Positions 1 to 60,284 of a stretch of DNA of 60,284 bases are shown in pieces. Source of the DNA: Guillardia theta CCMP2712 (Eukaryota; Protista; Cryptophyta); contig NW_005434644.1 in the NCBI RefSeq assembly GCF_000315625.1, positions 642,434 through 702,717 on the forward strand, read 5' to 3'. The notes beneath the pieces are model-generated. The model ran no database searches, had not been told where the DNA came from, and was given only the letters and a program-made list of their open reading frames with translations. Numbering within the stretch: position 1 is the first letter of the stretch; each line of letters starts with the position of its first letter. Both the position numbers and the translations under genes were made by a program.

Positions 1-240
1 CCGCCCTCGTCCTCCTCGTCCTGCTCCCTTTGCCCACAATCCTCCTCGTTCTTGTTCACTTCTCCTCTCCTTCTTTTCCGCCTCCTCCTTCCCTGGTTTT
101 CCCTTGTCCTCCAACCCCTCTTCCTCTTCCTTACTCCTTGTCCTCGTCCTCCCCCCCCCCTCCCCCCCATGCTTCCTACTCCTCCCCTTCCTAGCACTCT
201 TCCCCCTTCACACCTCCTCCACCCCCTGACGGCACCGCAG

Positions 241-3200
241 GAACCTCATGGTCTCTCTCTTCGTCGATCGCTTCAGCAAGCAGATGGACATGGAGCGGCA
301 GGTCAGGAACGCGCGGCCCAGGGCCCTGCAGGTCAGCAGGGAGCGGCTCCCGCAGATCTGGGACCAGCCAGACGAGGATTGGAAGAGAAGGCTGTCAGGG
401 ATGACGAGGAGGAAGAGGTTCAGAGGCTTCATGCACGCCTGCTTCCTCGCCAACTTCGTGGTGCTGCTGCTGCAGAGCTACAAGCAGGGCCAGTGGCAGA
501 CTCGCCTGTACGAGGTGGCGAATGTGTTCTTTGCGTTCGTTTTCAACACCGAGGTGGGTCGGGGAGTCTCTCCTCCTGCTCCTGCTCCTCTGACTTTCGT
601 GCTCCTCCTGCTCCTGCTCTTGCTCCCCCTCTTCCTGCTTGATTTCCTTCTTCTCTCGTCTCGCTCTCCTCCTTCTCTCATCCTCCTCTCGTCTCCTACC
701 CTTCCCTTCCCCTACCTCTTACATGTCCTCCCTCCCTCTCCCCCCCCTCTCCCCCTTCCTCATCTCACTTGCCCCAGGCTCTGCTCAAGATCCTGTCCGC
801 CAATCCAGCCGTTTTCTTTCACGACACGACTCAGTGCCTCGACATGTTCGCAAACCTCTGCATTTTCTCCGGCATCGCCCTCGACTACATGAAGCAGCAC
901 ACGCTGGCGGGCTCGTCCTGGGGTTCCCTCAAAACCTTCTTCCTCGACCCCCTCACCACCTCCATCATCCGCTCCCTCCGCATCTTCCGCCTCACCCACT
1001 GGGTCTCCGTCCTCCGTGCTGACTTTGACTTCGGCACTATCATCAACTTCCTGGTCGCCGCTGCCGCCATCCTGCTCGAGCTCTCCCTCGTCCTCGTCAT
1101 CGTCATCTTCATCTTTGGCGTCCTTGCCGTCCAGCTCTTCGGTAACCTCTGCAGCAAGGAGACCAACACCAGCGCACGAGATTCTCTGAGGTGATCCTTC
1201 TCTCCTTCTTATTCCTGCTTGTCCCTTAGTTCCTCCCCTCCATTCGTGTTCTCTTGCCCTGTTTCCTCTCCTCTTCTCCCTCCTCTGTTGTCTTGCTTTC
1301 ATCTCTACCCTCCTCCTCCTCTCCTGGAACCCTTGTGACGAGCCTCAGGTGTCTCCTGATGGAGGAAGCGCACAAACTGCCCGCACACGTCAGTTTCGTC
1401 GACCTGGGGTCTGCCGCCATCACCCTCTTCGTCGTCTCCATGGGCGACGGCTGGACGTCCCTCATGTCTGCCTGCTCCATCAGCGCCAGCGACTACCCGA
1501 GGACAGAAAACTACATGCAGGTTGTCATCCCCAACCTACAGGCCTACCAGCTCTTCAGGAACACTCCTGTAGGACGGGAGGCCCTAGCGACCGCCAAGTA
1601 CAACCTCCCGGGTAATCCTCCGTGCGACTCTTGTTCTGTCGCCTCCCCTTCCCCCTCTGAGATCGTTGTCGTTCACTCTCCCTATCTCATTCCCTCCTTC
1701 CTCCTCGTCTTCCAACCCTCCCCCTTCTTCTTTCATCTTCCCCTGCTCCTTCAATCTGCAACCCTCCCCCCCCCTCCCCCCTCTATTGCTTCTCCCTCGC
1801 TCTCCTATGATCCCTCCCCTCCTTTCTCGCAGGCTGCGTCTCAGGCTCGGAACTTCAGCTCCTCAGCGCCGCCGGCATCATCAACTGCAACAAGGACGTC
1901 CTCGCGTGCGAAGGGACGTGCGGGTCCCTCGCCTCCTTCTGCTTCTTTCCCGCCTTCTTCCTCCTCGCCAACGTCGCCGTGCTCGCCATCATCGTTGCAG
2001 CTCTGATTGAGCAGGTCTCGGCCAACGAGCTCCCCCTCTCCGGCATGCTCACGACCACCATGACCATGCGCAAGTTTCATGCCATGTACTGGGTGTGGAA
2101 GAGGAAGGCGAGGGGGAGGCAGAAGCTCGGCATCGTACCGGACGAGACCAAGTGTCACTTCTACAAGACCATGTACCTCGAGTCCATCCCTGACAAGAGG
2201 AAGGCGGCAGAGGAGGAGGCAAAGCAGCCGGTGAAGAGGAAGACTGCGAGGAAAGAGAAGCCCAAGCATGTCTCGTACCGTCAAGAGGCTCAACCCGTGC
2301 CTGGGAAGAAGGAGGGGGAGGAGGAGGACGCAGCGGTCCTCGCTCCACTTTTCGAGACTGAGGACTACGAGTTCAACGGGGGGCAGGAAGCGACGGTTGA
2401 CGGAGAATTCGAGCAGCTGCTGAGCCGGCTGAGGAGGAGGGAGAAAAGTCTGCTGCGGGAGTGGAGGAAAAAAGCCTTTGTCGCCTCCGACTTCTCTCAC
2501 TTCCTCGAGTCTGAGCAGCGAGGAGGCCTGCGCGACTTTCTGACGGACGTGGAGGAGCTGGAGGCCATCAAGGTCAAGTGCGACGACCTAGTGGAGAGGA
2601 GGTGGCAACTGTGGCGAAGCACTGAGGGGAAGAAGGGCAAGGGAAGAGCTGCAAGGACGGACGCTCTCCACACCATCAGGATGCTGCAGGCTCTCCAGAA
2701 GTGGATCCTGCGCGACAGGGCAGAGGAAGAGGAGAGGATGGAGCTTGAGATGCAGTCGCTCAACTACGTCATCAAGCAAGACGTGCGGGTACAGCTGGGG
2801 TTGGAGCAGGTGAGGGTCCGGAAGGCCTCCCTGCAACATAACTCAGACCAGCTGCTCCGCTTCCTCCAGGCCCGGGAAGATCAGGTCCTTGCCTTTGTCC
2901 GAACTCACGAGCAAGACCCCAGCGGTAGTCTGGGCCAGCATGCCCAACGGCCCGAGCATGAGGCTGACGAGGACCAGGCCGCCATCGCCGTCAGCAAGGA
3001 AGAGATCTTGAGCAGCCTCGGCATCAAGCCCCTCGCCAACCTCCTTCGAGAATGCGCAGAGAGCGGCTGGGACGCTACTGATCCCCCCAGCCTCCCCCTT
3101 GGGAGCCATGGCAGCCTGGTGAACCCCCGGGAGGCAGACTTCCAACCGCAGCAGGTGCAGCCGGAGGAGGCGGAGGAGCTGGCTAAGTCGGCCTCCTTCT

Positions 3201-4262
3201 CAGCCTTTAATCACTTCATGCCCGGTGAGCCTTGGCGGGCGCTCCTCTCTCCTCTCTCCTCTATCCTTCCTCTCCTTTCAGCCAGCTTCCTGCCTGCAAG
3301 TTGACCCGACACAGGAGAACGAGTGGTCGTGCGGAGGAAGGACGGGAGCTTCAGCGTAGGGACCGTGACCAAGGAGCGTCCGGGGGACCTCGTCGACGTC
3401 TCGCTGGGTAAGATGGAGGGGAAGGAGAGCTCTAGAGCCTCGTACGCCAAGAAGGTAAGGCTGGACAATAGACATTGCTGGCTTGCCCCTGGTCACTTGC
3501 GCTCTGCAGACCCTGCCGACCTGGATGGTGGGGAAGTTCAAACCGTCAACAGTGACAGCAGACCTGGTGGTCATCAAAGAGGTCCAGACTGGATCAGACG
3601 ACGAGTCCTTGGCCGAGAATCCGATCAGGACCATCTGCTCCAACGCGAAGATGAAGATGGAGGTAGATACTCTCGAGCGATCTCTGAGCTCTGAACTGCT
3701 GGTTGCCTTCGCAGAAAGGCAACCTTCACTCCGCCGAGAAGCGTCTACAGCGAGGGTGAGGACACTACCCAGATCATGTCTCGTACTTGGCCAGTCATCT
3801 TGACGCAACCGCAGCATGCGCATGTTTCCTACGTCCATCGAGATCCTTTCAACCTACTCGGAGCTGCTGCAGGTGAGACAACAACTGAGGACATGAACTC
3901 TGCTGTTCTGACAAGTTCTGCATCGCTGTAGCTGCAGGGACAAACTGCTGGCTCAGCCCTCTTCCAGGCTCGGATTCGACAGCTCAAAGGTCAGTTCCTC
4001 TTACCATCCGGTTCGATTCGATCAAGCAAAATCTCCCTGCTCCTTTTCCTCTCTCTACGGACCCCGGCTGCCCTCGCGGACTCCCTCTCCCTCTCCCTCT
4101 CCCTCTCCCTCTCCCTNNNNNNNNNNNNNNNNNNNNNNNNNNNNNNNNNNNNNNNNNNNNNNNNNNNNNNNNNNNNNNNNNNNNNNNNNNNNNNNNNNNN
4201 NNNNNNNNNNNNNNNNCCTCCTCCTCCTCCTCCTCATCATCATCATCACCACCACCACCACC

Positions 4263-4296
<34 letters not shown>

Positions 4297-5200
4297 TCAT
4301 CAACAACAACAACAACATCATCATCATCAACATCATCAACATCGTCATCATTATCATCATCATCGTCGTTCTCCTCACTTGATTGAATCTTGCTGTCAGG
4401 CGGCTCTCTTCTCCGTTCAGTCACTCATCTTTCCGCTCTCTCCCAACCAGCACAACTTCTGTGCCCGCAGCCTCGCAGCTCTCCATCTCCTCAAGGCCTC
4501 TAGGACCGGAGGCAACATCCCCCTCCTCCCCGACGTCAGCGACCGTCTCGCGCCCATGGACAGGAGGGTGGGGGTTGCGTACGTCACCTCCGACCTCCAA
4601 GATCATGCTGTCTCCTCCGATCTCGAGGCTGTCTGGGCGAGCCACGACGCTCGTCGCCTCATCTTCTTCTGTGCCTGGAGCTCAGGAGGCGGTTCCTCCC
4701 GTCCTCTCCATCCTCGTCATCCCTGCCTGACCAACCCAGTAAGTCCCTCCTGATCCTCCCGCTGGCTGAAGGAGGAGGTCGCAGGCTGGAAGTGTCCTGG
4801 ACTTGAGGGGGATGAGTGGGAGGAAGGCAGCAGAGGCTCTTGCGAGGCAGAAGGTCCTGCTCATCGTTGACCTTCATGGATGGACGTCAGGACATGCCAT
4901 GTCAATCCTATCCTTTGTGCCGGTCACTCTGCCTCTACCTCTACCTCTACCTCTACCTCTCCCTCTACCTCTCCCTCTCCCTCTACCTCTACCTCTCCCT
5001 CTCCCTCTCCCTCTCCCTCTCCCTCTACCTCTCCCTCTCCCTCTACCTCTCCCTCTCCCTCTCCCTCTCCCTCTCCCTCTCCTTACCTTCCCTTCTCATT
5101 GCTTGTCTTGCTAGGACCCAGTTCGGGGCACCAGTCGGGGAGTGGAACCGCACAAGATGGAGGAGGCGATGTTTAAAAATGTCTGTTTTAAGTTGAAGTC
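241..5200 (+). CDS. Voltage-gated Ca/Na-type cation channel, last domain(s) plus long C-terminal tail (5'-truncated, multi-exon; 3' end uncertain)
   Basis: Spliced exons give the end of a preceding S6 (NLMVSLFVDRF), S1-S2 (FLANFVVLLL; ANVFFAFVFNTE), an S4 with periodic Arg (IIRSLRIFRLTHW), S5 (IFIFGVLAVQLFG), a pore loop (ITLFVVSMGDGW) and S6 (FFLLANVAVLAIIVAALIE). A charged/coiled-coil tail follows (1979-3225). Exons beyond ~3990 are poorly constrained because of the gap at 4117-4216. Confidence 0.8.
4930..5083. repeat. (CTCTCC/CTCTAC)n hexanucleotide microsatellite
   Basis: Directly visible. The same unit occurs at 4080-4116 and 40249-40296 and generates the spurious LPLPLP and SPSPSP ORFs. 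Confidence 0.95.
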
Positions 5201-6003
5201 TGTTTGTACCATATAACAATGTTGTAAAACTCGAGCAAAATGCAAATACAGACTCTTTGTTAGTATTACCAGGTAAGTTTTAGTGATCTGAAGTTGCAGC
5301 TGTACAAATCAGTACTGAATCCTACATAAGTCTACACGGGAGCTGCAAAAAAGGTACAAATATTTGTACCAAAAGTCACAGATTCAAAGTACTTTAATAT
5401 GTTATTTCTACCATCTCTCCATTACATAAACATTTTAAAAATAATACATAAGCCTACAGTGACCCGTCTGGTACACCCCCACCCTACTCCGATATCACCC
5501 CTACCCCCCAAGCATTCTCAACACCACTGGATGCGATAGAACAGAATGCTATCTACCTACTACCCCACAAACAGTCTTTTTGCTTCACTACCCCACCTAT
5601 CTGCATGACACACCCCACCCCTCCATTTGAAACTACCCCTCCCTTACACCGTCACCGGATCGCTGGATATAAGAGATGGCGGAGTTGGGGAGAGGGGAGG
5701 GATGGAAGTAGAGTAGAAAGGGAGAATGGGAGAGAGGAGGATAAACAAAGAAAGAAAGGAGACGATACATACAGTGGCGATATTCTTTCAGTCATTCGTG
5801 CAACACCTGCCAAAGCATTTGCAGGGCAGATAGTGGGGGTTGCGATGGTGGGCACATGTTACTGCTGTGATCCGCGTTCCCTGCCTGACACATGTTTCCT
5901 CTTTCTCTCGCAGGATGGTTTCCGGACAGTAATTTCCCAGTCATTCTCATTTTAAACCAGACACCTGAGTCCAAGGAAGACAGATCGATCAACCCTATCA
6001 AGA

Positions 6004-7749
6004 ATGGCCAGCCATCACTCACTGTTTATCGCCACGCAATTCCTTTTCCTGCTCCTGGCTGAGTCATACAACATGAATGGGCTCTATCGGTCCACTCCTA
6101 CTTTAGGACTTCGGTCAAAGAAGTGCGGCTCCTATCCAGGTTTCTCCTCTTTCATCCCTCGTCCATCCTCCCTGTGCCCTTCCAATCGGCTGAGGCCCGG
6201 CCGAATGGAAAGCTGCAGCCTTTCCATGTCGCTGGACATCGACGAAATGGAGCCAGAGTGGTTACCGATGATGGATCTCCAGGCCAGTGACATTGAGGCT
6301 TCGCCCAACGCAACTGTCCTTCCCTTGTTCCCCTTGGGAAGCTTCGTGTACACGGTGAGTGGCGTCCCTCGACGACCGAGCGACCTGAAGTTCTTTGCAG
6401 CCGCACTCGGAGCATCGTCTCAACATCTTCGAGCCAAGATATCGTGCTCTGTACAACGACATCCTCTTCAGCGGGTCGAGGAGGTTCGCCGTCTGCTCCA
6501 TGGATCCCGTGGATGGCAGATTCGCTGCCGTAGCTAGCGTTTTCTACTTGAAGGATCTCAAAGAGGTCAGCGCGGCGACCAACGATGCGGTCAAGTACAT
6601 CTGCGATCACGAGGTCTGCAGAGTGAAGCCCCACGTGCTCGGTTGTGATCGGCCGCCTGTGTTGCCGCAGGTCATCGGGAGGATCAGGATCAAAAAGGTG
6701 CTGAACCCCAAGGTGTGGGAGGACAGGTCGACGTACCTCAAGGTGGAGAGAAGCTCTGATGGAGAGGGGAGTTGTGTATTGCTTTGACAGCCCAAAGGTC
6801 GAGGCTGAGTACATCGAGGACAAGGAGGAGCCAGAGGGCAGCACCAGGTTGGCGGACATGCCAGATAGCATGCCGTACCACCCGCAAACGTGTGGAGCTG
6901 ACTGCGGCTGGCAGCGAGCTGGAGAAAAAGCTGGTGCTAACCTACAACGATCTCGTGCAGCTTCAGCATGAAATGAATGAAGACGTCAAGTTTACGAAGG
7001 TGTGATCGCAAGCCCCGTGTAGAGGGCGTGCAGTGATTCAGATTCTCAGGAGTCCGTGGACAAGTTCAAGATCGCCAAAGGACAAGAGGTTTGGTCGGCG
7101 GTGGAGATGTGGCAGGTGAGGGAGAGTTTGCTGCGCAGCTCCATGTTGTGTGATCAGTGCGAAGGTGTTCCAACAGCAGCGGCTCCTTGCTCGTCAGCAG
7201 GAGATGCAGAAAGAGTTTCAGGTTCACCTTCTTGCTTGCCAGCCTCTTCCACACTGTGAGCATCCTCAAGGCGAAGCTGCTGGCGTACCTGATCAAGGAG
7301 AAGGGGATGGGAGGACTCCCCAACGCGATTGACATCAACGGTATGCAAGCTCCCGATGCGATGACAGGGCAGTGTAGAGCTTACTTGTCAACAGAACTTC
7401 CAGCTAATCTCCAGCAGGAAGTGAGGTCCCTCCAGGTCTGCCTCTCTCTCCCCCTCCCTCCCTCTCCCTGTCTGCTATCCACCTTCCCGTCGATGACAAG
7501 ATGAACTTTGAGTGACATGAGCCACGGCAGGCGAGGATGCAAGACGATCTTCAACCGCTGGCCGAGCGCGACATGATGGATATGCAGCTGCTGGTGATCT
7601 GAGCCTCCCTGTCCTCTTGCCATCTTATCTCAGTCCAGATCGAGTGCGACAGCCACTCCAGGCGTCTCGAGCTGATGGACGCGATGCTGACTAAGGAGAG
7701 GAAGAGGCTCGAAACCAAGAAGACCCTCAAGAGCCTCTTCAACAAGTGA
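6004..7749 (+). CDS. LON peptidase N-terminal (substrate-binding, PUA-like) domain protein, probably plastid-targeted
   Basis: Spliced VLPLFPLGSFVYTP-HSEHRLNIFEPRYRALYNDIL..RRFAVC matches the LON_N signature (LPLFPL..P...L.IFEPRY). No AAA+ or protease domain follows. The N-terminus has a hydrophobic signal peptide and a Ser/Arg-rich transit-like segment. About 10 short introns. Confidence 0.85.
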
Positions 7750-7762
7750 GGGACCCTCCATG

Positions 7763-8140
7763 TTATGGCAGGGTACGAGCTTTCCTGGAGGCAATCGGCT
7801 GTCCTTCCTGCGGCAGACTTGGTATTTGTACCACATAGACACCTTCAGCTCCGTTCCCTTTTATCATTAACTTCCCGTCCGGCTGCTGTAAAATGATAAA
7901 TTCTAGTAAGCCCGACCCATCACCCCACATTTTTGCGCAATCCTCCTCAGGCATTCGACATGACATCGTCGTTCGATGTGACGTGCACTGCCTTAGCTCC
8001 GGCTCAATTTGGCAGGTATCTCCGGCGTGATTTCCCGGCTCGGAAGCTGTTGCAGGCGGCGTCCTGGACTCATCAGGCCGGAGTTGGTCCCGATTCTTGT
8101 TGTATTCTGCAAAGGAAGTGCCACAACATAAACATAGCAA
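7763..8140 (-). CDS. Possible small hypothetical protein
   Basis: The 3' part of the ORF looks protein-like (WGDGSGLLEFIILQQPDGKLMIKGNGAEGVYVVQIP) and a G-rich (- strand) upstream tract lies at 8150-8280. No recognisable family, and the start is unclear. Confidence 0.3.
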   Translation of the reverse strand: MLCLCCGTSFAEYNKNRDQLRPDESRTPPATASEPGNHAGDTCQIEPELRQCTSHRTTMSCRMPEEDCAKMWGDGSGLLEFIILQQPDGKLMIKGNGAEGVYVVQIPSLPQEGQPIASRKARTLP

Positions 8141-10041
8141 TCAGAACATATCCTTTCTCTTCACACACCCCCTCCCCCGCACTCCTTCTGTGTTGACTGT
8201 GTTTTTATCGCTGTTGCCCGCGCTCGCATATTCCCCTTCTCTTACACCCCTTTACATGGCAATCGCTGCCGCCCTTACTCCCGAGGAGTTTGTCGCAAGG
8301 TTGGAGAATTTTGAAACTTCGAATAGTCAAAGTTTGAAACTTTGATGTATTTAGTTTCAGGGTGATAGTAGGACCCGTGGTTTTCAGTACCCCTCTTTGT
8401 AGATGAAATAGACCGGGTAGCATTGGAAGAAGGAAACACAAAGGTGTACCAGGAGTGAAGGAGGTAGTGTTCTCCAGAAAGGAGGGGTACTGGAATAAAG
8501 TCTGAATCCGGGGAGGAGGTAAGATGGGGTAGTGAATGGGATTAACAGGGGTGTATGAATCAATGACTCTGAAAATGGGTGGGTAGATGAGTGGTTTTAA
8601 TGGGAGGGAGGGAACTAAGGGGGTAGGGGTAAAATAACTGGATGGGTCGAGGAGGTGGGGGTGGGGCTCGATAGCTTTTAGCAGGGTAGCGTCGAAATAC
8701 AAAATTCTATTTTTGAAGGGGGTAGGAAAAACAAGAGCTGTAGCAGGGGGTACTACACATATTCCAATGGACAATGAACGGGGTAGGTAGATTCAGGTTC
8801 ATCTAGTTGTGGGTGGGGGTGGAGCAAATACAGGACAAGGGGGGGTAAGGGTCGTGTTTTCCGTTATCAAAAAATGGGGGTGGGGTGGGCGAGCCCCTGC
8901 AGGGTCGGAGTTCTACCATTGAAATCTTCTTACCTTTTGAAATATCATTCTTTTATTTGGAATTTTAGAATATATTTCTATCAGCAAAGTGTACATTTTG
9001 GTGAAGAGTATGAAATTTAAAATTCTTCAAATGTTTGGTGGGTTGATCTCATCACCCCTTCTCAGACTGTGCAAGCAGGGGTAGTCAAGGATTGGGGGTG
9101 GTAGGGATCTGAAGCTACAGGGAATGGAAGGACAACGTACAATGTGCAGGGGAGAGGATAGGATCGGAGTGAAGAAGAGCGAAATGGAGTGTAGACAGTG
9201 CAGCACACTACAGGAAACAAAAGTTCTCAATGCAGAGGTGATGAGAAGAAAGATAACATAATGGCGATGATACCGCGCGAGGACAAGATTCAGATTCAGA
9301 TTCGAAGCTCAGATGAGATATGACGCTGAGCCTGAGGTGAAGATGGTGATAGAAAACGAGTTTGAAGATAGATATCAGTGAATTTTTGTAGTGAGACTGA
9401 CAATGTGGTCAAAAATAGATAGTTCGACACGATTTGTAGACAACAAACATGGCAAAGCGAGCACTTCGTTATGAGAACACGAAATTGTGAAAACGATGAT
9501 GACGATGAAGATCCAGAGGGGCAGAGATACAAAACAAGGGTACAAAAAGTACTAGAGGCCTACCAGAACTGAGGAACAGACTAGGGAGAGAGTCGCTGTG
9601 CTGGCAGGGACCTGCAGGTCACCTGAATCCTTCATGACGACCCCCATCAACAAGGAACGGGGATCGGGACTACGTTTGTTTCGAATGTTTTGTGTGATGT
9701 GTAGAGAGATCCAAGAGCGAAACTTGGATGATTTCGATTTTGGATAGCAAGCCGAGAAGGGTCGTAGGATAACAAACAAGAGAAATGCTCCACACGCATA
9801 CTCTCCGTCACGAAACCAATTGCGATCTGCCAAGTGCGACTTTCTTGTGGTCTGTTGGAGATTGCATCATAAGATGCAATGCTTTGATTTCCATATTCTC
9901 AGTCTTTTTGCGGGTGCTTTTGCCCATGAGTTATGTATCTTGAACTCGTTGCTGTCCTGAAGCCTGGAGTTTGGCCGCAAATTTTGCTTTTTGAATTGTT
10001 TGGTTCATGTCATTGCATCTGACAAAAGCATTTTGAAACAG

Positions 10042-11075
10042 ATGTTTCTTGCCGTTCCAGTTTCACATCCCTACGTTCCATGCTACCCGAGGGAAACTCG
10101 CAAGGTAGGAAGGATCGAACAAAGAAAAAGAATCCTATGCTTTGGAGATAGTCTCACCGCTGGATATTACGCGCAAGGCAATCGTTTTCACCCGTATGCA
10201 AATCTACTCAAGGTTGTCCATCTTTCTCTCAATATCGTTTCTGAAATGCAATCTTGAAGAAGTTATTGGGTGTCGAAGTGGATTACATCGGGCTTTCTGG
10301 ATGGACCACTCGACAGGTTTGCTTGACGCACAAGACGTTGCATCAATAACTTTTGGTCAAGATGTGCGATAGCAAGGATAGCGATTCGTGCGTGGATGTT
10401 GTGAGGAGGCAAGAACTTGTTTCGTCCAAGTTTGATGCTCATCAATATTTTGATCGTCAGATCTTGGAGGGGACTCCGTGCACAGCTAAAGAGAAATCGA
10501 TACACACACTGCATCATACTTGGTGGCACGAACGATGTGTCAGCTTCTTCCCCTGACATGTGATACAACGAGGATTTTCTTGAGATGCCAGAGACTGATT
10601 GTCCCCAGGATTCTATCGAACCTCAGAACCCTGCACGCCATTGCCCGCCAATTCGGTTCTGTTTTATGTTCTTCGTCATTCTTGTTGTTTATCTTTGTTG
10701 TCTCCAGGCTGCAAGACTGTTGCGTTGACTATCCCAGAGCTCGCTGCAGGTGAGTCAGGCAGGCGGCTTCATGCTCCACTTCTTACCTCCACGTCAGAGA
10801 GGCGACAACCGCAAATCCACGAGACGAGGCTGCGGGTGAACGAGGCGATTCTCCAGCGCAAGATTGACTGCGACCTGGTTGTGGACATCGACAAAGTTTT
10901 GCCTCTTGCGAAAGCCACACAAGTTCAGAGGATGAGCATCTGGGAGCCCGACGGCCTCCACTGCAACCTGAGGGGTAAGGCGATAGCCTCAGGGGAGAAG
11001 GTCTAACGCTTCACGTGTCTCAGGTATGATACCGTCGCGAGAGCCATTTCGAGTCAGATCACCCAAGTCATTTGA
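10042..11075 (+). CDS. SGNH/GDSL-type hydrolase (lipase/esterase)
   Basis: All four blocks are present across short introns: ILCFGDSLTAG, IGLSGWTT, IILGGTND and WEPDGLH. Confidence 0.9.
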
Positions 11076-11148
11076 CTTCATGTAGAATATGTTTGAACAA
11101 CTAACACGCTTTCATGTTTCTTGTAATATGATGATATATTCGCTCTTA

Positions 11149-14100
11149 TTAAAGGAAGAGCTTGTAATGGACCTTCAACCAGATCACGGTTCCGCGCATG
11201 ACCCGATACCACCATGCCCGCTTTGGAAGTCCCTTCTTGTCCTGTTCGAGCCTGTTGATCAGCCAATCCAACCTGAAAGACCGTGAGGGGATCACAAGAC
11301 AACAACTCATTTCACCTCTCATGTCCGTTCTTCTTGTTGAAGTCGATTCTATCCTGGTTCTTGTTCTTGGTCGCGATCCGCAGGCCCCTTCGGAACTCAC
11401 GCATGGAGTAATACTTGTACCAGAACATGTGACGGAAGCTCCAGATGTAGCGCCGAGATGCCTTCTTGTACTTGGACATGCGATCCTCCCACTTCTTGGC
11501 GTAGTCGTCATAGATTTTCACGAGCTTTCCGCGATATTCCTTCATCTTGGCCCCATCGCAGTTTCCGGAGAACCAGCACTGCAACGAGCGAGTTAGTTCA
11601 GTCACGCCAGGTGAGACTTTGTTACCTTGTGCTCTTCTTGTCTCAAAGTCCTCAAGATGTCTGTGTAGGTCTCTCTTCCTTCATAGAGCTTCCAGTATCG
11701 GTCTACAAGCCGATATCCCACGGTTCCCGACTTTATCTTGCTTCTCCAGTATTGGATGCGCCTGGTGAACACCTTGCGCCATCTTGATCGCCAATTTGTC
11801 CAGGCGTTGATGCTACGCTCAAGAGCATTGTACTGAGAAGTTCCGGGTTTTGTGAAGACTCGCTGCCTCTTCCTTGTAAATCTGATCCACCATCCCATCC
11901 AGTACAGCATGCGCCCTTGGTATCGCATCATCCTGTAGTAGTCTCGACGCCATCGTTTGTCTCCTGCGGGTCTAGTGTGCGCTACTGCATTTCTCCAGCG
12001 CACCATTCTCTTCACGTAGAATTGCCACATCCGGAGCCAGTACTTCCACACCCGTGCGTAAACCCTCATGTATTCTCTGGAGTGATACTTGTACGACCAC
12101 AGCGAGGACCTGGTCCTGGCGGAGCTTCTCTTGGAGTAGGAGGATCGCCACCTCAGATACGCCTTCTTCTTGTACCTTGCCCAGCGGTACCAGCGATACC
12201 AGTACCTCCACCAGCGCGATCGTCGGTTAAGTTCGTGCAGTCGCTGGTGCAGTTTTAAGATCATTGTGTTGTAGATGGCGTACATCTGATATCGAGACTT
12301 CTTGTATTCTCGCCAGAGCTTCTTGTAGAAGTAGGAACTCCTGTCTACACCTCCATACTTCATCATCCATCGGCTCCAGAACGACCGCCTCCGCAGCACG
12401 TACCACCTGTAGTAGGAGTACCACAACATACGGCGGAAGTAGTAACGGTACTGTCTAGATCGTTTGTGCTTTCGCTCTGCAAGAACCTTCTTCGAGTAAT
12501 CGTTCTCGCGCTTCTCAAGGATATCCATCACGCTCTCTTCTGATCGCCTCATTTCTTTCCAGGCCTTGAGGAATTCTTCATCCTTGTATCCCTTCTTGCG
12601 CACCGCCCACCAGCTGCGTTCCAACTTGTACATATCTCTAAGGGGCTGGCGATAGTTCGCGGATCGTTCGCTGTATCGAGAGTAATACCTTTCCCAGTAC
12701 TTGTACGCTGCCGAGCTCTTGGGCAGCTTGCCGACCCACGTCTTCACTGTGCTCAAAAACTGCTGTTGCGCCTGCTTCTTCTTCTCTCGCACCTTGTCCA
12801 TTTCGCCGCGGATCTTCTTGTAGTCATCGCTCGACGTTGAGTACATGTGACTCCATTTCTTGTGGAAGTTGATCCACCAGGCATACCAGTGAAGCAAGCG
12901 CCTGTTGTACGACCTGTAGTGATACATGGCATGCCGCCAGTGGTAATATCCTGGACGATACTTATCCAACTTCTTCTTCCAATATTCCATTCGCCCCTCG
13001 TAGAACTGCAACACTCGGTTGTAGTACTTCTCGATGTGCTCTCTAGCTTTGTTCGACTGTTCGTACCCCACCTTGAGGTTGTAGAATCGATGAAACCAGT
13101 AGTATGCTCTTCTTCGTGACCTGTATCGAGTTCTTGCTCGAGCTCTTCCTAGTCGCTTGGTGCTCCATCGATACCACGCGTAACACCAATTCCATTCTCT
13201 TCCACGCTTACGAATTTGTGACATTCGAGTCTTGGTGAAGTGAGCGATATCCTTGTAATCATCTCGCAAAACACTCCTTGCCTTGTGGAGCTTTCCACGA
13301 GCTTCGTTTCTCTCAGACCCACGCAATCTGCGGACAAGCCAGTTCTTGTACCAAACATCCCACATGTGGACACGCATTCCTTTCCACTTGTAGATAGCGT
13401 AAAATCTGAAGTACCTAGTGTAATTTCTGCTGCGTTTGGACAAATTCTTCAGCTTGGCTTCATAAGATTCCCACTTTTGTTTGTACCAATCGTAGACTTT
13501 GTCTCTGAGGCCTTCAACTGTTGGTTCATATTTCTTCCATCGTTCCGAGCCGGCTTTTGAACGAACAGTGTAATACATGGCATAGTAATACTCTCGCCAC
13601 AAACTTCTGAAATCTTTCCTGGACTGATAAGCGCTTTGCCTGTTCTTGAGGGATTGGTAGGCCTTCCCTTTAGAATTGTACTTCTTGAGCTTCTCAGACC
13701 AATACTCCAAACGCTTCAGGTAACTGTGTCGGAGATTTTTCCTCCACGTTTGCCAGCGTTGAATTTGGATCTCAAGCTTCTTGTAGCCGTTGGTGCCCGA
13801 CTTGTAGTATCTCTGACGATGTTGCAAGAACCGAATCCACCACTTCCCCCAGTTGATGAGGCGAGCCCAATACAGCCTGTAGTAGTAGAACGATCTCCTC
13901 CATCGATGCGAGCCAGGACGGTACTTGTATAGCCTTGCCCTCCACCACACCATCTTCCGAACATAATAGTGCCAAACTCGTTGCCATCGTTTCCAGATTC
14001 GTTGTACATAGATTCGATAACTGCGACTTCCCACCTTCATTTGCCACACTCTTCTGCGATATCTCTTCGATTTGCTCTTCAACATGGACCTCCAGATGGA

Positions 14101-16893
14101 GCGGTAACGAGAGTACCATGAAGTAGTCCACCTGTGCCATCTCCACCAGTATCGATAGGCTCTACCACCTCGTCTGCAAACCTTGAGGTGCTTCTTCAGT
14201 TCTGTCTTCATGTCTCCGAGGTACTCCAGCATGGTCTTCATGTGCTTGTATCTCAACCTCGTCACTTGGGCTCGTAGAGCGGAGCCCTTGCGCAACCTGG
14301 CTGCCCGTTTGTAATCAAACCAGACCATACGTCTATAGACCCATAGGACATAGTAACGCCACCACATGTGGTACTTCCAGTAGTGCTCATACCTGTGAGA
14401 TCCTTTCTTCAAAGATCCAAGTTTCTTGTTGTAATCGTCTACTTGATCTTTGAAAAACTTCAAGACCGGAGTTCTCCATTTTCTCATCTTGTACAGCACT
14501 TCTCTGGAATCCTTGCTTCCTGCCTTAGTCGACCAAAATTTTCTCTCCCACTCCATCCACTTGTGATAGTTTGAGCGCCAAGTTTTCGTTTGTTTTCTCC
14601 GCTCTCTGGAAGCTGCCAGACGTCGTGCCGCTTTGCTATCCTTCTTGGACTTCAGCTTTTCGTTGTACTCCTTGACAGTTTTGTAATAAGATTGAATCCA
14701 ATCTCTTCTTGCCTTTTCATATGTTTCAATGTCTTTGGTCACTGATTTGTACATGTCGGGATAACGTTTGAGATATCGCCTTCTCCTCTTCATGAAACGA
14801 ATGTACCACCAGTACCAACGGTAGCCTCTCCATACGTATCTTCTCCAATGATAGTACGCATGCAACCAACGAGAGCTTCCAAGCTTTCTCTTCTCAAGAT
14901 GACCCTTCCAATACGCTTCCCATTTCTGATAAATGGCATTTATCTTCTTCCACCTTGCATCGATCCTTTCGATGTACTTCTTGTACTTGTCACTTGTGAC
15001 CTTATACTTCCAAACTCGACGCTTATTCCGCAGAGCTCTTCTCTTGTCCCTAGTTCGTCTGGCCGCGAGCATTCGTCCGTACCATCGAGATGCATGGTGA
15101 TATCGACGATACCAATAATTGTAACCATGCGAACCCTTCTTGTAACACTTCCAAATCTTCTTATACCTCACAGCCAAAGCCTTGTATGAATCAGAAGTCT
15201 TCTTTTTGATCTCACGGAGTTCCTTGGAAATTTCTTTATACTCGTTGGTATGGCGACCCATTGATCGTCTTAGTCGACCCAACCACGACACATACGCGCG
15301 ATACATTCTGAACAGGCGTTTTCGATACAACCTAATGTAACGGAACCCTCGGTAGTATTTTGTGGTGCATTCTTTCTGTCCATCGGTGTACTTTGTCCAT
15401 CGCTCAGAACCTGCTTCATACGTTTTGATCAACTGCTCAAACCTGTGTTTGGCTTTTTCAATCGCCTTTTTGTAGTCCTTGCTCCCTCTGCGATACTTTC
15501 TGGACTTTGCGACATTTCTTCGATATCTTACATATCGCTGACGTGCCTTCTGAAGCTTCTCATTGCGTTCAAGGTCTGCAGAGAGCCGTTTGTGGGCTTT
15601 GCTTGACTTGTCAATTTTCTTCAGCCACTCTTGATTTTTTTCAATTAGCATTTTTTGAAAATTTGAGTTTCGCTCACGATTCGTTTTGATTTCCTTGGTC
15701 AGCGACTCATAACTTCCGCACTTCTTGTTCTTATCCGTGCACTTAGGATACACACGTCGACGTTTGATCAAGAATCTGATCCATCTTGAGTACCAACCTT
15801 TGAGTCTTCGAGCATATTTTGCATATTCAGAGTAGGTTTTCAACCATTCATCACTTCCAGGCGATTTGGAAGAGCTCAATTGTTGGCTGTACTCTGTCAT
15901 CTTCTTGCTGTAACCCCTCTCCAGACGTTTCATGTTTCGAACAATAACACTGAGGTAACGGGAATATGCGGTATTCGTAGGACGGTATGCCCAAAACCTC
16001 TTCATGGTTTGGCGGAGTGCCTGTCGAGAATCTGCACGCGCCTTCTGGTTCATCTCCTTCCTTTTTACACCAGTTGCAGCTGTACACATGTTAGAGACAA
16101 GTACATCCAACAAAATTCAATACGTACATGTTTGGCTTGAGCCAGAACTACTGCTGCCTGTCTTCCCGCTGGCAGTGTTTCCTCCACCAGTGGATCCCTG
16201 ACCCGAGGATGAAGAACCCGATCCCTTGCCCGAGGAAGAAGAACCCGATCCCTTGCCCGCGGAAGAAGAGCCCGTGCCAGACGACGAAGACGAGGAACTT
16301 GATGAAGAGGACGAGGACGAAGAGGCTGACGACGACGACGAGCTTCTGCCTCCATTCGAACCTGAACTAGCTGATCCACCTTGATCAGTTCCTGGATAGC
16401 CGTAGATGATGATTTTGGAATCCTTCGAAACAGTGTTGCCGGATAAGAAGAAGCCGCTGTTTTGAATGTTGCTGTTAGCACCACATGGGCATTTGGAACA
16501 ACCACATTCATCCGATTTTGAAGACTTATCAGTTGACTTCAGAGAAATGAAAGGCAACTTTGGCACTTTCATCTCTATGGTTCCACCATTTGTCTGCACA
16601 CGAGCAGCCCTTGATTTGAATGAGATGGCAGGCTGCTCAGTGTGTCCTTGATCACGGTCGCCTTTGGTAAGCCCAAGAAGCGCTGTTCTTGATGTTTGCG
16701 AGGTTGCATGTAGGGTACCCTTGGCTACGAGCAGGAGAACCAGACAAGCACTTAAGCATGCTAGAGCAGCATGGCCTAGGCGACGCAATCTGATCCTGGT
16801 TCCAAAACGATGAAATTAGTTTAGATCGTGACATATCACACGATATCAGATACTAATCAATGAAAGACGTTGATACCATGAGCATATTCTCAT
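11149..16893 (-). CDS. Giant (~1841 aa) Arg/Lys/Trp/Tyr-rich repeat protein with N-terminal signal peptide/anchor and Ser/Gly linker; unknown family
   Basis: In-frame model: exons 16893-16877, 16795-16128, 16079-11626, 11578-11316 and 11272-11149, joined by GT-AG introns of 81, 48, 47 and 43 nt; total 5526 nt. The 4.45-kb central exon is open. Exon 1 is the least certain part. Confidence 0.9.
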
Positions 16894-18094
16894 GAGCAAA
16901 GGAGCATGAACATAAAATCTGATAAATCAAACAAGGTGCTGATATTACGAGCAGCACAGAGACAAGCAAAAGCACTCAGCTCCACTGAATGCTTCTGTAT
17001 TTCGTCAACCTCATATCATACACAAAGTTTCAAGAGAAAGGTAGGGGGGTTTCAGGAGGGAAGCATCGCTCCTCACCTTTTAGGAAGGAATGGCGGCGCC
17101 GTATGCGGCGCCGCCCCCAGCATTGCGAAGAGGCAGAGCTAATATGGATCCGGCCAAGAGGCGTTCTGCAAAACTACCGTGACACACCCCCTTTTCTCCC
17201 CGATAAATAACCCCTCCAATTTCCATTTGGAGCACAACCCCTCCCTGCCTGCCGGTACAAATGATCACAACTTCTACTAGTGTATACCACCCCTGTGTTC
17301 AGACCCCTACCCACCCTCTCCTGCTCTTCCACTGTTCATCTCCACCTCACTGAAAACCACCCCTGTCCATTCCGGCAATGCTCATTTCGCACCTAAATGT
17401 CTCCACCCCTACCCCTATTTTAACTATTAAGTACCTACTGTTGACCACACATTTTATTACCCCAAGGAGTTCAGACCCCCACCGGTTGTACCCCAGGGCA
17501 TGATTCCTACTCCGATTTGAGTTCCCAGAAGGTTGACGAAGCTGCCAAATGTGGTATACCGGGTGGTCAGAATGTGGGGGGTGGGTGGTCCACAATCCAG
17601 TCTGAGGCGGCACTGGATGGGTGAGTGAATATTGATAGATGCCTGAATCGAGAAAAGCAGACACTAGAGCACATCACTTGTGCCCTGACGGCGTCTGAGG
17701 TCATTCATTCAGATTTCAGGTGTGTTATAAAAGTGTAGTTGTTAGAAACTTATTTATATAAGAGTTTATGGTACTAATTACATGGATATATACTTCTGGT
17801 ACAAAGCAGAGTACCGCTAAACGAGTCGGAGGGTCGGTAAAGTCGGAACACCTCTACTGTCATTTACCCTTTCAAAAACTTTTACCGCCTGGTTGAGTAA
17901 ACAGGAATCCGCTGCACCCAACTTGGCAACTTAAATTTCAGTTATAAAGGGCAACAGGTTTATGGGAAAGCTGAAAATTTTTAAATCTCACAACTAACTT
18001 TCAACTACTAGTACAGTACAGCTAGTAGTGTTCGATCTTTACTCAAAGTTCGATCACGCAAAGTGATAGTACTGAGTTAAAAATCACTATGACT

Positions 18095-19090
18095 CACCGG
18101 GACGATTGAATCCGGAGTACGGTAGTAGCCTAGTAGAGCGGCCGGGCCGCACTGCCGGCCAGTTTTGATCATCATCCCGGCGATCGGACCCTGACACCGA
18201 GTCCGGCTGTCCGACGCACAGGCCCGGCCGCCGGGCGAGAAGAGAAAAAACAGCCTGGCAGCGCCGGACAGGCTCAGACTGAAGATTTCAAACTGAACCT
18301 GAAATCAAGTTGCCACCCGGCGTATTCCGGGCCCCGCTTCGCGTCCGATCTGACCGTGCCGTGGCAAGCAGTGAGACTCGAGACTCCCCGGCGACGGTCC
18401 CGGGGCCCGGGCGATCATGGCCGGGCAGTGAGCACGGGCGCCGGGCGGCACTCAGTGAAGCTTTGAAGGCTTGCCCGGCGAGACCCGGTGACCCGGTGAC
18501 CGTCAGGCTGATCATCCGGAAGGCTTGCCGGGGTGACGGGTCCAGTGCGCAACCACGATGGCAGGTCACAGTGGAATCCGCGGCGGGCTTCGCGAGTTTG
18601 TCCAGCACATTATCTTCGTGATCCGGGAGCGCCCGGCGATCCGAGGCTCGGATGATCGGCGGCTCCCGGCGCCCGGCGGGGCCCGTTCAATGCACTTGAA
18701 TTGCCTGGCCCGGCGGAGTGACAGTGCCGCGCCTGCCGTGACGGCGTACTTGCCAGTGCCAGCGGCTGATCAGGACTGACTAGTTTAAAGTTAACTTCGA
18801 GCAAAAAGTTCAAACTCTGACCGTCACGGACTTCAGGGCCCGTCAGTAACCGTATAGTACTGGCCCTAACTTGAGTTGAACTTGAGTGACGGTGGCACCG
18901 CCGGCCCGGGCGTCACGGCCCGTGGCACGCAGTCCGAGTCGCCGGGGGACTCGGAGTCCGATGGTCGGTCCGGGCCCTCAGTCATCATCGGCCCGGCCGC
19001 CCGGGCGAGTCGGCAGTCCGAGAGTCTGACTGCTGAGCCGGCACTGCGTGAGTCACTTCCCGGTCCGACTCCGAGGGCTCGTGGATCGGA
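18095..19090. other. GC/CpG-rich non-coding island dense in CCGG, CCCGGG, GCCGGC and GAGTC/GACTC words
   Basis: The word composition differs from all flanking DNA. ORFs on both strands are Pro/Gly/Arg/Ala compositional artefacts. An AT-rich block (17700-18090) lies immediately upstream. Confidence 0.6.
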
Positions 19091-19298
19091 TTCATTTTAA
19101 CTTAACTTTGAGTAAAGGACCATGGAACTAGGTTCGCTGTAGAGTCGCATCGAGAGCGGGGATGACCTGATGACTCCCTCAAGGCGCGCAGGATGCGGAG
19201 TGAGAGAGATGGCTGAGACCGACCCTCATGCTCCTCCTCGTGCTCTCCTCGCCTTGCTCACTTGACAGCATCGTGGGATCCGATCGGTTGAGTAGGCC

Positions 19299-22200
19299 AT
19301 GGCGAGTCTGTACGCTCGGATAATGTCGTTAGGTGATGGGAGTGAAGGCACTGGACCGGCCGTCTGCTTGTCAGTTTTGAGGAGGGCGCAGTACAGCAAC
19401 GACGAGAAGCCGCTCATGCAGGTGCTCGTCAACTGCGGCGAGTGTGCATGCCGCATCCTGAACGAGACGCGGACCAAGTTGAGTAGAGTGAGCCACGTCC
19501 TTGTCACCCGCTGCGAGCCCACGAGGATCTCAGGCATCTCGAGCTTGCTGTTCCACCTCAGTGATAAGGGTAGTGCGAGCCTTTCTTTCGTTGGTCCAAC
19601 CCCCCTCCACTCCTACATCGAGACCGTGAGAACTTTCGTCAGGCGGCGTTTCCCAGAGATTGAAGTCGCCGAAGTCGGAGCAGAAGGAGACAAAGGTTTT
19701 GCCTTCAACAGCTCATCTGATGATCCAGATACCTTTGCCTGGGCACAGAGCCGAGCCCCACACACTGGAGTTTCAATCCACGCGATCCCGATGACAGCAA
19801 CGTCGAACAAACGCCAGAAAACCTTGCATGGAGACTGCATCGAAAACAGTTCTTCAAGGTCAAGACCAGTGTTATCATATGCGTTCCTCATTCGGGGCCC
19901 TCCACCTCAACCGCACAAAGATTCTGATGCGAATGCAACCAGGCAGACTTTGTTTGTTGTTGTGGATCATGCAGATGAGCAGGTTGATGCGAGCCAAGTG
20001 TGTCAGGCGATCACGTCTTGGCTAGAGCAGATGGAGATGAAATCAAAAGACGGAAAGTTGAGAGACGATCTGCATCAGAGAGTCATGTTGCACTTGGGTA
20101 CCAGGAGCGTCTTGGAAAGTGCAGAATTCCGGAGTCTGAGAGAACGTGATGTGTTCCAGTTATTCCAACACGTTGAGTTGTGTACAAATGAGGCAAGCTC
20201 TGGGCCTTGTGCTGTGGAGAAAGAGGAAATCGAGATGATCCTTGACACAGGTCGCTCACATGAAATATGATCTTTCTTCTCTTCTCTGCTGTTTGTCTGA
20301 CAGGTTTTCCTTTCCAGACGTCAAGAACAGCACTTTTTCCACTTTCTTTCCCTCCTACTGTCGGCAAAACCTCATGCTGCACAGAGCAGAGCCTTGGTTA
20401 TTTCCTTTCTCGCATGCTTCTAAGCACAAAAATCCATCAGAAGACGACTCAGCCAGTCTGTCTCCTTTGGCAGTTATGCAAATATTCCCCAAATGTGTCA
20501 GTGAGCACAGCCAAGGTGCGCTGGTTCGCTCAGAAGAGTGTGAGCTCGCAGAAATGTCCAGGGGGAGAGTCGTCGACCTCAGTGAAGGTGATGTGAAGTG
20601 TCTGATGTCAAGGTTGTTGTCTGACGCGGGGGAAAGAGGGTGGCAGGAACAAGCCAAGCTCGTCCTCTAACAAGCTTGCGGCCTTGAACATGAAGAGAGA
20701 GCTCCGAGGGCTCCCTCCCCTCCCCTCCCTTCCTCCCTCAGAGGGAGCAGTGCAAACCAAGAGCTCTGAGCAGGAGGAAGCACAGCCCGCTGGTTACCTG
20801 GAGGAGATTGATCACCTGGTACGACAACTTCCCTCTGCCCTTGCTCTCTCTCTCAACCTCGGATCACCTTCAACCTCGGCCTCCCAGGCACAATCTGCTG
20901 CTCATCTGCAGCTCACGTACTTTACGAAACTAGGTGTTCCTCGGCACCGGTGCAGCTGCTCCCAGCAGGCTACGATCCTGCTCGGGAATTCTCCTCTCCA
21001 TCCCTGGAACCTCCGTGGGATCTCGGGAGGTAAATGGAAAGACACGAATCTTGCTGGACTGCGGGGAGGGATGTCTTTCCCGCCTCATGCAGATTGCCAG
21101 CAACGTGGGAAAACGAAATGTACGAGGGAAGTTCGGGGAGGGGAAGGGGGAGGAGGGGAGGAAGGAGACGGAAGAGGGGAAGGGGGAATGGAAAGAGAAG
21201 GGTAAGAGGAAGGTAGAGGGGAAGCTGGACGAGATCCGCTCGTGCCCAACTTGGAGGTGGCACGATTTCCTGATGGAGATCAAGATGGTTTGGATTTCTC
21301 ACATGCATGCAGACCACCACAGGTGTCACGATGTGCCACCCCTCTTGCTTCCCGCTGACGATGGCGTTGTTAGCGGCCTGCTGTCTCTTCTCTACCATCG
21401 CCTCCTCGCACAGGAATGTCCAGCTTGCAGGTCTGAAACTTTTCGGTGTGATGAAGAGGCTGAAGCAGGCGGTAGGAGGGAGACAAAACAGTTGAGGATG
21501 GAAGATCAGGGGCAGGGGCAGGAGCAGGAGGATGTTTTGATTGTCGGACCGCATGCTCTCAAGCAAGTAGTTGAAAGCTATCACCATGTCATCAGGGGGA
21601 ATTCAAGTAACTGCTGCCTCCTCTCCTCCTCCTCCCTTCTTCCTCTCCTCCCCCTTTTCCCTTGCCCCCCCCCCCTCTCCCTCCTCCTCCTCGACCACCT
21701 CTCACAAACTCTTGTACTCAGATGTCTCTGCTTCTCTTGCCTGCAAGCATTTCACTGACTGCAATCGGCACGTCCTCTTTCCTTCCTTCCACCTCAGAAG
21801 CCTCCCTGTCTTCCACAGCCACGACGCGCATGCAGCTATCCTCCGATTCCAGTCGCGCTCTAATGGCAAGGAGGAAGTGATCATTACGTACTCGGGGGAC
21901 ACACGGCCAAGCATGCAGCTGGTGGAGGAGACGATGAGGATGGTGGAGGAGCACCAGGAGGAGGAGAGGAGGAAGACTGCAGGAGGAGAGGGCGGGGGAG
22001 CGGCGAGAGCTTGTGTGCTCTTAATCCATGAGGCCACGTTCGACTCGGATCAACTCGAGCATGCAAAGAGGAAGCGACACAGCACAGTAGGGGAGGTGAG
22101 CAGTGAAATCTCCTCCTTGGGGAGTGCAGGGGGGAAGAGGAGGTGGAAGTGACAGTCCGCAGGCCATCCAGGTTGGCGAGCAACTTCGAGAGCGGCTGAG

Positions 22201-22657
22201 GAGGAGGATGGGGATGAGGTACAGCGCCCGACCCTGTGCTGCATGCTCACGTCGTCCTCAGCCGCCTCTGCTACGGCACCATCCTCTCGCACTTCAGTCA
22301 GCGCTACCCCAACATCTTCTCCCTCGATCTCACTGCCGGTCCCTCCCCCCCCTGTGCGAGGTGTTGCTGACAGTGCTCTGCAGGGTCTGCACCCTCGACC
22401 ACAACAATCGCAGCCGCTGCCACTACCACCACTGCTGCCACTTCCTCCTCGTCCTCCCCTCCTCTAGCTGTCCCTGTCATGCTTGCCTCCGACGGACTCT
22501 TCCTGCCTCTGGAGTTCGAGAGGATGCGGCAGGAAAGAGTGCGTCTGCTCCGGCTCTCGTTCTTACTCATCGGCAGGTGTTCGATCGCTCCGCCCTCCTA
22601 CTTGACAGACTGGCCAAAGTGAAGGAGGCGATGAAAGACAGCAAGGGAGAAGGATGA
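19299..22657 (+). CDS. TRZ1: tRNase Z, long form (ELAC2/Trz1-like)
   Basis: N-terminal pseudo-motifs (LVNCGECACR; HVLVTR...ISG). The C-terminal catalytic half has FLGTGAAAPSRLR, LLDCGEG, ISHMHADHH, YSGDTRP, LIHEATF, HST and HFSQRYP. Confidence 0.93.
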
Positions 22658-22738
22658 GGCAGCAGACGGCGGAGGACGGGAGAGGAGGAGCGTTCAATGT
22701 TATCGAAGCAGATCGCATCTCAATTTTCTTGATCACGC

Positions 22739-24722
22739 TCACACGGACTGCCCCGTCGCCTCCCTGTCCTCAAAAACCCGTCGAGCCCTGATCCTCCTCG
22801 CGAAATATTTCTTCTCTGCCTGTATCAGCCTCTTGTGGCTCCTTGCCCTCCTCTCCTCCTTGCTGAAGACCGAGTTTTCAAAGTCCATCTCTCTTAACAC
22901 TGCCCGCAGGTCCAACTGACCATCTTCCTCTCTTCCCTCCTCTTCCTCCCTCCTTTCCCCTCCTTTCCCCCTTCCACCTTCCTGGCTCCGTCCTTCCTCC
23001 TTCTCCTTCCCTGTTTCAGCTGCTTCTGTCTCCTGCTCGCCCTCTGACAGCATCCTCTTGACCGCCTGCCGGCGTGACTTGTCCTGCTCCGCCTTCCATC
23101 CCTCCCCGCTCCCGGCCCTTGACCATGCACATCAGCAACGACAGGGCAAGGCATGTGAATTCCTTACGTCGCGTTTCCTCCCTTGACGAGGGTCGGAGGC
23201 GTCTCGTGGTGCCTCGTGGGTTTGTCGGTGGTTGACTCTGATTTCTCGTTGACGGGGCTGCGAAAAATAGTAAGAGGAGAGAAGCGAAACTTGAGGGGAG
23301 GGGAGCAGAGGATGGCAGACGAGGTATCACCTGCGGTTGCCTTCCTCCTCCTTCTCCTCCTCCTTCTCCTCCTTCCTCTTTTCATCCTCCTCCTCCTCCT
23401 GTGGCTGGTTATGATCATCCTACATCCAATCACAATGTCAGCCTGCAAGCAGCGACTGCGAAACGAATGTCCCCACATCGTCAAACTCCTGAGTCGAGGG
23501 CAACTCCTTGGCGCTCTGAACGGCCCAACCTTGGTTCGCAGGGACCTCATGCGCGGCATCCGGCTGGTCCGTGGACGACTGCATGCTGTCCTCGTTCACA
23601 TCGCACAGTTCAATCTCGTACGCCTTGCTCGTTAAGTTGCCCGTCAAGCCCTGCCAGCATCTTCAGCGACTCCTTGTCAACTCGCCTCCTTTTGCACCTC
23701 TCTGCCCTCCTCGTGCAGGAGACCGTCTGCCTGCACGTGGAAGAAGAAAGGCTGGCTCTCCCCGTGCTCGCTCGCCTCGGAGACGCACTCGTCCTCGGTG
23801 TCCAGGTCCACCGCTCGCTCCTTCACGTGCCAGCCGTTGGAGTGGATGGAGTCAAGCTTCTCCTGCTGAATGTCGGGGATCCTCGCTTGATCGCCATCCC
23901 GACGGAAGATCCCGAGGAGGGATTGGACCTGTCAAGCTTGTCATCACTCGAGCTCAACCTTCTATCTCCTCCTCACATCCGGGTCTGCGTTGAGGTCCAC
24001 AGGCTGCCCGAACGCGAAGCTCTCCCCTCCGATCCACTCGAAGTTGTCCACTGAGAGCACAAACTCGCTGCACTCTTGGTTCAGGTCGAAGCCTGCTCCT
24101 CGACATGTCACATCATCTCTCCTCGACCGCCGTAGCATGCTCATCACCAGCTTGTAGAATAGAAACCAGAGCCCCCGACAGGCGCTGCCCTGGGAAGGCC
24201 TCGTTGAACTGCTCGAGAGCTTTGCTGCTGATGTGGCAGCTGATGGTGTTGTATCCATCAGAAACCAGGCAAGACATCATCTGCCTGTCAATGTCCAGCA
24301 GCTGAGCCTGAAATGTTTCAGCGTCAAAACTTGCCGGGGCATCAGGGGAAGCTTGCAGCACATGGGTCACATCCACAAGTGCATGGGATGGGGGCGGGAT
24401 CGCTGCTGGAGACGAGCAAGAGGAGCAGGAGGAGCAGGAGGAGCAAGAGGAGCAAGAGGAGCAGGAGGATAAAAATGAGAGAGAAATCAGCACCATCACA
24501 TAGCAACTCGGCTATGCGAGCAGAGGATCTCAGGGAGGCTCAGCGGTGGAGAGGGAGGAATGGAAATTTTGAGCAGAGTCTCGCAGACGCGTGAGGGACA
24601 GGAGATCATGGCAGGGGGGAGGAAGGAGAAACGACCTGCTGAAGGGAGGACGGTGGGAGGCTCTGAGCAGGGAAGCGAAGCAGCGCCGGCTTCAGCCATG
24701 GCCTTCGTAGAACTTTGCTCAT
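22739..24722 (-). CDS. TPP1/ACD-Tpz1-Est3-like telomeric OB-fold protein with acidic disordered C-terminal region
   Basis: Spliced MSKVLRRPWLKPALL ... AQLLDI..CLVSDGYNTISCHISSKALEQF..GALVSI ... SEFVLSVDNFEWI ... LNADPDVQSLL follows the order of the TPP1 OB motifs as I recall them: LVLRPWIRELIL, GQLLEV, LLVSDGTHSVRCLVTREAL, AEFYLQVDRF, CNQDLDVQKKL. Confidence 0.75.
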
Positions 24723-25668
24723 GCGCGCCTTTCCTTTTCCGGCAGGTATCCGCGAGTATCCGTGAGAAATCCCATGAATATCCGCGAGTATCCGTAAGAC
24801 TGTCCAGGGGTCAGCCAGCAATAAAAGTTTTTTTCTCATCAATATGTTATGTTGTAAAAGTGTTTTAAACACGTGTTTCTCCGTACAATGGTGAATCATC
24901 TACATCTTAAATATTTTTATAATATATTTTTCTCCGATCTTTATGGATCTTTCCAATAGAGATACGTTTCCCCGAAGGGAGCAGCGAGGAGGGGTCACGG
25001 TCGCATTGGAGCATGGGTAGAGGGGGTACTCGCTGTTTCACATACTACAAAATACCCCCCTTTTTGAGTGGTAGTTCTGGGGTACAGATACTGGTGACGA
25101 AGACGGGGGTGGGGTGTGGAGGCAAAACGGGGTGGGGTGTTCTTTTTGATTGGCGAAATTCTCAGGGGGCCGAAAGCACAACGAAGTAGCGCGAAAGTTA
25201 TGCTGAAAACCAGCAAGAATGCGAGATAACTATATGTGAAGATGTTATCATTCAAGCTGTAATGATGATTTAAGCTTGTTCTTTGGCTGAGGCTCTAAAT
25301 TTTCTCACTTAGAGGCTCAAATATCTCTCTCTTGTAGTATTCTTTCGAGTAGATAATGGAGATTTCCATTCAGACCAGGTTACAAAGTCACAGCAAGAAT
25401 CATGTTGGATGGTTGAAATTATTTTTCTCTAGCGCAAAAGAAGTCTAGCGACGTTTGAGTCATGATTTTCGTGATGACGCACAGAAAAGGAAACAAACAT
25501 TAGCAAACTGCGGTCAGGAGATTCAGAGAATAGTTGTATTTTCTGAGACATGGGCGTCGTCCTGCAATCATTATCTAACCATTCTGCAGGTATTCATGCG
25601 CCACTGTGAGTGAGTTCATCAATAGAAACATCGTTCATTGCATAGAGACATTTATCGGATTTGCAAAC

Positions 25669-26046
25669 ATGTTCGGGAGAACTTCTGGCTTGCTATTCGT
25701 ATCCGTGCTCCTCATCGCTGTGAGGGCAGGCAGCTGTTTCATCTCTCATGACGGCATGAGTGAGAGAAACTTTCGCTTCAACAACTTCTTCGCGCTTCCT
25801 GCTGCAAGCGGCCACAGCCCCTTCTACTCGGATTCCGACTTGTCGGACCTGCTCATCCGCTGGGCTTCTCGGGTTTCGAGCCCCACAGAGAATTCTGAGA
25901 GGAGCGAGAGCCTGAAACCGGGTGCCAAGAGGCAAGATAGTTGTGCGTATCCCCCGGAGAACAGAAACTTTCTGGGAGGCAAAATGCCTCTCCCCCCGCT
26001 CGGACTGTTGCGGCCTGCCAACTTTGGAAAGCCTTTGATGAAATGA
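25669..26046 (+). CDS. Small hypothetical protein with signal peptide
   Basis: MFGRTSGLLFVSVLLIAVRAGSC-F is a signal peptide followed by Phe, as in complex-plastid presequences. No domain recognised; splicing and 3' end are uncertain. Confidence 0.4.
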   Translation: MFGRTSGLLFVSVLLIAVRAGSCFISHDGMSERNFRFNNFFALPAASGHSPFYSDSDLSDLLIRWASRVSSPTENSERSESLKPGAKRQDSCAYPPENRNFLGGKMPLPPLGLLRPANFGKPLMK

Positions 26047-26289
26047 GGAGGTCGACACTCTTCGTTCCTCTTGTACATAGATCACGATGATGGGAAATGC
26101 TCCATGGTTTGTAAGCATGAGAGCACCATCATGTTCAACGGCACTTGCCGCCTAGCTTGTTGTCTCCTGCTAGTCCGTTGCAGTGTAAAATTTTTGTTTC
26201 AGTTTTTGAAAGCTATATTTCAGCATCGTATTGAACAAGTTCGGCAGCAAATAAATCATGCAAAGCTCTGACTTTCTGTTGTTGTTCGT

Positions 26290-28230
26290 CTACCTGCATC
26301 TCCAGAATTTGTATGTCGGCCTGGACAAGTCAAGCGTCAGAAACAGCATTCCTTATCAATCGTAGTCGCCTTTATCTGCTCCTCCTTGTCTTTCGATTCG
26401 TCCTGTAGCTGTCGCAGCTTCTGCAGCTTCATCTCAAGATCCGCTTGAATTTTCTAAGCCTCGGATCAGCTCCATCAGATCAGCAAGACAAGACACGACC
26501 TTCAGGACCGGAGTAGAGACTACTTTGAGGTCTGACAACATCTCTGCCCCGTCGTGTGGGGGCGGGTTCGCTGGCGCTGCCTCCATGTCGGCCTTCTGAC
26601 TGACCTCTGCTGCTTTCTTCTGCCTGCGGAGAGAGATGCTCTTGAGCGCTTCTTCCCTTAGCTTCTTCTGATATTCCTCGTTTGCTATCCTCTGCGCTTC
26701 AGTGAGGGCGACTGCAGTGGTAGTCGCCCTCCCCTGCGAGTCCCCTTTGCCGTCTTGACTGTTGTCCTCTCCTAATCTTCTTTTTGAACCACGAGCACCT
26801 TGGCTGTTAGGACGATTCCTATGACCCTCCTCCTCGTCATTGTCATATTTCTTCTTAGAAGCCTGCTTCTTCGCCTCATCCCTGTTAACCCACGGTCACA
26901 GGAAAGCCAAAAAGCAGTCAATGGCAGAGGACTACATACATCTGATGAACTCGCTCCCGCTCCTCTTGGAATGCTTTCCATTGCCTCGTTGCCCTCTTCT
27001 TGGGATCCTGTGTAGGCTTCGATTTTCCTCCGTCCAACGACTGCAGACTGTCATCGTTCCCACCCCTCGCCGCTGCTTGTGCGGTGCGGGATGTTCTAGT
27101 CCGATCGGGGCCCTCGTCATACACGGGCTCATTGTACAGGTCTGGCAGATCAGGTACGGCGTCGAGATGCATCGTTCTTGGACGCTTAATTCCCTCTGGT
27201 ACGTCCATGGTCGGCATCGGCTGGATCTTGTGGTTGAGTTGATGTTGGAGAGAGGGTGGGCGTCCTTGTGCACCGTAGTCGCTCTTCACGGGGACTTGAA
27301 GACTTGCAGGCTCATGGCCGCCGCCTTGGAGCAAACCGCCTGTCCAGTATGTATCAAGAACACTAGAGCGATGGCAAGTGAGTGATCAGCAGAAGACTCA
27401 CCAGTGTCACGATGACTGAATATCGTTTGAACCACCCCTCGATCCTTGTTGCACATACGTCAAGTGTCTGACAAAGACTTGTTCGGTGACATGATTACCA
27501 TTACGTTCGACATGTCTCGGTTCTCCTGGTGATGCATCACTTGGAAGTTGCCATTGTGGCCGATATTCTGCAGAGAAGTCACAGACTACACACGGTCTGC
27601 CGCCCTAGTCGTCCTAGGGAACTCATGACTCACCAGACGGTTCATCGGCAACGGTTCCTGCAGCGTCAACGTGCTTCGGGGTTGCGCCGCCATGCTGGCT
27701 TGTCCTACGGGCATCCCTGGCCCCACAGGCTGGTGCATATTTCCACTCTGCAGGCCCATGTTGGCGTTGATGCGCATGTGAGGCTGCATCGAGCTGGTGT
27801 GAGGCCCCCCTGCCATCTGCTGCACGTTTGGCTGCATGACTACCCTCCTGGGGTCGTTCTCGGGTACGACAGCCATGCATGCGATCGCGACTCGGGGCCC
27901 GAGGGAGTTCAGCATGTTCGGCTGGGGGGGTTGAAACACGGGGGAGGGCTGGTTCATGTTTCCTTGAGGGAAACTTTGGGGGAGAGTTTGCTGCAGCTGC
28001 ATCATCATACTGTTGGGTGCGTTCAACCCGTTGCTCATTGCCGGCGACTGCATGCCGGCGACACCCTGAAGACCTGCCATGATGGTGTTGGGCATCTGAT
28101 GCCCAGGGTTTGGTGCCTGCCCCATACCCACTGCACCCCCCATGTGTTGCGACGGCAACGACTGCAAGACCGCTTGTGGCCATGGCTGCTGCTGCTGCAT
28201 TGCAAACAAATTGTTGTTGTTGAAGGACAT
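26290..28230 (-). CDS. Gln/Met/Asn/Pro-rich low-complexity protein with charged coiled-coil C-terminus
   Basis: Exon 1 starts MSFNNNNLFAMQQQQ. Later exons give KRATRQWKAFQEERERV and EEYQKKLREEALK..KIQADLEMKLQKLRQLQ. Short GT-AG introns; 3' end approximate. Confidence 0.65.
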
Positions 28231-28393
28231 GTCGAGCCACGCAGTTTTTCCTTGGAAGACTTGCCTTTCCCCAATCCTGCCCTGCCCTGCCCTCTTCTCC
28301 TTCTCTCCCCTTCCCCGCCTTCAAGTTCCTCCTCTCTTCCCCTTTCCTTCCTGCACGTTACTCATTCCAGCATACTCCCTACCCTTCTCTCCT

Positions 28394-28453
28394 CCTCTGC
28401 TCTGCTCTGCTCTGCTCTGCTCTGCTTTGCTCTGCTCTGCTCTGCTCTGCTCT
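28394..28453. repeat. (CTCTG)n pentanucleotide microsatellite
   Basis: Directly visible, about 170 nt upstream of the - strand ATG at 28230. Confidence 0.95.
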
Positions 28454-28772
28454 ACCTCTCAGGACAGCACCCTCCCAGCTTGAGCTTCAGCATGTTTCTC
28501 GTCCTGAGAATCATTCCGGGCCCACCGGCTGTCGCCGGGTCCGAAGGGCAGTGAAACTTGATTAGACTGAGAAACGGTTATTGACGCCGTTGACACTGTT
28601 TATTGCGACACAGTTACTGAATATATGTATTCAATAAAATACATTCTCAATCCCGCTGACATTCCTATATATTCATTTCTGAATACAATATTTTATTGGA
28701 TGCAAGCCGTTACCGACGTTACGAAAAAAAGAAAAAAAGGAGCCTCGTGCTGCGAGTCCTCGAGCGGCAGCT

Positions 28773-30105
28773 ATGGTGGTCAAGTAAGACAAGCATGCTC
28801 TGCCTTGGCGCTCCCTCGCTCCATGGCAGATGCTCTTTGTCCTCCTCGTCATGATCATTTTCATCGCTCCTTCCGTTTCCCACTCGTGTTCTCCTCCTAT
28901 CGTGGAAGTGCTGCATTGTTGTTGTCTTTCGGTGAATGCCTCCTCTGGGTAGGCTGTTTGTTGGTTAACTGGTATGGAGATGCCTGCAGTTCATGGCAGT
29001 CATTGTTGTGTTCTACTTGCCATGTTTTCTGGTCATATAGCTGTGATGTGTTCCCTTTGTTGAATATCAAAAATTTGTTTTGTGCAAAGCATTACCCTGT
29101 CACGGTTACCCTGTCACGGTTACCCTGTCACGGTTGATGATAGATGTTTCCAAGCTCCATTTCCTTCAGTCTTGCTTCATACTGCATTATCTCGAGCTCA
29201 TTCTCTTTCCTCTCAATTCCACTCGCATCATAATCTTCACACATTCTCCGCCTCTGTACCAGCATCCTCCTTGTGGATACACCATTCCCGTCCTCCCCCC
29301 CTTGTGCCTTTACCAAGGACGTTTTATTGACGACCTTTCCTCAGGACCGAGACCTGCACCTTCAGTAACTTCAGGATCTATCCTGGCCATGGCTGCCTTT
29401 ACATCCGCACGGATGGAAAGGTGAAGACGAAGGAAGCAGGAGGTTCTGTTGAGTGACGGCTGTGGTTTCCAGTCCTTCCGCTTCATTAACGCCAAGAACG
29501 AAGCTAGTTTCCACATGAAGCGCAACCCCCGCAAGCTGAACTGGTGAGTTCAAGACTATGCCGTATCTTCCCCTTTCCCCTTTCTTTCCTCCTGTCTCCA
29601 CTCTCATGCCTTGCCTGCTCCATCTAGCGGCACCACTCACGTGAACGTGTTAGGACTCTGTTCTACCGCCGTCTCAGGAAGAAGGGAACTCAGGAGGACC
29701 AGCTCAAGAAGGCCAAGAAGAGGGTCATCAGCACTTCCGTCTTGTCCCGTGGTATCCAGGGTATGACCATCGAGGAGTTGAAGAACAAGACCAGTGAGGG
29801 CAAGGAGCGTCGTAAGGCCATGCGTGAGGCCACCGTTCGGTGAGGACGAGGAGCTTGTGTGAGCACGTTGATGATGTACTCCTTCACAGTGAGGCCAAGG
29901 ATGCAGCAAGAAAGAAGCAGGAGGAGAAGAAGAAGAACGCCCCAGCGAAGAAGGCCGCTCCTGTATACCTCCTCCCTGCTCATCTAGTTGTTTGTCTTGA
30001 CCTGGTCTGCAGGCTGGAAACAAGATGGACGTTAAGGGAACCAAGGGAGGCGCCAACCTTAAGCCTGCTCGTCAGTCTGCTCCTGGCAAGCAGGGTGCTC
30101 GATAA
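28773..30105 (+). CDS. RPL24: 60S ribosomal protein L24 (eL24)
   Basis: Spliced [82 protein letters not shown] with a Lys/Ala-rich tail. An 11-nt first exon (28773-28783) is followed by a 561-nt intron. Confidence 0.95.
29092..29135. repeat. Three perfect tandem copies of the 14-mer TTACCCTGTCACGG inside RPL24 intron 1
   Basis: Directly visible. Confidence 0.95.
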
Positions 30106-30153
30106 ACATGTCGTTTTTGGATTAAATTCTGGAAAGTGAAGATTTGACTGAGT

Positions 30154-33100
30154 TCAAGTGTTGTGGGTCTTGGCGTCCCGAGGGAGGAGGAGGTTGAGGA
30201 GGAGCGCGATGCTGGTCCCGATGCAGTAGGGGCTGGAGATTACGAGGATTGTTGTGTCTCGCAGCAGCTGCCAAGTCTGTGTCGCGTGCGGATCCTTCAC
30301 CTACTGGAGCGTCATCGCTGTTCCTCCTCGCCCTCACCTCTTCTCTCACCCATAGAGCGTTGGTCGCCCAGGCTGGGCTGATGGCAACGCCGACGCCAAC
30401 CCCCACAGCGATGGCGACGACGAACCGCGTGCGACGATCGACGAGAGCAGCACCTAGAGAGAGTCAGGAGGGGGAGGGGGGAGGAAGGAGGCGCCGGTGG
30501 GAGGAGGATCCCTACCGATAAGTTTGATTCCAGAGAGAATGATGTTGGAGAAGAGAAACGTTGTCATGCCGCCGAGAACGCAGTCAGGGATGGCGAGGAC
30601 GAGGGCGGCAAGCTTGGAGAACGACCCCATCAGGATCAGGCAGACTCCACACGCATAGCCTGCGGGTTGGCGCCCCCTCAACGACATGGAAGGGCTGCGA
30701 TGCTCCTCACCTGCTCTCCTACTTGCGCAGCGCGACATGGCTATCACTCCGTTGTTCTGCGACATGGTGGTGGTCGGCATCGAAGTGAGCAAGCACGCGA
30801 GCAGGCTGCTCAGCCCGTCCGCTAGCAGCCCCCCCTGCAGCCTTCGCTCGAAGACAGGGCCTTGGGTCTCGACTGCGGCAACGAGTCACTTGGCTTGCTC
30901 CTCCTTTGGCTCAACTGAGAGAAGTCTGACCTTGGGACGCCTCGGCGGAGGCTGAGATGTCTCCGATGGACTCCACGGAGGTGATAACGAAGCAGATGAG
31001 GAGGGGGAAGATGGAGGGCAGGTAGATGGAGATGGGGAAGACCTAGATAGGCAAGGCTCTGCTCAGTCGGCCTTGCACGTGCTGCAGTCACCTTGCTGAA
31101 GAGGAAGGTGAAGGGCGGAGCTGACGAGACGCCGTCGAGATTGACAAATCGAAGTTGCCTGCCACGAGCTCATTCCCCTGTATCGCTCGCGCACGGATCT
31201 CAACTCGCCTCCCATCCTGTTCATAGCTGAGGGCGAAGGGGGCAGCCAGTCAGCAAGCAGGCTCGTTCTCCTCCTTCCCTCCTCCTTTCACCTCGAAAGT
31301 CCAGCGATGGAGAATCCAACCATGAGAGCGAACGCCACCTGCCCAGAGCAATTCATCTACTCGCCGCCCTTGCTGGCTCAGGTTAGGCGCTGCACCTGAC
31401 AGTTCCTGATGAAAGGAGAGCCGAAAATCTCCGTCAACACTAAGATAGCAAACACCAGCATCCCGAGGGTCACGTACTGGCCAGCACAGGCCTGTCAGTC
31501 GTCCTCCCCGCCTTCTCAACTCTCTGCTTCCACCTCCTTCGAGCCGTAGGCGAGTTTGACTTGACCGTTGCCTGCAATGGGTGTGAGAAAGGGCACGAGA
31601 CGACGGGGAGAGGAGGAGGAGAGGAGGAGAGTTGGGGAGGAGAGTTGGGGAGGAGGGGGGGAGGAGGGACGGGATGAGGGGGGGAAAGAATAGTCAGAGT
31701 GGGAGGAGGGAAGGAGGGTGACGAGGGAGAGGGAGAGGGCTGACCTGAACAAAGAACCCAAGAGGCTCGCGGATCGGGGAGGGACGGAGGGACTCCCGGC
31801 AGATCCATGAACGTCTCGCACCTTGAGGGGTAGGAGGTCAGAGGACGCAAACCCATCGCCTCCTGCTCCTGCTCCTCCCTCACTCTGTCCGATCTCCCCT
31901 CGTGACGTTGCTGGCTTGGTCGAAGTGAGGTGGAAGGTACTTGCAGACGTGCCTGGGAAGGCTCAGCAGGATTCTCCTCTCTACTTCGTGTTCACCTCAG
32001 CGCCCCGACCAGCGGATCGCAAGCTCCTGCCGCTGAACGTGGTCCCCGGCCATCGGGAGGGAAGCAGGGAGAGGAGGAAGGATAGTCCTTGGTCACGTTG
32101 CCAGGGATCGACACGCCCACCAGCGTCACCTGCACTCCAACCCTCTCACCCTCCCTCCTCCTCCTCCCTCCTCCCACCACCTTCCTCTTGGCGAAGTGCT
32201 CTGCGCAGAAAGCTCCTCCTCCCCAGTACTTGATGCCCGTCCCTGTGAGGCCAACACCGATGAGGAGGACGCAGACGCCTGCATGCAGTATGTGAGCAAC
32301 GGAGGAGAAGGCAGCGGCGCCCACCGGCAACGTGCTGGGGGAAGAGCTTTCGGAGGAATTTCTGTGGGACGATGCTTATAAAGACCTCCAGGAGGGAGCA
32401 GACCATGCACGTCCCTACGGAGAATTCAGTTCGCTCACCATGGCTCGACGCTCCTGCACTACCCAAGAAGGCCCCGTACGCCTCCTGCCCGCTGAACTTG
32501 CATCGACCCGTCTCCGTGTTGCACTGAAGGAAGTAGACGAGAGGAAGAGTCATGAAAACTTTGTAACTCTCCTCTCCTTGTTGTTCGTGTCCCCCCTCCT
32601 CTTCTCTCTTGCTTCCTATCTCTTCCTCTTCTTCTCCTTCTCTCTCCTTTTCCTCTCTTTCACCTGGCCGATGTTAGTGACCCCAGGGATCGAGACCCCC
32701 TCCTCGCTCGCCCATGCCAGGAAGCAGTCGCTGTCCAGAGTGCAGGCACGCGGCGAGTCCTCTTGCATCATGTAGGCTGCCGTCGACCTGGCGATGGGGA
32801 GGAAGGTGAAGGAAGTTCCCGCAACCGAGATCAGCCCCGTCCCCACCACCAGCCCTGTCCTCCCGACCTTGAGCTGGTGCACCTGGATCAGGGACGCGAT
32901 GCCTGAGACGATCAGTCCAGCAGACACCAGGTACCGCGTCTCCTCCTTGCTCAGCCGCAGCTCGTTGGACCCAGAGAGTAGCAGAGCCGGCGTGACGATC
33001 CCTCCGACCATGGCGATGGCGTGTTGCAAGCCCATGACTATGGCCATGATCCATGGGATGGGCTTGTCGAGCGGGAAGAAGGGAGGAGGAACGTTGGAGC

Positions 33101-33660
33101 TGGAGACGCAGGGGATCCTGGGCATGAACAACCAGCTCCACTTGTACTGCAGCCTTGAGCGGAGCTCTTCATCCACAAGCAGCAACAGCAGGGCAGGACA
33201 CACCTTGAAGGCAGGGCCTCGTCGTCCTCGACCTGGAGACCCACCTGCTCGTTGGCCCAGGGGGGGAGGTGCTTCAGTCAGCGGAGGCAGCAGTAGCATG
33301 CTCTACCTGATCGTCGCTACTCTCCTCTACCTGCAGCCAGCTCCTGGACGTGTCCCCATCGCGAGTCTCAAAGCTGGGAGTTGTCTGGATGGTTGCATAG
33401 TCCCCACCAGCCTCATCCGCGTGCTCGACGAGGGATATCCCGTCGCTCTCCTCTCTGTTTGCTCTCTTCTTGATCATTTGCAGGCACGCCGACCTTCTAG
33501 CTGATCAAGGATCCTCCCAGAAACCTCCTCCTTCTTTCCTCTTCCTCCTTTTTTTCCGCCCTCTTGCCTGCCTTCTTGATGACAGACAGCGTTGTTCTTC
33601 GCTCAACAGACGGAACGATGACTTGAACCACCCATCGACCAGTAGAGCTCATCCATGTCT
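30154..33660 (-). CDS. Nucleobase-ascorbate transporter (NAT/NCS2), UapA-like xanthine/uric acid permease
   Basis: GLQHAIAM (TM1 QH), SGIASLIQV, GTSFTF, SVESIGDI, the NAT signature SQNNGVIAMSRCASR, IPDCVLGG and a C-terminal LLNLLLP. The start codon is uncertain (33477-33660). Confidence 0.92.
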
Positions 33661-34086
33661 TGTATTTTGCAAGAGTTTCTATTCTCTCCAACCTCTTTCC
33701 CTCCTTTCTACGACCCAACTAGGCGTACCAGGACTAGTCAGGTCTCTTCATGACCTAGTACGTTGCACTCCGACTCATATATACATGTAGTCGCATCCCT
33801 TCTCCCTCTCTCACTCCATATCCTCTCCTCTCCTCCTCCTCCTCTCCTCCTCTTTTCCTCCTCTCCTCCTCTCCTTCCTCATCGCGCTAGACATCGTTCC
33901 CTTTCGCCGCCATTTCTCCCCGACAAACCCATTTACTTATATAAGTCCTACGGGGAGGGGTACTTTCATAGTAGGGAACAGGGGTTCTTTTAAAGGGGGT
34001 GAATTTGAGAAAGATAGGACGGGGTCGACAGCGGCATTTGAGGGGTGGGGTGGTGCCTGGTCAAACCATTTGACGGATATAGCACC

Positions 34087-35063
34087 ATGGCGGCGGGAGC
34101 GGTGAACGTGAGGTGAGGGAGGGAGGAGGGGAGGGGAGAAGGGAGGACGGTGAGGGATGAGCCAGTGTAGAGGGGAGAGGAAGGGGCACAAGGAAGGCAA
34201 GGAGTCGGAGAGGAACTGAAGGATGACCGTGACTGCCGCTGTACGGCAGCGGGCCTTTTGAGGATGTGTCTGGCGAAAGGAGAAAGCAGAGGATGGAGCT
34301 TGTTGACAGATTTGCTTATGAGATGAGGGACGTTCATTTACTGAGCTTACACCTGCCTCTTCAGTCTCATCGTCCTCCTTCTTGCTGTCGTCCATGCGGG
34401 AGATGTGGCCCGGTCGCAGGTCCCTGATACGCCTCTTGACTCTGTTCCTCTGAAAGCTTTCCAGGCACGGATAAAGGAGGCGACGAAACCAGAAGTCTTG
34501 GCTGACATCAAGGTACGAAGTTGAGAGATGAAAGAGGAGGGAGGGAGGGAGGGAGGGAGGGAGGGAGGAAGGAGATGAAGAGTCACCTTGGACCCGTAGG
34601 CTAGCTCCAACATTATCAAGCTCAGCAACGGGCTGACGATTGAGATTCTGATGCCTGGGAAAGGGGAGGAGGCTGAGGTAAGCAGAGGCGCAGGGTCACT
34701 GAGAGGGCTGACAGTGGTCAGGCGGGGGACAGGGTCAGGGTTGAGTATTCGCAGTACATGGAGTCGTGCGACGCGAGCGAGCCGACCTGCAAGCTCATGC
34801 TGAACCAGAAGGTGAACTCAGGCACGTTGGACACGAAGCTGGGTAGCGGGAAGCTGCAGCCGGGGCTCGAGCAAGGGATCGTCGGCATGAAAGTAGGGGA
34901 GAAGAGAACTATCCACGTCCCCCCCGAGCTCGCGTTCGGCGACAATCCTCACCCCCCGTTCCCTGCCCACTCGGGCTTCAAGTATCAGCTGCAGCTGCTC
35001 AGTGTCTGCGGCCCCAACGATCCCTTCATGAAGTCCCTCCTCTGTTCGCTGGGTTTCGTGTAA
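34087..35063 (+). CDS. FKBP-type peptidyl-prolyl isomerase-like protein with hydrophobic N-terminal segment
   Basis: SNGLTIEILMPGKG..AGDRVRVEY ... LGSGKLQPGLEQGIVGMKVGEKRTIHVPPELAFG is an FKBP fold. The 5' exons are uncertain. Confidence 0.85.
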
Positions 35064-35078
35064 AGTGCATTGAAGTCG

Positions 35079-38000
35079 TCACAAGGATATCAGCAGATTC
35101 TCCTCTATGTCCACCAGCTTTTGCCGTGGAAGCTCCACATCGAACCGGACTCGGTTCGTCCTCAGTCCCCTGCTGGATCGCAGGTTGGGGAACAGCATCC
35201 CTCCGATCTCCACGATACTGCAGTCACGATCAGGTCCTGGTCACATCCACAAAGCCCCTCCTCCCCCTCTCCCCCTTCCCGCTCTCCTCCCTCCTGCTCA
35301 CCCGGACAGTCCTTCCGCCAAGGTGAGCCCAGGAGAACTCTTGCTGGGGGACGACTCGTAGCTCGTTTCGCCGTCCTGCTCCTCCTCGGTCCTCTCAAGC
35401 TCGAGCCGGACCGTTGTCCCCTCCCTGCCTCCGATGAGGTTGGAGATGCTATGCATGTCGAGCCCTGCCACGTCCTGGTTGTCCACTGAGATCAACCTGC
35501 AGCCTCCTCGTCATACATCTTCATCTTCCTCCTCTCTCTGCTCCCCTCCACTTCTTCTTCCTCTTTCTTCTCGCTTCCTCTTCTTCCTCCTCCGATCCCG
35601 TCAGTCTCTCACCTGTCTGATGTTCTTATCCGTCCGTCGAAGTGAGCAGAACCACCTGGGATGTCAGTCAGTTGGTTGGAGGTAGAAGAGGCAGAGGAAG
35701 AAGAAGGAGAACAAGGTGATGGTGATGGCAAGGAGGAGGGATGGGAGGCACCAGGAACAATCTGAGCGACGTAGACAGCTCCTCCCTCGCTCTGCCGCTT
35801 GATCACCATCCCCACCCCCGCGAAATTGTTGGACAAGTTCGATTTCATCTCATCTTCTCCTGCTCCCAACTCCATCCCCGCAAGCGCTGTTGAAAGCTTG
35901 AGCTTCACCTGACTTTCCTCCTTATCCAGCTGCTTCCCAGCTGCTGGTACGTTCGAGGCCATCGGTTCCACTGCCCTTGCGTCAGGCGGAGCTTGCGAGA
36001 CTTGAGGGGACTGAGAGTGCTTTTTGAGTGCATCCTCCCTCCTCTCGTTCTCCCTCCTCCTCTCGTCCTCCCTCCTCCTTTCCTCTTCTTTCCTCCTCTC
36101 TTCCTCCCTCCTCCTCTCCTCTTCCTTGTTCCCAAGCGCGAGGATCCTGGCTGGGGAGTGGAGGACCTTGGGCATCGTGCTGCTGGCCGACCTCTGCGGC
36201 GTCGAGGGAGAGCGAGGCTTTCCCTCCTCGGACGCTGATCGGCCTCCTCCCCACATGGCCCTGTTCCTCTCGGCCTCCTCCTGCCCGACCGCCTCCTTCC
36301 CCTCTCCTCCCATCTTCCAGGAGTTCTGAGAAGGAGCAGAGGAATGGGAGGCAGGAGCTGCGGGCGGGGCTTCATGGGGATGGGTTGGAGGCTCATTCGA
36401 GAACTCGTAGACCTTGACGACGCCATGGCGGATGCGCGCGGAGTCTGTGAGGTAGTCGGAGGAGTCGCTAGCCTGACTGCCCCTCCTCTCCTCTGCTCCT
36501 GCGAGGCTCAAGTTGGTCAGTGGGGGCCCGCCGGCCCCGTTCCTCTGGGCGATGGACAGCAGGGGGAGTTTGATCCCGTAGCGGAGGAAGAAGTCTTCTA
36601 CCTCGTCCATCTGCCTCTCCAGCTCCTTGCCCAGCTGCCCCGTCCCCGCAGCCTTCTCTCCTCCTCTTGGCCAGCTCTCCTTATGAATGTTCCCGTGAAT
36701 GATCTTGTCCGAGCCCGAGGACGACGGGGGTCTTGCATGCTCCTGGTGGGGGAAGGACGAGGAGGGCTCCGTCTCCGCCTCCTTCCGTGCCTCTCCCTGC
36801 CTCCTCTCCTCTGCGTGCTTCCTGTCCTGCTGCTGCTCCTGCTGCATCCCCGACTTGTCTTCGCTGCCCTTCCCAGAGGTTGCGGAAGGGACACGACCCA
36901 AAGGTCCCTTGACCTCAGTCCTTTCCTCTCCCGCTGGCTTCACGGGAGAGCTCCGATCTCGCGCCAGCTGCGAGCTCTGCTCGTCCTTTGCGACTGGTCG
37001 CGTCTCCCCTGCCGTCGATCTCACTGCGTTCTCCAAGGACTGAACTCTCTGTTCCACCAAGGAGCTTTCCTGCTGCTTGCCGCTCAGAGGCTGCGGATCG
37101 GGTTCCTCCCTTGCTTGCTTCAGGTGGGAGGACGAGGGAGGGGCTGGGACTTCGGTCTCCTTCTCCTCCTCATGATCTCCGCTCGCTGATTGCGACCTTT
37201 ATGTGGATTGTCAGCAGAAGGGAGGGGGAGGAGAGATAGAGGGGCGTACGACCACGACAAGGAGAGAGAGAGGAGAGTACGAGGAGGAGGAGGAGGAGGA
37301 GGAGGAAGGAAGTGAGGGGGAGGGGCAGGGGGAGGAGCATGAAGAAGGGTGGCGAGGTAGAGCTGTACCATGATTCTTTCGCTGGAATCGTTTGCTCTCT
37401 GCTGACGTCCAGCGACCCTGACGTCTTGTCCTTGTCATCCTCATATTTCTTGAGCGTCGTCGAGATCGAATCCATCAGGTCCTCGCACACGGAGGAGGCT
37501 CTGCAGATAAAATCATCATCACAGTTTTCCTCTTCTTCCCTCCTCCCTCCTCGTCTCCTCCCTCTCTCCCCTCCATAGCTTCCATCTCTTTTCTGTTCTT
37601 CCTCTCGACTCCCTTCTCCCTCCTGCTCTTACCTGTTCGCCTCCCTCCTGTTCTCGTCCGAGGCGTTGGCGATCATTCTCCCTGCCATCAACTTGAGGGC
37701 ACTAACGGTAGTTGAAGGAGCGAACCTGAGGAGCTGGAGAACTTCTTGAGGGTGTCAAGGAGAGACTGTAGGACTTGCGTCTCCTGTTCAAGGAGTCAGT
37801 GACGACGTGGCAGGGAGGAAGGGGGGGAGAGGAGGCACCGACGACTGTTGGAGAGCGACGAGGAGGCTCTCGTTCAAGGATTCGATCTGAGAATTCCCTC
37901 CTCCTCCTCCTGATGATGATGAGAGTGAGCTCTGAAGATGCTCTTTCGCTTCTTCCTCCCTCCTCTCCTCGCTCGTCTGGATCTCTCGGTCCACCAGCCT

Positions 38001-40108
38001 CGTCCTCTCCTTTGCCCGCATCTCCTGCAATTCGTCGTCTCGTCGCGCTTGCAGGGGGATCAACACGTCCCTCCCCTGTTCTCTTGCTCCCTCGCTCGGT
38101 TGTTCTCCCGGGGAGGAGGAGGGGACGGCCTGGAGGTTGTACTTGCTCATGATCGTCTCGATCACGTTCATGTGAGCAAGGAACGACTCACTGACCGTGC
38201 TCTTGCTCGGAGAGATTGAGCTTGCGCTGACCGACGCAAGCTCCTCCTCCTCATGGTTCATCCGATGCTGCTCCTCCTGCCCCAGCTTCGCTCCATGCAG
38301 CTCCAGCCTCTCCCCCACTTGCCTATCCCGAGCCGGCTGCTGCTGGAGGCGTTCAGGGGAGAAGACCTTCCACGAGTCCCGCGCACGCTGTGGTTGCTCC
38401 TCATCGCCCTGCATGACGCGATGGTTGTAGACGACTCGCGGCTCCGACGGTCTCGTTCCCACCCGCAGGTCGTTGGCAGCAAAGGAGAAGGCGGAGGAAT
38501 CGTTGAGCCGCATGCTGAAGGGCGGGCTCGAGTGCTGCTCGTCGAAGACGTTGATGACGTTGCTGAAGGAGGAGCTCAGGTTGGCCTCGACAGGGGAGGT
38601 GAAGGAGAACTTGGCGGGAGGATAGTCGGGAAGTCCCGACCAAGAGTTTCCTCCTCCTCCTCCTCCTCCTTGCCACCTCCTCTCGGTCGTTATCGGCTTC
38701 CTGGGTGGCAGAGGAGCCTCTCCGAAGACTTTCCGTTGTGCTCGAGGTCGATCGACGTGGAGCTTGTCTGCCTGCTGATGCAGCGGCCGGGATGGAGATC
38801 CGCCAGTGGCGCCAGCGGGGTCGATGTAAGTGTCGTAGCGGATAGTTCCTCGAGGAGTGAGAGCGGCGAGAGATTGTGGGCCTTGGAGGAGGGAGGGAGG
38901 AGGACCTGGAAGGGCAGCGGGTCAGGAAGTAGAGAAAGCAGAAGGAGCAGTGAAGGGTTTGCCTTGATCAAGCTTGGAGGGGGTGCGGCAGATAGACGAA
39001 GTGGAGGGCATGTCGGACTTTCGCATGCTGAGGTCTTGGGAGGTTTCCTGGGAGGCAGAGGAGTCGAAGCTCATTTCAATGTAGACCTGCAGCGAGCGAG
39101 TGATTGAGCAGACAGAGGGGGAAGAGAGGGAGAGAAGAGAGGGAAGGAGGAGAGGGACGCAAGAGACGGTGGGACGATAGACGAACGATGCAAGGAGAGG
39201 AGAAGACAAAGGGAGTTGGGGAGGAGGATGAGCTATGTGCTGCTGGGGTTCACCTGGGGGGAAGAAGAGTGATGATGAAGGTTTTGGAGGTCAGCAGGTT
39301 TGATCTCTCTCAGCGTGAACCTTCCCTCGGACACGTCGAACCATCCTGAGACGAGGTTCTGGTTCTGATGTGAGTTGCCATGCTGGTGGAGGAGCGCGAG
39401 AGGAATGAGCATGGTGTAGGCCTGAACCATCACAGTCCCCACCACAGCCTCCCTCTCTTCTCCGCTCTGCTCCGTCGGCGTCGTGTACGCCTCCACACAC
39501 AGGCGGAGGAAGGCATTCTTGGCTGCCTTGGACCCAACGCCAATCAGAAACTCCTCATTCCACTCGAGCGCGTCTTGGCTCCGCTTGTTCGTCAGCGCGG
39601 CCGTCCCTGCCACAGGTCTCACTCCTCCCCTTCCCCTCTTGCGGACAGGCAGTCGGTCACGCACTCGTTCGCAGCGAAGACTTGAAGTGCCTGCCTCTCT
39701 CGCCATCGCTCACCAGCCCGACCTCTATCAGGATCGTCCAGTACAAGGTCCCCTGGCTGGCCGGCGACAGGAGGTGAAGACTATGCAGCTCCCCAACCCC
39801 GACGTTGAGGCGCTGGTGCTTTGTCCTCTTCTTGGAAGGGCTCAGCATCGTCGAGCTGTGCGTCGAGACTCCTGCGCTCATGGGGAGGATGCTGCTCTCT
39901 GCCCTCCTGTCGCCAGCGTTGATGTAGGCATGCTGTAACGCCATGGAATACTTGGGTGCCGAAGAAACATACCTATGACGGAGAGGCGGAAGCGAGGGAG
40001 GGAGTGTGAGGACACGTGACATGGCAGCCGATCGACTTACCGTTCATCCGACAGGATGTGGTTCTTCAAAAAGGATGCCCTCGCTTTCTCGCTCCTTGCG
40101 AGGTCCAT
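35079..40108 (-). CDS. Large protein with N-terminal C2-like domain, long disordered/coiled-coil middle and C-terminal PDZ domain
   Basis: C2-like segment: LEWNEEFLIGV..FLRLCV..VVGTVMV..GWFDV (~39330-39580). PDZ: FAGVGMVIK..VYVAQIVPG-GSAHFDGRIRTSDR-LISVDNQDVAGL..ISNLIGGREGTTVRLELER (~35390-35830). Confidence 0.75.
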
Positions 40109-40952
40109 CATCGAAACTTTCTCGTGGTTTGTTCGTGGGCCTGTCAATCTTTCCATTCACCTGAAAGCTTCAGTCAGAATTGCGCAGATCGTTCAGTATT
40201 GCTAGGTCAATCAAGACTTCCTGAGTGCAACAGCCTGGATTCATTACTTCTCCCTCTCCCTCTCCCTCTCCCTCTCCCTCTCCCTCTCCCTCTCCCAGCC
40301 TTCATCTCGTAGTTGGGTACACGTCAGACCCTCATGGAGACAAGATTGTCTCTTCATACCCCTTCTGCTCCTACCAGTCTCTCCAGAGCTTCCCCATCTC
40401 CCTCTCCTTCCCTCTCCTTCCTCTGTCGCTCACTGACCCTCCAGTCGTACTCTCCTCCTTTCCCTCCTCCCTTCTTCAAATCCCCGTTCAACATTTGCAC
40501 TGAACCCCAGCGTCCCCCGTACCCCACCACTCTCCCCATCATCCACCCCAAGGACCTCAAGTACGTTGTCCCCCATAGCATTGAAGGAAAAGTACCCGTA
40601 CATTTCTCCTTCAAAGTACCCCTACATATGTACCCTCACCCCCTGTATAAGTACCCCATCCTTATCGTACCCCACACCGTCCTGCATGACCCCGCCACTC
40701 TCTTTTCAAACTCAGGGACCCCATTGAGTCAATTCATGTTTAAAACGGTCCGTAACGGGGATCCGTTGCTGTCTTCAATGGCGCCGACTGCGGCGGCTTC
40801 GGCGGCGGGCACAGAAAGGAGGAGGTAACAATGAGACGACGAGTTGTCGACGAGAAATTACGTCAGATGACAAGCAGAGACGTGCAATGAGCTGTGAAGG
40901 GAGTTTTATTCTCAATCCTGGGATGAATGTACATGAGGGGGTGTTTCCACTG

Positions 40953-42546
40953 TTAGTCACGGGCAGACGCTGGACCAGGGACACTTTGATTCCTCCTTCG
41001 GACCCCCTGCAGTGCAGCATTGCGCAAGGCTGAAGGAGCAACGGTGTTCTCGGAGGTAGAGGACTCCAGCGTCTGGAAGTTTTCCATCGCACCGACTTGT
41101 ATGTCATTCACTTCCTCCATCTGCAGAGAAAATTCAGCGAATCCCCTCAGTGATAGAAATACACTCTTCAATACCTCGTCTTCAGCCTTCGGCAGGTTGT
41201 TGATGGCAGCCCTATCAGGCAAGCATCAGAGCCTGCGCAGAGCAACCTAGCGCGGGAGGAGAGAGGGGGGAGCTCACCTTTCCCACTGTCGGAGGTTGTT
41301 CAGATCGTTGTCGTCGGTCTCATCCGACACGTTCGCAAACCTCTCGCTCTCCTCCTTCTCGTCCGAGCTCTCGTCACTCCTGGAATTGAACGGCCCATCT
41401 GGAGAATCTGCGCCGCCGGGCAAGGCCTCCCCTTTCAGGTCCTCACTCCTGCTCCTGGGCTTGCTCATGTTCGACCGCCGCTGTCTCCTGCGCCTTGCGT
41501 TTGCTGAGGGATCACCTTGGTACTGCGGAGGATAGCGAGACATGGAGAAGTCTTCCTCCACACTCCAGCTCGCCCCGAAGAGCTTCCTTGACATCCAGCT
41601 GATGAGGCTGACGTACAGGTTGCTGATGACAATGGTCCCTATTACCATGGAGGTGACGAACCAGTGGTAGAGGTAGTATCGGAACCCTGTCAGCACAAAG
41701 GAGATGTCGATGGAGGCGCTGTAGACTTGCAGCCTCGAGTCGGAGATGCTGACCGTCGCCCGCTGCAGCCCTCCCTTGGGGAACGAGATGAGCTGAACCA
41801 CCGTTCCCCGGATAGCCTGGTGCTCTGACGTGAACCCCAGGACGAGGGGGATGGAGTAGAAGACGGTGGACATGGTCTGCAGCAGGGAGCTCTTATGCCT
41901 CAGGATCATCGACCGCGAACCCTCCCCAACGACGTTGCCCTGCTTGTCGAACACTACCACCTTCACCATGAAGGGCCCGACTCCGACGTTGGCAGGAGAC
42001 TCTGGGAGCACCAGCGTGATGCCGATGTCGAGGCTAGAGCCCGGAGACATGCTGGAGGACCAGTCCATGCCTCGAGTTCCTGAGCGCACCATGAGCTGCA
42101 AGGAAGGTGTTGGGTCAGGGGTGCCGGCTGCGTCCACATGGCATGCGAACCTGGCGGTAGAAGGCGAAGTCGACCGTAGCGTTGGTGGGAACACCTCCCT
42201 TGCGCTGTTTGGAGTCGAGAGGGTACAGGAAGTTGATGGGGTGGGATTCAGAGAGGGAGGGGGGGACTATCGCTCCGTACAGCCAGTAGTAGGTGGCGGC
42301 AGAGACGGAGAAGAGAAAGGCGAGCTTCGAGAACCTTCCAATGAGGCGCAGCATGTACCCCATGAAGGACACGGGCCACCAGACCATGGCGAAGACCCAC
42401 TCGGGGATCCCTTCGCCATCGAGCTCGTTGGGCGCCCCATTGGAAAACTCCTTGAGTCTTCCTACCTCTATCCTCTGGCTCATGTCCCGCCCTCGGCCGG
42501 TCTCTCGGTACCCCTTGGGATCCTCCCTCGCGTATTCAGTGCTCAT
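40953..42546 (-). CDS. Seipin (BSCL2 family lipid-droplet biogenesis protein)
   Basis: Two transmembrane segments flank a lumenal domain with ITLVLPESPANVGVGPFMVKV, LQVYSASI and TGFRYYLYHWFVTS, followed by a charged cytosolic tail. Confidence 0.9.
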
Positions 42547-42568
42547 GGCAGTCGTTCTTGTCTGATGA

Positions 42569-42968
<400 letters not shown>

Positions 42969-43079
42969 TGAAGGTATTTTCATGTAGGTTCATGGAGACA
43001 CCAGGTTGGAATGGAGGGGTGGCTGCTATCAGAGAGGGTCTCAAAACGGGGGGTGGGGTGTGCTTGGTAGGGGTACCAC

Positions 43080-44874
43080 ATGCGAGGATCTGCTTTGTTG
43101 ATCGCCCTGGCACTTGCGGCAGGAAGGGTCGAAGGAGGAGCAGGAGGAGGAGCAGGAGGAGGACCTGAATCCCTTGAGCCTCGAGGCATCTCAAGGTTCT
43201 CAGGAGGAAGAGGACCGAGAGGGCTGCTCGGCTTCTGTGCAGTAGGAGGGCTGAAGGGGTTGGGGCCGGCGAGGAAGCTGAGAGGAGGAGGAAGGTGCGG
43301 GCTGAAGATGGCGGATGCTGTGAGGGAATGGATGGGCTCGCAAGGCATGAAGGTGGCGACGTTCTCGTCCCTCGGTGGAAGCGGGTGGAGCCGTCAGTAT
43401 GTGTAAGAAGATTGCACACGGCAGTGATCTTGCCTGCTGGTCGAGTGACTCGTGGCAAAGGTACAAAACTGAGGACGGGAAGGATTTCTTCGTCAAGACA
43501 GCTCGGCAAAGCGCTGAGAAGGTTCTCTGCCTGCTTCACTCTCGTTCAAGAACCCTGTTCGCTGACCCCCATCGTACTTGTCAGATATTCAAGGGCGAGG
43601 CTCTAGGGCTGAACGCGATGTATCATGCGGAGGCAGTCGGAGTGCCCAAGGTAGACGGAGGACGAGGGGGAACTCTGGGTCCTGTTGAGGTGCGGGGGGC
43701 AGGTGTTTCATTACGGGGACGACGGGCACGGAGGAAGCTTCATCATCATGGAATACTTGTCGCTGGGCTCGCCCTACGACCAGTACGACTTCGGCAAGGT
43801 TGGGCAAACACGCCACGTCGGTTCTTGTCTGACTTTGCTTGCAAGGCCATGGCGAAGATGCACCTGGCTGAGCCGCTCGCGAAGGAGGCGAAGGAGGGAA
43901 ACTTCGGGTTCGACGTCGACAACACGATCGGAGGGACCCCCCAGCCCAACAAGTGACTTCCGGCCACGTCACCTTCAGGGTTTGACGTCTTGACAAGGTG
44001 GGACAAGGACTGGGTTCGGTTCTTCCGTGAGCAGAGAATCGGCCACCAGGTAGCCTCTGCGACAGTATCCTGCCTCCTGCCCCTTGCCCCTGCCCCTTGC
44101 CCCTGCCCCTTGCCCCTGCCCCTGCCTCCTCCCCCTGCCCTTTGCTGCTGTCCCTGCCCTTGCTCCTGCTCCTGCTCCTCATCCTCATCGTCGTTCTCCT
44201 GCTCCTGCTCTTCAGTAGGTGATGCTGGCCTCGCAGGTGAACCTAGCCGGCGACGGGCAGCTGGAAAGGATTTGGGACAAGGTAGCGAGACGTGTGAGGG
44301 AGTGAAGGGGCAAGAGGAGCTGAGAGGGAAGGCCAGGTCTGCGACAAGACGAATGGCCTGCAGACCTTGTTCGAAGGCATCCAAGTGAAGCCGAGTGTAA
44401 TCCGCCAGTCCGGCAGCTAGTCCCGGGCCTGACTTGAGCTGTTCAGGTGCTTCATGGGGATCTTTGGTCAGGGAACTATGGAGGTGAGAAGCAGTCGGGT
44501 GCTGGATGTAGCTGACAGCCTGCAAGGATCCAACGGACGGCCGTGCATCTATGACCCGGCGGTGTACTACGGTCACCATGAAGCCGAGTGGGGGATGAGC
44601 TGGTCGGCTGGAGCTACGGGGAGGTTGGCATAACGGTGCTGCAGGTGCGCCTCCTTCGGCTCCAACTTCTGGAAGGGATACAGAGAGCTCATTCCTGAGG
44701 ACCCTGGATTCCGGGAAAGGAGGGTAAACTGTGACGGCCAGAGGAGACACTGTGATAGGGTTGACAAGCCAGCAGGTTCTCTATGAACTCTATCACAAGC
44801 TCAATCACTACAATCTCTTTGGTGGTGGATATTACAGCGACGCAGTGAGCCTTATGGAGAGCCTTGCCAAGTGA
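43080..44874 (+). CDS. Fructosamine/ketosamine-3-kinase (protein deglycation), probably plastid-targeted
   Basis: FFVK, FKGEALGLNAM, FGFDVDNTIGGTPQPN, WVRFFREQRI, LHGDLWSGN, IYDPAVYYGHHEAEWGM and LYELYHKLNHYNLFGGGY, plus an N-terminal signal peptide. Confidence 0.93.
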
Positions 44875-45031
44875 CGGCGATCAGGTCGACGTCGCTGCAG
44901 GATGGCCGATCGGGAGGTTGAGATTGAATTCTTTGAATGACATGAGTAAACCTGCGACAACTTCAGCAAGAGAACAAATTGTTGCACATACAACAGAAGA
45001 GCTACCTGTAACTGCCAATCAAACCCAGGCG

Positions 45032-48000
45032 CTATGTGCTCCCGCCTCCGAAGGGCTTTTGTTGTTCAGCTGCTCCACTGCCGAGACTGAACCCTCCCGT
45101 GCCAGAAGAGAACGAAAATCCTCCTCCACTCGCACTACCAAAAGAAACTCCGTTCGAAGGCCCGCCTCCAAACGCAGTCAAGTTTCCAGCACCAAATTTG
45201 AACGCTTCCGACGCGTTGCTAGTTCCCTGACTCATCATACCAAAACTAAAAACACTCCCACCACCTGATGCATTCGAGAAGGAAGAAGAGGACTGAGAAG
45301 AAAAGACACTAGACGAGTTTGAGGAAGAAATCTGCGAGGCACCAAAAACAAAAGCACCGCTCCCGCCTCCCCCGGCCGCGCCTCCCGTCCCGAAGGTGAA
45401 CGCTCCTCCCCCGCCTCCCCCGGCCGTCCCTCCCGTCCCGAAGGTGAAGCCTCCCCCGCCTCCCCCGAACCCGAACTGGATCCCCCCTCCCCCTCCCCCG
45501 AACCCTCCTCCCCCGGCCCATGAGCTTCCGGCCCCGCTCACCGCCGGCGCTGCCTGCGGGTTGGGCGTCTCGCAGCAGATGCACTTCTCTATGTCCTTCT
45601 CGTTCATCACCTTGCACGTCGCGCACCGCCACTGCCCTGGCTTGACCTTGAACTTCTCTGCAAGCGACACCCCCGCGTCCACGGCTGGTGCCTCCGCTTC
45701 TGGCGCCGCCTCGTCCTCTGACGACCCGATGTCCAGGTCTGACCCGCTTGACTCCTCCTCCTCCTCCTCCTCCTCCTCTTTCGTCGCTTGCTCCTCCTCC
45801 TGTCTCTCCTGCTTCCCNNNNNNNNNNNNNNNNNNNNNNNNNNNNNNNNNNNNNNNNNNNNNNNNNNNNNNNNNNNNNNNNNNNNNNNNNNNNNNNNNNN
45901 NNNNNNNNNNNNNNNNNNNNNNNNNNNNNNNNNNNNNNNNNNNNNNNNNNNNNNNNNNNNNNNNNNNNNNNNNNNNNNNNNNNNNNNNNNNNNNNNNNNN
46001 NNNNNNNNNNNNNNNNNNNNNNNNNNNNNNNNNNNNNNNNNNNNNNNNNNNNNNNNNNNNNNNNNNNNNNNNNNNNNNNNNNNNNNNNNNNNNNNNNNNT
46101 ATGTCCTTCTCGTTCATCACCTTGCACGTCGCGCACCGCCACTGCCCTGGCTTGACCTTGAACTTCTCTGCAAGCGACACCCCCGCGTCCGCGGCTGGTG
46201 CCTCCGCTTCTGGCGCCGCCTCGTCCTCTGACGACCCGATGTCCAGGTCTGACCCGCTTGACTCCTCCTCCTCCTCCTCCTCCTCCTCCTCTTTCGTCGC
46301 TTGCTCCTCCTCCTGTCTCTCCTGCTTCCCGGCGTCCTTGCTGGCCTCTGCCCCGGCTGGCTTAGGTGCCTCCGCTGCTCCCAGCCCGGCCCCGATGCTC
46401 GCCCCTCCCGTCCCGAAGGTGAACGCTCCTCCCCCGCCTCCCCCGGCCGTCCCTCCCGTCCCGAAGGTGAAGCCTNNNNNNNNNNNNNNNNNNNNNNNNN
46501 NNNNNNNNNNNNNNNNNNNNNNNNNNNNNNNNNNNNNNNNNNNNNNNNNNNNNNNNNNNNNNNNNNNNNNNNNNNAACCCTCCTCCCCCGACCCATGAGC
46601 TTCCGGCCCCGCTCACCGCCGGCGCTGCCTGCGGGTAGGGCGTCTCGCAGCAGATGCACTTCTCTATGTCCTTCTCGTTCATCACCTTGCACGTCGCGCA
46701 CCGCCACTGCCCTGGCTTGACCTTGAACTTCTCTGCAAGCGACACCCCCGCGTCCGCGGCTGGTGCCTCCGCTTCTGGCGCCGCCTCGTCCTCTGACGAC
46801 CCGATGTCCAGGTCTGACCCGCTTGACTCCTCCTCCTCCTCCTCCTCCTCCTCCTCTTTCGTCGCTTGCTCCTCCTCCTGTCTCTCCTGCTTCCCGGCGT
46901 CCTTGCTGGCCTCTGCCCCGGCTGGCTTAGGTGCCTCCGCTGCTCCCAGCCCGGCCCCGATGCTCGCCCCTCCCGTCCCGAAGGTGAACGCTCCTCCCCC
47001 GCCTCCCCCGGCCGTCCCTCCCGTCCCGAAGGNNNNNNNNNNNNNNNNNNNNNNNNNNNNNNNNNNNNNNNNNNNNNNNNNNNNNNNNNNNNNNNNNNNN
47101 NNNNNNNNNNNNNNNNNNNNNNNNNNNNNNNNCCCCCGAACCCTCCTCCCCCGGCCCCTGAGCTTCCGGCCCCGCTCACCGCCGGCGCTGCCTGCGGGTT
47201 GGGCGTCTCGCAGCAGATGCACTTCTCTATGTCCTTCTCGTTCATCACCTTGCACGTCGCGCACCGCCACTGCCCTGGCTTGACCTTGAACTTCTCTGCA
47301 AGCGACACCCCCGCGTCCACGGNNNNNNNNNNNNNNNNNNNNNNNNNNNNNNNNNNNNNNNNNNNNNNNNNNNNNNNNNNNNNNNNNNNNNNNNNNNNNN
47401 NNNNNNNNNNNNNNNNNNNNNNNNNNNNNNNNNNNNNNNNNNNNNNNNNNNNGGCGTCCTTGCTGGCCTCTGCCCCGGCTGGCTTAGGTGCCTCCGCTGC
47501 TCCCAGCCCGGCCCCGATGCTCGCCCCTCCCGTCCCGAAGGTGAACGCTCNNNNNNNNNNNNNNNNNNNNNNNNNNNNNNNNNNNNNNNNNNNNNNNNNN
47601 NNNNNNNNNNNNNNNNNNNNNNNNNNNNNNNNNNNNNNNNNNNNNNNNNNGGTGAAGCCTCCCCCGCCTCCCCCGAACCCGAACTGGATCCCCCCTCCCC
47701 CTCCCCCTCCCCCTCCTCCCCCGGCCCCTGAGCTTCCGGCCCCGCTCACCGCCGGCGCTGCCTGCGGGTTGGGCGTCTCGCAGCAGATGCACTTCTCTAT
47801 GTCCTTCTCGTTCATCACCTTGCACGTCGCGCACCGCCACTGCCCTGGCTTGACCTTGAACTTCTCTGCAAGCGACACCCCCGCGTCCACGGCTGGTGCC
47901 TCCGCTTCTGGCGCCGCCTCGTCCTCTGACGACCCGATGTCCAGGTCTGACCCGCTTGACTCCTCCTCCTCCTCCTCCTCCTCCTCTTTCGTCGCTTGCT

Positions 48001-49043
48001 CCTCCTCCTGTCTCTCCTGCTTCCCGGCGTCCTTGCTGGCCTCTGCCCCGGCTGGCTTAGGTGCCTCCGCTGCTCCCAGCCCGGCCCCGATGCTCGCCCC
48101 TCCCGTCCCGAAGGTGAACGCTCCTCCCCCGCCTCCCCCGGCCGTCCCTCCCGTCCCGAAGGTGAAGCCTCCCCCGCCTCCCCCGAACCCGAACTGGATC
48201 CCCCCTCCCCCTCCCCCGAACCCTCCTCCCCCGGCCCCTGAGCTTCCGGCCCCGCTCACCGCCGGCGCTGCCTGCGGGTTGGGCGTCTCGCAGCAGATGC
48301 ACTTCTCTATGTCCTTCTCGTTCATCACCTTGCACGTCGCGCACCGCCACTGCCCTGGCTTGACCTTGAACTTCTCTGCAAGCGACACCCCCGCGTCCGC
48401 GGCTGGTGCCTCCGCTTCTGGCGCCGCCTCGTCCTCTGACGACCCCGATGTTTAGGCTTGAGTCCGTTGAGTCGGACTCAGATTGTCTGTTTTCTCCGAT
48501 GGTTGGTTTCTCGCTTGTATTTAACGCTTGCAATGGTTTAATTCCTTGCTTATTGTTGGTTGGTTGATCCTTTGATGGTTCAACGTCGTGGGAGGCATTG
48601 GATTTCTTTTCTTTTGCTGCAAGTTTGTGTTTGATTTTGTCTTCGAGATCTCTCAAAGGAGTTGGTTCGGACAAATGTGATATTTTGACTGGCATGCACG
48701 ATTGGATCCCTGGTATCTTGACCTCTGCAACATCGCCGTCGATTCGCAAGATCATGCCCAGGTACCCTTCGTCAGTCTCAACCTGCACAATTCAAAGTTT
48801 AAGAACATCATGTTGGGATTTACAAAACGTTTGATGATCATCATAATTCATAGAGAGAGAAGGAAGTTTCCATTGTTCTGCTGAGCGAACGGACATCTGC
48901 AGCATAGATGGCAACTTTCGATGGAACTCAAACAACATCTCACATCAACAGCAAACATGGCAAACAGGAATTCATCTACACGTGACATCTGTACATGATG
49001 GGAAGAGAAGATGAAACAAGTTGATTGTTCATCTCACCATCAT
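45032..49043 (-). CDS. Nucleoporin-like protein with tandem RanBP2-type zinc fingers and FG repeats (gapped assembly, one apparent frameshift)
   Basis: GQWRCATCKVMNEKDIEKCICCETP fits W-x-C-x2-C-x3-N-x6-C-x2-C and is repeated. FGFG/FTFG motifs occur in each unit and the C-terminus is FG-rich. The 5' exons are approximate. Confidence 0.75.
45365..48451. repeat. Near-identical ~510-bp coding tandem repeat, at least 6 copies, interrupted by five N-gaps
   Basis: The zinc-finger segment recurs at ~45570, ~46100 (partial), ~46640, ~47200, ~47780 and ~48290. The last two are ungapped and 510 bp apart. Confidence 0.95.
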
Positions 49044-49743
49044 ATTCTCCCGCCATCTTCCCTCATCCAATCCTGCTCGTGCGTGCGCCATTTGCCCGCC
49101 AAACTCAAACTGCACCACCCCACAAAATGTCCACCCCACTCCCTTTCAGAGTACCGGTGATTTAGTCATAATATACGTGGGGTACTATCATGGGGGGGGG
49201 GGGGGGGGGGGGGGGGGGGTTTTCTCTTGAGACGCGAGCCAAGTTCTTCGGGATATCTGAACACCCAAAAAAGAATAAAAAAGAATTAAAAAGAATGTGT
49301 AAAACAAAAACTGCAGTCGGAGGGCTGTCGGAGGGTAGAAAGAAAGATCAGGAGGAGGAGGAGGAGGAGGAGGAGGAGGAGGAGGAGGAGGAGGAGGAGG
49401 AGGAGGAGGAGGAGGTAGCAAGAGGGATGGTCAACTACTCGAATGATGAAGTAGAAGATAGGACCAAAGGAGACTGGAGAGTCGGGAAAGGAGGGGGATG
49501 GGGGGGAGCAGAGGTGAACGAGTTCGGGTTAGAGGGACGAATAGTGTGCGGAGGAAAAGTTTCGAGATGTGAGGATAGAATGTTGCTGCGGAGGTGTGAG
49601 GATAGGGAGCGAGAGGATGCAATCATCAACTTTTTGAGACTGCACGAGGATAGCGAAGCTCATCCGCTCTGCTGCTGCAGTCTCCGCCTCCTGTGTTCAT
49701 CTCATGCGGATCATCGAGGCCTCTTGACCAGCAAGTTGGCAAT

Positions 49744-51620
49744 ATGCCAAAGTGGGAGAAGGCGAGAAGACCTCGAAGGATGCACCTCCTTGCAGTGATG
49801 GCCCTTCTCCTCCCCTTGCCGGTGTTCTGGTGCGTTCGAGCTGTCGTGAGCAGGGCGGGGGGTCCGGGCTTGCCTTCAGGGTCCCACGATGCTCAAGTGA
49901 TAATCGCACACCTTAACCCCCTCCCCTCCCCTCTCCCTTCACCCTTCTCCTTCCCTCCCCTCTCCCCTATCTCTTCTTTTCTCCTCCCCTCCCCTCCCCT
50001 CCTCACAGGCTGGTCAGCAGGTCTCGGGGATGGATCTGTTGCAATGGCTGCTCTTCTCGGGGGGACACGCGAACAAGATCGCCATCGCCAACTTCACGTG
50101 CGTCATCTTCAGCAGAGGGTGTGCAGCAAGGAGTGAGTGGCTTGCAGACACGGGGGCAGCAAGATTCGCGGGCTCAAGGCAGTGGCGGATATTCCAGCCA
50201 ATTTTACGCTGATAGAGGTCGGACACCTCGGACAGTCACCCTCGACGTGCTGACGCCGACGATGCTCGTCAGGTCCCGCGCGCGTTGTTCATCTCAGGAG
50301 AGGTACGTGAGGAGACGATGTGGATAGGAGGCGACGATCGCATGCCGTCTGCTGAGCCCCTTCCAGGACATTGACCCCAGAGATCTCTCGTTTCCAGTCC
50401 TCGAGCTGCAGGAGTCCTCCGATGTGCTGCTGGCCGTCAAGTTCTGGCAGGAGTTCACGCGCGGGAGAAGGTCCCAGTGGTTCCCCTACCTGAAGGTACA
50501 GGCTGAACGCGCTCCGAGGGTCCGCTGAGGTCCTGGAACCCTCAGGTCCTTCCTAGTGCCATGGAGCTCTCTCGCTTCCACCCCATGTACGCCGACGATG
50601 TCGTGCTGCAAGCATGCTCGGTGCTGCCGACGATGCACAAGGTGAGGGAGGTCGCTGGGTCGCAGACTGTTCACGAGGCCCCGTCAGGTCAGGAGGGCGA
50701 AGCGGCGCGTAGAGAAAACGTAACGCTGGATGAGTCTGAGTCCGGCATCGACCCTGTTGGCAGTTACAGGGAGGCCAACATTCACCGGACCATCCCTTGG
50801 AAGGAATTTTGGCACAGCTACGTCACGTGGGGGAGATAGGCGATCCCTTGGAGGGCCTGACGGCTCTCGCGCCCTTGCAGGTACATATCGCGGTCGTACG
50901 GGGTCGTGCTGCGGTCGAGGCGGGGAGGGATGAAGTGGCAGCCCGTGAGTCATCGAGGGACGGAGTTGGCCGTCGGTGAACTTTGTGCCCTGTCGTGCAG
51001 GTGTCTGTACCGTTGGCGGACATGGGCAACACGGCGCTGCAAGGTGACGTCAACACGAGGTGAGAGGAGGGGGCGAGAGAACTGCAGCTGGTCCCTGGTG
51101 ACGCCTCGTGGCAGGTGGAGGTACGACTCCAGGTCGCAAGTCTTCCTGCTGGAGTCCACCAGGGCGATCCCAGCTGGTTCGGAGCTGTTGGAGTCGTAAG
51201 ATGTGAGATTGGGGCTTGGCTCCTCTGACTAGCGCTGGTGCTCGGAAGGTACCAGGTGTCCTCCCTCAAGGACAATGCCCATCTTGCATACATGTACCTC
51301 TGCTCTCTCTCGCTCATCGGCATTGCGAAGCCTTCCTCACCCCAGCTTCCCAGGTTCGGCATGACGATGGACGGCAACCCGGTCAAGGTCGATTCTCTGA
51401 CAGACCTCCACGTGCTGACAAGATCAGGTCAAGCGCCTGACGCCGCAGGAGTGCCTCAAGCTGGAGGAAGATTGCCTCTCGGCAGGGAAGGAGAAGGTGG
51501 GCATGGGGGCCGGAAGGAGGGTTTAAGGGATCCCTGACCTCGACCTGCTCAGCTCTCTCAGCTCCTCCGCACGCTGGTAAGTGAACATTGCGGCAACAAG
51601 TGAAGGCACTGCGTGGTTCT
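49744..51620 (+). CDS. SET-domain protein (Rubisco-LSMT/SETD3-like lysine methyltransferase class)
   Basis: LLQWLLFSGG, IRGLKAVADIP, SQWFPYLKVLP, VPLADMGN, TRAIPAGSELLESY and DNAHLAYM-FGM..GNP, with a hydrophobic N-terminus. 3' end approximate. Confidence 0.8.
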
Positions 51621-51789
51621 CACAAATCATCTTCACATTTCACAAAGAATACGGTTGAAAAAAAACAACCTCCTCCTCTTACTTTCTATCCCCTCCTGTT
51701 CACTCACTTCACTTCTCATCTTCATCCTTTCTACTTCTTCTTTCTCCCTTTCTCCTTGTTTCATGGTAAAGCTTATGCACTTGCTATCG

Positions 51790-53936
51790 GATCGAATCGC
51801 GTGAAGCGAGTCCAGTCCTTCCCATCGCTGAGGGCCATGCCAATCCCGTGACTGCCGGACTCCCTGGAAGAGGAGGAGTAGTACAGCCTGAGACAACCAA
51901 AACGGCGATCACATGAGGGTCGAAGGCATCTGATAGGAGGAGTGCAAAAGCGACGATAACGGTGAGGAGAAGAACAAAGGGACGAGGAGCATGAGGGCAC
52001 GAGGAGCGGGAGCAGGGGCAGGGGCAGGAGCAGGAGCAGGGCACACCTGCAGGATCCATCCTCCATCGGGACGACCCAAGGGCAGCCGACGTTCTCAGCA
52101 TCCCACGCACCTTCCTCCTGCGATCCTTGTAACACCTGCAAAGATTCACTCGCTACTCTGCACACGGGCAGGAGCAAGGGACCGGCTTGTCGGAGGATCG
52201 CTCCCATTTGAGTCCATCCGAGGACTTGTAGAGGCCGATGCTATGCCTTCCATCCATATCCACACCCTCGACAAACATGAGATACCCAGCCGTCTGCTCA
52301 TCTCCCGTCATCGCTGCACTATAAAGCGAGCAGGAGCAGGAGCAGGAGCAGGAGCAAGAACGGGAGCAGGAGCAGGAGCAGGTTCAGGAGCAGGAGCAGG
52401 AGCAGGAGCAGGAACAAAAACGGCAGCAGGAGCAGGAGCAGGAACAAGAACGGGAGCAAGAGCAGGGGCGATGCTTCACCTCCGGATCCTCCACCACATG
52501 CCTCCTGCCGCAGCCGCGGGCATCAAAGGCATCTCCTCCACCTCCGTTGATCACCATCCCCTCCTGCCATCCTCCGTCAGGGTCAGGCCTGGGACCGCGG
52601 CTCCTCTCGCCTTCTTCCACTTGATCCCGTCCGTCGAGCGGGCGAGCCCGATGGAGTACTTAGAGGTCTGGGGGTCGAAGGAGCTGTAGTACATGCGGAA
52701 GTCGTTGTCGGAGTGCTGCACCACCTGACCACCAGCCCAATCAGCAGGTGCCCAGCTAGTGCTCGGCTGCTCACCGTCGGCCATGCATTGAAAAGGTGGT
52801 CCCACTCCCCCTTCTGCCCGACGTCGAACACGGCTCCGCTGTGATGATCTCCTTCCAGCCTCGTCCTGTCAAAGATCACACCCTGGCGGCCTCCTCCTCC
52901 CTCCCGCTCACCAGTGGACGCCGTCGAAGCTCAGGCACAGCCCGATCCTCATGCGAAGACCCTGGGACAAGCGTGACTTGCCTCCCAGCCAGCAGAGGCT
53001 ATCGGCCCACCTTGACGGCCACACCCTCTGGGATCTTCTGCCCTCCCATCTCGATACCACCAACGTCCACCTCCTCCTGGTCACCTGCCCACCGACCCCT
53101 GTCACCCCACGGCACCGAGATCTCCCAGTCTACCTCCAAAGAAATACATGAACTGAACGGTCCCCTGCCGATCTCCCGACCCTCGGATCTTGTCTGTCTT
53201 GATGCCCTGCACATCCCCTACCCCCACGTGCGAGGTGTCGAACCCCCACCACTCCTCCTTGTTCGGCGTCAGGACCGCTCCGAGATCCTCGTCCCCGTCC
53301 ACTCGCTCCCAGTGCACGCCGTCGGGCGACTCAGCCAGGCCGATCCGGCCCGTCGGCTGGCTGAAGACATCGTTCCCAAAGTTCAGGTCTCGTCCATGGT
53401 ACCTGCAGCAACTTCACAATCATCTACAGTCCCCCCCCTCCCCCCCCCCTCCCCCTCCCCCAACAGTCTCATAACGGTTCCTCCTGCCAAGATTCTGATT
53501 CCAGGCCATCGCCGTTACTCACCACATCCTCCAGTTCTCGCCGTCTTCGTCCTTGTACCTCTGCACGACTGGGTTTGCGAATCGGGGGGAATCGAAACGA
53601 TCCTGCCGGCCCGGGCCCAGCACGAGCCCCTTGCAGGAGGAGATAGACCGCCAAGGGGCGCTGGTAGCCTCGCATGCCCTCGGAACAAATCTCGCACGGT
53701 GTCGGTCGCAGGTACGAGAGGCACGGATTGAGGTTGGCAGGAGCGAAGGAGGGCGGAGACCAAATGCATCAGCAGCCTCCTGGGACGAGACCGTCATCAT
53801 TCGGGCCGCTCGTTGCGAAATGACCGCTCTTACCAGCAGCTGGCAGAGCACGACGACTACGAAGACTTCCTTACCGCCTTCAAGAAATGTATTAGAACAG
53901 TTGTCAGCCGCATATCGGCCAACACATGACAACATG
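51790..53936 (-). CDS. Five-bladed beta-propeller glycoside-hydrolase-like protein (arabinanase/levansucrase/invertase superfamily)
   Basis: Repeated blades: [64 protein letters not shown], and [15 protein letters not shown]. Ends approximate. Confidence 0.8.
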
Positions 53937-54805
53937 GCGGTAGACGTTCTCCTTGCTGGTGATCTACTGGCTCCTTGCGTTGTTTCCCCTGGATCCCACC
54001 AGATCCACACACTGAGCATTAAGCTACCCGCTTGTATGTCGCTCCTATCACCTGCACTCTCTCGCTTTCTGCTCATCATCATCCTTGGAAATGTCATGAT
54101 GTCTTACATTTCCTCAAATCATCACTCGTTGCCTTCCTTTCGCCTTCTCCTCCTCAACTGCCCCTCTCATTTTCCCGCTCTTCGCTCACCTGCCATGGTC
54201 CTTATGACCCCCACCCCACCCCATAGTGTTTATATTCTACCCCACCGTAAGTCACAGCACACCCATCAAATGAACACCCACCCGTTTATCATTCACTGAA
54301 GACTATAAACACCGGTACTACATGGACCCTACCTTCTTCCAAAAAAATCTGTATGCACCCTACCGTCACTTTCCATTCTCTTTGCGGGTACCGTGATGGG
54401 TATCGTGACCAGAATTTTCAGCGCCCGACTACCCGTGGGTGTGAGGGGATGAGGTGTCGACCTGGGGATGGTCGGTGGGTGGTCCTGGACAGTACGGTGG
54501 GGTATGAAATTGGAAGGTAGGGGTAGTGATCTAGTGTGTAGTTGTGTCGTAGTACAGGGGTCTAGATAGGGAGGGGTCCTGTGAATACAAGAGGGTCATC
54601 AGAAAAAATGACTCGTCTGTTCCACTAGGGGTACTCTATGGAGGGTACCTCTCGGACGACCACGGGTGGGTGTACAGGTGAGTAACTGGAGGTGGGTGGG
54701 GGGTGGTTGCTTGTGACGAGGATGGCCTCCATGGCTCAGGAAAGGAGGAGGGGAGCGGTGGGCGAAGGCGAAGAGGCCAGAGGATGCAGAGCGACAGGAT
54801 CAGCC

Positions 54806-55454
54806 ATGAAGGCAGCAATGGTGGCAGCGACTCTCCTTGCCCTCACTGCCAGAACCTCGGCGCTCGTGATCTCCAGCGACTCTGCTTCCCTCAAGGGCCT
54901 GAACTGCGCGTTCACCGCTCCGGCCCTCTCCAGTGGCCTGCATGGTGCTGTTCAGAGGAAGGCTGTATGCCTCAGGCAGAAGAGCACCAGAGATGATGGC
55001 GCTACGGAAGAAGAAGTGCAGAGAGCGATGGAGTACTACAAGGAGCTGATGAGAACGAGGAACAACGGGAAGGGATACTGGATGGACGACTTCTTCCCGT
55101 TCGCGAACATGTTGAGGAACATCCAGGAGGGTTTGAAGAGGAACTTCGAGCAGAAGTCTGGGGAAGAGTTGTTGCAGGAAGCAGCTAAGGAAGGTCTGAT
55201 CGATCTTAGGTCGTCTCCCTTCACTCCCATCTCCGACCTGCCAGACACCCCAATGCCCAAGGCAGAGGCTGTGCAGAAAGAGCCTGAGGTGAAGACAGAA
55301 GTAGCCAAGGCCGCGCCAGAGGAAGACGATGTGAGTGATGCCTGCCTTGTTGGCCGGCATGTTACACTGACCATGGCTCGTCTCGCAGGAGGATTTGTTG
55401 GAATTGAAGAAGAAAATGGAGGCGGCGAAGAAGAAGAAGAAGCAGGGAAAGTAG
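54806..55454 (+). CDS. Unknown protein with signal peptide and transit-peptide-like presequence (probably plastid)
   Basis: MKAAMVAATLLALTARTSA...CAFTAPALSS..RKAVCLR. One intron (~55331-55388) joins to EDLLELKKKMEAAKKKKKQGK*. Confidence 0.7.
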
Positions 55455-55681
55455 ATGTTTTTGGTGTAGGGGTTCTGGTCGTCTTGATGTACTTAAAACA
55501 AAACTTCAGATTTTCTAATGCTCGGGTGTTTGCATTTTCAGGATTTTATTGCGGGGTCGCGTTCGAAACACCTACTAACACTGACATACCTTGATGGGAA
55601 CTTTGCGATTTGTACAAAATATGCTAGCGCTTGCACGCTGCATGTTAACGAAGAGAGAGACAGAGAGTGAGAGAGCTGCAG

Positions 55682-57850
55682 TCTAGACGGCATTCAAGGG
55701 GACATGGGGTGTCGAGCTATGTACGTCCGGCTGTTGGGTGTAGAGGACCTGAAGTAGTCGTCTGCGGTTGAGAGCAGCAGCAGCGGCCGAAGCTTGGGAG
55801 GGAGGGAGGTATTTGACGCCATCCTCTCTTCCGCGTTCCTGCAGCATCAGCTCACCTCACGCAAGCCGATGCTCGTGATGATAGATACCTCCTCGTTGCC
55901 ATGAGCTTCGTCTCGCGGCGATTGAGCTTGCCTACCTTGCCGAGCTCGGGTTGGATCACCTGTCACAGCGACGAGGTCATGAGAGATTTGTAGGGTCGAT
56001 CCCCCGCATACCTTGAGACTAGCGGGAGAGAGTTGTCGTGCTGTGAAGGATGAAGCATTTCAGCGACCCCACGAGTCGAGGGCTGAGTGACCTGAAGTCC
56101 TGCTCCTGGTTGACTCGTTGGATGGTGAAGCCGGCCCCGGGCTGAAGCTGCTGGAGGATATCTGACCGCATGTATTATGCTAGTTGTCCATGTAGCACTG
56201 CAATAAGAAACCTGCTTGTCGCTCATCTTGACGTTCACGGATATTCCTGTGTTGAAGAGCAACACATGGCTGGGGTCATCCCATCGCATGTTGGAATCCT
56301 GCGCATGTGGCGGGATGTCGTGCAGGTTGATGACGGGATCGAAGGAAGAGGTGGGGGATGAAAGTAAGATCTGCTTCTTCATCGCTAGCCTGCCGTCTGC
56401 TCGCGTTTGTTTGGCTGTCTTGACGAGTACCTCTTTCTTCTCGCGGAAGGTGTGATCTGAAACCAAACCTTCACCCTCTTCGTGCCTGGCTGCCATCGGG
56501 CTGAGAGCGTCTTGGTCTTTCCCTTGTTGTTCCGATCCGAAGACTGGGATCTTACCCTTTGACGATGAAGGGAACAGTGGGGAAGGCGGGTGTAGCAAGG
56601 CATTGATTTCCGTCGCTGCGGCAGTGTTCGTCGATGAAGAGGAATCGTTGACATCGAGGGTATTGATGAGTAAGTTCTTGAACGAGTCTGACTTCTCGAG
56701 CTCGGGCGTAGCGATCGACTTGTCGGAGAAGTTGAACACGGAGTACTTGAGCTCCCTTCTCCTAATGCCGTCATTCGGGCGGTTGGGGTGATGGAAGGAA
56801 TCTGCCGAAGACGAGAGTGAGTGGTGGAGACTGCTCACGAGGCCGTCAGTCTGTCAGTCACAGTCTGCATGAAGTAGTTCGAGCCACCTCCTCGTCATCT
56901 TGGACTCCTCGGGGTCCCTGCGGAAGTACGACATCTCCGACTTGGGTCGAGGGACTGGCTCGGCGGCTGACGCAACTCGCTTTGAGCTGCTCCCTTGCCC
57001 TATGGTGGTCGACCGGTGGATGCTCTGACCTATCAAGGCATCAGGTGTGGAAAAGTCTCCAAGAGCAGGTGAGCGCGCAACCTAACGTGCCAGGACTGTC
57101 GTCTCCAGCTCCCTCTGGACTCTCACTGCTTCTCCCGCTCGCCCTAGAGGCGCTGCGATGCCGTCTCGAGCTCTCGTTCACCAACCTCTTGGAGCTCATC
57201 GTATGCCGGGGAAGAGCCCTCCCTATCGTCATGATGCTGCATCCCTCCCTCCCCCTGTTTTCCTTCTTGCCCTCAGCGGATGCCGACTGAGGGCGTGGAG
57301 CCTTGTTGGCTAGGGTTCGATCCGCGACATGGTCGGCGGTCTGATGGACCTGCATGGCGCCAGCCTGCGATGCCGAGCAAGGCTGCACCTCTGCGCTCAA
57401 CTTCTCTTGCATAGAGTTGCCAGCGACCGTCAGGCTGCCATTCAGATTCGGCACGTCTGAGCCGATGGAAGCGAAGAACGCTAGAGCGCCAGGGAACTTC
57501 CGGTGGGCGTTCTTGTGCGAGACCCGCTCTATCATGTCCTCCAAGGTTGCTTGTTTCACAGGCCCAGCAATGTGCAGGTTGATGTCGAGATGCGTCATCT
57601 TGGCTGGGAGCAGACACGCTTTCTTCATGTCCTGGGGAGTGACCGCAACCTTGAGGCTTGTTCTCTTCGTGGTGACGCGAGGGCTGCGGAGGAGGAACTT
57701 CTCATGGATGCCCTGCAGCCTCTGCATGTCCAGGAACCCTCCATCCTCCTCCTCCTCCTCCTCCTCCTCCTCCTCCTCCTCCTCCTCCTTTGCCCTCCAT
57801 CCTGCCACCCGCCCACCCTTTCCCCCGTTTCGCCCTCCCCCAGACAACAT
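55682..57850 (-). CDS. Hypothetical Ser-rich multi-exon protein
   Basis: Long open exons (57045-57850, 56212-56830) linked by short introns; no domain recognised. Confidence 0.55.
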
Positions 57851-57939
57851 GGCGGTTGAAAAAGGTTTTGACGTTTTTGTTCTGGGTTTGAAAAGTGAGC
57901 AATGGGAGGAAGAGGATCTCAAGCAGACAGAGGAGACGC

Positions 57940-58097
57940 GAGGAGGAGAGGAGAGGAGAGGAGAGGAGAGAGGAGAGGAGAGGAGAGGAGAGGGCAGGAG
58001 AGGAGAGGGGAGGGGAAGGGAGGGCAGGAGAGGAGAGGAGAGGAGAGGAGAGCAGAGGGGAGGAGAGGAGAGGAGAGAGGAGAGGAGAGGAGAGGAG
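57940..58097. repeat. (GAGAG/GAGGA)n purine microsatellite
   Basis: Directly visible between two divergent genes. Confidence 0.9.
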
Positions 58098-58639
58098 TAG
58101 AAGATGGAAGAGGAGGAATTGAAGACAAGGGGATGCATGATAGGTGCATGATAGGAGGAAGACCAATGTGCGGGTTCGAAGAACGAAGAAATACAGCAAG
58201 AACGGCAGCAGGGGAAGTCAAGGGAATCTGGATGGAAGGAGAAGGATGGAAGATAGAAGATGTAGCAGGAGGGAAGAGACCTGGAGTGAGGGTGGAGAGT
58301 GAAATGATCGTTGCCTCGTATCAGTTCCATTGCCCGGTCATCGATCAACCTACCTACCCTTCACCTCCTCCATGCAAGGCTCCATGTCGGAAAATTCGCC
58401 CTCGAGCGCACTGAAAGCAGCACAGAGGCTTGCAACGAGGTGAAGAAGAAAACCATGCGCTCTTCCCTCNNNNNNNNNNNNNNNNNNNNNNNNNNNNNNN
58501 NNNNNNNNNNNNNNNNNNNNNNNNNNNNNNNNNNNNNNNNNNNNNNNNNNNNNNNNNNNNNNNNNNNNNTACCCTACCCTACCCTCCCTTCCTCCTCCTC
58601 CCTCCCTCCCTCCCTCCCTTCCCTCCCTCCTCCCTCCCT

Positions 58640-60284
58640 TTAGCGCTTCCCTGTACCTCTCCCAGGAGCCTCACATCGTGCGACAGAGCAACAGAGGCAG
58701 CGACGGAGTTTCAGAGGCTCCGGCAGAGCACCGAAGACGCTGAGAAGCTCTTCTCCATCAAGGAAGCAACATGTAAGACCGACGCCTGCAGTCTGCGAGG
58801 TTGCTGAGCAAGGGCCAGGGCGAGGGAGGCTGCAGGCGCTGGAGGAGCAGCGGGAACAGGCGCAATGCCAGATGCGGGAGCTGAAGCAGGAGGTGAGGGG
58901 CCTGTGCTCCTGACAAGACTCTGGTGACTGTGGAAAAAGATGGAGTTCAGGCTGAGGGCGAGCGTGGAGAAGCATGAGGAGGTCGTCTATCGGATCAACA
59001 TGGAGAGGAGCAGGCTGGAGTCAGAGTTGCAGTCCGCGGCCTCCGAGGCTGAGAGGATGAAAGCTGACCTGGAGGAGAAGGACCTTCAGATCAGGGCGAT
59101 GGGGAGGACCCTCCAGGACGCAGGTGCTGTGCATTGCGGAGGTGGCTCGTGCGTTGAGACGTGGGGCCCTCGCAGCAAGGGAAGCGAGGCTCTCTGCTCA
59201 GAACATCGAGCTGCTCCAGGTGCGACGGCTCCCTGTTCTCCTCCTGCTGTGCGAGCGGGATGCAGGCGAGCAAGCGGGAGCACGCCAAGGAGAAGCAGGA
59301 CTGGGCGCAGGAGAGGGCGAGGCTGATGGCGGAGATTAAGAGCAAGGAGATCTCTGCCAAGGAGGTCGCTGAACCCCCTGTTCCTCCTCCTGCTGCACGG
59401 GTCAAGGCTGACGCGCTCGTGGGGCAGGCGGAGCTGCAGCACGTGTCAGAGAAGAACAGCTTGAAGAAGGCGAGGAAGAGCCTCTGGCGCTGCCGCTGAC
59501 AGGAACCTGAGCAGGCGCAGGCGGACATGCAGAAAGAGATGGAACATCTGCAGTCGCAGGTGGGACTGACCCGCCGCCTCCTCCCGTCCCGTCCTTCCCC
59601 TCCCTCCATCCCCCTCCCTCTCCCCTCCCCTCCCTTCCCCTCTTCTCCTCCCCCCTCCCGGCTCTGATCGCGTTGCTCCTCCTGCAGCTGCACCAGAAGA
59701 GCGTCAAGGTGTCCGAGCAGCACAACATCATCGAAGAGTACAGGAAGTGAGGAGGCTGCGGTTGTTTGTCCCTCCTCCTCACCCGTCGCAGGGCGGAGTC
59801 GTCGTGGATGGTCGAGAAAGCTACCCTGCAGCAGACGGAAGTCTCCCTCCGAAACCGTCTGGCTGAGGTGGAGGACGAGCAAGAATCGACGCTGCTCCCT
59901 CATGTGGCTACCAGGTGGAGCGCCGGTATGGCCTGCAGCTCCAAGCGCAGGCGAAGAGTGTCGAGCAAGCGAGGGTGAGAGGGGAAGGAGGAGAGAGGAA
60001 GGAATGGAGAGCAGGGGGGGGAGGGGGTTGGCAGGGGGTGCGAAGAGTTGGGATGTAGGGAGAGAAAGAATTGTGTTGGGGAGAGGGAGATTGAAGGCCT
60101 TCGCTTTCTTGGCCTCTGACGAATTTCAGGACGCGCTGAGTGCAACGGAGACGTCGCTGAATGCCAAGTAAGAGGAAATTAATGCCAGCATCCAGCATCC
60201 TCCTCTTCCTCTTCATCCCTCGTCCTCCTCCTCCTCCTCCTCCTCCTACCTCCGTTCCCTCCCTCCCCTCCCCCCCCTCCAACC
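58640..60284 (+). CDS. Coiled-coil protein (partial, runs off the window end)
   Basis: Successive short exons of E/K/Q/R heptad sequence (ERSRLESELQSAASEAERMKADLEEKDLQI; AKEKQDWAQERARLMAEIKSKE). The 5' end is obscured by the gap at 58470-58569. Confidence 0.7.

Follow-up and report, generated by a model that had tools for sequence, protein, structure and literature searches.

A single-copy cryptophyte gene for a five-unit polycationic helical repeat protein, candidate component of the cell surface

Introduction

The minus strand of the window, i.e., the whole 60,284-nt stretch of Guillardia theta DNA analysed here, carries an open frame of 1503 codons at 11602-16113. What kind of protein does it encode, is the gene expressed, and where might the product act? 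A reading of the sequence alone had proposed a giant, Trp/Tyr-rich polycationic repeat protein that enters the secretory pathway. The present analysis shows that the frame belongs to a nuclear gene, present in one copy, spliced and transcribed, of a cryptophyte alga near Hanusia. Its corrected product (1851 aa, 230 kDa) is an all-helical five-unit polycationic repeat and represents a family described nowhere.

Gene structure and transcript evidence

The gene comprises five exons on the minus strand:

17077-17123, minus strand: coding exon 1 (corrected), with ATG at 17123; encodes MLGAAPHTAPPFLPK and the two first bases of an Arg codon
16796-17076, minus strand: intron 1, 281 nt, GT..AG; encloses the exon 1 of the sequence-only reading (16893-16877) and its 81-nt intron
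16128-16795, minus strand: exon 2; basic tail, hydrophobic anchor, stalk, Cys cluster, short beta-like motif and Ser/Gly spacer
16080-16127, minus strand: intron 2, 48 nt, GT..AG; skipped in RNA-type contigs of two runs
11626-16079, minus strand: exon 3; units 1-4 complete, unit 5 to two thirds of its length
11579-11625, minus strand: intron 3, 47 nt, GT..AG; skipped in X1 and X2 contigs, not in the DNA-type run X15
11316-11578, minus strand: exon 4; unit 5 continued
11273-11315, minus strand: intron 4, 43 nt, GT..AG; skipped in X1 and X2 contigs
11149-11272, minus strand: exon 5; closes unit 5 and carries the stop codon, TAA, at 11151-11149

Exon 1 was found through the loose end of a transcript contig. 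The X2 contig ceases to be colinear with the genome at 16797 and continues into 30 nt that map uniquely to 17079-17108; because the transcript joins exon 2 to this segment, the coding sequence starts at ATG 17123. An in-frame TAG lies upstream of this ATG, at 17141-17139, and RNA contig ends fall 13-18 nt short of the ATG. The exon 1 splice donor, GTGAGG, begins at 17076, and the exon 1/exon 2 junction runs through a PKRxR motif that is present too in the Rhodomonas-like orthologue. The sequence-only reading had started the protein at ATG 16893, followed by an 81-nt first intron. The transcript keeps the acceptor of that model (exon 2 from 16795) but joins it to the exon at 17079-17108; with ATG 17123 and the 281-nt intron, the proposed length of about 1841 aa becomes 1851 aa, and the N-terminal MRICSW is replaced by MLGAAPHTAPPFLPKR. 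One X1 contig follows the genome unbroken through intron 1, which indicates a retained intron or pre-mRNA.

Four splice junctions had been predicted, and transcript contigs bore out the introns of 43, 47 and 48 nt while rejecting the first, of 81 nt. The DNA-type run X15 is colinear with the genome where the RNA-type contigs of X1 and X2 skip introns 2, 3 and 4. In addition, the intron 4 joint is crossed by nine raw RNA-seq reads with six different starts (run X22). A Hanusia transcript protein, 86 % identical, shares the junctions and the C-terminus: EEHK is joined to C at the same place as intron 3, NGHER to LEW over the point of intron 4, and the terminal ...KVHYKLFL is identical. The X1 transcript contigs have a high word depth, which suggests abundant mRNA.

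N-terminal region

From the N-terminus, the protein is composed of a basic Pro-rich tail, a 16-aa hydrophobic signal/anchor, a short stalk, a Cys cluster with a beta-like motif, a Ser/Gly tether and about 1610 aa in five units. The features preceding the units are as follows:

16723-16770, minus strand: hydrophobic signal or anchor AALACLSACLVLLLVA, aa 25-40, with a 24-residue Pro/Arg-rich tail in front
16399-16506, minus strand: conserved CGCSKCPC cluster (16483-16506) and motif IQNSGFFLSGNTVSKDSKIIIYG (16399-16467)
16078-16380, minus strand: Ser/Gly low-complexity spacer, aa 155-239, with a 27-nt x 3 tandem repeat inside; spans intron 2

The hydrophobic signal or anchor noticed earlier is thus present at aa 25-40, and both the CGCSKCPC motif and the Ser/Gly spacer are present. 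In orthologues, too, a tail is followed by an anchor, whose hydrophobic stretch measures 16-23 aa. As 16 aa is short for a membrane anchor, the stretch may instead be a cleaved signal peptide. It is followed by TLHATSQTSRTALLGLTKG, which by eye comprises 19 residues, is Ser/Thr-rich and contains no acidic residues; the residue after the likely signal cleavage site, also by eye, is Thr, not Phe. The Cys cluster/motif region aligns with Teleaulax 'CGCCGKPGPCGCCG...IHNTGFFLNGNTVRRGSNIIIYG' and with Rhodomonas-like 'C..C.VKNSGTYFGHNHISGTARVYVYG'. A Gly/Ser-rich spacer occupies the equivalent place in P0016, P0043, P0117 and L008. Within the spacer of the window protein lies a run of about 30 Ser residues; orthologue spacers are Gly-rich rather than Ser-rich.

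Composition, repeat units and predicted fold

The remainder of the protein is divided into five units:

15136-16077, minus strand: unit 1, exon 3
14170-15135, minus strand: unit 2, exon 3
13207-14169, minus strand: unit 3, exon 3
12220-13206, minus strand: unit 4, exon 3
from 12219, minus strand: unit 5, exons 3, 4 and 5

The 1503-codon frame contains 15.8 % R, 12.5 % K, 11.0 % Y, 6.7 % W, 0.8 % P and 0.5 % C. The reported dominance of Arg, Lys, Trp and Tyr with few Pro and Cys therefore stands; His, which had been counted among the dominant residues, makes up merely 2.5 %. Net charge reaches +331 in the basic region, and ranges from +308 to +408 in the orthologues. The periodicity noticed in the sequence-only reading was reproduced exactly: there are five copies of the motif [RW][WY]I[RN]F (Phe codons 15774-15772, 14796-14794, 13830-13828, 12867-12865 and 11880-11878), at spacings of 326, 322, 321 and 329 aa. 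Self-alignment at about 325 aa is significant: compared with shuffles that preserve composition, Smith-Waterman scores between units are higher by 8.8-17.5 SD, and HMMER relates the units to one another with E-values from 2e-20 to 3e-8. No DNA-level repeat was found between the units, in keeping with the divergence described for them. Profile-profile comparison likewise recovered the two related halves suspected in each unit (probability 97 %, E 3.6e-11, 115 columns), and their G-S turns coincide in the alignment; judged from these alignments, each unit is an internal duplication.

AlphaFold modelled unit 3 as eight helices (pLDDT 93.4, pTM 0.77) and two consecutive units as 16 helices with a turn at the unit boundary (pLDDT 89.3). 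A unit is therefore predicted with high confidence to consist of eight amphipathic helices of 33-41 residues joined by K/R-x-G-S turns, and the models match the all-helical hairpins broken at such turns that had been deduced from the letters. Apolar and aromatic residues recur with a periodicity of about 100 degrees; the aromatics cluster at heptad positions a and d, and position f has almost none. Cation-pi contacts, we infer, might help to stabilise the helices. The proposal of a solenoid was upheld in part: the helical hairpins are arranged in tandem, but the best shape matches are generic bundles, and a continuous solenoid and a string of bundles are indistinguishable here. These matches are 3- and 4-helix bundles with Z scores from 8 to at most 11.3 over 100-130 residues, a range that the tool gives as common for any helical bundle.

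Comparison with known families

Searches of Pfam, NCBIfam, PDB sequences, Foldseek and the ESM Atlas returned no significant match, in agreement with the initial impression of no recognisable family. Pfam gave no family at E <= 1 for the 1503-aa frame, the N-terminal exon or the orthologues P0001 and P0002, and the sole NCBIfam match was WXG100 (E 0.084; 13 bits vs a cut-off of 45). With Foldseek, no match was obtained at E < 1e-3, and TM scores against the PDB were at most 0.3.

Several known all-alpha folds, namely TPR/HAT solenoids, 14-3-3 proteins and spectrin-type and designed bundles, share with the window protein tandem antiparallel helical hairpins. The best ESM Atlas shape match is a TPR-like protein (TM 0.49-0.50, 208 residues aligned). 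TPR helices, however, have about 14-17 residues vs 33-41 here, where a unit consists of eight helices in 325 aa. A TPR/HAT solenoid was rejected on account of this helix length, the lack of a Pfam TPR/HAT match, the best Atlas TM of 0.49 and TM scores of about 0.1-0.2 for the two-unit model against TPR/HAT structures in the PDB. The spectrin repeat has three helices in about 106 aa, with a helix continuous between repeats. It was rejected as well: PF00435 was not matched, and the half-unit spans about 160 aa and four helices, with G-S turns at all boundaries, including those between units. Structure matches to plectin and CCDC141 were weak (rmsd 26 A; TM 0.23).

Diatom cingulins and silaffins, Plasmodium Trp-rich antigens and mussel foot proteins combine an aromatic and basic composition with a secretory route. 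This unusual composition and the presumed passage through the secretory pathway are what the window protein has in common with those Trp/Tyr- and Lys/Arg-rich extracellular proteins from protists and animals; the Pfam domain of the Plasmodium Trp-rich antigens gave no match. Cingulins, silaffins and mussel foot proteins (not the Plasmodium antigens) are mostly disordered or made of short repeats, unlike the predicted folded helical repeat with its 325-aa units.

Orthologues and evolution

Orthologues with the same five units were found in the transcriptomes of three cryptophytes, namely Hanusia, a Rhodomonas-like alga and Teleaulax, and on marine metagenome contigs. The family is characterized by the anchor, the Cys/beta motif, the Gly/Ser spacer and five ~325-aa units with a W-W-I-R-F motif, orthologous by position; these W-W-I-R-F motifs are equally spaced in the window protein, P0001, P0002/P0117 and P0043. 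In the unit tree, which spans four taxa, the units group by position, every position making up a separate clade (support 97-100). The five-unit architecture is therefore ancestral to these lineages, which corroborates the earlier view of an old and conserved design. Within the genome, the profile search suggested for paralogues detected no other unit match, and the gene is thus without a paralogue. All named sequences among the 36 matches of the family search are from Teleaulax, Rhodomonas or Hanusia. Since the family was not found among these matches in other cryptophyte orders, a universal periplast role is not supported.

Some orthologues carry further modules. In the Rhodomonas-like orthologue L022, the shared Cys motif, spacer and five units are preceded by a basic tail, then a 23-aa anchor and a stretch of about 27 G-X-Y triplets. 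PF01391 Collagen was matched in L022 only (E 7.9e-13; 48 bits vs a cut-off of 27) and not in the N-terminal exon of the window protein. Teleaulax-type orthologues end in a Cys-rich module, and the genome analysed here carries the same module on a type II-anchored, collagen-like protein and beside H-type lectin domains.

Proposed function and alternatives

As far as domain content can tell, the orthologues suggest a site at the cell surface or in the matrix: their collagen segment, and a Cys-rich module that also occurs on collagen-like and H-lectin proteins, would favour a cell-surface or polyanion-scaffold role. This extracellular argument rests on the orthologues, because the window protein itself has neither the collagen segment nor the C-terminal Cys-rich module. 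On this basis, the protein could quite plausibly, if still tentatively, be a membrane-tethered polycationic helical rod that binds polyanions and serves the surface coat (the surface periplast component or the glycocalyx) as a scaffold. The N-terminus, most likely a type II signal anchor, would direct insertion into the ER, and the helical region would then lie outside the plasma membrane or in the secretory lumen on a flexible, probably glycosylated tether. There it may assume the shape of an extended rod or ribbon, its core rich in aromatics and its surface studded with Arg, Lys, Tyr and Trp. This surface is the putative binding site for polyanions through charge and cation-pi contacts; candidate ligands include acidic or sulfated glycans, acidic matrix proteins and possibly microbial surfaces. 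A rod of this kind, bound to polyanions outside the membrane, would thus serve the coat as a scaffold, which makes the protein a candidate surface-periplast component.

A more specific version of this scaffold is conceivable, although not likely: the family may constitute a high-molecular-mass outer-covering protein of cryptophytes, a polycationic helical rod, tethered to the membrane and in certain species trimerised through collagen, which would build up the surface periplast component by self-assembly with acidic glycans. The architecture of such a protein would be one not seen before, in which a folded repeat combines an aromatic core with a net positive charge of about 20 %. To our knowledge, no sequence of the surface periplast polypeptide of Komma caudata has been published, and its identity with the present family is put forward as a hypothesis. 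Going by the title of the 1997 paper of Perasso, Ludwig and Wetherbee, as it is cited in PMC6212826 and PMC12223506, the Komma polypeptide is likewise a protein of high molecular mass from the cryptophyte secretory pathway. Komma, however, belongs to another order, whereas the family was detected only in Guillardia/Hanusia, Teleaulax, Rhodomonas-like taxa and marine metagenomes.

This narrow distribution also bears on a possible place in the extrusome (ejectisome) or another secretory granule, where a polycationic rod packed with acidic partners in a Golgi-derived vesicle might help with storage, condensation or discharge of the contents. Ejectisomes originate in the secretory pathway, and the ER entry signal, extreme charge, large size and word depth of the X1 contigs, with the abundant mRNA that it suggests, would suit such a component. 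We nevertheless consider it unlikely, as ejectisomes are found in all cryptophytes, and the collagen, type II anchor and H-lectin-associated module of the orthologues look like surface-matrix architecture. The known ribbon proteins, which we take to be small RebB-like polypeptides ('ejectisins'/Tri proteins), differ from a protein of 230 kDa without a Pfam match of any kind.

Rather improbable, too, is a defensive or prey-capturing polycation, be it a membrane-active or antimicrobial protein, a precursor of Trp/Arg peptides cut at dibasic sites or a scavenger-receptor-like catcher of negatively charged bacteria. The Trp/Arg/Lys/Tyr-rich amphipathic helices do resemble cationic antimicrobial peptides, but the predicted models show confident, tightly packed helical units. 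A peptide precursor is disfavoured because of this confident fold and because the units are conserved separately by position over a long divergence, which a bag of peptides would not need; nor are there regularly spaced processing sites. For the scavenger-receptor variant, the parallel lies in the domain order of the Rhodomonas-like orthologue (anchor, spacer, collagen, ligand-binding region). This order is like that of the class A scavenger receptors SR-A and MARCO and the type II membrane collagens XIII and XVII, with a basic cytoplasmic tail, single anchor, spacer, G-X-Y segment and large C-terminal ectodomain. Polyanion binding is established for SR-A and MARCO. Unlike these receptors, the window protein lacks a collagen segment, and its ectodomain is a 1600-aa helical repeat instead of an SRCR or NC domain; neither sequence nor fold homology to scavenger receptors or SRCR domains emerged from the searches. 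The likeness would be confined to architecture and to the presumed mode of action.

Bipartite signals for the periplastidial compartment of cryptophytes can also take the form of an ER signal with a Ser/Thr-rich stretch behind it, and Phe at +1 after signal cleavage directs stromal import. The transit-peptide-like TLHATSQTSRTALLGLTKG, Ser/Thr-rich, free of acidic residues and without Phe right after the likely cleavage site, would thus be compatible with a giant basic protein that binds nucleic acids or ribosomes in the periplastidial compartment or nucleomorph, and the extreme positive charge suits nucleic-acid binding. Such a destination seems very doubtful: the collagen and disulfide-type Cys-rich modules of the orthologues belong in an oxidising environment, secretory or extracellular, and would be out of place in a cytosol-like compartment, and the long poly-Ser/Gly tether and the conserved 20-24-residue basic pre-anchor tail are atypical of bipartite signals. 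Finally, although mussel and sandcastle-worm proteins employ cation-pi adhesion chemistry and the window protein unites a run of about 30 Ser with a Lys/Arg/Tyr/Trp-rich region in one chain, an adhesive cement formed by complex coacervation of phosphorylated poly-Ser with the polycationic aromatic region, as in marine bioadhesives, is barely credible, given that the Gly-rich spacers of the orthologues would not conserve a phospho-Ser polyanion, that the basic region is predicted to be folded, not disordered, and that the organisms are free-swimming flagellates.

Gene Structure, Expression and a Corrected Start

The giant gene (minus strand, 11149-17123, five exons) is real, expressed, single-copy and conserved. 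Its body is a 1503-codon open frame on the minus strand (11602-16113), with a 223-codon frame upstream (16117-16788) in the same frame and a single stop between them. This stop, like two more interruptions close to the 3' end of the gene, is removed by small GT-AG introns. The 1841-residue protein of the sequence-only reading, which ran from an ATG at 16893, was rebuilt exactly from its proposed exons, and public sequencing runs were compared with window 11100-16950 (5851 letters). In contigs of two RNA-type runs, X1 and X2, three introns are skipped, each bounded by CT..AC on the plus strand and hence by GT..AG in the sense of the gene; in the DNA-type run X15 (same organism, depth about 6), sequence and genome are colinear. 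The 43-nt joint is also crossed by nine reads with six different starts in X22, a set of raw reads registered as RNA-seq and biased toward 3' ends. Transcript-contig word depth was 1800-10900 in X1 and 82 in X2, values that the tool describes as a poor measure of expression.

Of the four junctions proposed from sequence, those of the 43-, 47- and 48-nt introns were thus borne out by RNA, whereas the first, with an intron of 81 nt, was not. The X2 contig keeps the predicted acceptor (exon 2 from 16795) and then continues into 30 letters unique to 17079-17108, so that neither a start at 16893 nor an intron of 81 nt could be kept. Because the genome at that site reads ATG (17123-17121) ... CCT AAA AG followed by the donor GTGAGG, exon 1 was reassigned, and the protein becomes 1851 residues long (230 kDa) rather than 1841.

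Corrected first exon and the four introns of the giant gene
17123-17077, minus strand: exon 1, corrected (X2 contig join and genomic sequence)
16796-17076, minus strand: intron 1, 281 nt (X2 contig join and genomic sequence)
16080-16127, minus strand: intron 2, 48 nt, GT..AG, skipped in X1 and X2 contigs
11579-11625, minus strand: intron 3, 47 nt, GT..AG, skipped in X1 and X2 contigs
11273-11315, minus strand: intron 4, 43 nt, GT..AG, skipped in X1 and X2 contigs

The corrected N-terminus reads MLGAAPHTAPPFLPKRIRLRRLGH-AALACLSACLVLLLVA-KGT. The new start is supported by an in-frame TAG six codons 5' of ATG 17123, by a P-K-R-x-R motif that spans the new junction and recurs in the Rhodomonas-like orthologue as SPRPKRARR, and by a basic, Pro-rich tail of 20-24 residues ahead of the hydrophobic stretch in all three full N-termini, although both transcript contigs stop at 17105-17108, 13-18 nt before this ATG.

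Two further observations concern splicing. An intron 4 donor at 11400 was rejected since it broke the frame; enumeration of possible introns led to that of 43 nt (11315-11273), which RNA confirmed. Across intron 1 (16796-17076) one X1 contig (depth about 1830) follows the unspliced genome sequence, unlike the spliced X2 contig, and this indicates either intron retention or plentiful pre-mRNA. Read from ATG 17123, the retaining form offers no long open frame.

Repeat Architecture

The motif [RW][WY]I[RN]F was found five times, at the codons named from sequence and with the spacings claimed for it (326, 322, 321 and 329 residues). Pairwise identity between the ~325-residue units is 21-38 %, and self-alignment at this period is significant, with local scores between units 8.8-17.5 SD above 200 same-residue shuffles. 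HMMER comparisons between units gave E values of 2e-20, 3e-13 and 3e-8. By these measures, shared composition does not account for the similarity. A HMMER search of the 87-Mb genome for paralogous units returned only the gene's own other units.

The suggestion that each unit holds two related halves also held: half-profiles align over 115 columns (probability 97 %, E 3.6e-11), with turn motifs in register (KVGS with KAGS, RPGS with KRSR). The unit is therefore an old duplication of a ~160-residue module. As anticipated, the units have diverged at the DNA level, and no DNA repeats between them were found. The only tandem DNA repeats in the gene are short ones inside the Ser/Gly spacer, where a 27-nt sequence occurs three times (16193-16274) and codes for GKGSGSSSS; this sole DNA-level repeat is likely variable in length.

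Predicted Fold and Chemistry

Unit 3 was modelled by AlphaFold2 from a 16-row unit alignment, giving eight helices of 33-41 residues (mean pLDDT 93.4, pTM 0.77) whose 3-7-residue turns coincide with the K/R-x-G-S motifs. A two-unit model (pLDDT 89.3, pTM 0.58) contains 16 helices with a turn at the unit boundary. These models, together with the unit alignments, uphold the periodicity and the helical-hairpin reading. By extension, about 42 long antiparallel helices are predicted to follow one another in tandem along the protein, and these may make up either a single continuous superhelix or a row of some ten modules with four helices each. Apolar and aromatic residues recur at about 100 degrees. 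In a descriptive heptad analysis, with the phase picked to maximise the effect, aromatics take up ~40 % of the a and d positions, against ~2 % at f, with basic residues elsewhere.

Structure comparisons of these models gave no convincing match to a solved or predicted structure. When both models, of one unit and of two, were compared with the PDB by Foldseek, nothing fell below E 1e-3, and rows for 14-3-3 and TPR proteins had TM scores of 0.1-0.3. VIA-align returned designed and natural three- or four-helix bundles over 100-130 residues with Z up to 11.3, a range that the tool describes as common for helical bundles. The ESM Atlas shape search gave a TPR protein as its top match (TM 0.49), with all matches at TM 0.5 or below.

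The basic region (residues 240-1851) consists of 15.6 % Arg, 12.8 % Lys, 10.9 % Tyr, 6.7 % Trp and 7.9 % Asp plus Glu, with a net charge of +331 and a pI of 10.6. Orthologues range from +308 to +408; charge and aromatic content are kept among them even where single residues differ. G+C content is 0.45-0.49 in the gene and 0.55-0.60 in its flanks (window 10000-18000), probably because of the Lys/Tyr/Arg-rich coding content.

Relatives and Family Assignment

Nearest to the giant protein is the product of a Hanusia phi transcript (86 % identity), which shares its C-terminus and its exon 3/4 and 4/5 joins. This product lacks six residues (WFSGNC) directly after the exon 3/4 junction (window 11557-11577), either through a small lineage-specific indel at the exon start or through an alternative acceptor in Hanusia. 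Further orthologues are 37-43 % identical, and all carry the five anchor motifs at equal spacing.

Orthologues beyond Hanusia
P0002, P0117: Rhodomonas-like orthologue; the cluster includes a Rhodomonas salina fragment
P0043: Teleaulax amphioxeia orthologue; complete ORF, 2050 aa
P0003, P0004, L005: marine metagenome orthologues; contigs, Tara among the sources

A maximum-likelihood tree built from 19 units groups them by position, each position being a separate clade that spans the taxa (support 97-100). The five-unit architecture is thus older than the split of these genera and has been retained since.

Beyond this group, relatives are few. When 1.84 billion representative proteins were searched exhaustively with a profile, 36 matches were obtained, mostly short fragments, and the named ones come only from Teleaulax, Rhodomonas and Hanusia. 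Word-index protein searches with full-length queries returned only four and two proteins, and the same type of search with the unit alignment gave no match in the 177-562-residue range. Consistent with the earlier statement that no family is recognisable, Pfam and NCBIfam were empty for the protein, its parts and its orthologues. The alignment-derived unit profile found nothing below E 0.3 among PDB sequences, and a language-model atlas search with unit 3 gave no usable match. No cryptophyte protein of this kind was found in literature on the periplast proteome, the ejectisome or Trp-rich secreted proteins; in the text of a Teleaulax life-cycle paper, neither "Tamp" gene identifiers nor "differentially expressed" occurred. 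We accordingly rate the protein as a new family, for which a putative function is given below; neither the family nor its unit matches anything described, whether in sequence or in fold.

N-Terminus, Added Modules and Probable Location

We infer that the N-terminus is an ER entry signal. Its basic tail, long and conserved, would fit a type II anchor that is retained, and the hydrophobic core of 16 residues, up to 23 in the Rhodomonas-like orthologue, is short enough in the giant protein that a cleaved signal peptide is possible. The Gly/Ser-rich spacer, conserved among orthologues in position and not in sequence, looks like a flexible tether and is probably glycosylated.

Orthologues carry additional modules. 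In the Rhodomonas-like protein, ~27 G-X-Y triplets (Pfam Collagen, E 7.9e-13) lie between the anchor and the Cys/beta motif, the anchor-then-collagen order that membrane-anchored collagens share with class A scavenger receptors. In architecture the giant protein is similar to both, but it stands outside those families. Teleaulax-type orthologues terminate in a Cys-rich module of about 150-190 residues, W-P-x-G-x-C-Y ... L-C-G-x-C ... G-L-R-F/W-G-G-K-x-F-D-D-N ... N-I-C-x-L-A-x-Y-G-N-K, which has no Pfam match and is undescribed. The giant gene lacks it: the sole match in the window had an E value of 0.03 and two stops. Elsewhere in this genome the module ends a collagen-like, type-II-anchored protein and lies beside a protein that carries three H-type lectin domains (E 1.9e-9 and 1.2e-28 in Pfam).

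Copies of the Cys-rich module in the genome
G000:C5:257103-257486 (L010)
G000:C175:3847-4104 and 6455-6982 (L011, L013, L014)
G000:C188:59-244 (L012)

Collagen helices, disulfide-type modules and lectins are at home in the secretory and extracellular space, and the collagen and Cys-rich modules added in orthologues favour an extracellular position. The Ser/Thr-rich stretch that follows the signal would suit targeting to the periplastidial compartment or nucleomorph; given the collagen, disulfide-type modules and lectin association, this destination is improbable.

Proposed Function and Significance

According to the literature, the cryptophyte periplast consists of protein on both sides of the membrane; a 1997 study by Perasso, Ludwig and Wetherbee on the surface periplast component of Komma caudata is cited in PMC12223506 and PMC6212826. 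The giant protein may be a rod tens of nanometres long, tethered to the membrane or secreted, with an aromatic-rich core and a surface crowded with Arg, Lys, Tyr and Trp. Such a surface would bind polyanions, and the rod could then serve as a scaffold for a coat outside the plasma membrane. This role as a surface scaffold, the likeliest of those considered, is put forward tentatively, at somewhat below an even chance. An extrusome component is unlikely, and a polycation for defence or for binding prey, or a precursor of peptides, slightly more doubtful again. An adhesive coacervate seems very improbable, and some probability is assigned to none of these readings.

To our knowledge, hardly any gene has been assigned to the proteins that cover the cryptophyte cell beyond its plasma membrane. 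The giant gene offers a concrete, expressed, conserved and testable candidate for this molecularly uncharacterised outer covering. Wherever the protein resides, its chemistry is extreme: about 1600 residues are predicted confidently to be helical despite a charge of about +330 and 18 % Trp plus Tyr. As the defining member of a new repeat family, it is of interest for how such a polycation folds and what partner it binds. The orthologues, moreover, show cryptophyte matrix proteins to be modular, with type II anchor, collagen segment, Cys-rich module and H-type lectin domains as their building blocks, and so point to an undescribed extracellular matrix toolkit in cryptophytes.

Probable Neighbouring Transcript

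At the 3' end of the gene, plus-strand poly(A) loose ends follow 11167 and 11171 in raw reads of X22, where the depth of first mates on plus is about 34 (window 11100-11300); a convergent plus-strand transcript therefore seems to terminate within the last coding exon. The X2 contig extends about 1.6 kb past 11100 and probably merges the two overlapping transcripts.

Follow-up and report, generated by a model that had tools for sequence, protein, structure and literature searches.

We describe a spliced and expressed gene of the cryptophyte Guillardia theta whose product probably belongs to the TPP1/TEBP-beta/Est3 family. The gene occupies positions 22739-24722, on the minus strand, of the window (the whole stretch of 60,284 nucleotides that was analysed). 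Proteins of the TPP1 type physically connect telomerase to chromosome ends. To our knowledge, their characterisation is confined to animals, fungi and ciliates. Our confidence in the family assignment follows from the agreement of all lines of evidence, each of which is sub-threshold or marginal when taken individually.

Gene structure and transcripts

Transcript contigs from public RNA runs were aligned to positions 22300-25100. Two sets of contigs, X2 and X3, come from different studies. Their joints read CT..AC on the plus strand, equivalent to GT..AG introns of a minus-strand gene. Eight exons result. Joined together, they give a coding sequence of 1326 nt and a frame of 441 amino acids with no internal stop. 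The features are as follows.

Exon 1, 24636-24722, minus strand: residues 1-29; ATG at 24722-24720; joint 24636/24307 in X2 and X3; N-terminal motif MSKVLRRPWLKPALL, at the position of the TPP1 'NOB' segment
Intron 1, 24308-24635, minus strand: 328 nt, GT..AG; joint in X2 and X3
Microsatellite (GAG/CAG)n, ~24400-24470: inside intron 1
Exon 2, 24148-24307, minus strand: residues 30-83; both joints in contigs; beta1 to beta3, helix and start of beta4, with QLLDI and LVSDGYNTISCHISSKAL
EQFNEAFPGQ, 24185-24214, minus strand: residues 61-70; HMM-aligned to the human TPP1 TEL-patch acidic loop W167-F172
Intron 2, 24093-24147, minus strand: 55 nt, GT..AG; joint in X2 and X3
Exon 3, 23977-24092, minus strand: residues 83-121; joints 24148/24092 and 23977/23928; beta4-beta5 hairpin, with SEFVLSVDNFEWIGG and NADPD; aligned with human TPP1 EFYLQVDRF
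Intron 3, 23929-23976, minus strand: 48 nt, GT..AG; joint in X2 and X3
Exon 4, 23698-23928, minus strand: residues 122-198; joints in contigs; conserved post-OB segment VQSLLGIF..RIPDIQQEKLDSIHSNGWH (23809-23928), then acidic sequence
Intron 4, 23651-23697, minus strand: 47 nt, GT..AG; joint in X2 and X3
Exon 5, 23477-23650, minus strand: residues 199-256; acidic, probably disordered; acceptor joint seen
Exon 6, 23331-23419, minus strand: residues 257-286; Glu/Lys-rich low-complexity sequence; putative acceptor
Intron 6, 23258-23330, minus strand: loose ends at 23262 in X2 and X3 continue from 23331
Exon 7, 23168-23257, minus strand: residues 286-316; joint 23168/23117 in X1, X2 and X3
Intron 7, 23118-23167, minus strand: 50 nt; joint in X1, X2 and X3
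Exon 8, 22739-23117, minus strand: residues 316-441 and stop (22739-22741); charged, predicted helical; basic last helix ~22754-22909

An earlier note, made from the letters of the window, had picked out five peptides as parts of one gene fragmented by introns. All five lie on the minus strand within 22739-24722, in the order proposed and in different frames. The spliced contigs of X2 and X3 join them in frame in mRNA, within the 441-residue open frame. The same note had left the exons at 24340-24640 to be fixed by RNA. According to the RNA contigs, this stretch falls in intron 1 (24308-24635). The start of exon 3, at 24092, is also set by an RNA joint and gives the junction LQA-G-FDLNQECSEF.

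Two boundaries required more than a joint. We infer the exon 5 donor, 23477/23476 (GAT/GTGGGG), from the X2 and X3 contig ends at 23476, the donor sequence and the frame. Joining this donor to acceptor 23420/23419 preserves the reading frame. The frame would also be preserved by another donor, at 23465 (GTTTCG), which agrees less well with the contig ends and was rejected. The placement of intron 6 allows for five letters common to both sides. Introns of 44-57 nt occur both in the gene and in its neighbour, a short size that suits a cryptophyte.

The transcript contigs begin at 24733 and 24728, or 6-11 nt upstream of the ATG. Relatives keep the same start (M-S/C-x-x-L-K/R). Just upstream of these contig starts (24728-24733) a 17-nt sequence, TATCCGCGAGTATCCGT (plus strand), is repeated exactly in direct orientation. 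Its two copies, at 24747-24763 and 24779-24795, are 32 nt apart, and the repeat may be a promoter element.

GAG/CAG-type tracts are present at 24400-24470 (intron 1) and 23334-23427 (coding, exon 6). Low-complexity matches from many transcripts pile up on both to great depth, and assembled contigs break there. The extreme depth at 24368-24461 is due to such low-complexity words. At the other end of the gene, a transcript contig (X1 record 1, X2 record 5) spans the last exon and runs into a convergent neighbour on the plus strand. Hence, the 3' ends of the two genes overlap or abut. The neighbour has a short GT..AG intron at ~22338-22382, and a second gap, 44 nt long, lies at ~22527-22570. Its ORF, 21571-22149, has no Pfam match.

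A conserved cryptophyte family

An exhaustive phmmer search with exon 2, against 1.84 billion representatives, returned five homologous fragments and one apparently spurious long protein. Two word-index searches raise the family to ~20 pieces, drawn from marine metagenomes, Logan assemblies and NCBI. Each of them is an ORF-level gene call that reads on into intron sequence, and the matches of the exhaustive and word-index searches include no full-length spliced protein of any cryptophyte. The closest match to exon 2 is a fragment labelled Hanusia phi (P0001, EukProt; 91% identity). Environmental relatives stand at ~44% identity. In these searches, the family of the N-terminal ~130 residues was found only in cryptophytes, represented by Hanusia phi and marine metagenome contigs.

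The family shares a set of conserved blocks. These are the N-terminal MSEALKGxKWLKxTLL, QAQLLEV, C(I/V)VSDGYHR, ALDxFREEFPGQxL(T/S)GTMVxIQKAxFE, (D/E)FVLAVKxFxWIGGRP and (E/D)PxxLDxxPEV, the last followed by LLxILLNDDGDDDRIPxSQQ. The motifs of the window protein match these blocks in other cryptophytes and so are not chance. At the extreme N-terminus, M-S-x-x-L-(K/R)-x-x-x-W-L-K-x-x-L-L is conserved in four cryptophytes, with M1, L5, W9, L10, K11, L14, L15 and P18 invariant in all four sequences. This motif is a candidate counterpart of LRPWI of TPP1. A profile of the motif found no match in the PDB.

Using tblastn, we compared the spliced protein with four metagenome contigs (L001-L004; Tara Oceans and other ENA metagenome). 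The match is collinear from residue 9 to residue 161. The segment that follows the OB-fold, residues 122-161, is conserved in the Tara Oceans relatives. Intron positions differ between cryptophyte species while the protein stays collinear, as expected of a conserved coding gene. The relative represented by L001-L004 has an extra intron in the helix region (ATL/..AQEAL) and none in the beta4-beta5 hairpin. Another of its introns follows WIGGRP rather than DPD. In the cryptophyte family, introns appear to slide or turn over rapidly.

Domain and fold comparisons

Domain comparisons were run on exon pieces and orthologues, in place of the window's own spliced protein. With exon 2 alone, the top Pfam match was TPP1 (PF10341; E 0.039, 14.2 bits), and TEBP_beta had an E of 0.17. 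The orthologue P0004, a sequence interrupted by a retained and translated intron, gave TPP1 at E 1.9e-5 and TEBP_beta at 0.0046. Its database entry is independently tagged PF10341. Over the family pieces, TEBP_beta (PF07404) was matched by 9 of 20 and TPP1 by 6 of 20; every other family appeared once. In most members, one of these two is the top match. The gathering cut-off for TPP1 or TEBP_beta was reached by none of the 20. A comparison with the Pfam TPP1 model, as the earlier note had proposed, thus returns TPP1 as a recurrent match, with a best score (P0004, 25.0 bits) under the cut-off of 26.5.

A profile of 132 positions, A7, spans both halves of the fold by way of a relative that lacks the middle intron. 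The window protein fits this profile without gaps over residues 28-146. In the PDB, at E below 0.3, A7 matched only human and mouse TPP1 and Oxytricha TEBP-beta. The best E, 0.0065, is marginal, and that for TEBP-beta is 0.18. The alignment of A7 with human TPP1 (PDB 5i2x, 2i46) is collinear through VSDG, ALD, the acidic loop and EFYLQVDRF. A search of the PDB using phmmer and exon 2 gave no match. Designed armadillo repeats were the top PDB matches of a 60-column profile, A2, and are gone with the longer A7. We regard them as an artefact because they were sums of many tiny repeat matches (each i-Evalue above 100).

Language-model features point the same way. In the ESM Atlas, the three clusters nearest to the cryptophyte orthologue are TEBP_beta, EST3 (second) and TPP1, with scores of 0.93-0.94. 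Row 19 of this search is a streptophyte DUF936 (PF06075) cluster, which at 0.81 is below lead level. We mention it because plants have no recognised TPP1. Fission-yeast Tpz1 was recovered by none of the sequence, feature or structure searches.

For the fold, we used an AlphaFold model of orthologue P0007, residues 1-222. The model has strands at 57-63, 68-72 and 77-82, a helix at 84-93, and strands at 103-113 and 147-156. This is the OB order, beta1-beta2-beta3-helix-beta4-beta5. The pLDDT is about 85 in the core. The mean is 53.9, because the orthologue carries two translated introns, and residues 1-50, at 28-38, are unreliable. Comparison of this model with the PDB, using Foldseek, placed human TPP1-OB first. 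Human TPP1-OB and TEBP-beta fill ranks 1-9, with E from 1.2e-4 to 1.6e-3, ahead of Rfa1-N, Est3 and a Tetrahymena telomerase chain. An Atlas shape search listed TPP1/Est3 in its first row and TEBP_beta in its second. We conclude that the OB topology is present in the model, and that TPP1/TEBP-beta is the nearest family. This likeness had been proposed in the earlier note, with RPA70N, RMI1/2 and CST subunits as other OB families to consider. In both the profile and the Foldseek searches, the best matches are TPP1 and TEBP-beta and not another OB family.

The TEL-patch acidic loop in human TPP1 has been described, with E168, E169, E171 and F172 named (PMC10055720). Our human TPP1 register is chain index plus 89, by our own count, and reproduces this loop. 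In the HMM alignment, human W167-E168-E169-(K170)-E171-F172 falls under F-R-E-E-F of the family, after the helix. The window loop, F-N-E-A-F (residues 63-67), keeps the equivalents of F172 and E169 but not those of E168 and E171. Hence, the window protein is acidic at a single TEL-patch glutamate position out of three; relatives have two of three (REEF). The peptide SEFVLSVDNF aligns with human A200-E201-F202...F209, outside the TEL patch. Its equivalence to the EFxLxVDxF strand, as first suggested, is correct. Assignment of a TEL-patch glutamate to that strand is not, because the acidic loop aligns at NEAF (residues 64-67).

The remainder of the protein is of a different character. Pfam searches of exons 4, 5 and 8 gave no further OB and no other domain. 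An acidic region and a basic, helical C-terminus had been read from the sequence, and the spliced protein agrees. Residues 131-380 are net acidic and residues 381-441 have a pI of 10.4. A single-sequence AlphaFold model of exon 8 has long helices at 5-34, 70-83 and 86-121 of the exon, the last with pLDDT above 90. The model weakly suggests charged helices in the C-terminal tail.

Could the motifs be chance occurrences in fragmented, non-coding or decaying DNA? Partly spliced RNA does exist, as one X1 contig still contains introns 2, 3 and 5. Raw RNA reads (X15) over the gene gave low-complexity matches only, with no real coverage. Such a locus would, nevertheless, have to account for spliced contigs in runs of separate studies, for introns that are all GT..AG and for an open frame of 441 residues. 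It would also have to account for a protein conserved across cryptophytes with species-specific intron positions. Splicing, the open frame and conservation refute this reading for practical purposes, and we consider it extremely improbable.

The other alternatives accept the OB-fold and differ on its role. An OB of the RPA70N type would bind acidic or basic peptides and recruit proteins for DNA-damage signalling or replication. Such a domain would have no relation to telomerase, and its likeness to TPP1 would be convergent or due to chance. A purely geometric aligner does tie RPA70N with TPP1. Identity in structure-based alignments, however, is 27-29% for TPP1, against 10-15% for human RPA70N and 16-20% for yeast Rfa1-N. 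Moreover, none of the 20 family pieces matches Rep-A_N (PF04057), even with E values up to 1 allowed, the A7 search of the PDB gives no RPA chain, and the DNA-binding OB domains that follow RPA70N (DBD-A/B/C) are absent from the protein. We judge this explanation quite unlikely. The main alternative lies inside the family. Here, the protein would be a constitutive telomerase holoenzyme subunit, similar to Est3 or Tetrahymena p50, whose task is to stabilise the TEN domain; it would lack a POT1 partner and play no part in end protection. Consistent with this, the Est3 cluster is second among ESM features and Est3 structures are among the Foldseek matches. Est3 is essentially an OB alone, whereas in the 441-residue window protein the OB is followed by a conserved segment and a long tail. 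We consider a role of the Est3/p50 kind unlikely.

Proposed role and comparison with known systems

The interpretation that we prefer, and hold to be likely, is that this is a G. theta member of the TPP1/TEBP-beta/Est3 family, with an OB-fold that docks on telomerase and a POT1-type partner held by the segment after it. The N-terminal OB (residues ~1-125) would present its conserved N-terminal segment and acidic loop at the sites of the human NOB and TEL patch. Most likely, these two elements would dock the domain on TEN/IFD-TRAP of the alga's telomerase. The post-OB peptide (residues ~122-161) is the best candidate region for holding a POT1-type single-strand binder at the telomeric overhang. 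A long acidic linker, probably disordered, would come next, and then a basic, predicted helical tail. Like POT1-TPP1 and TEBP-alpha/beta, the protein may both recruit telomerase and increase its processivity. Telomere localisation, TERT binding, POT1 binding and telomerase recruitment are thus roles that we infer by analogy with these systems.

Guillardia theta is a cryptophyte, neither a green alga nor, strictly speaking, a plant relative. The TPP1-like family is unreported in this lineage, where gene models miss the gene, and we found no literature naming TPP1 together with Guillardia. With a TPP1-like gene that is transcribed and conserved, cryptophytes become the fourth major lineage to be represented. 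The gene bears on the age of the POT1-TPP1 module. It is not a conceptual surprise, because animals and ciliates span most of the eukaryote tree and an ancient origin was already expected. The unusually short OB should be useful for structure and interaction work, and the family profile is a new seed for searches in algae and plants. In Arabidopsis, no TPP1 homologue has been identified (PMC8450087), and the TPP1 entry is blank in the table of another plant telomere paper (PMC11577926). We suggest tentatively, with slightly more doubt than belief, that cryptophytes keep a working POT1-TPP1 bridge. If so, the common ancestor that Cryptista shared with its neighbours, Archaeplastida among them, already had the module, and the reported absence of TPP1 from Arabidopsis would mean that the gene was lost or has diverged too far to be recognised. 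As a compact family with a conserved post-OB RIPxxQQ, the cryptophyte proteins could then provide a stepping-stone profile toward the missing plant or green-algal counterpart.

The OB of human TPP1 (ACD; PDB 2I46, 5I2X and 7QXA chain O; PF10341) is the top match by Foldseek, PDB profile and shape. The two share, in collinear order, QLLEV, VSDG, ALD, the acidic loop with its F, EFxLxVDxF and D(L/P)DVQ. Both proteins consist of an N-terminal OB and then a long, largely disordered tail. However, the algal OB is shorter and lacks the long beta1-beta2 insert. Its beta4-beta5 hairpin has 5 residues, compared with about 10 in human TPP1. Of the three glutamates in the TEL patch, no more than one or two are retained, and by sequence the algal protein has no recognisable POT1-binding or TIN2-binding motif. 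The tails also differ, being acidic with a basic helical end in the alga and Ser-rich in human TPP1.

RPA70N (PF04057) differs in giving no sequence-profile signal, in its 10-15% identity (human domain) and in its domain context. Yeast Est3 (PDB 2M9V, 6Q44 and 9SWN chain C) and fission-yeast Tpz1 are of the same fold family. Est3, unlike the algal protein, is an OB only, of about 180 residues, and identity is 9-14%. TEBP-beta of Sterkiella (Oxytricha) nova (PDB 1OTC, 1JB7; PF07404) is the commonest Pfam match (9/20) and stands at Foldseek rank 5, but identity is about 21%. In TEBP-beta, an extended peptide after the OB touches DNA and TEBP-alpha, whereas no equivalent is recognisable in the algal protein. 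The basic C-terminal tail is a feature that TEBP-beta and the algal protein have in common.
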